The notes beneath the pieces were generated by a model. The model had not been told where the DNA came from, searched no databases, and saw only the letters and a program-made list of their open reading frames with translations. From Octopus vulgaris (Eukaryota): a DNA stretch of 64,000 nt. Numbering within the stretch: the first letter of the stretch is position 1; every line of letters begins with the position of its first letter. The position numbers were made by a program, and so were the translations under genes. The stretch is taken from assembly GCA_951406725.2 (NCBI GenBank), contig OX597815.1:183334001-183398000 (forward strand), given 5' to 3'. Positions 1-64,000 of the stretch are shown here, piece after piece.

Positions 1-399
1 AGTTATGATATACAGAGGATATGTCAAGGAAAATTAAGATAAACACCAATATAAATATTTGGTTCCTATGTCCATTTCACTATTGCAATTATTTGGAACT
101 CAGTATTGGATGTTCCAAGTGTATTTGGATGCCTAGCTGCAATGGATCATCAGGAGAACACTTTATCGTATTCTGTTACAGAGATCTAATATCTGAAGTC
201 AGACACATGATGAGATAATTTATAAGTATTTAGCAAAGGGAGGAGAAAAAAAGCAAGTAGTGGATAGAAAATTAAAGAAGACAAAATAACACAGTAATAA
301 ACAGGATAAAATGTACCAGTATATTAGTAAATAAATAAAATATAAAAATGCATACATGCATGCACACATACGTAGTATACACACGCACAGCATTTGCAT

Positions 400-865
400 A
401 GGTCTCTACTTCAGAGTAAAAGGCAAACTGGATGATGCCTGTGTGCAAACAACCATGCTATATGGCAGTGAAACATGGGCTGTAACTGCTGAAGACATGC
501 GTAGGCTTGAAAGAAATGAAGCTAGTGTGCTTCACTGGATGTACAATGTCAGTGTGCATGTACAACAGAGTAAGTGTTTTGAGAGAAAAGTTGGGCATAA
601 AAGGCATCAGATGTGGTGTGCAAGAGAGACAACTGTGCTGGTATGGTCATGGATGCGTATAGATGAAAACAGCTGTGTGAAGAAGTGCTGATCTCTAACG
701 GTGGAGGGAACCTGTGGAAGAGGTAGAACCAGGGAGATTCAAGAAATCATGGGATGAGGTGATGAAGCATGATTTTTTGAACATTAGGCCTCACAGAGAC
801 AATGATAAGTGACTGGGACCTTCGGCGATATGCCATTTCTTTAGAAGACCTGTCAAGCCAAGTGA
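400..865 (+). mobile_element. RTE-clade LINE 3' fragment
   Basis: MLYGSETWAVTAEDMRRLERNEAS motif; frameshifted; followed by (ATG)n-tailed 3' sequence. Confidence 0.85.
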
Positions 866-1767
866 AATCGTAGTCGAGGCCGATACTGGTGTCATGTAAC
901 CGGCACCCTTGTTAGGGGCACGTAAAAACCACCCATTACACTTTTGGAGTGGTTGGTGTTAGGGAGGGCGTCCAGCCTTAGAGACCATGCCAAATCAGAG
1001 TGTTCCTGGTGTAGCCCTGCAGCTTACCAGTTTCAGTCAAACTGTCTAACTTATGCTAGCATGAAAAGCAGATGTTAAATGATGATGGTGAAAATGATTT
1101 CAAGTGAAGATCAATACGAAAGTAACTGAAAATTAACGAAAAAAATATATGCATTAAGACGGATAGGTAAAGGAAGAAAAGATAAAAAAAAAAACAAGCA
1201 GAATGTGTACAGAAGGAGTTTAAGGAAGGAAAGGAGTTAAAAGGAATGTATTGTGATGGTCAGTATTTTAATTCTGTTCTTGAGGATGACATCTGGATTT
1301 GGAAAAGTGTAACAGGATTGTGACTCCATGCTAAGTTGGTAATACCTAGCAGATAAATGAAAAGATAAGCAACATAGGGGTTAAAGGTGACTAAATATAA
1401 ACAAGTCATTTAGAACAGATGTCTAAGTTCAACAGGACACTGATACAGATACATTCTCACAATGTACAACCTCACATACACACAAAACCCAGTCATTCCC
1501 ATCTCACTCATTATCCTGTATTGACCCTCCTCCAGGGAGGGTCTGAGTTAAGGTGGCATGAAGTTGGTTGGGCTTGTGTTGCATCAATCCATGCAGTGCC
1601 AGTAGAAAACCAAAGGAGGGGAAGAGAGAAAGGAGACAACACCTCTACAGACCAGAGGTTGGTGGGTGTATACTTATGTAAGTTTATTTATACATTACAG
1701 GAAGAAAACTTGCAGTTTGATCCACTAAACTTATCCAATATTTCCTAAGTCCATGTATTTTGCTTAA

Positions 1768-2171
1768 TCTACATATATATAGCTGAAGTTGTCTGTCTGT
1801 GTGTGTGGCAGGTTTGGTAGCCTTCAACTAACACTATCTCCTCAGAGACCCTGCGGTGCAAGTTAACCAAAATTGAGAGTATGATAGAAGAAGGCTTGCT
1901 CTTCATTCCGTAGAAGAAAAAAATTCAAATTGGACCATGTTAAGACCAAAAATTATTTACATCAAAAAGGTGGGTTTTTTTCTATGAAAATCCTTATTTT
2001 TTACAATTTTTTGACTGCCGTGTAGCCATTTTTCGGTATATTTCTACCAGAGAAATGTTTACTTAAAGAGAATAACAAGCTACATAATGCAAAATTTTTA
2101 CTTTTCAAAAATTCCAATTCTAAATGGTCAAAAAGAAAACAAACCCGAGCAACGCTGGGCTATACTGCTAG
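1768..2171 (+). mobile_element. Non-autonomous Helitron
   Basis: A|TC 5' end, subterminal hairpin cccgagcaacgctggg, CTAG|T 3' end. Confidence 0.8.
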
Positions 2172-2227
2172 TTTTTCAATAAAATTGGATCTAAATAAAT
2201 TGATAATGGAATCTAAAAGATTTTTAC

Positions 2228-2288
2228 CTGATCTCAGTTTGCACACTGGACAGCATGGGTTAATTTCTGGGAAAAATAACTCTTCATC
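2228..2288 (-). CDS. Exon 22: VWC end (DEELFFPEINPCCPVCKLRS)
   Basis: atctag / gtaaaa, phase 0 to 1; CCPxC motif. Confidence 0.9.
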
Positions 2289-4104
2289 CTAGATAAAAGG
2301 AATAAAAAGAATGATTTATATGATTCTGTTGCTTTGAATATATTTATTTTGCAAGGAAATTGATAGTATTCATTTGTTGTATGTTATAAGTATATGATGT
2401 GATTGTTGGTTATTAGAATGGAGTAAGTTGTGCAGAAAATAAAAGAAACTGAAATAGGATATCCAAATGGGTGACATGTCTGAGTGTAAGCTTGATTCCA
2501 TTTACTTCAAACTAACTCTTATTATGTTACATTAATGATTGATATAGACACCTGGCTCTCTCTATCTCTTTCTTTCTCTTAATTTTTAGATCCTCCAGTG
2601 TTGTCAACATGGTGGGCAATGAGCCTTTTCTAAACACCCTAATTATTAGCTTTCTTCTTAGTTCCACTTGGGCTGATTTTCATTGCTATCATGTCCCAGA
2701 ATATATTGCGTCACATTTTCCTTAGTCTTCCACTCAAGTCTTATTCTTTCTTCCAGTGTCTACTCCATCACAATGGTACCATATCTTTTATGTGGCTAGT
2801 TGGTGTTAGTGATGATACTGTGTGTATCAGACATAGTAGTAGAATGGGGATTATGTTATCATTATTTAAATTTTGAAAACATCTGATGCATAAATTAAGA
2901 TATTCTCCAATTCACATTTAAATATCAGAATATTAAACATAAACATTTTTGTTTAAGAGATTTGGTGATGTTTAGGAATATTTTCTTGTTCAACTTTATT
3001 AAAGAACTTTACCAAACTATTTTATGATTCAGTTAATATGGTTTAATAAATAACAGTCACAAATCAGGTATGTATAGTAAAGAAACTTAAATTACCTTTG
3101 AACTTTTTTCTTTAATTTCTAATAATGAATCTCAGCCACTTATATCCAATTAAGTTTTAGTAACCTAATCTATTTGTAATAATGGGGTACAAGTCAGCCT
3201 TGATTGAGCAGGTTTATGATAAAAGGTATTCTGACCATGATCATCCTGCTTATTTTCTATTAGTTAGAATGTATCTAGGATGGCATTATTCAGTGTATCT
3301 TCACTATTTCTTTTTTATAAAGCAGTAGGGGGTGATATGAGAGAGATTTGGCTGCTATTTCTCACAAGTTGAATGGGCTATTTAAAACGCTTGTAGTTAG
3401 TTTGATAAATATTCTTACATTTCATTTAAAGTTCTGAAGTCATTGAATTAATATTTTGTAAAAAATAAATTGCTGTATTTTTGGGACCAAAAGTTGTAAT
3501 GAATTTTTCCTATAACTATAGCTCATTGGTTTAACTTAGAAAATTTATTAGCTTTAATGACTAAACATTGTTGTTTTGAAAGACAGGAGTTTTGAAATAC
3601 CTACTTCTTGTTAGCTGGTTAGTGTTGGAAATGTGCTTCTAAAAATCAATCAGTGGAAAATTCATGCAATATCAAAGACTGTATTGTTGTGAACTTTGTG
3701 CACAACTGAAAGTGGAATAAATCCTTTGATGAATCATATAAAATCCTTTCTGCTGTAGGTCTGAAAATTTGATGAGGGGGTTACTTAATTACATTGACCC
3801 CAGTACTCATACTTACTTTATTGATCCTGAAAGGGTGCAAAGCAAAGTTGATCTTGGTGGAATTTGAACTCAGAACATATAAAATGTCTAATTTAGTTCA
3901 TTCTTTTGAGTGCAGACTGAATCACTGTAAACAAATACACTTTATAAAACAATTGTGCAGATATTCAGTGACAAATGTGGAAGGTTTTTCTAAGCTCCTA
4001 TTTGCTTTCTGTAAAGCTTCCTATAACGGAATTTAAATACTGGCAATGAAAGTTCAGCTGAAAAATATCTTTACATTCTTGTACAGGCTCCCAGCTGCAG
4101 AAGA

Positions 4105-4652
4105 GGCTTTGTAATACAAATGTCTTGTTTTCAAAAGTTCTGAATTAAAATCTTCCACCAAACCTTAGTCACAATTTATGTTCCTAACACTAGCTTAATG
4201 ATAACTAAGTTATTTTACTAAATTATTTGTTATATTTAAAATTAATAGAAAGAAACACAGAGCATCTCAACAGAAATATGGTAACAAAAGAGTTAAGGAG
4301 AAAATAAACAGCAGAAGACATGAGGGAGGGAGACCTCAATATGGTCACTCTATATGCTAGAAATAATAGCCTAAATTTCCTTCAATCCACACCCTTCCAA
4401 CTGCTTCTAATGTGCATCTGCCCAAATGTAGAGGTGTGTATAACTCTTTTGATGTCAATCCATCTGAAACCGCCTCTGACTCTGTAGTACAAATGTCTTT
4501 CAAAAGGTTTGAATTAAAATCTTCCACCAAACCTTAGTCACAATTTATGTTTCTAGCACTAGCTTAATAACTAAGTAAAATCCTTTGTTGTATTTAAAAT
4601 TAATTGAAAGAAACACAGCATCTCAAAAGAAATATGGTAACAAAAGGGTTAA
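4105..4652. mobile_element. Two tandem copies of piggyBac-type MITE family 1 (about 4105-4296 partial, and 4440-4652)
   Basis: Same family sequence. Confidence 0.85.
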
Positions 4653-5047
4653 AGTGCTGTTACAGCCATCTCCTTGAAGCTGGAATATGAAAAAGTTGAT
4701 TAAATGTATAGTAATGATATATCAAAATTAAAATACTCTGAGACAGTTATAACTGCCTCTCCTAAAAATCTCTCAAACCTTCTGGAATGCAATGTAAGTG
4801 TTCAACACTTATACGATTTGCTAAAAGGCCTAATTTAATGACACAATAATTACCCATCCATGTGCAACAACTGAGTATCTTTGCTTTTCATAGTCTGTAA
4901 TAGTTTAAAGTTATCTTTAAAAAAGTTTTCACATATTTTAGTTCCTGATGGCTTACGTACAACAAACGGGACAATTTTTGCTGTTACCAAGGTATTGAAA
5001 TATTTTTAAGCAATTGCATTTTAGACACAGAAATAAATAATACTTAC

Positions 5048-5152
5048 ACTATTACACTCAGGGATTTCACATTTTCTTTGACATTCTACATGGCCACCAA
5101 TACATTCACATGTATAACACTCACGTTCTGGATCAATCCATATTTCATTCTC
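5048..5152 (-). CDS. Exon 21: VWC (ENEIWIDPERECYTCECIGGHVECQRKCEIPECNS)
   Basis: ttttag / gtaagt, phase 0 to 0; W...C..C.C..G...C pattern. Confidence 0.93.
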
Positions 5153-5219
5153 CTAAAAGCAAAAGGTTGGTAAAAAAATTAACTTTGTGAATTTTTGCAA
5201 TAAGAACTTTTTGTATTTA

Positions 5220-5300
5220 TATAGGGTGCAGCAGATAGGTTGCCCCGATTTCAAAAGTTAATAATTTGAAATCAGGGCAACCTTTCTGCTGCACACTGTA
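5220..5300. mobile_element. 80-bp palindromic Tc1/mariner-type mini-MITE
   Basis: gggtgcagcagataggttgccccgatttcaaa / tttgaaatcagggcaacctttctgctgcacac, TA flanks. Confidence 0.75.
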
Positions 5301-5303
5301 TAT

Positions 5304-5339
<36 letters not shown>

Positions 5340-5651
5340 TAAAAAGTAAAAGCTAGAGATTCTCAATATAGAAAACACATAGTAGAGCTCAAATGATTTG
5401 AACCTAAACTCTGAAATCTTTATTGAGGACTAGGTCCAATGGTAAAGAGTGGCTATAAAAGAAATCTAGGTGAGCTAATGATGCAAATAAACACGACTAG
5501 GCTTGATTTATGCATTTACACATATAGATAAGTACACACACACAAATTCTAGTTGGTTGAAAGTTTCCCAGTGGGTCAGCATGTAGCATGAATTGATTAT
5601 CACTGTTTTCTCATTTTCTCCTTTTTCTTTTTACTTTTATTTATATTTACT

Positions 5652-5779
5652 TCTCTCCTCTGATGAAGTTCTGCGATTCAAATTGGTATAATTAATTACT
5701 TACAATGATAACTGCTATTATTATTATTGTGGTGGTTAAGCCTGGGAATCGTGCTAACAGAAACAGCTGTAAGTTGAGA
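5652..5779 (+). ncRNA. Hammerhead-like motif with long stem II insert
   Basis: ct CTGATGA (5660) ... GAAA cagctg TA ag (5760-5773), inside a segment bounded by (TA)n. Confidence 0.55.
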
Positions 5780-7078
5780 TTTTGTGTTTTTGTATTTAAT
5801 TAATAAATGAAAATTGGTGTAAATAATTGTTATTCATCAATTTTATCTCCATTTTCTGTTTTCCTTGTATGTATATATATATATATTTATTGATAGATAG
5901 GAAATGACAATGGACCGAGATGTCTGGCAATATAAAGTTCTTGAGAAAACCTGCCCATGTCAGTGAAACTGAGTTCTAGAAGCACTGAGTGTCCCACCCA
6001 CACTTAAGAAAATTTCTCACGTATTTTACCACAACAAACGAAACTACATTTCTTCTCTTCCTCACATTTCCACTTCATGCACTATACTTACCTCCCACTC
6101 ACCAATTCTGTCCTCTTGGCCCCATGCCACTGTATGCTTCTGACCTGTGTGTTCCACCCACACTGTCTCACTGTATCATTGCTATCTTCTAGCCTTCCCC
6201 CCAACAATCCAATCTACATCTCTATATTTCTTCTCTTCCTCAGATTTCCTCCTTCATACACTATGCCTATCTCTCACTCCCCAATCCAGTCCTCTCTCAT
6301 GGCCCTGTTCCTCTGTATCATTGTATTCTGGTAGCCCCACGAATCTATATATACCCAAGTTTTCACCCCCTCCCCCACACTCTTTAATCATGCTTCCTTT
6401 GTAATATCCTGCCACTTACATTATGGCATTTGAATCTTAAGGGTATGCCCTGGCACTCACCACAATCTATTTCTCTCTCTTCCTTTACTCAACCATCCCA
6501 TTCATATTCTGGCCCCTGTCCCTTGTGAGTATGTCAGACATTTTACCACCATGTCTATCCTTCTGTCTCCGACTCTCTCTCTCTCTCCTTCTGCACTTTC
6601 CTCAGGTTGGGTAAGTTTCTGTCTTCATTCCTGATCTCTCACTCTCTCTCTGACTGAGTAACCTCATGCCTCTTCTACTGCAAGACACCTGTTCTGTCTC
6701 TGCCTCACTATAACTTTCATCATCTGACAAGATCACCTCCTCCAGTGCTGTCTTCTCAAAAGAGATTTTTTTTGTCTTACAAGTACTTGGTGACCTGGTC
6801 AGTATAGATGCCACTTAAAAGCACCCAGTCCACACTGTAAAGTGGTAGGTGTTTGGAAGGACATCCAGCTGTAAAAATCTTATCAAAATTAACTTTGCCT
6901 GTGTTTGCGCCACATAAAAAGCACTAAGTCCACTCTGCTGAGTGGTTGGTGTTAGGAAGTGCATCCAGCTGTAAAAATCCTGCCAAAACAGTTACAGAAG
7001 TCTGGTGCAGGCTTCTACCTGGTCGGCTCTTGTCAAACCATTCCAGCATGGAAGGTGGATGTTAAACAATGATGATGA

Positions 7079-7136
<58 letters not shown>

Positions 7137-8414
7137 CAAAGTTCAAGGAGGGAGAGAAACAGATGAGTTAATTATCCTTCTAGTCTGGCCAATACATATT
7201 AGGATTTCATAGTAACAAATGAGGAAATGAATAGTAAAAGGAGCTTTCTGCAAAATAACTACAGTAGATATTTTGTAAATCATGTAAAAAGTCTGCTTTG
7301 CTAAACTAAACCTGAAGAGCTACAACTCCAACAAACAAAATGTTAATTGCAATATTCTTCACTTTTATATAAATATTATTCTTACTTATGATCTACAGAA
7401 AAAAAAAATCAATTATTAGATTTCAAAAAAATATAATTTAACATGGTACTTAATTTTATGCATTGAAATAAAACACAAATATATTCATGTGGTTACTTGT
7501 CAGTTAAGCACTAAAACTTTGTAACCCATTTACTTGTCAGCAAGTTATATCAGAAAAGTGAATGAGCTGGGTAAGTCTGATTTAAAATGGCTGTTTATGT
7601 TTAACTGCTTTGTAATATAGTTAGCATTATAATCTTGCTTCACGTCATACCATTATATTATATTTTGGTAAAAAATTTAAGCTTCATCTGTTATTTTAAC
7701 AATTGATACAATCTGCTGCTACTCTGTTATAAAATGGAAGAACTAGGCTCTTCTAATAGTTACACATTAAGCAGTACAGATGTGATGGAATGAGTTGAAG
7801 ATTTAAGGTATAAACTTGCATCTACTTTGAAACATGTAAGTTTTAAAACCATTTCATTATATATACTACACTATACTGCATTTCTACATAATAAAATTAA
7901 TGGTGGAGAAATAGTTTTATATCTTAAACCTATATTTTATTTTGATTTGAAATAATAGCAGCAATAGCAAAAACATTAACAAAAATTTGTACAAAAGCTC
8001 GAAAATATCACAACTGCTTAGGTACTGGAACAATATTGTTTTTTTATACATGAACCAGATAACCCAGAGTAGGATATGGAGGTTCTACTAATGCTAACAT
8101 GTTATATTTAAGAGAGGTTGTACACACTTTTAACTACAGAATCATGGCTCTGTAATAGAGAATTATAGTTTGAACAGAGTATTTTGTGGAACAGAATCAG
8201 TTGTGTTAATTATCACCAACTTTAATATTTGATCAACACCAATACTCAAACAGCTTCTATTGAATTCAGTGCAGCTTGGTGTGTTATTCTTTTTTAAGGA
8301 TAAATTCAGTAGAAAAGATTATTATAGAATGATGGAATGTGTTGCAATTTATATTAGCCATAAATGTATACATTCAAATATAATCTTTTGTATATGTGCT
8401 TCTAAGTTAATTAC

Positions 8415-8620
8415 CTTCTTGATTGAATCACCGACATAACAATACAGATTGCAATCCTCTTTTGGAATACAATGTCCACTTTCATTTCTGAACAGCCCAG
8501 ATTTACACCTGCAGCCATAGTTGAATGTTTCACATTCTGAAGAATTTGGTGCCAGGAAGCCTGCACCACATTTGGGTTCACAGTCAGCTGTTGATGAAAT
8601 CTCTTCATTTTCACCACAGA
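8415..8620 (-). CDS. Exon 20: TIL (VCGENEEISSTADCEPKC...YGCRCKSGLFRNESGHCIPKEDCNLYCYVGDSIKK)
   Basis: ttttag / gtaatt, phase 1 to 0; the ORF track shows a different frame here. Confidence 0.92.
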
Positions 8621-8727
8621 CTAAAATAGAAAAACATCAATATTTAAATATTTTTGAAGATTAAGATTTTATTAGGAACAAAGGGGATTAATCAAAGATG
8701 ATAAATACAATAAAACATTATACATAC

Positions 8728-8883
8728 CACATGGTTTCTGAAGATCACATTCTTTTGTTTCGTAAGAAACACTACATTGTGGATTGTTCTGTTGATCATC
8801 AGAAAGAGTAAATGTTCTTGTAGAGATACCTTTACCACAATCTCCTTTACACTCACTCCATACACCCCATTCTCCACAGGTTA
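8728..8883 (-). CDS. Exon 19: TSP1 (VTCGEWGVWSECKGDCGKGISTRTF...CDLQKPC)
   Basis: tactag / gtatgt, phase 1 to 1. Confidence 0.93.
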
Positions 8884-11800
8884 CTAGTAACAAAAAACAA
8901 AAACATAGTAAGTACCCACTGAAACAAATATATCAAAAGCATTGTATCTACACATATATTTATTGCCACATAAAAAGCACCCAGTACCCTCTGTAATATG
9001 GCTGGCATTAGGAAGGACATCCAACCATAGAAACCATGTCAGAACAGAAAAATGGAGCCTGGTATGGCCCCAGCCTTACCAGCTCCTCTCAAGCCATCCA
9101 ACCGATGCCAACATGGAAAATGGATGTTAAATGATGATGAAATGGAAAATGTTGTTTTTTTTCTTTAAGGCTTCTCATGTTGAAAACAATATTACAATTC
9201 AAAAATCTTCCATTTTATTGTGTTATTGAAACTATACAACAATTGTCTGGAAACTCTCAGCTCTGAGATAGTCTATTGAAGGCTGTATCATAATTTACAC
9301 TGTTACTTTGAATGTGTTGTTTTTGGTTTTAATCTATTTGGTGCTACTTGGCATTTCATCTATCATTATATTCTAGGTTTAAATTCTGCAGAGTTTGATT
9401 TTGCTCTTCAACCTTTCAGGGTAAATAAAATAAATACCATTTGAGCACTGGGACTGATATAATCAACTTATTGCTTTCCCAAAATTGCTGGCCTTGTGCC
9501 AAAACTTGAAGTGCACTAGCCATGAGCTTTTATAATATAAAACCAAATCTTTATTTTTAGGGTTACTATGACATATTTTGTTTAATAATCCTGTGAATAT
9601 ATATGGCATAGTGGTTTAGGTGTTTGGCTCATGATTTTTCTTTCACAAGGTGATGCACTGTGTTCTTCAATAAGGTACTTCATTTTGTATTGTTACAGTC
9701 CATTTGACCTGGAGAGGGATGGACTGTACCAGGCCTAAGAATACTCAAAACATGCCATATGTCATGATTGTGCTCCTCTGACACTATCAGGTGTTGGGAA
9801 CCCACACAAAATAAGGCCTTTCTTTCATAGCCACTACCCATTTTGATATAAATTACATGCTTCTTTATGTAGTTTATATGTATTGAGATAGGGTTAGACA
9901 TCAAAATTACACTCAGACTTTGTTTTTTGTCCCATTGTGATCAACTTTGCTTTCCTTCCGGGTTGGTAAAATAAGTAACATTGATATACTGGGGTTAACT
10001 AACTGATAATACCCTCTACTAAAATTTGTGTCTTTGTGCATGCTGTATACATATTGGTCACTCAGACAAGACCCCTCACAATATTCAATTTACTTACTTG
10101 ATTCTACACTGTATATCATCATCATTTAACGTCTGTTTTCCATGTTGGACGGTTTGACTGAGGTCTGGAGAGCCAGCAGCTGCACTAGGCTCCAGTCTTA
10201 TTGTTAATTACATGACACGTCCTACATTGGTGAATTTGAACAAACCTCCATAAATCCTTATCAATGGAAATTCAGGGTGTTCTTATGATGGGTTTTATAA
10301 ATTGAAAAATGTCTGAGGGATTAACGCTGCTCCGCTGCTGCCACTGTTTCATTTTGTTTTCTTTTTCGTTTTCTTATTAACTAAAGGATTAGTTTTTGTC
10401 TGTGCTTATGTACATGCAAGCATGACTTAACTGAGTGTAGGTTCTTAATTCTATTGACATTGCTTCTTTAAACATAGTTTCTCTTGATGACAAACTGGGA
10501 TTCTGACACGATGTTGTAATTTTATTTATTCCATACTTCTCATAATAATGCTTTTGAACATTACCAATTTTTCTACTCTCTTGGTGAGGTAAATATGACA
10601 TTCAGAATTACATTCTTTTGATGTTTGATACTTATTTTGTGTAACATTATTTTTTACGCTATCTCATTAGCATGTTATCCACCACCTGACTGAGCTTGTG
10701 CTCAAGTAACAAAACTGGTCAGTTGCTTGAGATAGCTTGTTCTCTGAAAATGATCTGTTATCTTCCACAGTATAGGAGTTTTCCATGGAGATTATGCTCC
10801 AGTGAAATGGTAGCTTAAGATACTACTATATGTTCAGTTATTTTTTAAGTTGTCAGAGTATCTAATGGAATATCTTAAGATATTTATTGTGGTTGCATGT
10901 GTTCTGGTTTCAAATCCCATCCAGGTCAACTTTGCCTTTCATCCTTTCAAGACTGATAAATAAAGTACCAGACTTAAGTGGTGAACTGTCAGAATCATTA
11001 GAACATTTGATAGGACAAGATTCCTTGTCTTCCTGCTTTTTGCATATAGAGTTCAGATCTTGTCGCTACCTACATGGCTGATAGACTTAATCTGTTGCAC
11101 AGTTTTATGTCATTATCTGTTTCTTGTGTAGCTTTATGTTGCAAGCATTCAGGCTAAGTCTCCAGGTTGAGGATACCTTCCTCCCTTTCTCACCTGAATT
11201 AGAGGCCATGAAAAGGCCATGGCATTGCTTGTCCTTCCTGGCTAAGTGATAAAAAAGGATTATGTACTATAAACAGGTTGTAAAGATCAATGAAAGTCAT
11301 ATACTTGGTAAATAGTGGCAAGAAGCACTAGAAAGTACTGAACAGCAGATCTTAAGACACTCCCAATTCCTTATGGGAGTGTTTTGGCCCTTAACTCAAT
11401 ACACTCTATGGCACATGTCTCTTATATTTTGTGCCACAGTCTGCATTTGAACTTGCACCTCCAAGGATGGTCAGGCACATCAAGATCAAGTCAACTTTAT
11501 GATGGATGTTTTAACTACTTCATAAGCAGTGTCTCCAAATGTGGTTAGTTTGTGTTCCAGAGATACTGTTTCTTAACAGCATTTCTACTTTATGGACTAT
11601 TTTAATTTTTCCTATTCATTTGTACCTGTACTAGTACCAATAACCTGTAGAAATAGCTTAGCTTTGTAAAATGGAAATACATTCATTATTACCTGGGAAT
11701 TTTTTTAAAATTTTGTAACAATGAAAACAGATCAATTAATAAAACCAAACAGAATAAACATACAGTGACAAATGCAGAAGAAATAAAAATAAAACTTGGT

Positions 11801-12059
11801 AAGTGTATCATAATGATATGAGCTCAAAGCACAATATTCAGCAGTTGGATTAAATATAACAAGGAATTGTAATAAAAAAGTTCCTCTGAGAAAAATAGGA
11901 ATTTAAAAATTTATTGATGCTGAATTTTTACCTTATTAGCTATTCAAATTAATAGTGCTAACCTATTAACATCACACTTTTCTCCTTTAAAATGAGTACA
12001 GATAAGGATCATGATAGGAAAAAAAGACAAAAAGTAAATGTAATGCAAGTTACTCTTAC

Positions 12060-12212
12060 CGTCACATGGTTGAATTTCACAATGCTGTTGCTCAGACTCA
12101 GTATAATTGCCACAAAAAGATCCCGTTAAACCTGTTCTTTCACGCGTTTGGTTGCCAGGTCCACAACTTTGATCACATGATGACCAGAATGACCATGTAT
12201 CAAATATGCAGC
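12060..12212 (-). CDS. Exon 18: TSP1 (CCIFDTWSFWSSCDQSCGPGNQTRERT...CEIQPCD)
   Basis: tctaag (AAG) acceptor / gtaaga, phase 1 to 1. Confidence 0.92.
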
Positions 12213-12381
12213 CTTAGAAATATACAAAAAATAATACATCAGTACTACTAGAGTTATAAATATTCTAATTATAAACTCACTACATCAGACAAGCGCTAAT
12301 TTCTGACATCATATATTGGACTTTTCGTTGAGTTTCTTATTTTATAATGAAACTTAGAAAGACCCTTGCTCTCCAACTTAT

Positions 12382-12574
12382 CATGAAGATTGTGTTAGAA
12401 TACAGAACTCTGCTTTACTTACCTTGAGAGGTCTTGTCATATGGACTTGTGGTGCATAAAAACATTTGTATTTATATTGATGACAGTAGAGTGTTTTTAT
12501 GCACCACAAGTCCAGATGAGAAGACCTCTCAAAGTAAGTAATGCAGTATTCGGTATTCTAACACAACCTCCATG
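12382..12574. repeat. Fold-back inverted repeat (83-bp arms, 27-bp loop)
   Basis: 12382-12464 is an imperfect reverse complement of 12492-12574. Confidence 0.9.
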
Positions 12575-14380
12575 TTAAATTGGAGATTCAGATTGCCTTT
12601 TGGAATTAATACTGCTTCCGTCACTCATCATCATTATTTAGCATCCATTTTTCATGCTGGCTTGGGTAAAACAGTTAGACTGGGGCTGATAAGCCAGAGA
12701 CCTGCACTAGGCTCTAGTCTGTTTTGTCTTGTTTCTACGGCTGGATACCCTACATAATACTAACAACGTCACAAAATGTGCTGGGTAGCTTTTATGTTAC
12801 TACTAATTATATTTTAAGAAGCCCACATGTAATTTGTGACACTAGTGCCTGAATAGACATTATTATTCTTTATATTGTTGAAAGAAGATATGGCTGTTAA
12901 GTTGCTGTCACTGATGAGCCCATAGCAGGATGGATTCACCTGATATTTACATTTATTCTTTTTTTAACTTGTTTCAGTCATTTGACTGCGGCCATAAATC
13001 AACCCCAGGACTTACTCTTTGTAAGCCTAGTACTTATTCTATCAGTCACTTTTGCTGAACCACTAAGTTATGGGGGATGTAAACACACCAACATTGGTTG
13101 CAGAAATATGGATGGTTTTATATTTACAGATATTTATTAGTATGTTACATGTTTTTATAAATCATATATCATATTAGCGCTTTCTTCCACTCTAGTGGAG
13201 TCTTCAAATTGAAGTAAGTTTTGCAGGAATTTTGACTTTTTATATAGTATTATTCAGTGTGTAGTGGTGGGGAGAGATATAAAATAGTACAAGAGGGTGA
13301 TGAATGGGGAGAAAGCGAGAGAGAGCATGTGTGTGTTTTTGTATCTGAAAAAGGTGTTAAAGAAAAAGAAGGAAGAAAAAAGAGAAAGAAGAAAAGATTT
13401 TTGTTGACATCTTTGCAGCTGGTCAGGTTGTCAGTAATAATGGATTCTTGGCTTTTAGTGATGGCAAATCCAGCTGTTTACTCCAAGGGGGGCAAAATGT
13501 CACTTTTCAGAAATATACACATATATATGTATATATGCATGTACATATATGACGGACTTCTTTCAGTTTCCGTCTGCCAAATCCACTCACAAGGCTTTTG
13601 TTGGCCTGAGGCTATATTTGAAGACATTTGTCCAAGGTTCCACACAGTGGGACTGAACTCAGAACCATGTGGTTGGAAAGCAAGCTTCTTATCACACAGC
13701 CACATTATTCAGTCTCTTTTTTTTTTAAATGATGGAGTGTGGTTTAAAAAGACCTTATATAGACTGCTTTATTAGCTCCAGATATAAATAGGTATTAAGC
13801 AGTAGTACAGCTTCCTATCGTAAGCTGTAGGATCATTAACATTGATGGATACCTTGTTTATTTCCAGTATTGAGTTCAGCTTCTTTTGTGAGTACTGCTT
13901 GAGGAGGGAGGGATTTCATTAGCCTCATTTGTTCAAGATGAAATATTTAATGGTGTCTGAATTATCTACTGATCCATAAGATTATGGTAAATATGTAAAT
14001 GAAGTAAATCACTTTGACAATAAATTAAATAAGAGCAAAAAGAAAATGAGAAAGTTAAGTGAAGTATTGAGGAAAAGTTTATGAAATTTGGTAAATTCTG
14101 TAATTTTTTTTTAGTCTAAAGGTTTTATTTCATCAGAGATATAGTTTCTGAGAAGTAACCATAGTGTGTTTCTAATGGAAATGGTTATTTAAGAGTTTGA
14201 GATTGAGAGTTAGTAGTCATGGCAGGCATTCAACATGTAAAAAAAAAATATTTGACCTCCATATTGTATCACATCTAGACTTTAATGATTTAGAAAAGAT
14301 TATTTATGAAAATTCAGAAACTCAAAGTGACCTGAAAAGATATTTCAAACAGTGTAGAAGTGATATAAAGAATGGCTTAC

Positions 14381-14551
14381 ATTTTGCATCTGTATTGCAA
14401 TCTTCTAATTCAATAGAGTTACCAACACATTCTTTGCCACCACACTGTGGTAATGGGTTTGAACATGAACGCTGTCTTTGCCTGAAAGCACCAGGCTGGC
14501 ATGAGTCACTGCAATTACTCCATTCGGTCCATTCAGTCCAGTTACCATCAA
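14381..14551 (-). CDS. Exon 17: TSP1 (IDGNWTEWTEWSNCSDSC...RQRQRSCSNPLPQCGGKECVG...CNTDAK)
   Basis: ttttag / gtaagc, phase 1 to 1; classic TSP1. Confidence 0.95.
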
Positions 14552-14729
14552 CTAAAAAAAAAATATTTATTGAAAGGGAAAATATATTTATGTAGATACT
14601 TAGAAATATAAAAGCAAACAAACAAACCCTTACACATACATATATATATATATAAACATATATAATACATGTATATACATAACACAAACACATATTCTTA
14701 TAAAATGTTCTTAGACTCAGAAAAGTAAA

Positions 14730-14944
14730 TTAACCCTTTTGTTACTGTATTTATTTTGATAGGCTCTGTGTTTCTTTCAATTACTTTAAATAGAACAAAG
14801 AATTTAATAAAAATAACTTAGTTATCATTAAGCTAGTGTTAGGATAAGGTTTGGTGGAAGATTTTAATTCAAAACTTATGAAAACAAGACATTTGTACTC
14901 AGAACCAGAGCTGGTTTCAGTTGGGTTGGTAATGAAAGGGTTAA
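14730..14944. mobile_element. piggyBac-type MITE, family 1
   Basis: Same sequence family and TTAA flanks. Confidence 0.9.
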
Positions 14945-15429
14945 TCAATTAGGATAAAAATAATGTATGTGGAAGAGGGAACAAAATGATACACACTATT
15001 ATTATTTAAATTAATAAGGAATTATGGTACTTCCCTATTATCAACAGCCAATTTTGTTTTAGTTACTAAAGGATTAGTAAATAAACTATTATATTCATGT
15101 GCTGGAATTAACAGTTGATCAGCTGACTTTTGAAATAGTTATCACAACCTCATTTAGAATGAAACGGTCAAGAGCTGACTAAATTGAAAACTATGAACAT
15201 GAAGTTGAAGATCCACTTTGTTTTACATCAATAAACACTTAAACAAAAACAAACAAACATGTATTTATACAGATGTTTGCTATTAACTTTTTATTGTTTC
15301 AGTCATTAAACTATGACTATGCTGATTGTGTACGGCCCTGGAAAAGTTTAGTTGATCAAATTGATTCCAGTATCACTTTTTTAAAATCTGGTATATATAT
15401 TAGCTTTTTATTGCTGAATTGCTAGGTTA

Positions 15430-15514
15430 CTCTCTCTCTCTCTCTCTCTCTCACACTCTCTCTCTCTCACACTCTCTCTCTCACACACTCTCTCTCTCTC
15501 TCTCTCTCTCTCTC
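15430..15514. repeat. (CT)n microsatellite
   Basis: Read directly from the sequence. Confidence 0.95.
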
Positions 15515-16049
15515 GATAGGCTTCTGCACTGTTTCTGTTTAGTAAATTTGCTCATTTGTCATTGGCCTCCTAGGTTATAGTAAAAGGCATCAACCCAAGG
15601 TGTATGTATATATCACTGTATCAACCAGCTATCGAATATTGTTATATATCACTGATCCCAATGAGATTCCTTGCATTGGTGTAGCTTTTGAATGATGCAA
15701 ACATTCCCTTTGAATAGAATATCAGTCCACTGCAGGGTTACTCATTACAACTGAGTGGACTGAAACAAAATGGGACAAAATTTGGCACATTTCTACCAAT
15801 ATCTTCCTGCCACATATTATTGCATATCTAGCTAGTCTTCACTCTAGGGAATAAAGTCTTAACTTTTTCAGTTTGCCCTAGCTAGTGATGAGCTTTTTTT
15901 GGCATATAGCATTGGATTGGTTCAAGTTCCACAATTAATTTTATGCTAAGTGGTTATCACAATTGGGAGCAATAGTCTAGATGGCTAAAAACAAATGTCT
16001 TCCAGAGGACAATTAACGTTTCCTGCCCTTGTGAAATTTGTGTTTTTGT

Positions 16050-16905
16050 GATCACATGTATACTGTAGTCTGCAATTCTGTCATGGACAGGAAATTGGAA
16101 CAAAGAGCCTATGTGAAATTTTGTGTCAAACTTGAAAAGTCTGCTACAGTGACATTGAGCATGCTTTGGCAAGCTTACAGCAATGAGGCAATGAGTTGTA
16201 TGTAGTACTTAGAGTGGCATGGGCACTTCCAAAATGGAAGAACGTTCCTGGAAGACCTATCACAGGTGTCACCCCTAGAAATGTGGTATTGTGCATTGAA
16301 AATTTGTCATCCAGGGCCAGATTATTTATTGAAATTTCTATTGTGACATTTTGAAGCATTTAAGGGAGGACATTCAGTGAAAGCAATCAGTTATGTGAAG
16401 TGCAAAGAATTGGATTCTTCACCAAGCTCTACTCACTTGTGAATTTCTCACCAAAATCAACATGGTATTGCTTCCACACCTGCCCTATTCACAAGATTTA
16501 GCATGTGATGTGTAGATTTCCAGCTCTTCCCCAGTATGAAAATGTAGCTCAGAAGTCACTGTTTTAACACTGTTATCAAGATCCAGTACAAGTAGCAGAT
16601 GGTCCTCAACTCACTTTGAGAAAACAACTTCCAGGCCAGATTTCAAAAGAGCCTGGGATACTGGGACCAGTATATTGCTGTACAAGGTGACTATTTTGAA
16701 GATGATGATGTTGAAACTTAGGTAAATAAGTTATTTTTTATTAAGCAGGACTAGTCTGGGAGCCTTTTGATACCTTCTGTCCACCATGATAAAAATGCAA
16801 CTCAAAGATTGCCGTTTTAACACTGTTGTCAAGATCCAGAGCAAATTGCAGAAGGTCCTTTAGTTGCTTATGGGAAATGACTTCCAGGCCAGATTCCAAA
16901 TCTGG
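16050..16905 (+). mobile_element. Degenerate mariner transposase remnant with a duplicated 3' part
   Basis: MDRKLEQRAYVKFCVKL; LPHLPYSQDLA; 16785-16905 repeats 16535-16650. Confidence 0.8.
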
Positions 16906-17055
16906 CCGGAACCATTTGGTTGGTAAACAAGCTAATTACTACTCAGCCACTCCTGCGCTTATATGTATATTTATTTACACACACTCACACAAATGAATAG
17001 AAACAGATATAGACAGATTATCAGTTATCTAGATAATTAAAAAGATATTACTTAC

Positions 17056-17105
17056 TTATTGAGAATTCGTTTTTGAAACATGTTTCATTGAAGCCTTCAC
17101 AGTAA
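17056..17105 (-). CDS. Exon 16 (50 bp): CYCEGFNETCFKNEFSI
   Basis: tttcag / gtaagt, phase 2 to 1. Confidence 0.87.
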
Positions 17106-17714
17106 CTGAAAAAGCAATTTTCATTAAATTGTAAAATTCTACTTCCAAATATATGAAATCTAGAGAAAAAAAACTCTTCTGATAATTTCATTGGTCATAA
17201 TTTTATTTACTCAGCACCTTATCAAATTATAGATATTAAGTGAAATTATACACTCCAGTATATTATCGCCTTTATTCAATTTTCAATGAATTTTCTTAAG
17301 ATATTAAGTAGTTCAAATAAAATTCTCACCATCCTTGAAGTTTTGTTTTGAAGACCACCACTCCAGTTTTTCCATTTAACCATCTTCCTTTTCTAGACTA
17401 CTACACTAATTTTTTTGACAGTTTTTTTCTTTTTCTTTCTCTGAAGTTCATTCTGTTCTATCACATGATTTCTTTTTCTTTTTTTTTTATTTCTATAACC
17501 TAGTTAATGCTATATTTCACTTGAAAATTTTTGTTACCTGGTTGTTAGTCTGCTAGCTCTTAGGTATTTAAAAAAATTTAGATTGCAATTGGGGAACAGA
17601 AGAGTCATTGGTTACATGAGACACATGCTTCAGCATTACCAAGAAATGAAAACATCAATTTCATCATCATCATCGTTTATTTTATTATATCTATAAACAA
17701 GAAATATCCTTTTC

Positions 17715-18120
17715 TTTTCTATTCTAGGCACAAAGCTTGAAATTTTTGTGGGAGGAGGCCAATCAATTAAATCGACCCCAGTATGCAACTGGTACTTAAT
17801 TTATCGACCCCGAAAGGATGAAAGGCAAAGTCGACCTCAGCAGAATTTGAACTCAGAATATAAAGACAGACGAAATATTGCTAAGCATTTTGCCTAGTGT
17901 CCTAACTTTTCTGCCAGCTCACCACCGTATCAACAAGAAATATTCTTTTCTGCTCTAGGCACAAGGCCTGAAATTTTGAGGGAGGGGACCATTCGATTAG
18001 ATCAACCTCAGTACACAACTGGTACTTAAATTATTGATCCTGAAAGGCAAAGTCGACCATGGCAGAATTTGAACTTAGAATGTAAAGACAGATGAAATAC
18101 CGCTAAGCATTTTGCCTGGT
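17715..18120 (-). mobile_element. Two tandem SINE family B copies
   Basis: Reverse complement of 33603-33815, present twice. Confidence 0.85.
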
Positions 18121-19099
18121 GTGCATCTTGCAGCTCACCTGCGACGGACCGGCGTCCCGTTCAGGTGGGAGACCTATACACCAAGGAAACCATCCCTTAT
18201 GAGCCAGGCATGGCTCGAGAAGGAATAAACATTACTAATAGCAATTCACCATACGTAGGCATAAAGGAAAAAATGAGCTCATTACTAATCCTGATATAAC
18301 GACCTGCCTGAATGCATCCACATGTCATCTAAGACACGCGCATGCCATGTACAATAGACAGTCTAGTTAAAAGACATACCACGGGGGAGGGGAGGATGTA
18401 GCATAAACCCGTGCTTTAAAGCAATTTTATGCAATTTTGGGGAGGGGTGAAATTACCCTCATGATTAAAAGTTATGATCAACAATTGTTGATTTAAATCA
18501 GACCAGGTTTATTAGCTATCCTGAGATAAGGGTTTTAAAATTTTCCTAACTGATATTTCTCGCAAAAAAAGTTACTGTTTGTAAAAATGTACAAATCATC
18601 TTCAATGAACTGTTCAAACATACGCAAACAATAGAAAAAGAATCATTCGTTGATTATCTCCCCTTGTTCAGACCGGTTGATGTAACAGAGCATCTTTTGG
18701 TAGAAGCTATGAGTTATTTCATCGAACTTTTCAGATATCAATTGGTGGGCTCTACTGGATGAGTTAGATAAGATAGACATGTATTCCCTTATGGCTGATG
18801 TAGTTTAACTCTTTTTTTTTTTTTTTTCAAGGTTTGAGCACCAATTGAAAAATTCAAATTTGATGGCAAAGAATCCAAACTAGATCGAAAACATCTATTT
18901 TAACAAGAAACTGGAGTTTGTCACACATCCTGTGACCTCTTCATTGATCTGTATCCCACATGTCTCCTCCTGTTCTGTTTAGTCCACACACACAAATACA
19001 CACATGTATATATTCTTGGATAAAATTAAAAAAACACATGTAGGATAGGCATACACAATAGCCTTTTACATAATTGCATTACACAGAAATATAGGCGTG

Positions 19100-21240
19100 C
19101 TATCCAAACAAAAACACTAACAGTGAAGCCAAACAGATAGCAATTAGTCTAAACATATCAGATTGGGTAAAATTTTAGCCATAAGAAATGCCTTCATCAC
19201 AATCAAAGACCAGAAGCCAAATTTTGCTTCTAACACCAAATGCTGCCTGATAAACCTGGCCCAAATTCAAGATTGGCCAGGCAAACAAACATATTCTGAG
19301 GAAGATCAACGATAGTATAGGGAGAACCTCTGGTCTCTCTCTATGGTGCAGCACCAAAGAGGTTACCTCATGGTTTAATGCCAACTGGCGGAGGGGCAGA
19401 GGAAGGTTCACACAATTAGACGTAGTTGACTTTTACCTCTTTATATTAAACAGGTTGCTGATCAAAGCACTTACCTTTGCTAAGGGTTTCACAGACATTA
19501 GCGAGAGGGACATTGATGTTATCATGCATACCAGGAGAATGGTGCTGTTCAATAATGATTCAATGTGGTGAAGAGAGCCTTCGACAGAACTGACATATGT
19601 GATCTCATTGGACTATACATTCTGGACACCTTAGGGAAGAAATTCCCTTCAGTCTCTATAGAGATGACACTCTGGCCATCTCTAGAGGAGCCTATAGGCA
19701 CACACTTGGTAGGTTTAGAAAGGACCTGATTAGCACCCTAGGCTCCATGAGATTCAAAATTACAATCGAGATGAACCTCATTACTGTAGACTTCCTAGAT
19801 GTTACCTTAGACTTGGGCTCTGGTACACACAGGCCCTATCACAAGCCAAATGAGAGGCTGTCTTATATCAATAGAGCCTCCTGCCACTTCCCTAACGTAT
19901 TCAAGAACCATAGTCAAGGGTGTCAGCAAGAGGATCTTGAATTTATCCTCAAGTCAAGTGGTTTTAAGAAGCACATCTACATACCAGCCCCTAGCACCCT
20001 CAAAAGAAAGCGCTGCTGAAACGTCATTTGGTTTTCCCCATCCTACTCACTCAACGGTAAGACTTGTGTAGGAAGAATATTCCTCAGGTTAGTCAGACAC
20101 ACATGCGGACATTTGTTTAATAGGCACAACCTAAGGGTCTCCTTCAGTTGTGCACCTAACAGGAAAAGTATACTAGCTAACACCCATAAAACATGGGACA
20201 AGGCTGGTTGCTCTTACAGGGTGTACAGTGACTGTCCTGTGGGATACCAATGCGAGGCCAAAGGAGTCATCTATGAGGCTGTGGTGATACCCAGACCTAG
20301 TGACCATTAGAAATAGCAGTAATGGATCATAGAACAACATTGACAGTATAGACGACAGTGGTAGAAACACCAATGACCCCAGCACCAGCACTACGGCTGA
20401 AGAGGATGACTGCTGATACCAGCATCACCAACGAGGCTACCAGCCCTACACTCACTGTTACCAATGATGACACCCACATCACCATTGGTGACGGTAACAC
20501 CAATGCCATGGTCAGGGATGACCACCATAACAACAACAGCTACAGCAATATTGCCCACACCTTGTAGTGATAACAATATCAATGGCAGCCCCAGCAACAT
20601 CTCCAGGCCTTGAGCCAACGGAAGATATGTCAGTAATGTGAGCAAAGAAATATATCAGGTCAGCCGTAAGTGACTCTTGTACAACCACAGGTCCTTTTTC
20701 AGGATTCCAGAAAGACAATTCATCACATCCCTGGCTGACCACATGAAGCCTCTAAGATGAAGGGACCTCATTCGATATCAAGTGGAAGATCTTCGAGTTG
20801 CTGGGATCCTACATTAACAGGAGTGAACGCTGCAAGCTTTGTATAGCTGAGCGAGCAAGGATACTCAAAGACAACCTGAATCACTGAGCACTTGCCAAAA
20901 AATCTTCACAGTATGCATCCATTTTAAGCACTACATTCTGCAAGCATGGGATTTCTCATATTAAAAAGGCCATTAGGATCCAAAAGCAGCATAAGGGATA
21001 AATTCCTTGCCCCTATACCCCGCTTTTGGTTCATGAGAAACTGGTCTAAGGGAGATAACCCATCCTCACGACCCAGGACTATTCTTTGCTGACTAACTGA
21101 CTAAATAACCATAATGGATTCCTGCCTCCAAAAGGTGAAGAGTTACATTTGTCTTCGGCTTTAGAGTCTGATGAGATGCCCACAGGGCTAAGGCCTTTGT
21201 GAATGCAAAACCATTGGTCACTCTTTGACCAGACAGACTT
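19100..21240 (+). mobile_element. Degenerate Penelope-like retroelement (RT + GIY-YIG endonuclease)
   Basis: Broken frames give AFITIKD.KPNF, LDVVDFY, DICDLIGLYIL, LYRDD, VDFLDVTLDL, YHKPNE..YIN, C...GVIY, IKWKI and CKLCIAE, followed by a 3' hammerhead. Confidence 0.88.
21163..21224 (+). ncRNA. Degenerate hammerhead at the 3' end of a Penelope-like element
   Basis: agagt CTGATGA g..cacagg..tttgtg..c AAAA ccattgg TC actct; GAAA changed to AAAA. Confidence 0.7.
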
Positions 21241-21739
21241 ATAAACACATTATATACTTATAAATACATTACTGCTTTAGAGTGTGTTTCATATTTGGAT
21301 ATATAATCTACTGGCGATATATACATACAAACAGCCAGTATGAATGCATGCTTATATTTCATAGTAAGATTTTAGAATTCATTACAGGAGCCATAGCTAT
21401 TATGATTTTAACCTACATCAAGGACTACTTAAAATTTTGTATCATTGCCTCTATAATTACAAGAAAATTGCAGCAAAGCTGCCTGATATTGATGGCTAAT
21501 GTGGCATGCAGACCATCATATATCTTCTTTTACTCTCAACTTCCATTTCATTTTGACATGTTCGTTGCATTTTTATTCTTCTTTTCTGTTTTATGAATTC
21601 AGTGTGAACATGCACATAGCATGTTCATACTTCTCTTTCTGGTCCCTACTCAAGACTGTTCACAGATTGCAACCATCGTTTGATGGTTGTGAAAAAAATA
21701 TGAAGAAGAAAACAAAAAAATTTAATGAGCCTAACTTAC

Positions 21740-21886
21740 CATTTTTCACAAATATCTTCTCGCATCAATTCAGAATTATCAAACCCAATGTCAGAAATAT
21801 TGCAGACAGATGGACATGCTCGAACAATACAGGGAATATATTCCTCAATGTTTCTTGTACAGTTTGTATTTCCATCTTCTAGTATT
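21740..21886 (-). CDS. Exon 15: TSP1 end plus VWC-like start (ILEDGNTNCTRNIEEYIPCIVRACPSVC...EDICEK)
   Basis: ttacag / gtaagt, phase 2 to 2. Confidence 0.9.
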
Positions 21887-22461
21887 CTGTAATAAGAATG
21901 GTCATTAAGACCAAATTAATGAGATAAAGTAACTGTATGTATATATATATATTACATGGAAAAATGCGAGCATGAAAAGTAATATTCTTAAGATTATAAA
22001 CCTGGAAAAGAGAGCAGTAGCATTTGCTATGTAAATGAGGTTTATGCTCATGTAATTGATGTCTGCTAATCTCACAAAACATGTACATTATATAAATCAT
22101 TAATACCATGTTTTTCTGTGTTCCTTTTCTATATTTTGCATGCAAGTTCTATATTTGAGTCTATCTGGAGTTTCGAAGACTAAGACATTAAAAGTAGGAA
22201 CTGAATATAAAACTGATTTATTGTACCCATACTTGTTAGTAATGTGTTGTGTGTTTTGGTATACCTTTTGTACTATGTGTATGCATGTATGTGTTTGAAC
22301 TCTCATTTAGCATAGAGAAAGCTCTACTGTTTCTATGCTACATTGCCAAGAATGTATCTTGTAGAAATTAAAGCAATATAGATGAAAATCTGCTTAATAT
22401 ATGTATTAGATTTCAATTTAAAAGTAAATAAATTTGAAAATCTTGTTTAATGTAAATTTAC

Positions 22462-22537
22462 CTGTGACGATATCTTAAACCCTCATCACAAGTTTTGCTG
22501 CATGCACCCCATGAAGACCATTCAGAATAAGAACAAC
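22462..22537 (-). CDS. Exon 14: TSP1 first half (CCSYSEWSSWGACSKTCDEGLRYRHR)
   Basis: tttcag / gtaaat, phase 1 to 2; WSxWxxCSxTC motif. Confidence 0.93.
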
Positions 22538-23676
22538 CTGAAAGACAAAATTTCAACAAAATAAGCAATCATTTTGTAAATGACTTATTTAACCAGCAAA
22601 GAGCCAAATAATGAATACAAAAAAAAAATACAATTATTAAAAGACTGTCCCTCTACTCACTGTAAACTGTTCCAAAAGCAGTATTTGATAGGTTTTTTTT
22701 TAAAATTATATCTCCCAGAATTATCAAAATATTTCTTTTGCTAAATATGCCTGAAAGACAAATAGTTGTATTACGCCTTACAGAAAAATTGTCAAATACT
22801 TTGTTTTCTTTTTTATTTGAACCCTAAAATGTTAAACTTGTGAAGCAATATAACAGATAAAGTCTACTTGTTATCGAAGTATGATTTAATTATATAATTT
22901 CTGTTTTTCTATTTGGTATTTACATAAGCAAAACTACATCAAAAATGCTTAGTTTAATTTCAGTCGCAAACATTCTGTAGCACTCAAAAGCTTTTCACAA
23001 ATCTTAATTATATCTTACATAAGATTACTACTCATGTATTGAGGATAATGTACATATTTGCATATGCATATTTTAGATTATATTCTAAACAAGGTGAAAA
23101 AACATTTGATATGTTAGCCTCATCTCTTTTGAACATACTACAACCATTGGTCCATAATCTGGTGAATGTCCACTATGTTTCTTTTAATAATGCTGCAAAA
23201 ACATATTGTTCTTTGTGCTGAGTTTACTGTATATACCCTTTTAGTATTGCCAGTGGATGCCACATATCCACTTTATCTGCAATTACTATCAGACTTCATT
23301 GCTGACTGCTTTCTTCCTCGGGAACATATAACAAATCAACTTAATTTTTCTCAATGGTTTCTGTCCAATCTTTAAGCTTCATTAGATGAAACAGTATGAT
23401 ATTAATTCCAAAATTCATCTGATTATTGAAATTATTCAATCTAAGAGAAAATGGGAAGCGCTAGCTCATCAGATGATTTTTTTAAAAATGTTCCAGAATG
23501 TTTGTAATGAATTTATATTACAGCTATCACTTTCTTTTTAGTTATACAACAGTTCTTCCTGCAAAGCTAATACAGAAATAATTTTAATGTGGAATATTTT
23601 TTTCCAAATTAAACATTATCTTTAAAAAGGATATAAGAGAAATTTATTAAATTTTGTGTGTGTATGTATGTATGTA

Positions 23677-23729
<53 letters not shown>

Positions 23730-23989
23730 AGTTCAAAAGTCAAACAATACAGGTGAAGGGAAAAATATTTTTCTGGGGAGAAGAATATTGAAAAATATCA
23801 ATATATGTCAGAATGACAAAGAAATGAGGAAGATACCAACCAGGTGGTCTTGGGACATGCGAGAAGCGATAGCTAAATCTCCCTTAAATCACCTTTTCAG
23901 CTGAATATTATTTAAAAATTATAAACAGAAACAAAGTCCTAGGCCAAAGTCAGTTCTGGTTTAGGAAGCAAGGTTCAAAAATTTTTTCA

Positions 23990-24028
23990 TAAAAAGCTGC
24001 TCCCCACCGTTGCCGGGTCATAGTGCTA

Positions 24029-24029
<1 letters not shown>
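23990..24029 (+). mobile_element. Helitron-like 3' end
   Basis: ccc...ggg hairpin then tgCTAG|T, similar to 2144-2171. Confidence 0.5.
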
Positions 24030-24068
<39 letters not shown>

Positions 24069-24072
24069 AAAT

Positions 24073-24750
24073 ACTCTTTTACTCTTATACTTGTTTCAGT
24101 CATTTGACTGTGGCCATGCTGGATCAATATATAATTTAGTCGAGTAAATCGACCCCAGGACTTATTGTTTGGAAGCCTAGTACTTATTCTATCGGGCTTT
24201 TTTGCCGAACTGCTAAGTTAAGGGGGTGTAAACACACCACCATCGGTTGTTAAGCAATGATGGGGGACAAAAACCGACACACAAACATATACACATACAT
24301 CATCAGCATCATCGTTTAGCGTCCGCTTTCCATGTTAGCATGGGTTGGACGGTTCAACTGGGGTCTGGGAAGCCAGAAGGCTGCACCAGGCCCAGTCTGA
24401 TCTGGCAATGTTTCTATGGCTGGATGCCCTTCCTAATGCCAACCACTCCGTGAGTGTAGTTGGTGCTTTTACGTGCCACCGACACAGGTGCCAGACGAGG
24501 CTGGCAACGGCCACGATTGGATGGTATTTTTTACGTGCCACTGGCACGAGCCCAGTTGGGGCGGCGCTGGCAATGGCTACGTTCATACGATGGGCTTCTT
24601 TCAGTTTCCGTCTACCAAATCCACTCACAAGGCTTTGGTCGGCCCAAGGCTATAGTAGAAGACACTTGCCCAAGGTGCCACGCAGTGGGACTGAACCTGG
24701 AACCATGTGGTTGGTAAACAAGCTACTTACCACAAAGCCACTCCTACGCC
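24073..24750 (-). mobile_element. SINE family A interrupted by a family C element (about 24298-24590)
   Basis: Head and tail of family A flank a (CAT)n-tailed insert. Confidence 0.85.
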
Positions 24751-24766
24751 CCTATATATATGCATA

Positions 24767-24800
<34 letters not shown>

Positions 24801-25278
24801 TATTATTTGTGTGTGTGTGTAAATATATATATATATATACATATAAATGGCACCTGTGCATTGATGGTGTCATGTAAATGCCACCCGTGACTCAGGATCA
24901 TTGATGGTATCATGTAAATGGCACCCATAAATTGTGGTCACACCTTGAGTGGTTGGCATTAGGAATGGTATCCAGCTGTAGAAACATGGCAGATCAGACT
25001 GGAACCTGGTGCAGCTCTGGCTCATCAGTTCCTGGCAAACCATCTAACCCATGGAGAGTAGACATGATGATGATGATATATGTATATATATATAAAATTA
25101 GAGCATATGTTAACCTTGTGAAGGGATGGTTGATTTCAAGCAAAATACTGGTTTAATACCTAGTATTTTTTGGGGAAAAAATTCCCTTGAAACAATAGGT
25201 ATGTATAAAGCATATAGTTTATATCCATTGAAAAGAAGAAAAGTGAATAATTGTTTATTATAAACAACATATTGATCA

Positions 25279-25380
25279 TCTTCACTTCTTACAGCTGTTT
25301 CAATTAATACTCAATAATTAATTTGTACACTAAATTTACATTTATGTGACACAAATATAATTTCAGCAGAGGTAAAAAGA
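25279..25380 (-). ncRNA. Degenerate hammerhead motif
   Basis: CTGCTGA (one core substitution) ... GAAA cagctg TA ag. Confidence 0.5.
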
Positions 25381-25570
25381 TATACATTTAGATGTTGTAT
25401 GTGGGCTTATCAATTCACTTCACTGTCTTTTTTTAAATGGATATAAATTTTATATATTCATAATGAAATATATAGATTAAAGATAAGGTGGTGTTCTCCC
25501 AAAGTAAAAAGTAGTATAGATACGGAAGAGAAAAATATGTTGATAAAAAGAGTGAAGGAAAATTACTTAC

Positions 25571-25617
25571 AGTCGTCAGTGATATTAGTACAAACGATTT
25601 CTCCATCTGTACATGTA
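25571..25617 (-). CDS. Exon 13 (47 bp): (C)TCTDGEIVCTNITDD
   Basis: tttcag / gtaagt, phase 2 to 1. Confidence 0.85.
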
Positions 25618-26045
25618 CTGAAATATCAAAGAAATATAATTTGGTTGAGTAGGTATGAATTTGGTATTACATATCCTCTCTCTCTCTCTCTCTTTCACAA
25701 ATATATATATTCATCCACATACACGTCCAATTATGAAAAGTGACAAAAGAAATCAATAGAACAATATTGGCTAATGGAAAGTTGCATACACAATCAAATG
25801 TAGACTATGTAGCGACCTATGAAAAAGACCAAAATTCCAATTCAAAGAGGGCCCTACCTTCCAATATATGTATATATATATATAAAATATAAATTAGAGA
25901 TAAAATCACTATTATGCAACTCAAACAGTGACAGACATAAACCAAAACATAAATAATAAATAATATATATTTTTATAAAACATATAACTTATAACTAGGT
26001 CTCAAAAAGTATAAAAATGAATGATCAATATATAATAAGTAAAAA

Positions 26046-26146
26046 AACCTACGTACATTTCATGGCTACAATTAAATTCGAATTACAATTAAGTTTAAAT
26101 TCAATTGAAATAAATTTGATTTAAAATTATAGTCAATCTTCAGGTT
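26046..26146 (-). ncRNA. Degenerate hammerhead motif
   Basis: CTGAAGA ttgactataa...ttgtagccat GAAA tgtacg TA; weak stem I. Confidence 0.5.
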
Positions 26147-26319
26147 AATGATATAATAATAAATAAGCAAATAGAGTTAAACTATTTATTTAAAAAATAA
26201 ATAAAATAATTTTTCTTATAGAAAAAAACTCCATTAACTAAATTTAAAACTTAAAACATTAGGATTATTTCCTACAACACATTTAATATGCTAAATATTT
26301 AATTTTTAAGGTACAATGA

Positions 26320-26500
26320 ATTAAGTATAATTGAAAGTGGGAGATAATTTGTAAGGCGAAATCATATAGGTAGTAATTCCTGTTTTTTATGTTCTAGTGA
26401 ATTTAAAGAAATATTATTTAATAATCATAATAAATTAGTTAATTCATTTGACGAATGTAAAATTAAATGTAGACACAAATTACTTTATATAATAAATTTT
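26320..26500 (+). mobile_element. Penelope-like GIY-YIG C-terminal fragment in extremely AT-rich DNA
   Basis: KWEIICKAKSY and GSNSCFLCSSEFKEILFNNHNKLVNSFDECKIKCRHK match the PLE C-terminal W.I, CxLCxxE and CRH pattern. Confidence 0.65.
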
Positions 26501-28294
26501 TAGATAAATAGCGACTATATTTAAAACCTATTTTTGTTTCTAATTTGTAGTTATATTTTGTACTAGTATTAATTCTAAAATTTAGCATGTGATTTTTATT
26601 GTATATTACATAATTTAATAAGTCTAATTTAATATTTATTATTAAATAAATAATTAAATAAATTAATTGATTATAGTAGTGTTGTGATTGCACTTCTGTA
26701 GGTGGTTTGAGTATAAGTCAATAAGAGTTAGTAAAGGTTCTTTAAATACTTATAGTTAGATTATATTTAGATGTTTATTTTATTACTAAATATATAATTT
26801 ATTTAATGAATATAGATTAAAAGATAGTTATTTCATTTGTTGTGGTTGATATTGTTATTATTTTATTATTGTTATTATTATGATTATTAAATATCTACTA
26901 AAATTAATAGTATTAAGTATATATATCTCTTTTGGTAATAGTTTTTGTAACGTTAAATAATTTTGAATGTGTAGTAAAATAATTTTTTCTTTATGTACTA
27001 TTTATTTATAATGATAGGTACTTTATTTATTCAATTAATGAGCGAAGTATTTGATCTAAATATAAATTACTTTACCTATATAATAAGTTTAATTTATTAT
27101 TATTTTAGCATTTGTTTTGAGTATTAATATATATAATATATATTTATTATAAACGACAGTTAAGTTTATAGTTTGTAATAAATTTTTTATTTTAATCAAA
27201 ATGTATTTATATTATATATTTTGAAGTAGATTTATTTAGATGTTTAATTAATTAATATTATTTATTAATGAATTTTAATTATATTATAGTTTTTAAATTA
27301 ATTTAAGTTTATTAATTAGTGGTCATAATATACATAATGATTGAATTACTACTGAGTTAATATTGAATGGGTCTAAAAATTGTTTTATTTAAATAAAGAT
27401 TTGACTCCAACGTAACCACATTATTTTATATATTTGAAATAAATGAATTGGTATAAGATTATTAGAGAATATACAGTAAAGGGTAGTTATATAAATTATT
27501 TTAATTTATAGAGTTTTGAGTATAATTTATCGTAGTTAATTATATATTATAGGTTTATAGTGAAAGATATTATAATGTATAGATTATATTATCTATTAGT
27601 GACTTTGTTCTCTTTATTTATTAAAGCTAAAATATATTCGTAGATTTCATTGCTAAAATATATTTGTTTTCATTGATAAAATATATCCGTTTTCATTGAT
27701 AAAGGAATATTTCCATCTGTATGTTCTATTTCTGTTAATAATGTAATTCCACGAGTTTTTTTATAAACGCTTAAAAAGACTTTTCCGTTTTGAAATTTTA
27801 CTTAATGACATGCTTTTCAAGAGTTAAGTAAACTTTTTTATTTAAGAAATTTTATTGTATTCTATATAACTATTGATTGTGAAATTTGAATTTATAATTA
27901 TTTTAGTTGTTAATGATAATTTAGATATATACATTTATTTAATTATTATTAGTATATAATTATTATAACTGAACATAGATTTTAATATATTAGTTAGTCA
28001 CTGTGGTATATAGATCGTAAAATAGTAATGATTTATTTTAAAGATAGGTTATACATTTTTAAATTGTATTCCATAAATATATTCTGTAGATATTTATAAT
28101 ATTTATGCAAGTAATAATGGACTAATTTATTTTTAGTTATATGATTATATATTTATTGATAGAGAAAATTTTAGATTTTTAATTGCTATATTTGTTGATT
28201 ATAATTTAGGTACTTATTTTTATGTATTTATTATTTCATAATTATTAGATGTGAACTTAAATATAAAAATATTAATAGTGATTATTTTGTTAAA

Positions 28295-28394
28295 NNNNNN
28301 NNNNNNNNNNNNNNNNNNNNNNNNNNNNNNNNNNNNNNNNNNNNNNNNNNNNNNNNNNNNNNNNNNNNNNNNNNNNNNNNNNNNNNNNNNNNNN
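28295..28394. other. Assembly gap (100 N)
   Basis: Run of 100 N, probably a placeholder of unknown true length. Confidence 0.99.
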
Positions 28395-28465
28395 TAAGAT
28401 CAGTGCACTGGAAACCATCAGTACAGTCACACTCGTTACATATCATATCTCCAGCCTCACAAGTA
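28395..28465 (-). CDS. Exon 12, cut off by the assembly gap: CTCEAGDMICNECDCTDGFQCTDL... (start of an LDLa-like module)
   Basis: gaacag acceptor, phase 2 matches exon 11; runs into Ns at 28394. Confidence 0.85.
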
Positions 28466-28544
28466 CTGTTCAATTAAATGAAAATAATACAGAGGTAAAT
28501 AAATAAATAAATGAAAATAAATAAATAAATAATAGATAAATATA

Positions 28545-28935
28545 GGCACAGGAGTGGCTGTGTGGTAAGTAGCTTGCTTACCAACCACATGGTTCTGAGT
28601 TCAGTCCCACTGCGTGGCACCTTGGGCAAATGTCTTCTACTATAGCCTTGGGCTGACCAAAGCCTTGTAAGTGGACTTGATAGACAGAAACTGAAAGAAA
28701 CCGATTGTGTGTATATATATATATATATGTGTGTGTGAGTATGTTTGTGTCTCCACCTTTGCTTGACAACTGATGTTGGTGTATTCATGTCCCCGTAACT
28801 TAGCGGTTCGGCAATAGAGACCAATAGAATAAGTACTAGGCTTACAAGGAATAAGTTCTAGGGTCAGTTTGTTTGACTGAGGGTGGTGCTTCAGCATGGC
28901 CACAGTCAAATGACTGAAACAAATAAAAGAATATA
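28545..28935 (+). mobile_element. SINE family A
   Basis: Matches 50357-50770. Confidence 0.9.
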
Positions 28936-29879
28936 AGAAATAAATAAGTAATAATAAACTATAAAAATAAATAATAAACAAATAAGTAAATAATAAATAA
29001 AAATAAATATTAATAAATGAATAAATAATAATAAATAAATAATTAATAAATGAAAATATAGAGGTAAATTTTATAGGAATATTATATTTCAGCAGTGATG
29101 GCTTGTGTATAGGCACTGCAGAACTGCAGCACCCACTATTTCCACTCGATATTATCAATAACATTCAATTCTTTGATTGAATTTTTTAAAAAATTTCTTT
29201 AATTCTTTCTTTATACTTGTACATTATATAAACCTTAAGCTTAATTAATATAAGTAGCCAACCTCGAGTTTATGAAAAAGACACTAAAATCCTTATATAG
29301 AACTGTGCGCTTCACAGTTCCAGCAACATGATGTTTGGCTGTTGTACGCATCCTCGCATATTGGAGATAGGGAGCTGCACACTAGGGAGAGAGAGCACTG
29401 TCGTTCACACAGTGCTAACCCTGATGTGCTGGTAAAAGGTACTGTTTCTCTTTGACTCCATGTGTATTGTGCTTAAAAACGTGTTTATATTCTTGAATGT
29501 GACGAAGTGTAGAATTAGATTATTATTCTACTTCCAGTTACAGTGTTGTTGCCAGGATTTGGAAAATAGGGCAGATTTTTCCCCCTTATTTTGTGATTTC
29601 GGGTGATTTTTGAAAACCAAGGGGGAATTCATGGTGGTGTTCAGTGAACAAATTAAACACACTACCCGGCAATGGCTAAAGCACGAACCATTCAAGTTTA
29701 TGTATAAATATTCGTTTTATATGTTTGTTTCTTTTTAAACAGTATTAAAACAACGGCTAAAAATTTTCTGAAGCAATACCCCAACTAATTTTATCTATGA
29801 GCCACCACTGATGTCAACAAAAAAAAAAAAAAAAAGAAGAAAAATGTCAAATACTGTTCTGTTAGCCTTATGAAACTAT

Positions 29880-30709
29880 ATTATGAGGAAGGTTTTCATA
29901 CAAAGAAGCCAGAGGTGGTGATGTCTCAAAAAGTTAATGCTAAATAGACAGGTCTATTGCTTAATGGCAACATCCAAGCTCTTCATATCTCAATGATAAC
30001 AAAGCAAAATTAACACCAGATTGGCCATCCCTTGGGTCAACAAGAGCTGCACATCCAAATGAGGAATCACACTGGGGGTGAAAAACCAACTACTGGTTCA
30101 AATCTTCCCGAAATACAGGAGCTGGATGTGAACCACAACTGGAATATTCTAACAGGTGGCCATCCATGCTCATCATCTAATAATCAAAAGAAAAAGAATG
30201 AAAAGTGGTCCAGGAAAGGTAATAAAGAAGTTTTTAAGGCTTTCTATTGCACCATGTATTTCCCTACAAATAAATTCAATACTGAACAAGCCTACCTGTA
30301 ATAGAGAGAGAAGCACTTTGAAGCAAGTTCCTACATAGATAGTAACAAGCTTGCCAATGTCAGAAGAAACAATATCACAAAGAAATTACTGAATTAGAGA
30401 TTGACCAGATAAAACAATCAGTAAAGGATAATATGAACGAAGGTGCAACTAAAGAAGATACTATTGAAGAAATAATTACAGAGTAACCCAGGTTTGATGA
30501 AAATGCAATAATGATAGAAAGAGTCAATGTAACTTATAAGCAAAGTGAAATACTTTCTGAACCAGCCATAAATATCAAGGAAGATGAAAATCAAACAGAT
30601 GAAAGTCACACAGAAATTGACCCAACTGAACTAGAAGATCTAAAAAATCAAATCATGGTTGAAAATTAATTTTAAATGAACATAACAGGAAACACCTTTT
30701 ACTCTCATC
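29880..30709 (+). mobile_element. Probable N-terminal remnant of an R4/Dong-like LINE
   Basis: KWSRKGNKEVFKAFY and NKLANVRRN-like broken frames upstream of the R4-like 3' fragment. Confidence 0.45.
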
Positions 30710-30940
30710 TTAACCCTTTTGATACCAACCCGGCCAAAACCGCCTCTGGCTCTGTAGTACAAATGTCTTGTTTTCATAAGTATTGAATTAAAAATATTCC
30801 ACCAAACCTGAGTCACAATTTATGTTCCTAACACTAGCTGAATGATGACGAAGTTATTTTACTAAATTCTTTGTTATATTTAAAATTAATTGAAAGAAAC
30901 ACAGAGCATCTCAAAATAAATACGGTAACGAAAGGATTAA
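30710..30940. mobile_element. piggyBac-type MITE, family 1 (opposite orientation to 32701)
   Basis: Same family, TTAA flanks. Confidence 0.9.
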
Positions 30941-31215
30941 TATCACACTATCATCTTATAATCAAATCACTTTTAGAACAAACTTCTCATTTTCTAATGT
31001 TTTCACAGACATTCTCTAGAACAATACTTTGCTCAAAAACCAAATACATGACACCTAGGCATAACAACAACTCAAACTTCTAACTTGTCTCTTGAGGTCT
31101 CTAGCTAAGACTTGGAGTCAACTTGTACAAATACAAAGCAAAAGCCAAGCAAATAATAATAATAATAATCACACAATAATAGTAATAATAATGATGATGA
31201 TAATAATAATAATAG

Positions 31216-31660
31216 GCAAGAAAAACCCCTTTATTGCAAATATTGGGTTAAACTAAACAGAAAAGAAATAGACAAAGCAAAATCCCAGCAATGGCTGAGA
31301 AGCTCAGGACTCAAAGCAGAGACTGAAGGATTTTTAATTGCAGCCCAAGACCAAAGCCTCCCCGCCACCAGAAATCATTAAGAACATGTAATAAAAAGAA
31401 ATACAACTGCAGAATATGTGGTGATGAAGAAGAAGCAGTAACGGCAGAGTTGGAACCTATATACACTGGAAGCTATGCCAATACTATGAAATAACAACAG
31501 AAAAAAGATGGTATAGGCACACACCAGAAAAGGTCACAGAAAATAAGAAAGCAACCATACTCTGGGATATGACAATACACACAGATAGAGAAATTAAGGC
31601 CAATAGGCCAGATATAGTTGTCAGAGATCATCAAGAAAAAAAGTGCTTTGTAAAGGATGT
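31216..31660 (+). mobile_element. R4/Dong-like (restriction-like endonuclease) LINE 3' fragment
   Basis: QQWLRSSGLKAETEGFLIAAQDQSL, CRICG, ILWDMTIHTDREIKANRPDIVV; next to (TAA)n at 31152-31215. Confidence 0.8.
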
Positions 31661-31668
31661 AGCACAAA

Positions 31669-31921
31669 TATTGTGTTGGTGCATAATTATTGCGACTTTT
31701 TTTCAGCAAATTTTATTCAACAAAAACAATAATATTATTTAACAAAAGCATCTTTAAATGATGGTCTGACCATCTGCCAAGCAAAGGGGAAGCAGTAATT
31801 GAAGTAGATGGTGAATATGTTCCAGAATAATCATTTAAAGATGTTTTTGTTACGTTGTTATTGTTTTTGTTGAATAAAATTTATTGAAAAAAAGCTGCAA
31901 TAATTATGCACCAACCCAATA
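31669..31921. mobile_element. Mariner-derived MITE
   Basis: About 90-bp imperfect TIRs (ttg.gttggtgcataattattgc), TA at both ends. Confidence 0.88.
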
Positions 31922-32700
31922 ACAAGAAAATATATGAAACATATGAGAAAATGGCACAGTTTTGAAGTTACAAAAACAAAAAATAGAAGGAAACTAAAAC
32001 TAAATCCAACTTTTAATGACTATATTTCTAGGATCCATGCATGGGCAATACAATCAAAAGCCTTCCGGCCCTAAAGCTACGCCATGCTCAGACCCTTCCT
32101 TTTCCTTCGTCAATCTTTAGTTATTGATTTATTGGTGAGTGATTATCTTCACAGCTACATGAATGGTTACAAAGTCCTTTCGGGAAACAGGTTTTCTTTT
32201 TCTGTTTGTTCACTCTTTGCAATTAAGGTTTTGCAGGTTGTAGGAAGACATGTTAAGGGTCTGTAGTTTTGAGAATCTGTGGTTTCTTAGATTTAGGGAT
32301 TAAGATGGGTTTCTTTTCAGTAAGCCAGTTGAGTGTTGTCTTTTACTCCATCTGCATCTCATAAAATTTTCCCTATAGCACCTTATGAGCCTTTGTTAAA
32401 TATTTTAACCAGAAGCTGGGGATCTTATTTCATATCTGGATTCCTACCTCTGTTGTGATGGTTGTTTCTTTTTCTTTTTTTTTTTTACACAAGGAATATT
32501 TCATGGGTATTCTCTTTCTTTATGCCATCTGTGTTTGGCGTTGATGCCTTTAACTGACATACTAAACAGAACTGTATGTGGATACAAGTGCTATAGTTAG
32601 GCTATTTACCATCTTCTGAATATGGTTGATCTCAAGTTGTATGCTGTAAATGATAAACAGCTCAAAACATATGAATATGATTGTCTCCATATACACCACT

Positions 32701-32926
32701 TTAACCCTTTCGTTACTGTATTTCTGTTGAGATGTTCTGTGTTTCTTTCAATATCTTTAAATATAACAAAATATTTAGTAAAATAACTTAGTTATCATTC
32801 AGCTAGTGTTAGGAACATAAATTGACTAAGGTTTGGTGGAAGATTTTAATTCAAAACTTACGAAAACAAGACATTTGTACTCAGAGCCAGAGCTGGTTTC
32901 ATCCGGGTTGGTAACGAAAGGGTTAA
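32701..32926. mobile_element. TTAA-flanked piggyBac-type MITE, family 1
   Basis: TTAA-CCCTTTCGTTAC ... GTAACGAAAGGG-TTAA. Confidence 0.92.
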
Positions 32927-33602
32927 TAATGGCTGCTTCATAACCAAGAGTAGAGTACCATCCACTGATGCCTGCACAGATCTTAGGCTGGCCTTCCAAC
33001 CTTATGCATTCTCTGTAACCTATGATTGTCTCTATCTAAGCGGTTGTGCACACACATATACACACACATATACATCTATGTATGTATAATTTTCCTCTCT
33101 TTCACCCTAGCACTACCAAAATCTCACCCAATATCAATACTGATGCAACTGCATTATCATACACCAGTCATACTCAAACACACTCACTCATGCACACACA
33201 CACACACACAATACATGCACTCCCATACGCACACGCACACACAAATGTCAGAAGCATACACACACATGCACACATACACATCAGCTGTAAACATATGTAT
33301 ACATATTTATCCAGATAAAAACACACGTACACACACACACATATTCATACATCATCATCATCATCATCATCATCATTTAGCGTCCGTTTTCCATGCTAGG
33401 CGAGGCTGGCAACGAACACGAAACGGGGCGGTGCTGGCAACGGTCGCGAAACGGAAGGTTCTCTTACATGCCACCGGCACTGGTAACACATAAAGATATA
33501 AATATAGAAATACATACTCAAGCATCCATATGTACATACACACCCATGCATGCATTCCAAGCATATATATGCACACATGCATACAGCAGATATTAATGCA
33601 CA

Positions 33603-33815
33603 AGGCAGCGTGTTGGCAAAATCGTTAGCACGCTGGGCGAAATGCTTAGCAGTATTTCGTCTGTCTTTATGTTCTGAGTTCAAATTCTGCCGAGGTCGAC
33701 TTTGCTTTTTATCCTTTCAGGGTCGATAAATAAAATACCAGTTGCATACTGGGGTCAATCTAATTGACTGGCCCCTCCCCCAAAATTTCAGGCCTTGTGC
33801 CTAGAATAGAAAAGA
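33603..33815 (+). mobile_element. tRNA-derived SINE family B (Nin/Deu-like domain)
   Basis: gagttcaaattc B box; ttttatcctttcagggtcgataaa..taccag motif. Other copies at about 17715-17930(-), 17945-18120(-), 36835-37262(-), 45935-46160(-) and 56540-56750(+). Confidence 0.85.
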
Positions 33816-33979
33816 TTAATGCACATGTATTCATTCACACACGGCTGATATACGCAGCTGACATATATACTCGTATGTGTGCACATGTAGGTATTCACAC
33901 ATGGCTGATACACACCTGCACACACATGTACATACACCCTAGCAAACATACATACACACCAGCAAGATAATGCCATCAG

Positions 33980-34345
33980 CTCTCACTCACATGCCAGCTT
34001 ACATGCACACATGCACACACATACACTCACACATGCACACATTCTCACTCTCACATGCACACACTCTTACACACACACACACTCTCATATACACTCTCTC
34101 ACACACACACACTCACATACACTCACACACACACTCACACACACACGCACTCACTCACTCACACACACTCTCTCCCACACACTCTCCCACACATGCACTC
34201 ACTCACTAACACACACACACACTAACACACACTCTCACGCACACATACACACTCGCTTGCTCGCTCACACACTCTCTCTCACACACACACACAAGACATG
34301 CGCACACATGCACTGACAGAGCTCACACACACACACACACACACA
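33980..34345. repeat. (CA)n/(CACT)n compound microsatellite
   Basis: Read directly from the sequence. Confidence 0.95.
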
Positions 34346-34684
34346 TCCTTGCAAGCCATGGATCCATTGGTGCTCAAGTCACTTTGAAGACCAGCCAGAC
34401 CGCAAGGCATCTCCAGCTTTCTGTCCAGCCAAGCAGTCCAAGAAATTCACATTCTCTTTTTTAATGGATTTGATGTTGCTGAAATTTCAGGTCCAATGCT
34501 AATAACACCATGTGACCTGTTTTGACCAATGGCAGCCCAATTTCCAGTAGCCATCTTGGACTTCTTGCACTTTTCCATTCAGCTGCCTGAGCCTGATTAG
34601 CTAGGATTTTATAAGGGGCCTACAAAACTCTAAGTTGCATGGGATTCGGGCCAAACTGTTTTAAATAATAATTGATGTATATAT

Positions 34685-34941
34685 ACTCTTACTCTTTTTA
34701 CTCTTTTACCTGTTTCAGTCATGTGACTGTGGCCATGCTGGAGCACCACCTTTAGTCAAGCAAATCGACTCCAGGAGTTATTCTTTGTAAGCCAAGTAAT
34801 TATTCTATCGGTCTCTTTTGCTGAACCACTAAGTTATGGGAACGTAAACACACTACCATCGGTTGTCAAGCGATGTTGGGGGTGGGGTGGGGTGGAGGAA
34901 CAAACACAGACACACAAACATGCACACACACACACACACAC

Positions 34942-34972
<31 letters not shown>

Positions 34973-35130
34973 TATATACACACAACAGGCTTCTTTGAGT
35001 TTCCGTCTACCAAATCCACTGACAAGGCTTTGGTCGGCCCAAGGCTATAGTAGAAGACACTTGCCCAAGGTGCCACGCAGTGGGACTGAAGCTGGAACCA
35101 TGTGGTTCGTAAGTAAGCCACTTACCACAC
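34685..35130 (-). mobile_element. SINE family A
   Basis: Reverse complement of 50357-50770. Confidence 0.9.
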
Positions 35131-35853
35131 ATATTTATAATGTAAAATATTTACAAACCCAATCTTATGAGTGTACATAAAAAGAGGCAACGTTTTCTAC
35201 ATGTCATATATAGTTACTGAGCAGCTACCTTATTGATTCCACCAAAGAGGCTTTGTCCCCTCATTCTGTCATTCTTTTATAAACAGCTTCAGGTAAATTT
35301 ACTGTATGTAAACTTACATACAATTAATTTTGTCATCCTTTCATTACCAGCCGACAGGATACCCCATTAGTGTTTAATGCAATCATCTATTATTCAGAAA
35401 TTTGATGTTGATGACTAGAACAAATCCTAAGAAGACATGTATGTATAAATATGTATGTGTGTGAGTGTGTGCATGCATGTATGTATTCTTAGGATTTGTT
35501 CTGGTCATAAATATTGTATTATGACATTATCTGCTAGATAAACAGACAATTTCTTGTTTAATATACATTTACTGTTATTTAAATCTCTGTATTTTTATTT
35601 AAAGCACAAGATCAGAAATTTGACAGGAGGAAGAACCAGTGAACAGTACCAACCCCAATATTTGACTGTCAGATATCTTACTGACACTAAAAGATTGAAA
35701 GACAAAGGTGACATCAACAAATTTGAATTTAGAATATAAAGAGTCACAACTACAGAGTGCAAGACACTTTCTTCAGCATTCTGACATAACAAATATGACA
35801 AGCTCCTGTCAGGAATATAAATTTAGGAGAAATAAATAAATGCAAAAACTCAC

Positions 35854-35950
35854 CAGTTATGACAGTTGTTAAATCTAACGACAGCTTTAGATGGATATAT
35901 TTTCCCTTCATACCAACAAACACAGTCATCTGGTTTAATACAATCTTCTC
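35854..35950 (-). CDS. Exon 11: GEDCIKPDDCVCWYEGKIYPSKAVVRFNNCHN
   Basis: ttatag / gtgagt, phase 1 to 2. Confidence 0.92.
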
Positions 35951-36164
35951 CTATAAAAATTAAAATAATACTCTGATGCTAATTCATCCTGATCTTTTAG
36001 CAGTTTATGTTCTGGGTAGTATTAGAGAAATATTTTTCATTTCCTTATAAACTGAGCAAATTTAGAAACAAGATGTAATGTTGTACATAAAATCATCACT
36101 TCAAGAAGTAACAAGAGTGTCAAACTTACGAATACAACTCCTCACTCACAAGACTACTGAGAGA

Positions 36165-36394
36165 TTAACCTTTTCGATACCAATCCGGCTGAAACCGCCT
36201 CTGGATCTCTAGTACAAATGTCTTGTTTTCATAAGTTTTGAATTAAAATCTTCCACCAAACCTTAGTTACAATCTATGTTCTTAACACTAGCTTAATGAT
36301 AACTAAGTTATTTTACTAAATTATTGGTTATATTTAAAATTAATTGAAAGAAACACAGAGCACCTCAAAATAAATACGGTAACAAAAGGGTTAA
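36165..36394. mobile_element. piggyBac-type MITE, family 1
   Basis: Same family, TTAA flanks. Confidence 0.9.
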
Positions 36395-36910
36395 TGGATT
36401 TCATATTTTTGTATTTTTTATTTTTATACTACTTTTAGATTGCTGTATGCCCTTATTCCTATGTGTGTGTGTGTGTCTGTGTTTATGTGTATATTTATAT
36501 CTCTATATATAGTATTAGTACTAAAAAGCAATCTGTATATCCTATTTAATGTGGATATACTGTAAAAATTCCACAATACTGCAGTATTCGTTTTGATAAA
36601 GCATCTCGTTTAGACATAAAATGCTCAGAAGCAGAGAACTAACAGTAGCAGATGAAAAATGTCCAGCACTGGCAGCAGAACTTCTGGATCACATGAATTC
36701 AACTTACTTTTGCTACTGATACTTGTGTGCTTTTTAATAATATATATCTATATAATATGCTTTCTCAAGATGGACACTGCAGCATTATGACATTCTTATA
36801 GTACATTTCACCTTAAGTAGAATATTAATAATTTCTTTTGCAAGCACAAGGCCTGGAATTTGTGGGGAAGGGGATAGTCGATCACATTGACCCCAGTTCT
36901 TGACTGGTAC

Positions 36911-37139
36911 TTAACCCTTCCGTTATTGTATTTATTTTGAGATGCTCTGTGTTTCTTTCAATTACTTTAAATATAACAAAAAAATTAGTAAAATAACTTA
37001 GTTATCATTAAGCTGGTGTTAGGAATATAAATTGTGACTAAGGTTTGGTGGAAGATTTTAATTCAAAACTTATGAAAATAAGACATTTGTACTACAGAGC
37101 CAAAGTTAGTTTCAGCTGGGTTGGTAATGAAAGGGTTAA
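36911..37139. mobile_element. piggyBac-type MITE, family 1, nested in a SINE
   Basis: Splits the SINE motif ggtac-TTAA-tttatcgacc and duplicates the TTAA. Confidence 0.93.
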
Positions 37140-37472
37140 TTTATCGACCCCGAAAGGATGAAAAGCAAAGTTGACCTCGGCAGAATTTGAACTCAGAAAT
37201 GAGTGAAATATCGCTAAGCATTTTGTCCATCATGCTAATGATTCTGCCAGCTCACTGCCTTTAAGTAGGATATTGGTATTACTATTCAGTATTCATGCAG
37301 ATTCTGCTACATTGGTAGAAGAACTTGTATAAATATATATATATATATATATATATCTCACATGTTAAGGTTATATCTACAGATATTATATAGAAGTTAT
37401 CGTCAGCACTGATCTCTTACAATGTTTTGTATCCGAACATGTGTAATGCAATCAAAGATGGAAAAATAGATA

Positions 37473-37524
37473 ATGAGTGTATATGCCATATTTCAAAAGT
37501 TTTTGCTACTTCATCAGCACCCAT
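37473..37524 (-). ncRNA. Type I hammerhead ribozyme motif, intact core
   Basis: atgggtg CTGATGA agtagcaaaaactttt GAAA tatggcata TA cactcat; 7-bp stem I, weak stem II. Confidence 0.75.
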
Positions 37525-38224
37525 CCAACCCCTTAATCATCCACAGACTCATTGCTTAATTAGCCACTAAATATAGCAGTGTAACATTATTGGATATACC
37601 AATTTACATATTAAAGACATTCTTGGCAGCTAGTACATACATATTAATGACTTGTAGAGAACCAACATTTCGTTATGCAACCATATCATACTATTGAGTA
37701 TATTAAATGCTTTAGAAGTCAACACTGTGTTTTACAGTGTGTGTATGTGTGTGTGTGTGTAGCTGGATAGATAAATAACTATTTAAATAATCAAATCCAA
37801 CATCTTAATTAAATAAAACATTTTTTCTCCTATAGCTGTTGAATTTTTTTTATGGAACTGAAGGGAAAATGTTCATTTAGAGATAGGAGGGAAGTTACAT
37901 GTGTGAGAAAAATAATTGAATGCCAAAGGTATAGTTATATATGATTAAATACTCCATAGTGATAAGTGATGTGCGTGTGTGGTCTGTGTACTTCTGCATA
38001 TGTAAAGAATCCTGAAGTTGTGTTCTTGAGGCGAAGTGCAAGTGAACAATATTAATAGACTGAGAAATAATAGATGTTTAACGAAGATACCAATCAATAA
38101 ATAAAGTCTAAAAAGTTATTGAAAGTAGAAGATATATTTGCAAAAGTGGAAAAAAAACAGTAAATAAAAACAAGGAGGAAAACGTAGGAAATAACATTTT
38201 TTAAGTACTTCAAATCTTCCTTAC

Positions 38225-38371
38225 CGTCTTCAACATAACCCGGTGGACAAAAACAGCCTTCTACACAAAAGGTAGTATTGTCGTAAAGATGGGTTCCTTG
38301 TTTGTCTCTACATGTTGGAGGATTGGAAGAACCACATTCTTTGTAGACTCGAAGCCCATCACACATAACAG
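38225..38371 (-). CDS. Exon 10: TIL (AVMCDGLRVYKECGSSNPPTC...CVEGCFCPPGYVED)
   Basis: tttcag / gtaagg, phase 1 to 1. Confidence 0.93.
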
Positions 38372-38531
38372 CTGAAATAGGACATATTTTAGTTTTAATA
38401 TTTTGTGCATTAAACATTTTTATGACATCATTTAAAACTTGAAATTGATTATACACAGCACAGTGGTTATTTCTTGGGGGAAAGATACTCGAAACAATTG
38501 TGTTCTTTCTGTTCATTCTCTCTCTCTTTAC

Positions 38532-38533
38532 AT

Positions 38534-38604
<71 letters not shown>

Positions 38605-38672
38605 ATACATATATATATTTATACATATATATATTTATACATATATATATATTTATACATATATATATATTT

Positions 38673-38747
<75 letters not shown>
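38532..38747. repeat. (TA)n microsatellite
   Basis: Read directly from the sequence. Confidence 0.98.
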
Positions 38748-38749
<2 letters not shown>

Positions 38750-39015
38750 CAAACTAAGCAACAAGGATATCCAAGGTAGTGTAGTACAATCATTTCATGC
38801 TACTTCATTTTATTAAACACTGTAAGTATTACATCAGTTTTAAAATGTCGAGCAATCTTCAGCCACAAATTGAATTTTTTAATTAAATAGACAATGTATA
38901 GTTTTATACTTATTTCATTTGCCAACATTACAAAGAGGGTAGATATATAGATAGAGAGGTTAATTTCATCATTAAGAACATGGTGGTAGTATGTCCTTCT
39001 CCATCTGTAGATTTT

Positions 39016-39056
<41 letters not shown>

Positions 39057-39133
39057 TGAGAAAAAAGGACAAAATGGAAAAATTGATGAATAGACATTAG
39101 TTTATTCAAAGATAATCAAATCAACATAATATG

Positions 39134-39240
39134 AAATTCTTATCCCTACACCCGTTTCCATAACCAATTAGTTCAATTAGAGAAATTAAATTAAATCAAT
39201 TTAAAATTTTCATGTTGGGTATTTCATCAGGGGAGAATTT
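39134..39240 (-). ncRNA. Type I hammerhead ribozyme motif
   Basis: tccc CTGATGA ...long imperfect stem II... GAAA cgggtg TA ggga. Confidence 0.7.
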
Positions 39241-40179
39241 CCAGAAAGAAGTTGCATTCCAACGTCAATTTCTCCATTTTCTTATTTTTTCTCATTCATA
39301 GATATTTTAAATACCAATATACATCAATATAAAACTAAAGCCTTTAGCTTTCACTGAACACTGGTATAAACCAGAGAACTAGGATGCAAACATCCCTTAA
39401 AAGGTTACAGATCCTTGGCATTATTATACTTATATATATCATCATTTAACATCTGTTGTCCGTCCATGCTGGTATCGGTTCGAGAGTTTGACTGAGCTGG
39501 CATGCTGGAAGGCTGTGCTAGGCTCCAGTCTGATATTGTATGGTTCTCTACAGCTGGTGGGTGCCCTTCCTAATGCCAACCACTCCGAGAGTGTAATGGG
39601 TGCTTTTACGTGTCATCAGTGTGGGTGCTGTTTGTGTGACACTGGTATCTGCCAGGACTTCAATTTTGCTTGGCTTGATGGGTCTTCTCAAGCACAACAT
39701 AATGCCAAAAGTCTCGGTCATTGCTTCCACGAGGCCCAACACTTGAAAGGAAGTTATATTTGTGGTTGGTAAGCAAGCTACTTACCATACAGCCACTCCT
39801 GCACCTATATAAGTTTTAAAGAACCATTTTTATTAAATTTCCTCTTAAATTGAAATGTCTTAGACTTACTTTTTTGTGCTGCTTTCACCTCCATCTTTTA
39901 TATATAAAAATTTGATTTCTATAGATCTCTAATCTTTTTTCAACCTATATATATATATATATATAATTGATATAGGATAAAATTTTTTTCGGGAAAAAAA
40001 TTTTATCAATGGCCAGCATATCAGAAAATGCCTTTAAAGGTAAAATTTATACATAATTTACAAGATAAGGGAAGAAGAAAAATTCTAATGCCAAATATGC
40101 TGAAACAAAAAATTGTCGATAACCATTAGAATTTATGCGTCTCGAAACAAACCGATAGAAAGCTCTAAAAAATTTGTTA

Positions 40180-40240
40180 TTACCGTATTGGTCCAATTTC
40201 GGGGTTAATTCATGAGAAATTTTCCCCTCTTCAGCGGCAA
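40180..40240 (-). ncRNA. Type I hammerhead ribozyme motif, intact core
   Basis: Minus strand reads ttgccg CTGAAGA gggg..cccc GAAA ttggaccaa TA cggtaa; stems I, II and III all pair. Confidence 0.85.
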
Positions 40241-40579
40241 ATACGCGAGATATAAATGAAATATGAATTTTTTAGAGATTTGTATCGGTTTGTTTCGAGA
40301 CGCATAAATTCTAATGGTTATTGACAATTTTTTGTTTCGGCATATTTGGCATTAGAATTTTTCTTCTGCCCTTATCTTGTAAATTATGTATATATATATA
40401 TATAACTGCTGACATTTGATGGAGTCTATTTTCTGCACATTTTTAGTGTTAATTGTACCTATGCACCTTCCATACATAAAAACTATTTTCCCTGTTAACC
40501 TTCCTCTGATATTGCTGCACCTCTTATGTACATTAATAAAGTCTATGATGTTCCATCTGCAAGTTATTATTGCTATTAT

Positions 40580-40945
40580 TATTTCTGTCTTAGCAAAGGT
40601 GGAGGTATTGTTTTCAGTTGTATTTGTTTGTTTATCAGTGGACAAGATATCTCAAAAATTGCTGGATGGATTTGAATGAAACTCTCAAGGATGTTTGGTC
40701 TTGTGACTGGCATGAACTGATGAGATTTGGGGATCAATCTGGTTCTGGACAAGGATTCTGTTATATTTCTGTTTTTTTTAAATTTTTTTTTAATTTTTGA
40801 GAGTGGTTGGGTTCATTTTTAGTATTCTCGTTTGTGAGAGCAGTTGAGTTTATTTCAGATATTCTCATTTAAAAATCACCTCCGGCTAATCGTTGAGAGG
40901 ACGCTGGTGTTGCCTTGGTAGAGGTTTGTGCTGAGTGCTCTTGCT
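40580..40945 (+). mobile_element. Helentron/DINE-like non-autonomous element
   Basis: 5' hairpin-like motif, gttt/tgtc microsatellite after it, and 3' ccttggtagagg motif. Confidence 0.5.
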
Positions 40946-41251
40946 ATATTTATACCAAGCTGAAAGGAATTCCATGTATAACCATACCATCAGATTACTC
41001 TGGGGATAGAATTAACAGGTGGCAGCTGACAATTAGAAGCATAGGAGATTTTATGAGCAACATCTGGGGCCTTTGATCAAACTAAAGTAAACAGATGTGT
41101 GTGTGTGTGTAAGTTATTAAGAAAGAAGTGTAACTGTATTGAAATAGATGTATAGTGATGAAAAGAGAGATCCATATAGCAAAAGCATTGCTCATATTAT
41201 TTATGCTTTATTCTTTGAACTTGATGCAAAAATATATTTCTGAATACTTAC

Positions 41252-41361
41252 CACACCTATCATTGTTTCGCCATCTAGCTACAACTCCAATGTTTGTACA
41301 TCTTTTGGCAAAGTTTGCAACTGCTGTACAATAACATTCACAATCTCCACCCAAGTTGCAA
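41252..41361 (-). CDS. Exon 9: C8 second half (CNLGGDCECYCTAVANFAKRCTNIGVVARWRNNDRC)
   Basis: ttatag / gtaagt, phase 2 to 1; D3-type GGDCECxC motif. Confidence 0.95.
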
Positions 41362-41904
41362 CTATAATAATTAAAAAGGATTAAAAATTCAAATAAATGC
41401 TTGTTTATATTAAAGATTTTCTTAACTTTTATATACAGTCTCTTTATTTTTCTTTAAGTTCTGTAATCAACCTCACAAATTTACAGAATTGAAAAATTTA
41501 TTTTACAGAAAAAAGAAAATAACCCTGCAAATACTATTATTCTGGTCTTGAGCATAAATATTTTAAAACAACTACTGGCCATTTCCTTCTTCATGAATCT
41601 GATGAAAATCTGATTTTATATTGTATTTCAACTCCTTGACAGCACTCTCCTGAGTTACATACAATCTCTTTCATTTTTTACCAAGAGAGCTTTTATACAA
41701 ATTTTAATAAAAGTAGACTATATCAATATGGTATTTTCACATTTATAAATTGCCAAGGACTGTATTTTCTAACATTTTATACAATTCTTCAATGCTAAAC
41801 ACTGGTGTTCTTTGTTCAAATGAGTAAAAACTATTAATCTGCTCATCAACATAGTTTCACAAGTCTACAATACTTTTCTATATTTTAGAGATGAGGAATT
41901 CTGT

Positions 41905-42317
41905 ACAATATCATTTCTATTTACATTTGATAGTTATGTGTCCTCATCTTTGTTGTTACCACAACAGTTCGGCTGATTTGCTCTCCGGCCTTCATCAGGT
42001 GTCCTGGTGAAATTTTGAACCCAACCCCGGGTTCTCATTCCTAAGGTACTTTTTGATATTATTATTATTATTATAGTTTTATCTCCATCTCATCATGACG
42101 TTCCCCTGGAATCAGAAAATTTCTCCAGGCTATAAGGTGACAATAATAATGATAATAATAATAATATCAAAAAATACCTTAAAACCCGGGGTTGGGTTCA
42201 AAATTCCAGCAGTACACCTGATGAAGGCTGGAGAGTAAATCAGCTGAAATGTTGTGGTAACAACAAACAAGATGAGGACACATATCCGTCCAATGTAAAT
42301 GATGTAAATAATGTACA
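41905..42317. mobile_element. Two inverted copies of a Penelope-like terminal repeat, each with a degenerate minimal hammerhead
   Basis: About 41912-42073 is the reverse complement of about 42145-42317. The plus copy reads acac CTGATGA aggctg..cagct GAAA tgtt gtg (42214-42256); the mirror copy is at 41958-42004. Confidence 0.7.
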
Positions 42318-43933
42318 TATCTACAACATTGCAACAATATCTACATCCCCAAAATTTCTTCTCAAGGTTAGAAAAATCAATTAATGACTTTGAAAAAGCT
42401 TAAGTTCCCCCAACACTGAATCATTCCTTATATATATCTGGATACAAAGAGCTTAAATTACTTTCAAAATCATTAATTACATGCAAAAATAAAACACTAT
42501 TATGTTCTCCCTTTTTTATCTTTTATACTATGACAACTTTTTTGCTTTTGAACATCATCATCATCATCCATCATTTTGAATTTGGGTTTTGTCCCTATTA
42601 ATGGGGGTGGGTCGGATCTACCGCACTTCCACAGCAATCACCCTCACACTATCTTGCCCACTTTTATGTGTCCTCCCTTCTCAAGAAAGCCCTCCCACTC
42701 TCCTGCTCCATCTGTCCCCTCCACATTTTCCTCAGTCTACCTCACTTTCGCTGTCCATTTACCTCGAACTCTTGTACCCTCTTCAGAACATGGTCCTCAT
42801 CCCTCCTCTACATATGCCCATACCACCATTCACCTTTGCCAGCTGTTCTACCGATTCCTCCAACCCCAGCATCCCCATCAAGTCCTCAGTCCTCCTCTTA
42901 TCAAACAGCCTCACACCACCCATTCCTCTCAGTCCTTCTCAACAGGGAAAAGGAAAACCATCTCTGCTCAACCTCATACTTTCTGCGGTTTTGACAAAGT
43001 ATCCCATGCTTGGAACCCCCTCAATACTTATATATTTTTCTGCAGGAAGCTCAACATCAATTGCATTTGCCTAACACTTTTGAAAAAAAACTTGCTAATT
43101 CATGGATACTACTGCTCCTTCTCCAACTTTATAACTAATAAAAATTAGGTCTGGCTTGAAAATGTGCCAAACAATTCTCTTTCACAATCTAATTAGCTGG
43201 GTTAATAACATACACGTTGTTAATTTCTATATGGAGTACATGTTGATGATACTTTTATCACCATCTCATCATGGTGTTGCCCTGGAATCAGCCAATTTCT
43301 CCAGGCTGTAATGTGACAACCTTTTTCTGTCTCTCATCTAAATTCAAATTATCATCAAGAAAGTCATCTCCTGGTTTTACATAATTCAAAAATTATGCAA
43401 AATGCTACATAGTATGATTATCAAACCAGTAAAATGCTTATAACATTAATACTTATTACAAAGCAACAACACTGGGTTTATAACTGCAAATGTTTTTGGT
43501 AAAGTACAGGACAATGACTCTGCAACTGGATTCAACAGCTTTTAAGTGGCCTCTTTAGTATTTCATTATGTGAAAGGCTGTAAATATCCCTAATGATAAG
43601 AAACTGTTTATTATGTAGTATGTAGTATTTATTTTTCGTATGAGAGTTACTATAAGTCATGATATAATTACACTTTTGTCTGACTAAGAAACAAAAAAGC
43701 TCTTGGAATGACCATGAAATTCTTATTCCATCTCTTGTTTAAAATATGTTGGGTATAATCCCCAAATTTATTTTAAAGCAAAATTTAATTTTTGCCTACT
43801 GAATTTTGGACTTTATTTGGCAAAGTTTAGGGTAGGGAGTTTACTTTGAAGCCACAAGTGTAAAAATCTTATCCAATAAACCATTGTAACAACAATTTTT
43901 AAAAATTTAAAGGAATAAATAGTTCCAACTTAC

Positions 43934-44073
43934 CCACAAGAATCGTGTAAGCAGTCTTCATAATATTCCTGCACTACAGTATCTGGTAACACTTCTCGAC
44001 ATAAGGAGAAGACAGTGCCATATTTAATAACTTTACAGGATTCAATAGCCCATGGTTTTCTGCCTGGCTGTAC
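43934..44073 (-). CDS. Exon 8: C8 first half (VQPGRKPWAIESCKVIKYGTVFSLCREV...YYEDCLHDSCG)
   Basis: attcag / gtaagt, phase 0 to 2. Confidence 0.93.
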
Positions 44074-45189
44074 CTGAATTTCAAAATGTATTAAAAGGAA
44101 TATTATTAAAAACATTAGCAGACTATTTGATTTATAAACTGAATTATTTTCCATTTTCATATGATATTTTCAACCCGATATGAAATAATTCATGAAATAC
44201 AGAAGTAACATTTTCCATTACAATTTATCATCATCATCATCATCGTTTAACGTCCGCCTTGCATGTTAACATGGGTTGGACAATTTTGACTGAGGGCTGG
44301 TGAACCAGGCGGCTACACCAGGCTCCAATCTGGATTTGGCAGAGATTCTACAGCTGGATGCCCTTCCTAACGCCAACCACTTCGAGAGTGTAGTGGGTGC
44401 TTTTTATGTGCCACCGGCATGGTGGCCAGTCAGGTGGTACTGGCAATGACCCCGCTTCAATCTTTTTACACATGCCATCAGTAAGGTGACGTTGGTAATG
44501 ATCACGCTCGAATGGTGCCCTTTTACGTGCCACTGGCACAGAGCCAGTTGGCTGCTCTGGCAATGATCATGCTCGGATGGTGCTCTTGGCACCCTACTAG
44601 CACGGGCACAAGTGCCAAAAAAATTAATATCTAGAAAAAATTGATAAAAGTATTAATATCCCATGAAATTCTTGTACATAAATAATATTTTATGACAAAA
44701 TATTTCAGCTTAGTTGATAGGTCATTTGATATGATATCTATTCATGAGTAGAGAACTTGTACCATTTATACAAATTTATATTTTTAAATAGTTTAAAATT
44801 TTTTATGCTAACCCTTGTGTCACTCAAAACCTCACTTTTTACATTTATTGCACTGTTTGCAAAATTTTCTGTACCAATGAAAGATGTTAAAATATGGATA
44901 ATCATATGCAAAAACTTTGCTGAACATAGGAGTTATCAAGAGCTCTCTAAACATAGGTTGAGCCTTTCACTTCACCTTGCTAAGCCAGTTTTTAGGTTTT
45001 GCTGTCACTTTATACTGTAGGTCATGTAATATTTATAACCATTCTGTTATCTTTATTTCCATTCTGGGCTGAACTGCACATTGAACTGTCCTTAGATGGT
45101 TTCAATAGCATCTCAGTTTTTCTACAAGAAGAGGCTGCTAGCTTCCAAAACTCAATCTTTCTCCATTACTGGAGAAAAGGATTATTTGT

Positions 45190-45485
45190 TCCTTCTTGAG
45201 CCATGTCTGGCTCATAAGGGTTGGTTTCCCGGTTTCATTGGTATATAGGTTCCCCACCTGAATGGGACGCCACTCTGTCACAGGTGAGCTGCTGGATGCA
45301 GGAAGAAAAAGTGAGAGAAAGTTGTGGCGAAAGAGTCAGCAGAAGTTTGCCATTACCTTCTATTGGAGCTGTGTGAAGCTTAGGTGTTTCACTCATAAAC
45401 ACACACAATGCCCAGTCTGAGATTCAAACCCACAATCCTTCGACTGCAAATCCGATGCTCTAGCCACTAGACCATGTGCCTCCAT
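45190..45485 (-). mobile_element. tRNA-derived SINE family D
   Basis: Minus strand has a tRNA-like head (tggtctagtgg...gggtttgaatc); its 3' part matches 18125-18230(+). Confidence 0.7.
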
Positions 45486-45934
45486 AGAGAAAAGAATACT
45501 GTGAGTAATCTCATATGGCACAATTACATATATGATATGTAATTAATTTCAAAAGTAAGAGAAACAAGAACCAACTCCAATATTTTACAGATATTTTATC
45601 AATCCTAGAAGATTGACCTTGACAAGATTCAAACTCGGGGCACAGAGAAATTGAACAAAAATCATTAGGCATTTTATCCCATGCTCTGACAATTCCGTCA
45701 GTTCACCAGGAACATGAATTTATTTTCTTATTGTGAAACTTGTACATCAAGAGGGGCTGATTGAATAATGTTTCCCTTGTTTAACTCAATTTTTCCTGCT
45801 ATCATCCCTCACCCTTAGCTTACATTTATTTTGTTTGCATTCTGTTTAACTTCTCCACAATCACTCTTGGTGACATTGCTCCATTTACATTTTTTCATTC
45901 AGTTATTCATCATCTACACGTCTACACCTATTTC

Positions 45935-46160
45935 GTTACTACCCACAAGAGGATAAACACAGAGAGAACAAACAAGAACAGACAAAGGGATTAAGTCGAT
46001 TACATCGACCCCAGTGCGTAACTGGTACTCAATTTATCAACCCCGAAAGGATGAAAGGCAAAGTCGACCTCGGCGGAATTTGAACTCAGAACATAATGGC
46101 AGACGAAATACGGCTACGCATTTCGCCCGGCTTGCTAACGTTTCTGCCAGCTCTCCACCT
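45935..46160 (-). mobile_element. SINE family B, well preserved
   Basis: Reverse-complement match to family B. Confidence 0.85.
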
Positions 46161-46920
46161 ACACCTGGCACTCATCGGGTAGTGAGAGTTAGGATGTAGC
46201 ATAAAGCTAAGGGAAACAATTCTGACATAGTATTCTGGCATATAGTTTTTATTGTTCAACGCTGTTAAGTCTGGTTATTTCTGTATTCAGTCTCATCTCC
46301 ACCATCCTGATTGTGTCTTGTCATTGGATCCAGCTGATTAGAGATAATGGAACATGAATGATGTTGTTCAAGTTCTTGTAATTTAAAACTAGATTACACC
46401 ATGCCATGATCTTGCAATTAACTGGTGTGTGAGCTTCTTGGAGTCACAGACAAATGGACCTTTCATTGCAGTGGTTGGCACATCACACACACCTGCAACA
46501 ATGGAAATACTACCACTTTCAAAGTTTCTTCACTTGTAAGGGCACATGGAATGTGTTGGACAGGTGGGATCAGTTGTAATTATTTGGTCTCCAAATGGCA
46601 GCATCCTCAATTGATATCACATTGATGTCATAGTTTTCATTGATCTCCATCGGATAAATACAATCAACTCTTATCTCTGCTTCCAATACTATAATATTTT
46701 CCCCTTTTTCTTTTTCTCATACATTCGTTCCTGTTTCTTTTGTTTCCTATTGCTGTTCTTTTACAGACTGTTTTCAAGCAATCTCAGTTTGAAACAGAAT
46801 TTTTCTGCAACGACCAGTTTACTAATAGCATGCCTGAGTTTTGGCATTTGCTGGATTCTTTCTTGGTAACCCAAACCACCAAAAATACCTTCAAATTCTA
46901 GTGACTATGTTTGACATTGT

Positions 46921-47173
46921 TTAACCCATTTGTGCCGAAATTTTTCTAGTGAATGAAATTGCCTGAAAATTCACAGATTCTATTATTTTGACTTAAATAA
47001 CAGCTGGAAACAATTTCTTTGAAACCCATTTGATGCAGACTGCATACGCGTTAAGAACATGTTTCATTCTTTGATACAGATCATACGCAAATCACAATTT
47101 GTATCAAGTATTTGTTTTATATCCTTATAAATTAAGTGTCAGTTCAAATGGACAATTGACATGAATGGGTTAA
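46921..47173. mobile_element. TTAA-flanked piggyBac-type MITE, family 2
   Basis: TTAA-CCCATTTGTGCC ... GACATGAATGGG-TTAA. Confidence 0.7.
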
Positions 47174-47966
47174 AGAAAGTTTCCTATCAAAACTGAATCA
47201 TAACTTGAGTGCAAAGAAGAGAACACAGTCAACTGGATTAACTATCTTGTTTTACTGATGCTCAGTTTTATTGATCTTAGATAAATACAAAATTGACTTC
47301 AGCATAATCTAAATTAAGAGTTTAGAGAGATAAAGCTAAATACTGCAATACTTTTAAAGAAAAACATTTACCAACTCAGTGACTTCTAATGGCACTTAAT
47401 TGAATTTATTCTAAGGGTTATGTTTAACATGAACTCTTTCAATTCACTACAAAATCATAGAAAATATTTAACCCAGTTAATGAATTAAGACAAAAGTAAA
47501 TTTTTCTACATCTTTGTGTTGGTATTTGAACAGCTTATATCCAACTAGAAGGTGTGCTATTGTGAAAAATCATGAACATTTGGAAAGTAAATAACTTTAA
47601 AATTGTTATATAGACACTTGGATAAGACCATGTTGTTTAACATATTTCATGCTTTCTCAAATCCATTAAAACAAAGAGGTATTTGTAAATATTCTTTAGA
47701 GAGTCTATGATTTTAATAATAAGGTAAATTCTTAAGAATTGATCCTAACTGTAAATCTCAAGTAAGATTTTTTTTTCTTTAATTTGAATTTCTTTTTTCA
47801 TAATATCGAACTATGAAGTCCAATAAAAGTTAATGAGTTGTACATGCAACGAGTATCCACACAGTTTCCATCTATGAAATTCCACCTCAAATTATTGGTC
47901 AAACAGCTTATGCTACAAAAAAAAAAAAATTTTTTTTTTAAATGAAAAGAATATATTTTGACATAC

Positions 47967-48163
47967 CTCACAAGCATCTATCAAAGTTGAAGGAGGCTTT
48001 AGGCAGTCATTAACTCTCCAAGTATGGGCAAATTCAGAAGGTACTTTTTCATTTGAATTGGATCTTGTTAGAAAGTCATTTGTAGAATCCTGATCTCTGT
48101 TGCCACACAGACCTTGTACTTTTCCAGCCCATTCCTCGCTCAGTTGGACATAAAGTCTAGTAC
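47967..48163 (-). CDS. Exon 7: VWD C-terminal part (GTRLYVQLSEEWAGKVQGLCGNRDQDSTNDF...FAHTWRVNDC...DACE)
   Basis: tattag / gtatgt, phase 1 to 0; GLCGN.D....NDF motif. Confidence 0.95.
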
Positions 48164-48262
48164 CTAATATGTATAAATATAAGATAATAACATATGCATG
48201 TCAAAGCTGGTTATCCATTCTATCTCTCACATTCTTTCTAATAAATTTCAAAGTTTCCTTAC

Positions 48263-48604
48263 CTTTATCCCATGTAAGTGTAAAACCTATACTTGTATGA
48301 ACTATATAAGTGAATTCGGTTTCCTTCACTGAAAAATTATTTTTGACAAGACCTCTATCAGAAATATCCGTGCCATCAAAGGTTGGTGGCTTTCCTTGTA
48401 CAAAGTGAATGGTTTTGTTGAAGATTTTTAACTCAACATTCTTTGTGCAATATGTAAACGGGAAGTTGCATTCAATATTCCTGACAATAACTTTAAATGT
48501 TCCGTCCAATGATTCTGTAAAGGTATATGCACAATCGCTTTCAAAGGAGTAGTGAAGACCATCGTATGTAGAGTAGTGAGATGCACCAGATGTCCAACAT
48601 TCAG
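48263..48604 (-). CDS. Exon 6: VWD domain N-terminal part (AECWTSGASHYSTYDGLHYSFESDCAYTF...LTWDK)
   Basis: tttcag / gtaagg, phase 1 to 1; VWD motif C...G..HY.T.DG..Y.F...C.Y. Confidence 0.95.
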
Positions 48605-48777
48605 CTGAAATAGAAATATAATGCTTGTTTACAATTTGGTTTAGCAAACTTTATATATATATGGTTGTGTGGGATATTACATACATACATTTTAATATAT
48701 ATTTTGGGTAAGGTTGGATCAGATGGAACACATTTCACAAAAGTGTTTATTTTCGACACATTGGTAAAACTACATCA

Positions 48778-48828
<51 letters not shown>

Positions 48829-48862
48829 CATATACGTTTATTGTCTTCATCATTTTCGTTAA

Positions 48863-49480
48863 TCATCATCATCGTTTAACGTCCGCTTTCAATGCTAGCA
48901 TGGGTTGGCTGATTTGACTGAAGGCTGGTGAACCAGATGGCTGCACCAGGCTTCAATCTTGATCTGGCAGAGTTTCTGCAGCTGGATGCCCTTCCTAACG
49001 CCAACCACTCCAAGAGTGTAGTGGGTGCTTTAACATGTCACTGGTACGGGGGCCAGTTAGGTGGTACTGGCAACAACCTCGCTCGAATCTTTTACACATG
49101 CCACCGGCACAGGTGCCAGTAAGGCGATGCTGGTAATGATCACGCTTGAATGGTGTCTTTTACTTGCCACCGGCATGGAGGCCAGATAGCTGCTCTGGCA
49201 ACGATCACGCTCGGATGGTGTTCTTAACACCCTACTAGCACGGGGCTTGAGTGCCAGTAAGGCGATCACACTGAAATGGTGCCTTTTATGTGCCACTGGC
49301 ACGGAAGCTGGTTAGCTGCTCTGACAACAATCTCACTCATATGGTGCTCTTTGCACTCTGCTAGCATGGACGCCAGTCATCGAATTTGATTTTGATTTCA
49401 CTTGCCTCAACAGGTCTTTGCAAGCAGAGTTTTAGTGTCCAAAAAATGAAAAGGTACACAAAAGTGGGCTGGTTATGCCC
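48863..49480 (-). mobile_element. Family C retro-repeat with RTE-type (ATG)n tail and internal ~60-bp subunits
   Basis: (cat)n-cgtttaacgtccgc... terminus. Other copies at about 44228-44620, 56125-56355, 56955-57230, 57503-58030, 63162-63470 and 39440-39750 (-), and 870-1095 and 6785-7082 (+). Confidence 0.85.
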
Positions 49481-50356
49481 CTGGCATTTCCATAAAACCA
49501 ACCGGTGGGCTTATCCTTTGGAGAAGTTTTATCAAAAGCAAAGTTGTCATTTTGGACATCAACAAAGCTTTCAACCATGTCTGGCATGTAACTCTCCTTT
49601 CAAAACTATCTGTCTCTCATCATTTGAATTACATTTCACTATCATTGTCTATTGATAAAGCTTTTTCTATCCCTCATACTATCAACTATGGCATGCCCTA
49701 AACTTTACTTTTGTTACCCTATTTCTTTACACCATTGACTTATCCCCACATCCAACTACACCCACACTTATGCAGATGACACTAAACTTCATTCTTTCCT
49801 AATACATCCGGCCATGTGTCTTCCACTTTCAATGGGTCAATTCCACACACCAACTCCCATGCACTCCATGAACAGAGACCTTGAAAATATTTTCCAATAG
49901 AGATATGCCAATCTTGTTTTTTTCAAGAACAAGGAAATACATATACTAGTCATATAAAGAAAACCTTATCACACAACATTTCTCTCCTTCAATCATAATC
50001 TCCACTCAACTAGAGTCCACAAAACCACTCCAATTGTTTGGTCTTCTTAACACTAAGGATCTCTTCTGACAAAAATACCTCCTTAACATAATTCAGACTA
50101 CATCTCAATAACTGGCCCCTCAATTCAGAGTCAAAAGGTTACTCAGCCTCCACAAAATATTGACACTTCTTTTCAGTTTAAGTGCAAATGCACTTGTGGT
50201 AGTGAGGTTAATTGGGAAATTTTCCTTTCATCATATTTCGACATGAAGCATGTGGCCAAGTGTTTAGGTTGTTATGCTCACAGTTGCCTGATTGATTCTC
50301 GAACCAGTTGGCATGTTTAGTTATTAGAATACAAATAAAAGAATAATTTTCATGTA

Positions 50357-50517
50357 TGCGCAGGAGTGGCTGTGTGGTAAGTAGCTTGCTAACCAGCCAC
50401 ATGGTTCTGGGTTCAGTCCCACTGCGTAGCATCTTGGGCAAGTGTCTTCTGCTATAGCCCCGGGCCGACCAATGCCTTGTGAGTGGATTTGGTAGACGGA
50501 AACTGAAAGAAGCCTGT

Positions 50518-50554
<37 letters not shown>

Positions 50555-50770
50555 GTTTGTGTGTCTGTGTTTGTCCCCCTAGCATTGCTTGACAACCGAT
50601 GCTGGTGTGTTTATGTCCCCGTTACTTAGCGGTTCGGCAAAAGAGACCGATAGAATAAGTACTAGGCTTACAAAAAGAATAAGTCCTGGGGTCGAGTTGC
50701 TCGATTAAAGGCGGTGCTCCAGCATGGCCGCAGTCAAATGACTGAAACAAGTAAAAGAGTAAAGAGAGTA
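50357..50770 (+). mobile_element. tRNA-derived SINE family A, full length
   Basis: A box tggctgtgtggtaa, B-box-like ggttcagtccc, CORE-like cttgggcaagt, internal (TA)/(TG)n and gtaaaaga tail. Other copies at about 28545-28935(+), 34685-35130(-), 24073-24750(-), 13545-13705(-), 12955-13100(-) and 61040-61230(+). Confidence 0.9.
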
Positions 50771-51232
50771 TGTATTGTCAAAGACAATCCAGGCTAATGG
50801 AATCTATTGATTATAACAATGTTTCAGCAGGGTCATTTCTGTTGCCAACAAGCCATGGTGCTGCATCAAAGAAGTGGGCTTCTACCTCCATTTAAATATG
50901 ATGAAATTATATTAGTCAAGGTGCATAGACTTCCCAGCCCTCAGTACTGTGGCACTCCTAGCATCTACCTGTGTGCAGGTGACATCTAGAATAGAATTAA
51001 TGAGCATATTTTGCTTAGACAATTTGTTTCCCCACCAATCTAAATAGTTCTCACATCATTAGAGATATATGAGTATAAGGATATTAGTACCAGTGATTTT
51101 CAAAATTGTAGATGATGATAAGCTGAAGAAATTTTAGAGTTACTGATTTTTATCAATTAAGGAGCAAAATTTTTAAAACTTGGGCTTAAAAAAAAATTAT
51201 TGTATGTTTTTTTATGCAATTAACAAACTAAC

Positions 51233-51285
51233 CTGGACAGTCATCTGGAGTATTCCTCTGCTGCCATACTGAATTCATACATTCT
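51233..51285 (-). CDS. Exon 5 (53 bp): (L)ECMNSVWQQRNTPDDCP
   Basis: ttttag / gttagt, phase 2 to 1; bridges exons 4 and 6 exactly. Confidence 0.85.
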
Positions 51286-51539
51286 CTAAAATACACAAAA
51301 AAAAAATAAATGAAATCAAGAGTATAGAATTTCACTGTTGAATTTGAGATAAAGTAAAATGAAATTGTGTGCTTTGCTTGATAATTCTATTGGAAAGCAA
51401 TTGGCAAATAAGGATGATTACTTCATCAAACTGTTTTTCTTAGTTCAAGGATAAAGACAAATCACAGATCCCTTAGAGGAGATGGCCCTGCTTGATATGT
51501 AGAAAAGGTGTCAAGAGAAACTGCATACGGTGTACCCAG

Positions 51540-52270
51540 CGCAAGCTATGGACACATAAGAGGTGCAGCAGTATCGTTGGAAGACTAGCAGAGTCTTTAC
51601 ATGTGGCAGACGAGCAGGTACATTAAACACAAGGAATGTATAAAAAAAATAGACACCCTCCAATGTCAGTAGGGATCCTTTGAAGTAGTAGATAGTTTCC
51701 ATTATTTAGGTGACCAAGTTAGCAGTGGTGGAGGATGCTCTGAAAGCCTAGCTGCTAGAATAAGAATAGGTTGGGTAAAGTTCAGAGAGCTACTACCTCT
51801 GTTAGTAACGAATGACTCCCCTCTCAGAGTGGAAGGCAGATTGTATGATGCCTGTGTACGAACAGCTATGCTACACGACAGTGAGACAGTCTGTGATTAC
51901 AGGGGATATGCAAAGGCTTGAAGGGAATGAAGCCAGTATACTTCACAGGAGGAATAAAGTCAGTGTGCATATATGACAGAATGTAAGTGATCTGAGAGAA
52001 AAACTGGGTATATGAGGTATCAGTTGTAGGATGCAAGAGAGAAGACTGTGCTGGTGTGGTCATGTGATGTGTATGAATGAAGACAGTTGCATCAAGAGGT
52101 GCTGATTTCTAATCGTAGAGGAATATATGGGAGGGGTAGGCTCAGGAAGATGTGGGCTGAAGTGATGAGAAAGGCTCTACAGATGTCTTCACAGAGGGGA
52201 TGACAGGGGACTGAGACTCTTGGCAATTTGCACGGTGCTTGAGAAGAAACACCAAGCAAAGTAAAATCAG
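51540..52270 (+). mobile_element. RTE-clade LINE 3' fragment (same family as 400-865)
   Basis: LEVVDSFHYLGDQVSSGGGCSESLAARIRIGWVKFRELLPLL; matches 400-865. Confidence 0.85.
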
Positions 52271-52390
52271 CTGAGTGTTGCTAATCTTGTAGGCTCATGG
52301 GTGCTGGTGCTATGTAAAAAGCACCTGTACTGGAGTCAGTAAAAGCACCCAGTATCCTCTGTAAAGTGGTTAGCATCAGGTTAAATGATC

Positions 52391-52427
<37 letters not shown>

Positions 52428-52467
52428 ACCCATGCTACCATGGAAAACAGATGTTAAACAATGATGA

Positions 52468-52512
<45 letters not shown>

Positions 52513-52515
<3 letters not shown>

Positions 52516-53311
52516 TGGGGTTGGATGAAATAATGGAAACATCTTAAAATTTCAAACAAATTTATTTTAATATGGGGTAGGACCGCCTTTGGCAGTAATT
52601 ACAGCTTGAATTCTACAAGATATGGACTCGTACAAAGTTTGAATTGTTTCCAAAGGAATTTTTGTCCATTCTTCAGCTAAAACAGTCTCCAGTTCTTGTA
52701 GTGATGATGGTGGAGGATATCAATTCCTTACTTGTTTTTCTAAAATGCATCATAAATGTTCAATAATATTGAGATCTGGGGACTGTAGTGGCCAAATAAG
52801 ATGTTCAACTTCACTAGAATGTTCCTCGTGCCATTCAGTAACAACTTTAGCTGTGTGAATTGGAGCATTATCAGCCCGAAAGATTGTGTTTCCCTCCGGA
52901 AACAGTTCCGCAACCATAGGATGAATTTGATGAGATAAAATGCTTTAATAGTCTGCCATGAAGGGAAATCATTGGGCCGGCAGATTTCCAAGATATAGCT
53001 GCCCCAGATCATCACAGATCCTCCTCCATGTTTAACAGTTGGAAGAATACAGTCTGGGTCAAATGCTTCTTTTGGCTGTCTCCACATGTATACTTGACTG
53101 GTGGTCAGAAATCAGGTAAAGGATGATTTGTCCAAGAAAACAACATTCTTCCACTGCTCTAGGGATGAATTCTGTAGGTTTTTACTCCACTCTAAATGCT
53201 TTGCAACCTTTGTTTTAGAAAGTAATAGTAGTGAAACAAGCTTTTGACTGTTTTATAGATATTTCAAAATTATGATGCTATGTGTTTCCATTATTTTGTC
53301 CAACCCCTGTA
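52513..53311 (-). mobile_element. Tc1-like element remnant inserted in (TA)n
   Basis: TIRs ggggttgga..aaataatggaaaca; TVKHGGGSVMIWG. Confidence 0.9.
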
Positions 53312-53537
53312 TATATATATATATTGTGAAATAGAAAGATGAATAATCTTGTTGCAGATTAATCAAAAGTTTAACCGATACCTTGGTAGCAAAAATCACA
53401 GCAGAAGACAGCACGGTTGGAGGTACAACCATATGGTGTTGCAACCATGCGTTGGTGCGGATAATTGAATTATAATATTATTAGTGAATTGAAGAAATGG
53501 AGTTGAACGAAGATTGAACAGAAATCGTTTTATTGCA

Positions 53538-53617
53538 TTCTACACGTGTTTCGAAAGCCACAATTTACCAAATTCCGATTGAATAAGGAGACCATATTGT
53601 GTCTTTCTCTTCAGGAA
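53538..53617 (-). ncRNA. Type I hammerhead ribozyme motif, intact core
   Basis: ttc CTGAAGA gaaag...ctttc GAAA cacgtg TA gaa; palindromic stem III. Confidence 0.82.
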
Positions 53618-53754
53618 GAAATAGGAAATCCGTTGGAAAAAACAAAAACAGAACAGAGGCGGAGCAAAACAAATCGAACGAGGCTCCTAAGAGCCCATGG
53701 CCAAACGATTTCTGTTCAATCTTCGTTCAACTCCATTTCTTCAATTCACTAATA

Positions 53755-53785
<31 letters not shown>

Positions 53786-55113
53786 TATTCCTGTCGAAAG
53801 ACACCTGCCTGTGACGTCCTGTTTTTGTTATTATTATTATCATTATTGTTTTTACGTATTTTTGTATTCTTATTTGTGTAACATTGTCCATTTTTCCGTC
53901 CCTGTTTTGTATACATTCGAGGCTTTCTTCCAAGGAATCTAATGTGCTTGGCTTAGATTTTTCTTTGGGGCTGGCCAGATCGGAGCAATCTCAAGATTAA
54001 TCAGACGAAATTGCGAGGATGATCCGGTTCTTGACTGAAGATTGAAGGCTTCGAATGTCCCGTCTGTGTTTTTTGTATTGTCTTCTAAATGTCTTACGTT
54101 CTTGTCCCAGTTTGTATTTATATATATATATATGTAGCCAAATATTTGAATCTATTCCTATGGATACAAAATCGGGGCATAGCAGCTGATGGATACATAT
54201 AATCATTTACAGGCTATTCAGCTTGCTTCCAGGTACATGACACTAATAGCCACAAGAATGGTGAAACATCAATGTCCATCACTGCTGGATAGGATTTGGG
54301 GTGAGTTGTCTTGCCTGTCTATGACTTTCAGGTGCTTTAGTGCCGGGCATTTTGAGAGAGTCACCTCCACTGTGTCAAATTGCAGCCTACATGCAAATGA
54401 GCAAATCACATACGTTGAGTATATGTTTTTAATAATGATTAAATAGTACATTTGCTGATGTGTGCAAAATTTGGTGAAGCTGAAATTAATTAACTAGAGT
54501 TGCATGAAGTAGCATTTAATGAAATATATTGGGTGTTTCTAGGGCTAAAGGATGTATGGGTCAATGGTTGTTTTGCAGATATTGATTGTTTGGTGAGACA
54601 AAGACAGGATATACTTATAAAATATCAGTGTCATATTGAATAGAAATGGAATTTGTAATTAACGATGAAAATAGACATGTTCAGAGAATCAGACAGGAGT
54701 GAATGAAGATGTTTAGTTTGGCATAAGATGTTCTGACCGTTTGATTATTCCCAGAAGTCTTCATTAATTATCAAGACATTTGAGAGTTTTGGTTTCTCTT
54801 ATGTTTTTATATAAGTCTTGGCCACTTTGTGACAAGAGAAAGGGCAACGCACAGGATGTCTTTCAGGGCCTCCATGATTGTTGAGAAAAAGGAAGAACGT
54901 TGTCAGCTGATTGAAAACCTAGTCCAAATGTTTACAATGTTTACAACTGGGTGAATTTGTCAAAAAGGCTCCAAAACCCAAATGATTGCCTCTACCTGGG
55001 CAGTGGTTATAACTTGAAATTAGAATCATCTTTTATAAAACATATCTAATAATTTTATTGAAATCCTTAGTAAATGAAGTAGCTATGCTGTTAAATAGAA
55101 TTTTGGTACTTAC

Positions 55114-55205
55114 AATTTTTTGCAACCAATATCCAATTTGGTTCCTGCCGGCTTCCACACATTTCCATATTTGCAAGGACATTGACTTGGTAAAACACAA
55201 TTACC
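55114..55205 (-). CDS. Exon 4: GNCVLPSQCPCKYGNVWKPAGTKLDIGCKK
   Basis: aatcag / gtaagt, phase 0 to 2; completes the TIL; not in the ORF track. Confidence 0.9.
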
Positions 55206-57254
55206 CTGATTTCAAAAAAAATTTTTAAAAAGGCAAAGATTAAGTTGTAGGAATGTATCTGCATTCTGCTTAGTATTGATTAGAAAAAAAAGCTTGCCTT
55301 GTTATTTGGTTATGTAGAGATTTTGGGAATCTTTTTAAATTTTTGTTATGGTAAAGTCAAAAGTGAAAGTTGTGAGCCTGTGATCTTTGAAAAGACTGGT
55401 GCAAAGGAAAATGTAGGAAGAAATCATGAGTTTTGTGATATTTTTATACTAAAGACTTTATCTACATGTTTGCAAGAATGAACTTGCTAACAATACCCAC
55501 AGGACAAATAGTGGTGTTAAGCTGGATGACAGACTAAGCATACCATCCAGAATCTAAAAGTCTTGCCTCAGCTGTAGCTACCTTCACCACAAGACAAACT
55601 TTTAATTCTTCTATTGCTTTTGTCATTGGTAACATTCACAATGTATAAACTTGGCACAGAAGTCTCATGTCTATCCATCTAGGTGAGTGAGAGTCAAATT
55701 TTATTGAAACTTTTTCAATACAAACAGCTTTCTTCCATTGTAAAAATGAGTTTTTTCTTAATTAACTGTGCTGTTGCAACAATGAGTTTCAATGTAAATT
55801 GTAACAATCTGATTAATTGTATTCTATGTTTTATTTCTAAGTGATAAACTATAAATTTTTATAGAATTCAGAGCTAACACTGTAAGTTACAGCATTATAA
55901 TTTACTCTGCTAGCTCTTAATTCAATACAAAATCTACAGTTTATCACTCGAAAGTAAGAATATTACACTGCTAACACAAAAAAGTAAGACATTTGGTGAT
56001 GGCATTTAAAAAATTTGTTTAGTATAACTATTTATAGGAAATGGAATTTTGTGAACTCTATTTGTAATAATTCCAAACATTCACTCTCTTATAAACATTT
56101 TGTTATAATTTTTATAATACTCAACTTCATCATCATCATCATTGTTTAATGCCCGCTTTCCATACTGGCATGGGTTGGACAATTTGACTGAGGACTGGCA
56201 AACCAGATGGTTGCACCAGGCTCCAATCTGATCTGGCAGAGTTTCTACAGCTGGATGTCTTTCCTAACGTCAACCACTCTGAGAGTGTAGTGGGTGCTTT
56301 TACATGCCACTAGCATGAGGGCCAGTCAGGCGGTACTGGCAACAACCATGCTCAAAATTATATATCCCAACTTGTGGGATATATAATTATTTCAACAGAT
56401 ATAAAATATTTTTCATCAGACTTTGAGCTGGGTAGTCTTAATTTTGTAATTATGGACTGAATGAAAGGTATAAAAATATATGAAAAAAATCAAAACTCGA
56501 ATAATATAATTCAAAAGATGCAATTAATATTAATTAGTGTAAGGTGGAAAGCTGGCACACTCATTAGCATGCCAGGCAAAATGCATGATGGCATTTCATC
56601 CATTATTATGTTCTGAATTCAAATTCTGCTGAGTTTACCCCTGCCTTTCATCCTTTACAGGGTCAATAAAGTAAATATCAGCTGAATGTTGGGGGTCAAT
56701 TTAACTGACTAACACCCACACCCAGCCTTTGCCAAAATTTGAGACCAAAGGTAGCGAGCTGGCCAGATCACTGGTACACTGAGCTCAGTGACATTTTGTT
56801 TGACTTTATACTCTGCGTTCAAGTTTTGCTAGGGTTCACTTTGCCCAACACTGGGATCGATGTAATTACCCCAAAATCTGAGGCCTTAGTAGAAAGGAAT
56901 ACTAGTTAATATTTTTACTGTCTCCCCTTGCCTGATTAAGCACTAAACAGAAATCGTCATCATCATCATCATCGTTTAACGTCCGCTTTCCATGCTAGCA
57001 TGGGTTGGAAGATTTGACTGAGGGTTGGCGAACCAGATGGCTGCACCAGGCTCCAATCTTGATTTGGCAGAGTTTCTACAGCTGGATGCCCTTCCTAACG
57101 CCAACCACTCCGAGAGTGTCGTGGGTGCTTTTTACGTGCCACCAGCATGGGGGCTAGTCAGGCAGTACTGGCAATGACCTCGCTCGAATCTTTTTACACA
57201 TGCCACCGGCACAGGTGCCAGTAAAGTGACCAAATATTTTTGAGATTTACTTAC

Positions 57255-57450
57255 ATCTGGAGAGGTCACATAATCTGGAGGACATCTGCAACCTTCATAC
57301 TCTTCTTCATAAAGTATACACGGTTGAGGTTTGGATAAAGTATGACAGGTTTCTTGACAGTCTGTTGCATTGTTGACCCATGTATGATTTTTGCGGCAGA
57401 TCACTTCTTCTGTAGCTGTATTGCACTCCCATGTACCACTAGCACATGTA
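57255..57450 (-). CDS. Exon 3: CTCASGTWEC plus second TIL (ICRKNHTW...CQETC...EGCRCPPDYVTSPD)
   Basis: tttcag / gtaagt, phase 2 to 0. Confidence 0.92.
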
Positions 57451-57502
57451 CTGAAAGCAGAAAATTGTATTACTTAGACCTTAACATTATTTACATCAAC
57501 TA

Positions 57503-58030
57503 CATCATAATCATCATTGTTTAACGTCCACTTTCCATGGGTTGGATGATTTTGACTGAGGGCTGGCGAACCAGATGGCTGCACCAGGGTCCAATCTTGA
57601 TCTGGCAGAGTTTCTACAGCTGGATGCCCTTCCTAACGCCAACCACTCTGAGAGTGTAGTGGGTGCTTTTTATGTGCCACCAGCACAGGGGTCAGTCAGG
57701 CGGTACTGGCAATGACCTTGCTCGAATGTTTTTACACACACCACCAGCACAGGTGCCAGTAAGGCGACATTGGTAATGATCACACTCGAATGGTGCCCTT
57801 TTACGTGCCATGGGTACAGAAGCCAGTTAGCCGCTCTGGCAACGATCACGCTCGGATGGTGCTCTTGGCACCCTACTAGCATGGGCACAAGTGCCAGTAA
57901 GGCAACGCTGGTAACGATCCCACTCGAATAGTGCCTTTTATGTGCCACAGGCACGGAAGCTGGTTAGCCACTCTGTCAACGATCACACTTGTATGGTGCG
58001 CTTTGCACCCCGCTAGTTCGGATGCCAGTC
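57503..58030 (-). mobile_element. Family C retro-repeat
   Basis: Matches 48863-49480. Confidence 0.85.
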
Positions 58031-58039
58031 ATTTGTAAA

Positions 58040-58924
58040 TACGAGGTCTGATCAATAAGTATCCGAACTGGTGCTATGAAAACAAAACCAGAATGTGTAC
58101 CAATTTGGCATTTAATCTCCTTCAAGATAATCCCTTTCAGAATCCAAATACTTAATCTAGCACTGTTTCCATTGATGGAAGCATTCCTGGAACTTGTTTT
58201 CTGGGATAATCAGCAGCTGCCTCATCGCATTCACTTTGATTTCCTCAACATCCTGAAATCTTCTTCCTTTCAAGTGGGATTTGATTTTTCGAAAGAGGAA
58301 AAAGTTGCAAGGGGTGAGATTGGGGGAATAGAGTGGCTGGCAGACCTGGGGAATGCTGTGCCTAGCTAAAAACTGCTGCACAAGCTGTGCTGAATGGGCA
58401 AGTGCATTGTCAACTGAAAGCAGTTTTGGCACAAACTTGGCAGACACATGTCTCATACCCAAATCTTCAGTGATAACAGACTTAACTGAACCATAACTAA
58501 TCTGCACATTCTCTGATAACTCACTGATGAGGATTCGATAATTTCCTCTCACAGCTGCATCCACATCTGCGATGTTTTTCTCAGTTCTGTTGGTTGCAAG
58601 TCCCTCAGAATGTTCGTCATTATCGAAATTTTTTTTTATCATACACTCCTCTCCATACACTTCTGCAACTTTGCGTAGGCTTCTGAGCAGGTATTGCCAA
58701 GCTTTTGGCAAAATTTGATGTAGATTCATGTCAATGCGATGACCACACACTACACATGTTCCTTCCAAGCACTGTTGTAAATAGTGGAAGTGAGCTAGAA
58801 TGTTAAAACTTAGTGTGCATGGACAGCAGAGTTCAAGGTCAATCTTTGCCTAATAGCTTTACTCTGCATGCTTTAGCTTTGTTACTATGGCAACAGTCTG
58901 GATACTTATTGATCAGACCACTTA
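58040..58924 (-). mobile_element. Mariner element, internally deleted
   Basis: TA-flanked TIRs (gaggtctgatcaataagtatcc); ORF 58157-58768 with KFVPKLL, DNALAH and YSPNLTPCNF. Confidence 0.92.
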
Positions 58925-59615
58925 TTTTCCCAAATACAACAACGTAATAATAGAAAGAAAAAGTTACTTTTCTTCAATTTACATGATTAGGTTGATGATG
59001 CTGGAGGTAATGATGCTATGATAATGCTAATGGTAATAATGTGGGAGCTTCAAAGTGGTCACTAGCGCTGCTAGAAATAACAACTAAATCATAGTCAATC
59101 TACAACATACCATCTTCAATAATCTTATATAAGGAAAGAACACATTGGATGACATAGTAGTCTTGGATTCACTATGCTTTAATATAAGAACATGATGATA
59201 ATGGCTGGCATGCCCTTGATCAAAGGCACATACATTCAGAGCTGATCTGGGGTTAAATAATGACAACTAAAGTGAAGAAAGTGATGGTGTACCACAAGTC
59301 GTCTTTAATACTGTTTATCTAGTAATATGAATATTGACTAAGATTTGCAGCAGGTTATATGAGAAACTGAACGAATCCCCTGCAGTGGTGAGGCAATTCT
59401 CACTAGGTCAGTTAGTTACTTGTCTTGGTCATTGCTTCTGTGAGGCCTAAAGTTCATAGATCATGCTTCACCACCTCGTCCCATGTCTTCCTGGGTCTAC
59501 CTCTCCCACAGCTTCCCTCCACAGTTAGAGATCATTACTTCTTTACACATCTGTCCTCCAAATTCCACTGAGGTCAACTCTTTATCTTCCATACCTTTGG
59601 AATCAATAAAATAAG

Positions 59616-60185
59616 TAATGGGTTACCCAGAAAGTACGTGCCGATTTTTAAAGGAAAAAAAAAGGTCAATAAATACTTGCTATTACAGTTTTAATCAACC
59701 AAATATGAACCATTTTGTTGCACAATGCATCTCTATCTTTCCTTTAACTTGGAAATACCCTCTTCCCAGAATTGTGGTGGTTTCATAGCAAAGAATTCAT
59801 CAAGGTATCTTTTTATGTCATCCAAGGAATTGAAATTTTTACCATTAAGACTATTCTGTAGAGACCTGAATAAGTGGAAATCCGAAGGAGCATTATCTGG
59901 TGAATATGGAGGGTGGGGTAACACATCCCAGCCGAGCTGCAGCAATTTTTGTCTGGTTCCCAAAGCATCAAGTGCTGAAAATGAACTTTCTTATCTTCCA
60001 TTTTAAAGGATTACAGAATTAATACAGGTTATAGGAACATAAACCTTCTTCCATGAAAAGTTAGCTTAAACTGTGCTCTAAATGGAGGTGTCATCAAATC
60101 CTATTTTATAGACTCAACCATGTTCTAAAATAAGTTGAAAGTTAAGCTACTATAAATCGGCATGAACTTTCCGGACAACCCAATA
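59616..60185 (-). mobile_element. Mariner element, internally deleted
   Basis: TA-flanked TIRs; PHPPYSPDNAPSDFHLFRSLQNSL. Confidence 0.92.
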
Positions 60186-60481
60186 CTAGCTGAGTGTTGA
60201 GGTTCAGGTAACCTGAATTTGCTGGCCTTGTGCTAAAATTTTAAACTATTGTTATAATAACAGCAAGCTGGCAGAATTATTAGTACATTGGACAATATGG
60301 CAAGTTGGTAGAATCATTAGCAGACTGGACAAAATACTGAACATTTTAGATTCTGAGTTCAACTTCCTTCAAGATTGTGAGTACGGGGGTCGATGTAATT
60401 GATTTAATCTTGTCCCTGAAATTGCTGGCCTTGTGCCAAAATTTGAAACCAATGAGGAAAACACTAAAATTGATTACTTAC

Positions 60482-60734
60482 CAATCTCGGCCAAATATCT
60501 GTACAGATTCACCATTCTCATAATGTTTCTTGTGGTGTTTATCATAGCAGGTACACTCTGAGATTTTTACACATATTCCAATATCGTTCATCAATGTGCC
60601 ATCTGGACACTGACACCCAGATATGCAGCCAGTTTTGCATTGTGACAAGTCCTTATCTAAGTCATGACATGATGTCAGGCATGAAGATTTACAGCTCAAA
60701 TATTGCTGACCTGTACCTTCAGGACATGTTATGC
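60482..60734 (-). CDS. Exon 2: TIL domain plus start of VWC-like module (ITCPEGTGQQYLSCKSSCLTSC...CISGCQCPDG...CVKISECTC)
   Basis: ttacag / gtaagt, phase 1 to 2; full 10-Cys TIL pattern. Confidence 0.93.
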
Positions 60735-60873
60735 CTGTAATGATATTGAAAATGTATAATTTAAACTTTAACAATAACATGGAAAACATCAAAACAAACA
60801 AGGAACCAAGAATTTAAGGTCATTGAAATTAGTAACTGAGTAACTAAACCATAGGGGAAAATAATAAACACAT

Positions 60874-60907
<34 letters not shown>

Positions 60908-61284
60908 AATAATTATTTGAGGGAATATTAATCTTAACTTACAGGGAAAAAAATTCAATTTAGAAATACTAAATCAAATTTCACACAATATATATATATA
61001 TATATAAAAATTAGAAAAAAATCAATTTTCTTATTTTTATATATATATATACAAATAAGACAACCGATGTTGGTGTGTTTACGTCCCTGTAACTTAGTGG
61101 TTAGACAAAAGACGCTGATAGGATAAGTACTAGGCTTACAAAGAATAAGTCCTAGCGTCGATTTGTTCGACTAAAGACGGTGCTCCAGCATGGCCACAGT
61201 CAAACTGACTGAAAAGAATAAAAGAATATGTATACACACACACACATACATATCTTCTTGCAGACTACCTTATTGGCAAATAGC

Positions 61285-61730
61285 AGTGACCTCTTCATGG
61301 CTGGTGACTTCAATCGACATGTCGGGCAGCATCTGAACAGCTTCTATGGGGTGCATGGAGGTTTTGGAATTGGTTCCCACAATGAGTTTGATGGAGTTAT
61401 GTGATGCAAATGATTCTAAAATCTGCAATACTAGTCAGTCACTTGTTCACTTATTAATCGGTCAGTCACCTGTTCACTTACTAATCGGTCAGTCACCTGT
61501 TCACTTATTAATCAGTCAGTCACCTGTTCACTTATTAATCAGTCAGTCACCTGTTCACTTATTAATCAGTCAGTAACCAGTTCACTTATTAATCTGGTGT
61601 CCACACAAGCTAGATTGACTACATTCTCACTAGAAAGCAGGAAAGTGAGTTAATTATACAATGCAAGTCCTTCCCAACTGAAGAGTGTATCCCTTAGCAT
61701 AGGCTTGTTATTACTGACTTCAGATTCAGC
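61285..61730 (+). mobile_element. RTE endonuclease fragment containing a 27-bp tandem expansion
   Basis: AGDFNRHVG...YGVHGGFGIGS; LDYILTRK; HRLVITDF. Confidence 0.75.
61436..61597. repeat. 27-bp minisatellite, 6 copies (cagtcacctgttcacttattaatcagt)
   Basis: Read directly from the sequence. Confidence 0.95.
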
Positions 61731-61749
61731 TCCTTGCCATATTACCTGA

Positions 61750-62030
61750 CAGGGTCAGCAGTGGTTGTCAGAGGGTTTCTATGACTTCACCAGCCTCAAT
61801 TCCTGACATCCTAATTCACCTGATGGTAATTCTATGGTCTACTATGCTTGCGGTGCAGTTGAGAAAGATACCGTGTGTTCTGTCTGCTACCCCACTGCTG
61901 AACTGGTGGCCAAGATAAAGGAACTGTTTGAAAGTCATTTTAGGGACACAGTGAAAAGCAGATGCTCTAAGTTCTGGAACCGCCTAGAAGCCATGATGGA
62001 AGCTAAGGGCTGCTACTGTGGCTAAATTGT
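61750..62030 (+). mobile_element. Tc1/mariner-superfamily transposase C-terminal remnant
   Basis: Degenerate PNSPD.N..YY..G.VE and FWNRLEAMMEAKG. Confidence 0.55.
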
Positions 62031-62574
62031 TATCTCTCAGCCATAATCTTCATATTAGAAAATTTTTTAAATACTTTTAATTTTGGATGGGATTATGTGT
62101 TTTCTTTTCCTTTAAGAAAAACTGCCAGACTTAGCATGTATGTATATATATACTTATATATATGTATGTATGTGTGTGTGCATATGTGCATATATATGTA
62201 TGTATATGTGTGTGTATAAATATATATATACATGCACATAAATACACACACACATATATATACATATATATAATATATGACTTGGTATGTATTCAACAGC
62301 CAAGGATGGAACTGTTTATGTTCTGAGATTTTAACTCAGATTATAGAAGGATGAAATTAAATGTTGCAAGGCAACTATCAATGGGGTCTACTTTTTCTGC
62401 CACACCTCTGCCTTAACAAAGTCACTAAGAGAAAAATTAACTGTTATTTAGTCATTACTAATCACACTAAACAAATATTTTTAATCTTTAGTAAACACAT
62501 AAATTAATAAATACTGTTATTCGCAAGAGGCACAACTGAGACATTTGCAAAAGGAGACAAAGCTTTTTACTTAC

Positions 62575-62812
62575 TACAAGCATCATTGATTGTGGAATTA
62601 GACTGCCAGTCAATAGTGATATTATTTTCAGCACATTCTCTTGTATAAGCTTCCAGGGCAATGCAAAATGCTTGTTTATTGTAATTTAAACTATTGCACA
62701 TATCCCTCATGCAAAGTTTTTTATATGTGTCTGATCGAACAACGCTTAAGCATTCTTCAAATACTGGACTTTCCTCCAAAATTGAGCAGTACTTTGTAGC
62801 CGTTTCTAAGTT
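62575..62812 (-). CDS. Exon 1 in window: C8 domain (NLETATKYCSILEESPVFEECLSVV...CIALEAYTRECAENNITIDWQSNSTINDAC)
   Basis: tttcag acceptor, gtaagt donor, phase 0 to 1; C8 cysteine pattern. Confidence 0.92.
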
Positions 62813-63489
62813 CTGAAAGAATATTATGTGTTCAAATATTTTATTTATTAAGGAAGGAGTAAAAAGAGAAACACAAACAACAGCATATATTATGCATGAT
62901 ACATGTATTTATATGCTTTTATAGAAAAATATTTCCAGATAACCAAAGATTCCGCATAAGCCATGTACGGGGATGATGTCAATAAGATGAGAGTTGGCCA
63001 TGAGAGTACAGTAATGAATTCAGTATGTCGGTAGGCATTCACTAGGGTTCATTTCCCACTCCCCTCTTATTCATCATTGACCACTAAGTCATAACAGAAG
63101 AATTCAAGATTGGCTTCCCCAGGGAACTAGTAAATATTGATGATTGCATTCTCATACCAGAATCATCATCATCATCATCGTTTAACGTCCGTTTTCCGTG
63201 CTAGCATGGGTTGGACGGTTCGACTGGGGTCTGGGAAGCCAAGAGGCTGAACCAGGCTCCAGTCTGATCTGGCAGTGTTTCTACAGCTGGATGCCACTCC
63301 TAACGCCAACCACTCTGTGAGTGTAGTGGGTGCTTTTTACGTGCCAGGCGAGGCTGGCAATGGCCATGATCGGTTGGTGCTTTTTACGTGCCACTGGCAC
63401 AGAATCCAGTCAAGGCGGCACTTTGCATCGGCCACGTTCAGATGGTGCTTTTTACGTGCCACCAGCACACAAAAGAATTCCAGGTGTGA

Positions 63490-63890
63490 ATGCAAAACCT
63501 GAAATTGAAGGTCTTACAGTTAACTTAGCAAAGACCAGCATTCTAGTAAGCCGGAAAACAGATAGAACTCTACCTCCTTCAGGTAAATGGCCCTGCTTAG
63601 TATGTAGGAATGGTGTAGGCAAATGGTGCTGAGTAGTGACAGGAAGGTTAGTGGAGAAAGTAGTGTTTGTACGTGGAAAATGCAGAGATGCCATAAAAAC
63701 CTAAGATACATTGGAAATAGATTTTGTCAAATGCCCTGGAGAGTTGCTAGAGATAGTAGATAGTTTATGTTACCAGTACAGCTTAATTAGCCATAGGAAT
63801 ATGTCCTGAAATGAAAATATAGTTGCTAGAATACGAATGGGATAGAGTGAGTTCAGAGAGCTATTTACCACTATTGGAAATAGAAGGTCT
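63490..63890 (+). mobile_element. RTE-clade LINE fragment
   Basis: GLTVNLAKTSILVS..PSGKWPC.VC; similar to 51660-51830. Confidence 0.75.
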
Positions 63891-63932
63891 CTCTTTCTTT
63901 CTCTCTCTCTCACATATATGTGTGTGTGTGTG

Positions 63933-63982
<50 letters not shown>

Positions 63983-64000
63983 TATACATACACTCCACTA

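Follow-up and report, generated by a model that had tools for sequence, protein, structure and literature searches.

Is a hammerhead ribozyme held between mirror-image arms a mobile element in its own right, or are the arms the trace of the way in which a longer repeat was inserted? This question is raised by positions 39967-40404 (hereafter the 40-kb copy) of the stretch of octopus DNA analysed here, which is 64,000 nucleotides long and is called the window throughout. A first-pass annotation, made from the letters alone, had taken the fold-back for the element: a non-coding, self-cleaving, retrozyme-like unit that is mobilised by Penelope-like proteins. We examined the motif, the arms, the relatives of the repeat in public sequencing runs and the published accounts of similar insertions, and the parts of this claim fare differently.

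A type I hammerhead motif in an intron

The window, a repeat-dense stretch of AT-rich animal DNA, has on its minus strand a multi-exon host gene (8352-62908) with VWD, C8, TIL and TSP1 (thrombospondin) domains; we take this gene to be SCO-spondin/hemolectin/mucin-like. Its frames around the 40-kb copy include the following:

44169-43933, minus strand: one half of a C8 domain
41453-41211, minus strand: the other half of the C8 domain
35978-35853, minus strand: cysteine-rich, exon-like frame with no Pfam match

Because host exon frames flank it, the 40-kb copy is intronic and its ribozyme reads in the sense direction of the host; this direction is shared by the three hammerheads at 40.2, 39.2 and 53.6 kb. 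The domain scan covered 44 of the 51 open frames of the window, the other seven being frames in simple repeats or runs of N, and among these 44 neither a Penelope reverse transcriptase nor a GIY-YIG domain was found. No tRNA head was found in the window. To the right of the copy lie two further high-copy repeats (40411-40529 and 40576-40690), and a weak match to a DDE_3 transposase, below the curated cut-off (E 2.7e-05), is present on the minus strand at 58160-58849.

The ribozyme motif has the following parts, all on the minus strand:

40240-40180: type I hammerhead motif of canonical geometry, with no extra base after A9
40240-40235 and 40185-40180: helix I, TTGCCG with CGGTAA, 6 bp with one G-U pair
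40234-40228: core sequence CTGAAGA
40227-40224 and 40204-40201: helix II, GGGG with CCCC, four G-C pairs and a 19-nt loop
40200-40197: core sequence GAAA
40197-40187: region of helix III, an 11-nt palindrome, A-TTGGACCAA-T, whose middle base is A
40186/40185: predicted cut, at the AUA triplet

The order of the core elements, CUGAAGA, GAAA and AUA, is that of the CUGANGA, GAAA and NUH of a type I hammerhead, and the three helices are of 6, 4 and 4-5 bp, with the open ends in helix I and the G10.1-C11.1 pair present. The palindrome at 40197-40187 can form helix III in two ways, as 4 bp with a 3-nt loop within one RNA or as 5+5 bp between two RNAs. In addition, positions 40243-40245 could lengthen helix I across a 2x2 internal loop, the third pair requiring the family-majority base at 40175. 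A strict descriptor (helix I at least 6, helix II at least 4 and helix III at least 4 bp) finds a single site in the 64-kb window, at 40240-40180, and none in 200 dinucleotide-shuffled windows, and this confirms the motif that the first-pass annotation had named. A relaxed descriptor finds two sites in the real sequence, where 60 shuffles give 0.23 on average.

A search with hammerhead covariance models had been proposed as a check on this motif, and here Rfam gave no hammerhead match. There were no matches at the gathering threshold across the window, and none of the six matches obtained in 38900-40500 up to E 10 belongs to a hammerhead family. This miss at 40240-40180 lowers the case for membership of an Rfam family, not the case for the presence of the hammerhead fold. 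Minimal hammerheads had been named as those that Penelope-like elements carry, and the ribozyme is not minimal. Its helices are canonical (helix I of 6 bp, helix II of 4 bp), whereas the Penelope minimal form, as given in the available text of PMC4209133, has a helix I of 4-5 bp, a helix II of 7-8 bp, an extra base after A9 and a helix III that is small or absent, none of which is found at 40240-40180.

Among the family contigs described below, helix variants at 3% or more are almost absent; 40225 varies while its partner is unchanged, and a 1-nt insertion at the centre of the palindrome, which keeps the symmetry, makes up 4-9% of depth in three runs. No compensatory changes in the ribozyme helices were seen among these contig variants. 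One of 42 ribozyme sites is variable compared with 11 of 133 sites elsewhere, and this lower variability is not significant (p 0.30).

By prediction, the lone ribozyme misfolds, and cutting would need two RNAs paired through the 11-nt palindrome. In a lone RNA the hammerhead fold is at -8.5 kcal/mol compared with -12.4 kcal/mol for the best fold, and in three contexts helices I and III have a pair probability of at most 0.04 and helix II one of 0.77-0.96. The palindrome-palindrome duplex of two RNAs is worth -8.9 kcal/mol. An approximate dimer, at -28.7 kcal/mol, is favoured over two monomer hammerheads (-20.8 kcal/mol), but two misfolded monomers (-30.8 kcal/mol) remain the more stable by 2 kcal/mol. 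Cutting probably needs a partner, whether RNA or protein, and since the lone ribozyme is predicted to misfold, the intronic copy at 39967-40404 is probably inert and silent. As a ribozyme missed by Rfam, the motif is an easy test case for dimer gating. The strand as a whole is predicted to fold into a rod of great stability (-203 kcal/mol, z -27), which is due to the inverted repeat alone.

Arms, tail and relatives of the 40-kb copy

We regard the 40-kb copy, with considerable confidence, as one aged insertion of Penelope type, in which two truncated copies of a repeat lie head to head in (TA)n. In this order along the window, its parts are:

39946-39965, no strand: target microsatellite, (TA)10, where the long copy has its 3′ end; relatives adjoin (TA)n here too
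39967-40047, minus strand: 81-nt tail, one-sided, bounded by the family's two 3′ end points
40048-40177, minus strand: arm of the long copy, the body downstream of the ribozyme
40241-40263, minus strand: remaining 5′ part of the long copy, ending where this is truncated; relatives go on past 40263
40263-40392, plus strand: inverted second copy, more strongly 5′-truncated, without tail or ribozyme, equal to 40177-40048 and head to head with it
40389-40404, no strand: target microsatellite, (TA)8, where the inverted copy has its 3′ end

The inverted arms, the one-sided tail of some 80 nt and the (TA)n on both sides were correctly described in the first-pass annotation. The arms, at 40045-40174 and 40266-40395, are 130 nt long and 95% alike; compared base by base, their limits are 40048-40177 and 40263-40392, with seven mismatches in 130. 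The distance of about 11 nt that had been given between the predicted cut and the arm stands by strict identity, but becomes 8 nt if the family-majority base is allowed at 40175. The tail contains a 14-bp AT-rich hairpin (z -2.2). No second copy of the family was found in the 64-kb window, and no target-site duplication is legible within (TA)n. Both arms share a base (40129 G, 40311 C) at which more than 90% of contig depth reads otherwise, and because this rare base is common to them we conclude that both arms come from one source RNA. The arms differ at seven positions, and at four of these (40072, 40101, 40162 and 40175) the family agrees with the inverted copy; these four differences are therefore put down to later decay.

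The stretch is partly represented in 20 public runs from 10 studies. The repeat at 39967-40265 is an abundant and varied family, matched by 3003, 1408, 1777 and 2357 contigs in the DNA runs X1, X2, X3 and X5 (contig depth was not taken as copy number), and this agrees with the mobility that had been proposed for it. Exact 22-nt patterns gave no loci in metagenome contigs or viral contigs. The runs are not uniform in the variants they hold: at 40163 and 40213, X1 has 8% and 14% non-window bases and X2, X3 and X5 have 24-59%, and X1 and X2 differ in subfamily make-up despite having the same organism code.

Several contigs (9, 12, 9 and 20 in the four runs) diverge at 40263 into one common other continuation. 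Because relatives share this continuation past 40263, the copy in the window is 5′-truncated. Other opposite-strand joints are seen at 40126/40263 (X1), 40077/40263 (X5) and 40144/40199 (X1 and X3), and one X17 contig departs at 40260 into sequence resembling the arm, at a point roughly equivalent to 40139. The X1 joint at 40126/40263 has seven extra letters of upstream family sequence before the arm, and both sides of this junction therefore differ from the window copy. Together with that of the window copy there are five junctions among the contigs listed, each of the other four resting on one or two short contigs. At these junctions the inverted copies are 130, 79, 30, 97 and 92 nt long (the window copy first, the X17 contig last) and start 8, 59, 108, 41 and 46 nt past the cut, in the same order. 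Whether arm length is fixed or varies from copy to copy had been put forward as a check, and it varies, with five different junctions. Because relatives extend upstream and have other junctions, we read the arms as a product made at each insertion; the mirror arms are likely a by-product of one insertion event and not a mobile unit. The long-copy 5′ ends cluster at 40260-40270 in four of the five junctions, but this was set aside, since the queries ended there.

At the other end, loose ends dominated by (TA)n occur before 39970/39973 in all four runs, with 10-37 contigs per row among those listed. Among the loose ends listed there is also one before 40049, with three contigs, in X5 only, which coincides with the end of the inverted arm of the window copy. 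The family thus has two 3′ end points about 81 nt apart, the inner one being known from the window copy and these three contigs. Beyond the end of the tail, some loose-end consensuses contain, mixed with (TA)n, a stretch of other sequence that recurs, which hints that the template extends beyond the outer 3′ end; such an extension is predicted by a retrozyme parent and by a pLTR parent alike. No spliced form was found among the loose ends listed.

Depth in the bin 40240-40255 of the region 40240-40700 is 66 in X1, 0 in X5, 0 in X7 and 461 in X17, compared with an arm depth of 1e5-8e5 in X1 and X5; the depths of 66 and 461 come from contigs with other junctions. The window copy's own junction is bridged by no listed contig, but the window allele itself is also unseen, so this hole is not evidence. 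X7 and X17 are presumed RNA runs, in which no transcription was seen; the fold-back junction contig of high depth (461) in X17 is perhaps a copy inside an expressed host transcript.

The layout can be set beside published insertions. In the part of PMC8557442 available to us, Penelope-like insertions are 5′-truncated, often carry an inverted 5′-truncated copy, have a 30-40-bp tail at one end and favour (TA)n, and the role of the hammerhead in Penelope-like elements is stated to be unclear. In PMC3846280, again as far as its available text goes, some pLTRs stand head to head, the inverted copy being the shorter, and others are solo. The Penelope protein of an anole, according to the accessible portion of PMC11167929, nicks both strands of AT-rich DNA and initiates cDNA at two internal sites, one on either side of the tail; ribozyme cleavage there is assisted by the protein and is dispensable for insertion in vitro. 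The 40-kb copy has the same structural features, namely a 5′ truncation, an inverted 5′-truncated copy, a junction that varies between copies and a (TA)n target, together with a one-sided tail and two 3′ ends, but its tail has 81 nt and those in the published text seen have 30-40 nt. By analogy, a Penelope-type reverse transcriptase/endonuclease would have nicked both strands of the (TA)n microsatellite, and cDNA would have started at two internal points of the RNA, an outer one near 39967 and an inner one near 40048. The first and longer cDNA would have copied the ribozyme and stopped at about 40263; the second and shorter would have stopped at about 40177, before the ribozyme; and the two cDNA ends, both from one source RNA, would then have been joined head to head. 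In this course of events the long cDNA would have passed through the ribozyme, and its template would therefore have been uncut there. A Penelope-type enzyme is likely to have moved the repeat, as had been proposed, although the link to Penelope proteins is drawn solely from layout. The 40-kb copy is retroelement debris with a well-preserved ribozyme motif, in a layout that is already known.

Competing accounts of the arms

Other repeats in the window bear on how the arms arose:

53310-53779 (head-to-head part 53471-53763), minus strand: unrelated element with inverted arms of about 60 nt, flanked by (TA)n
39054-39300, minus strand: hammerhead repeat with 37-nt arms (five mismatches by eye) that adjoins (TA)n
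41919-42300: head-to-head pair with a decayed minimal hammerhead in both arms, at 41998 on the minus strand and 42218 on the plus strand

In the first of these, a hammerhead whose helix III is palindromic and whose loop II has 45 nt lies between the arms (53617-53538), the arm of 53471-53763 begins 10 nt past the predicted cut, and some 150 nt follow to the next (TA)n. The repeat at 39054-39300 is decayed; its core, at 39230, is of the minimal type, its helix II region is AT-rich and, at about 65 nt, unusually long, and its arm begins about 57 nt past the cut. In the pair at 41919-42300, (AAT)n-like runs lie between the arms and the inverted copy includes the ribozyme. Arm lengths in these unrelated families are 37, about 60 and at least 93 nt. 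Because the head-to-head layout is found in three unrelated hammerhead repeats, it is common in the window and not tied to one family. The window also has a hammerhead-like string (CTGATGA ... GAAA, 37525-37464, minus strand) with an 8-bp helix I and a weak helix II, which is found by the loosest descriptor only. Fold-backs with no clear hammerhead lie at 12370-12586, 31669-31921 and 55840-55948; the terminal repeats of 31669-31921 are presumably those of a mariner-like MITE.

The most serious competitor keeps the Penelope-type insertion but lets the ribozyme set the point at which the inverted copy stops, either because the cleaved 3′ product is the template or because synthesis stalls at the foot of helix I. 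The close spacing of cut and inverted copy in two elements, 8 nt in the 40-kb copy and 10 nt at 53471-53763, speaks for it, as does the fact that both of these ends fall where an extended helix I would end (pairing by eye). All five inverted copies of the family end downstream of the cut, but under uniform ends this has a chance probability of about 0.5, and the other four junctions lie 41, 46, 59 and 108 nt past the cut. Elsewhere in the window, the inverted copy of 39054-39300 stops well beyond its cut and that of 41919-42300 runs through the ribozyme; moreover, in the available text of PMC11167929 cleavage is not needed for anole insertion in vitro. We consider this account unlikely, and the tie between arm start and cleavage site that the first-pass annotation suggested is not a rule of the family. 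A bolder combination, in which the repeat is an undescribed animal (probably cephalopod) retrozyme gated by its palindrome and the ribozyme leaves a footprint, inverted copies ending preferentially 8-10 nt past the cut, is likewise doubtful. If true, it would provide evidence, from the genome, of folding or cutting by Penelope hammerheads on template RNA in vivo; junction positions over many copies of the family would bear on whether ribozyme folding or cutting shapes insertion.

We think it very improbable that the second arm was made after insertion, by a local template switch or by repair that copied the first arm in reverse. The rare base in both arms would be expected from such a local duplication too, but the inverted copy ends at 40048, where other copies also adjoin (TA)n, and unrelated families have this layout too, which is in print as a feature of integration. 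Nor do we give much credence, if any, to the fold-back as such, that is, to a fixed non-coding mini-element of arm, ribozyme, arm and tail that transposes as a unit. The very stable rod (-203 kcal/mol), the rare variant present in both arms and the intact ribozyme in the loop could all be read in its favour; against this, stability follows from any inverted repeat, unrelated families in the window have the same build with other arm lengths, and relatives continue past 40263 and have four other junctions. The first-pass annotation had taken the fold-back itself for the element, and on this point we depart from it. That a hammerhead was captured between the terminal inverted repeats of a MITE or other DNA transposon can be dismissed with near certainty. 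Long inverted arms and TA flanks are present, and the presumed MITE at 31669-31921 has arms of this kind; but 81 nt of the family's sequence lies outside one arm, arm length differs between copies (30-130 nt) with variable inner ends, and the family extends beyond the junction. The arms are not fixed transposon termini, in keeping with the first-pass annotation.

The parent repeat and known systems

A single Penelope-type insertion of two truncated copies remains the preferred reading, and the question becomes what kind of repeat was inserted. There is about an even chance that the parent was a short non-coding unit of retrozyme type, moved in trans; the end repeat (pLTR) of a protein-coding Penelope-like element has a substantial chance, though below even; and something else again has a slim one. 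The canonical 6-bp and 4-bp helices and the lack of a coding signal would slightly favour the non-coding, retrozyme-type parent over a pLTR, as judged from sequence. Two observations were counted for a coding parent. The upstream continuation has a splice-donor-like word, GTAAGT, just beyond the 40263 junction, which counts because Penelope pLTRs would have introns, and no tandem unit is seen in the 40-kb copy, which has one ribozyme.

A 71-codon frame at 40262-40050 was considered as the start of an open reading frame and rejected; its length is a matter of chance (183 of 2000 shuffles) and it has no third-position bias, third positions accounting for 4 of the 20 variable sites. It had no Pfam match and no homologue at E of 0.1 or below among longer proteins, a weak test with seven candidates. 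The open reading frames of the anole and rotifer elements begin downstream of the ribozyme, whereas the 40-kb copy has no coding signal there, so that the non-coding nature first claimed for the repeat holds for the part seen. A canonical type I hammerhead in a non-coding repeat, which is one of the marks of a retrozyme, is found in the 297 nt available. The label retrozyme-like may fit the parent repeat, in which no tandem unit has been seen.

In the available parts of PMC7229834 and bioRxiv 10.64898/2026.07.22.740005, retrozymes are tandem units derived from Penelope pLTRs, the units being of 150-450 nt with one ribozyme each, and they give linear and circular monomer RNA. As far as the text at hand of PMC4209133 goes, Penelope ribozymes occur in pairs on opposite strands 100-700 bp apart, and their cleavage is weak and dimer-dependent; dimer cleavage by Lunse et al. 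is cited in the portion seen of PMC6765202. The giant squid has 235 hammerhead matches according to the part available of PMC6962438. We found no published description of a hammerhead-bearing Penelope or retrozyme family from octopus or another cephalopod, although Repbase or Dfam may catalogue one, and two 18-nt strings of the family are absent from one supplementary table of PMC8557442.

Taken against these systems, the 40-kb copy resembles the metazoan non-LTR retrozymes, as described in the text seen of PMC7229834 and bioRxiv 10.64898/2026.07.22.740005, in being short, AT-rich, apparently non-coding and high-copy and in having a canonical type I hammerhead. It differs from them in that retrozymes are tandem units that form circles, whereas it has one ribozyme and an inverted layout and is intronic. 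With the Penelope type I hammerheads of PMC4209133, in the part available, it shares an intact core, a small palindromic helix III and a predicted dependence on dimers; unlike their minimal form, it has helices of 6 and 4 bp, no extra base and a 19-nt loop II. Compared with the Penelope-like insertions in the published text seen, it is without an open reading frame or a tandem pLTR, has a longer tail (81 nt versus 30-40) and carries a ribozyme whose helices are of canonical size and whose palindromic helix III is longer than that of the minimal form. The 40-kb copy has the structure of a Penelope-type insertion, and its place in a named clade or among the retrozymes hinges on the parent. In the same published accounts, it is like the insertions of the endonuclease-bearing Penelope-like elements (Penelope/Poseidon, Neptune and Naiad) in its truncated copy joined to a shorter inverted one and its tail at one end, and like Penelope-like insertions in its two 3′ end points, its (TA)n target and its hammerhead near the 3′ end.
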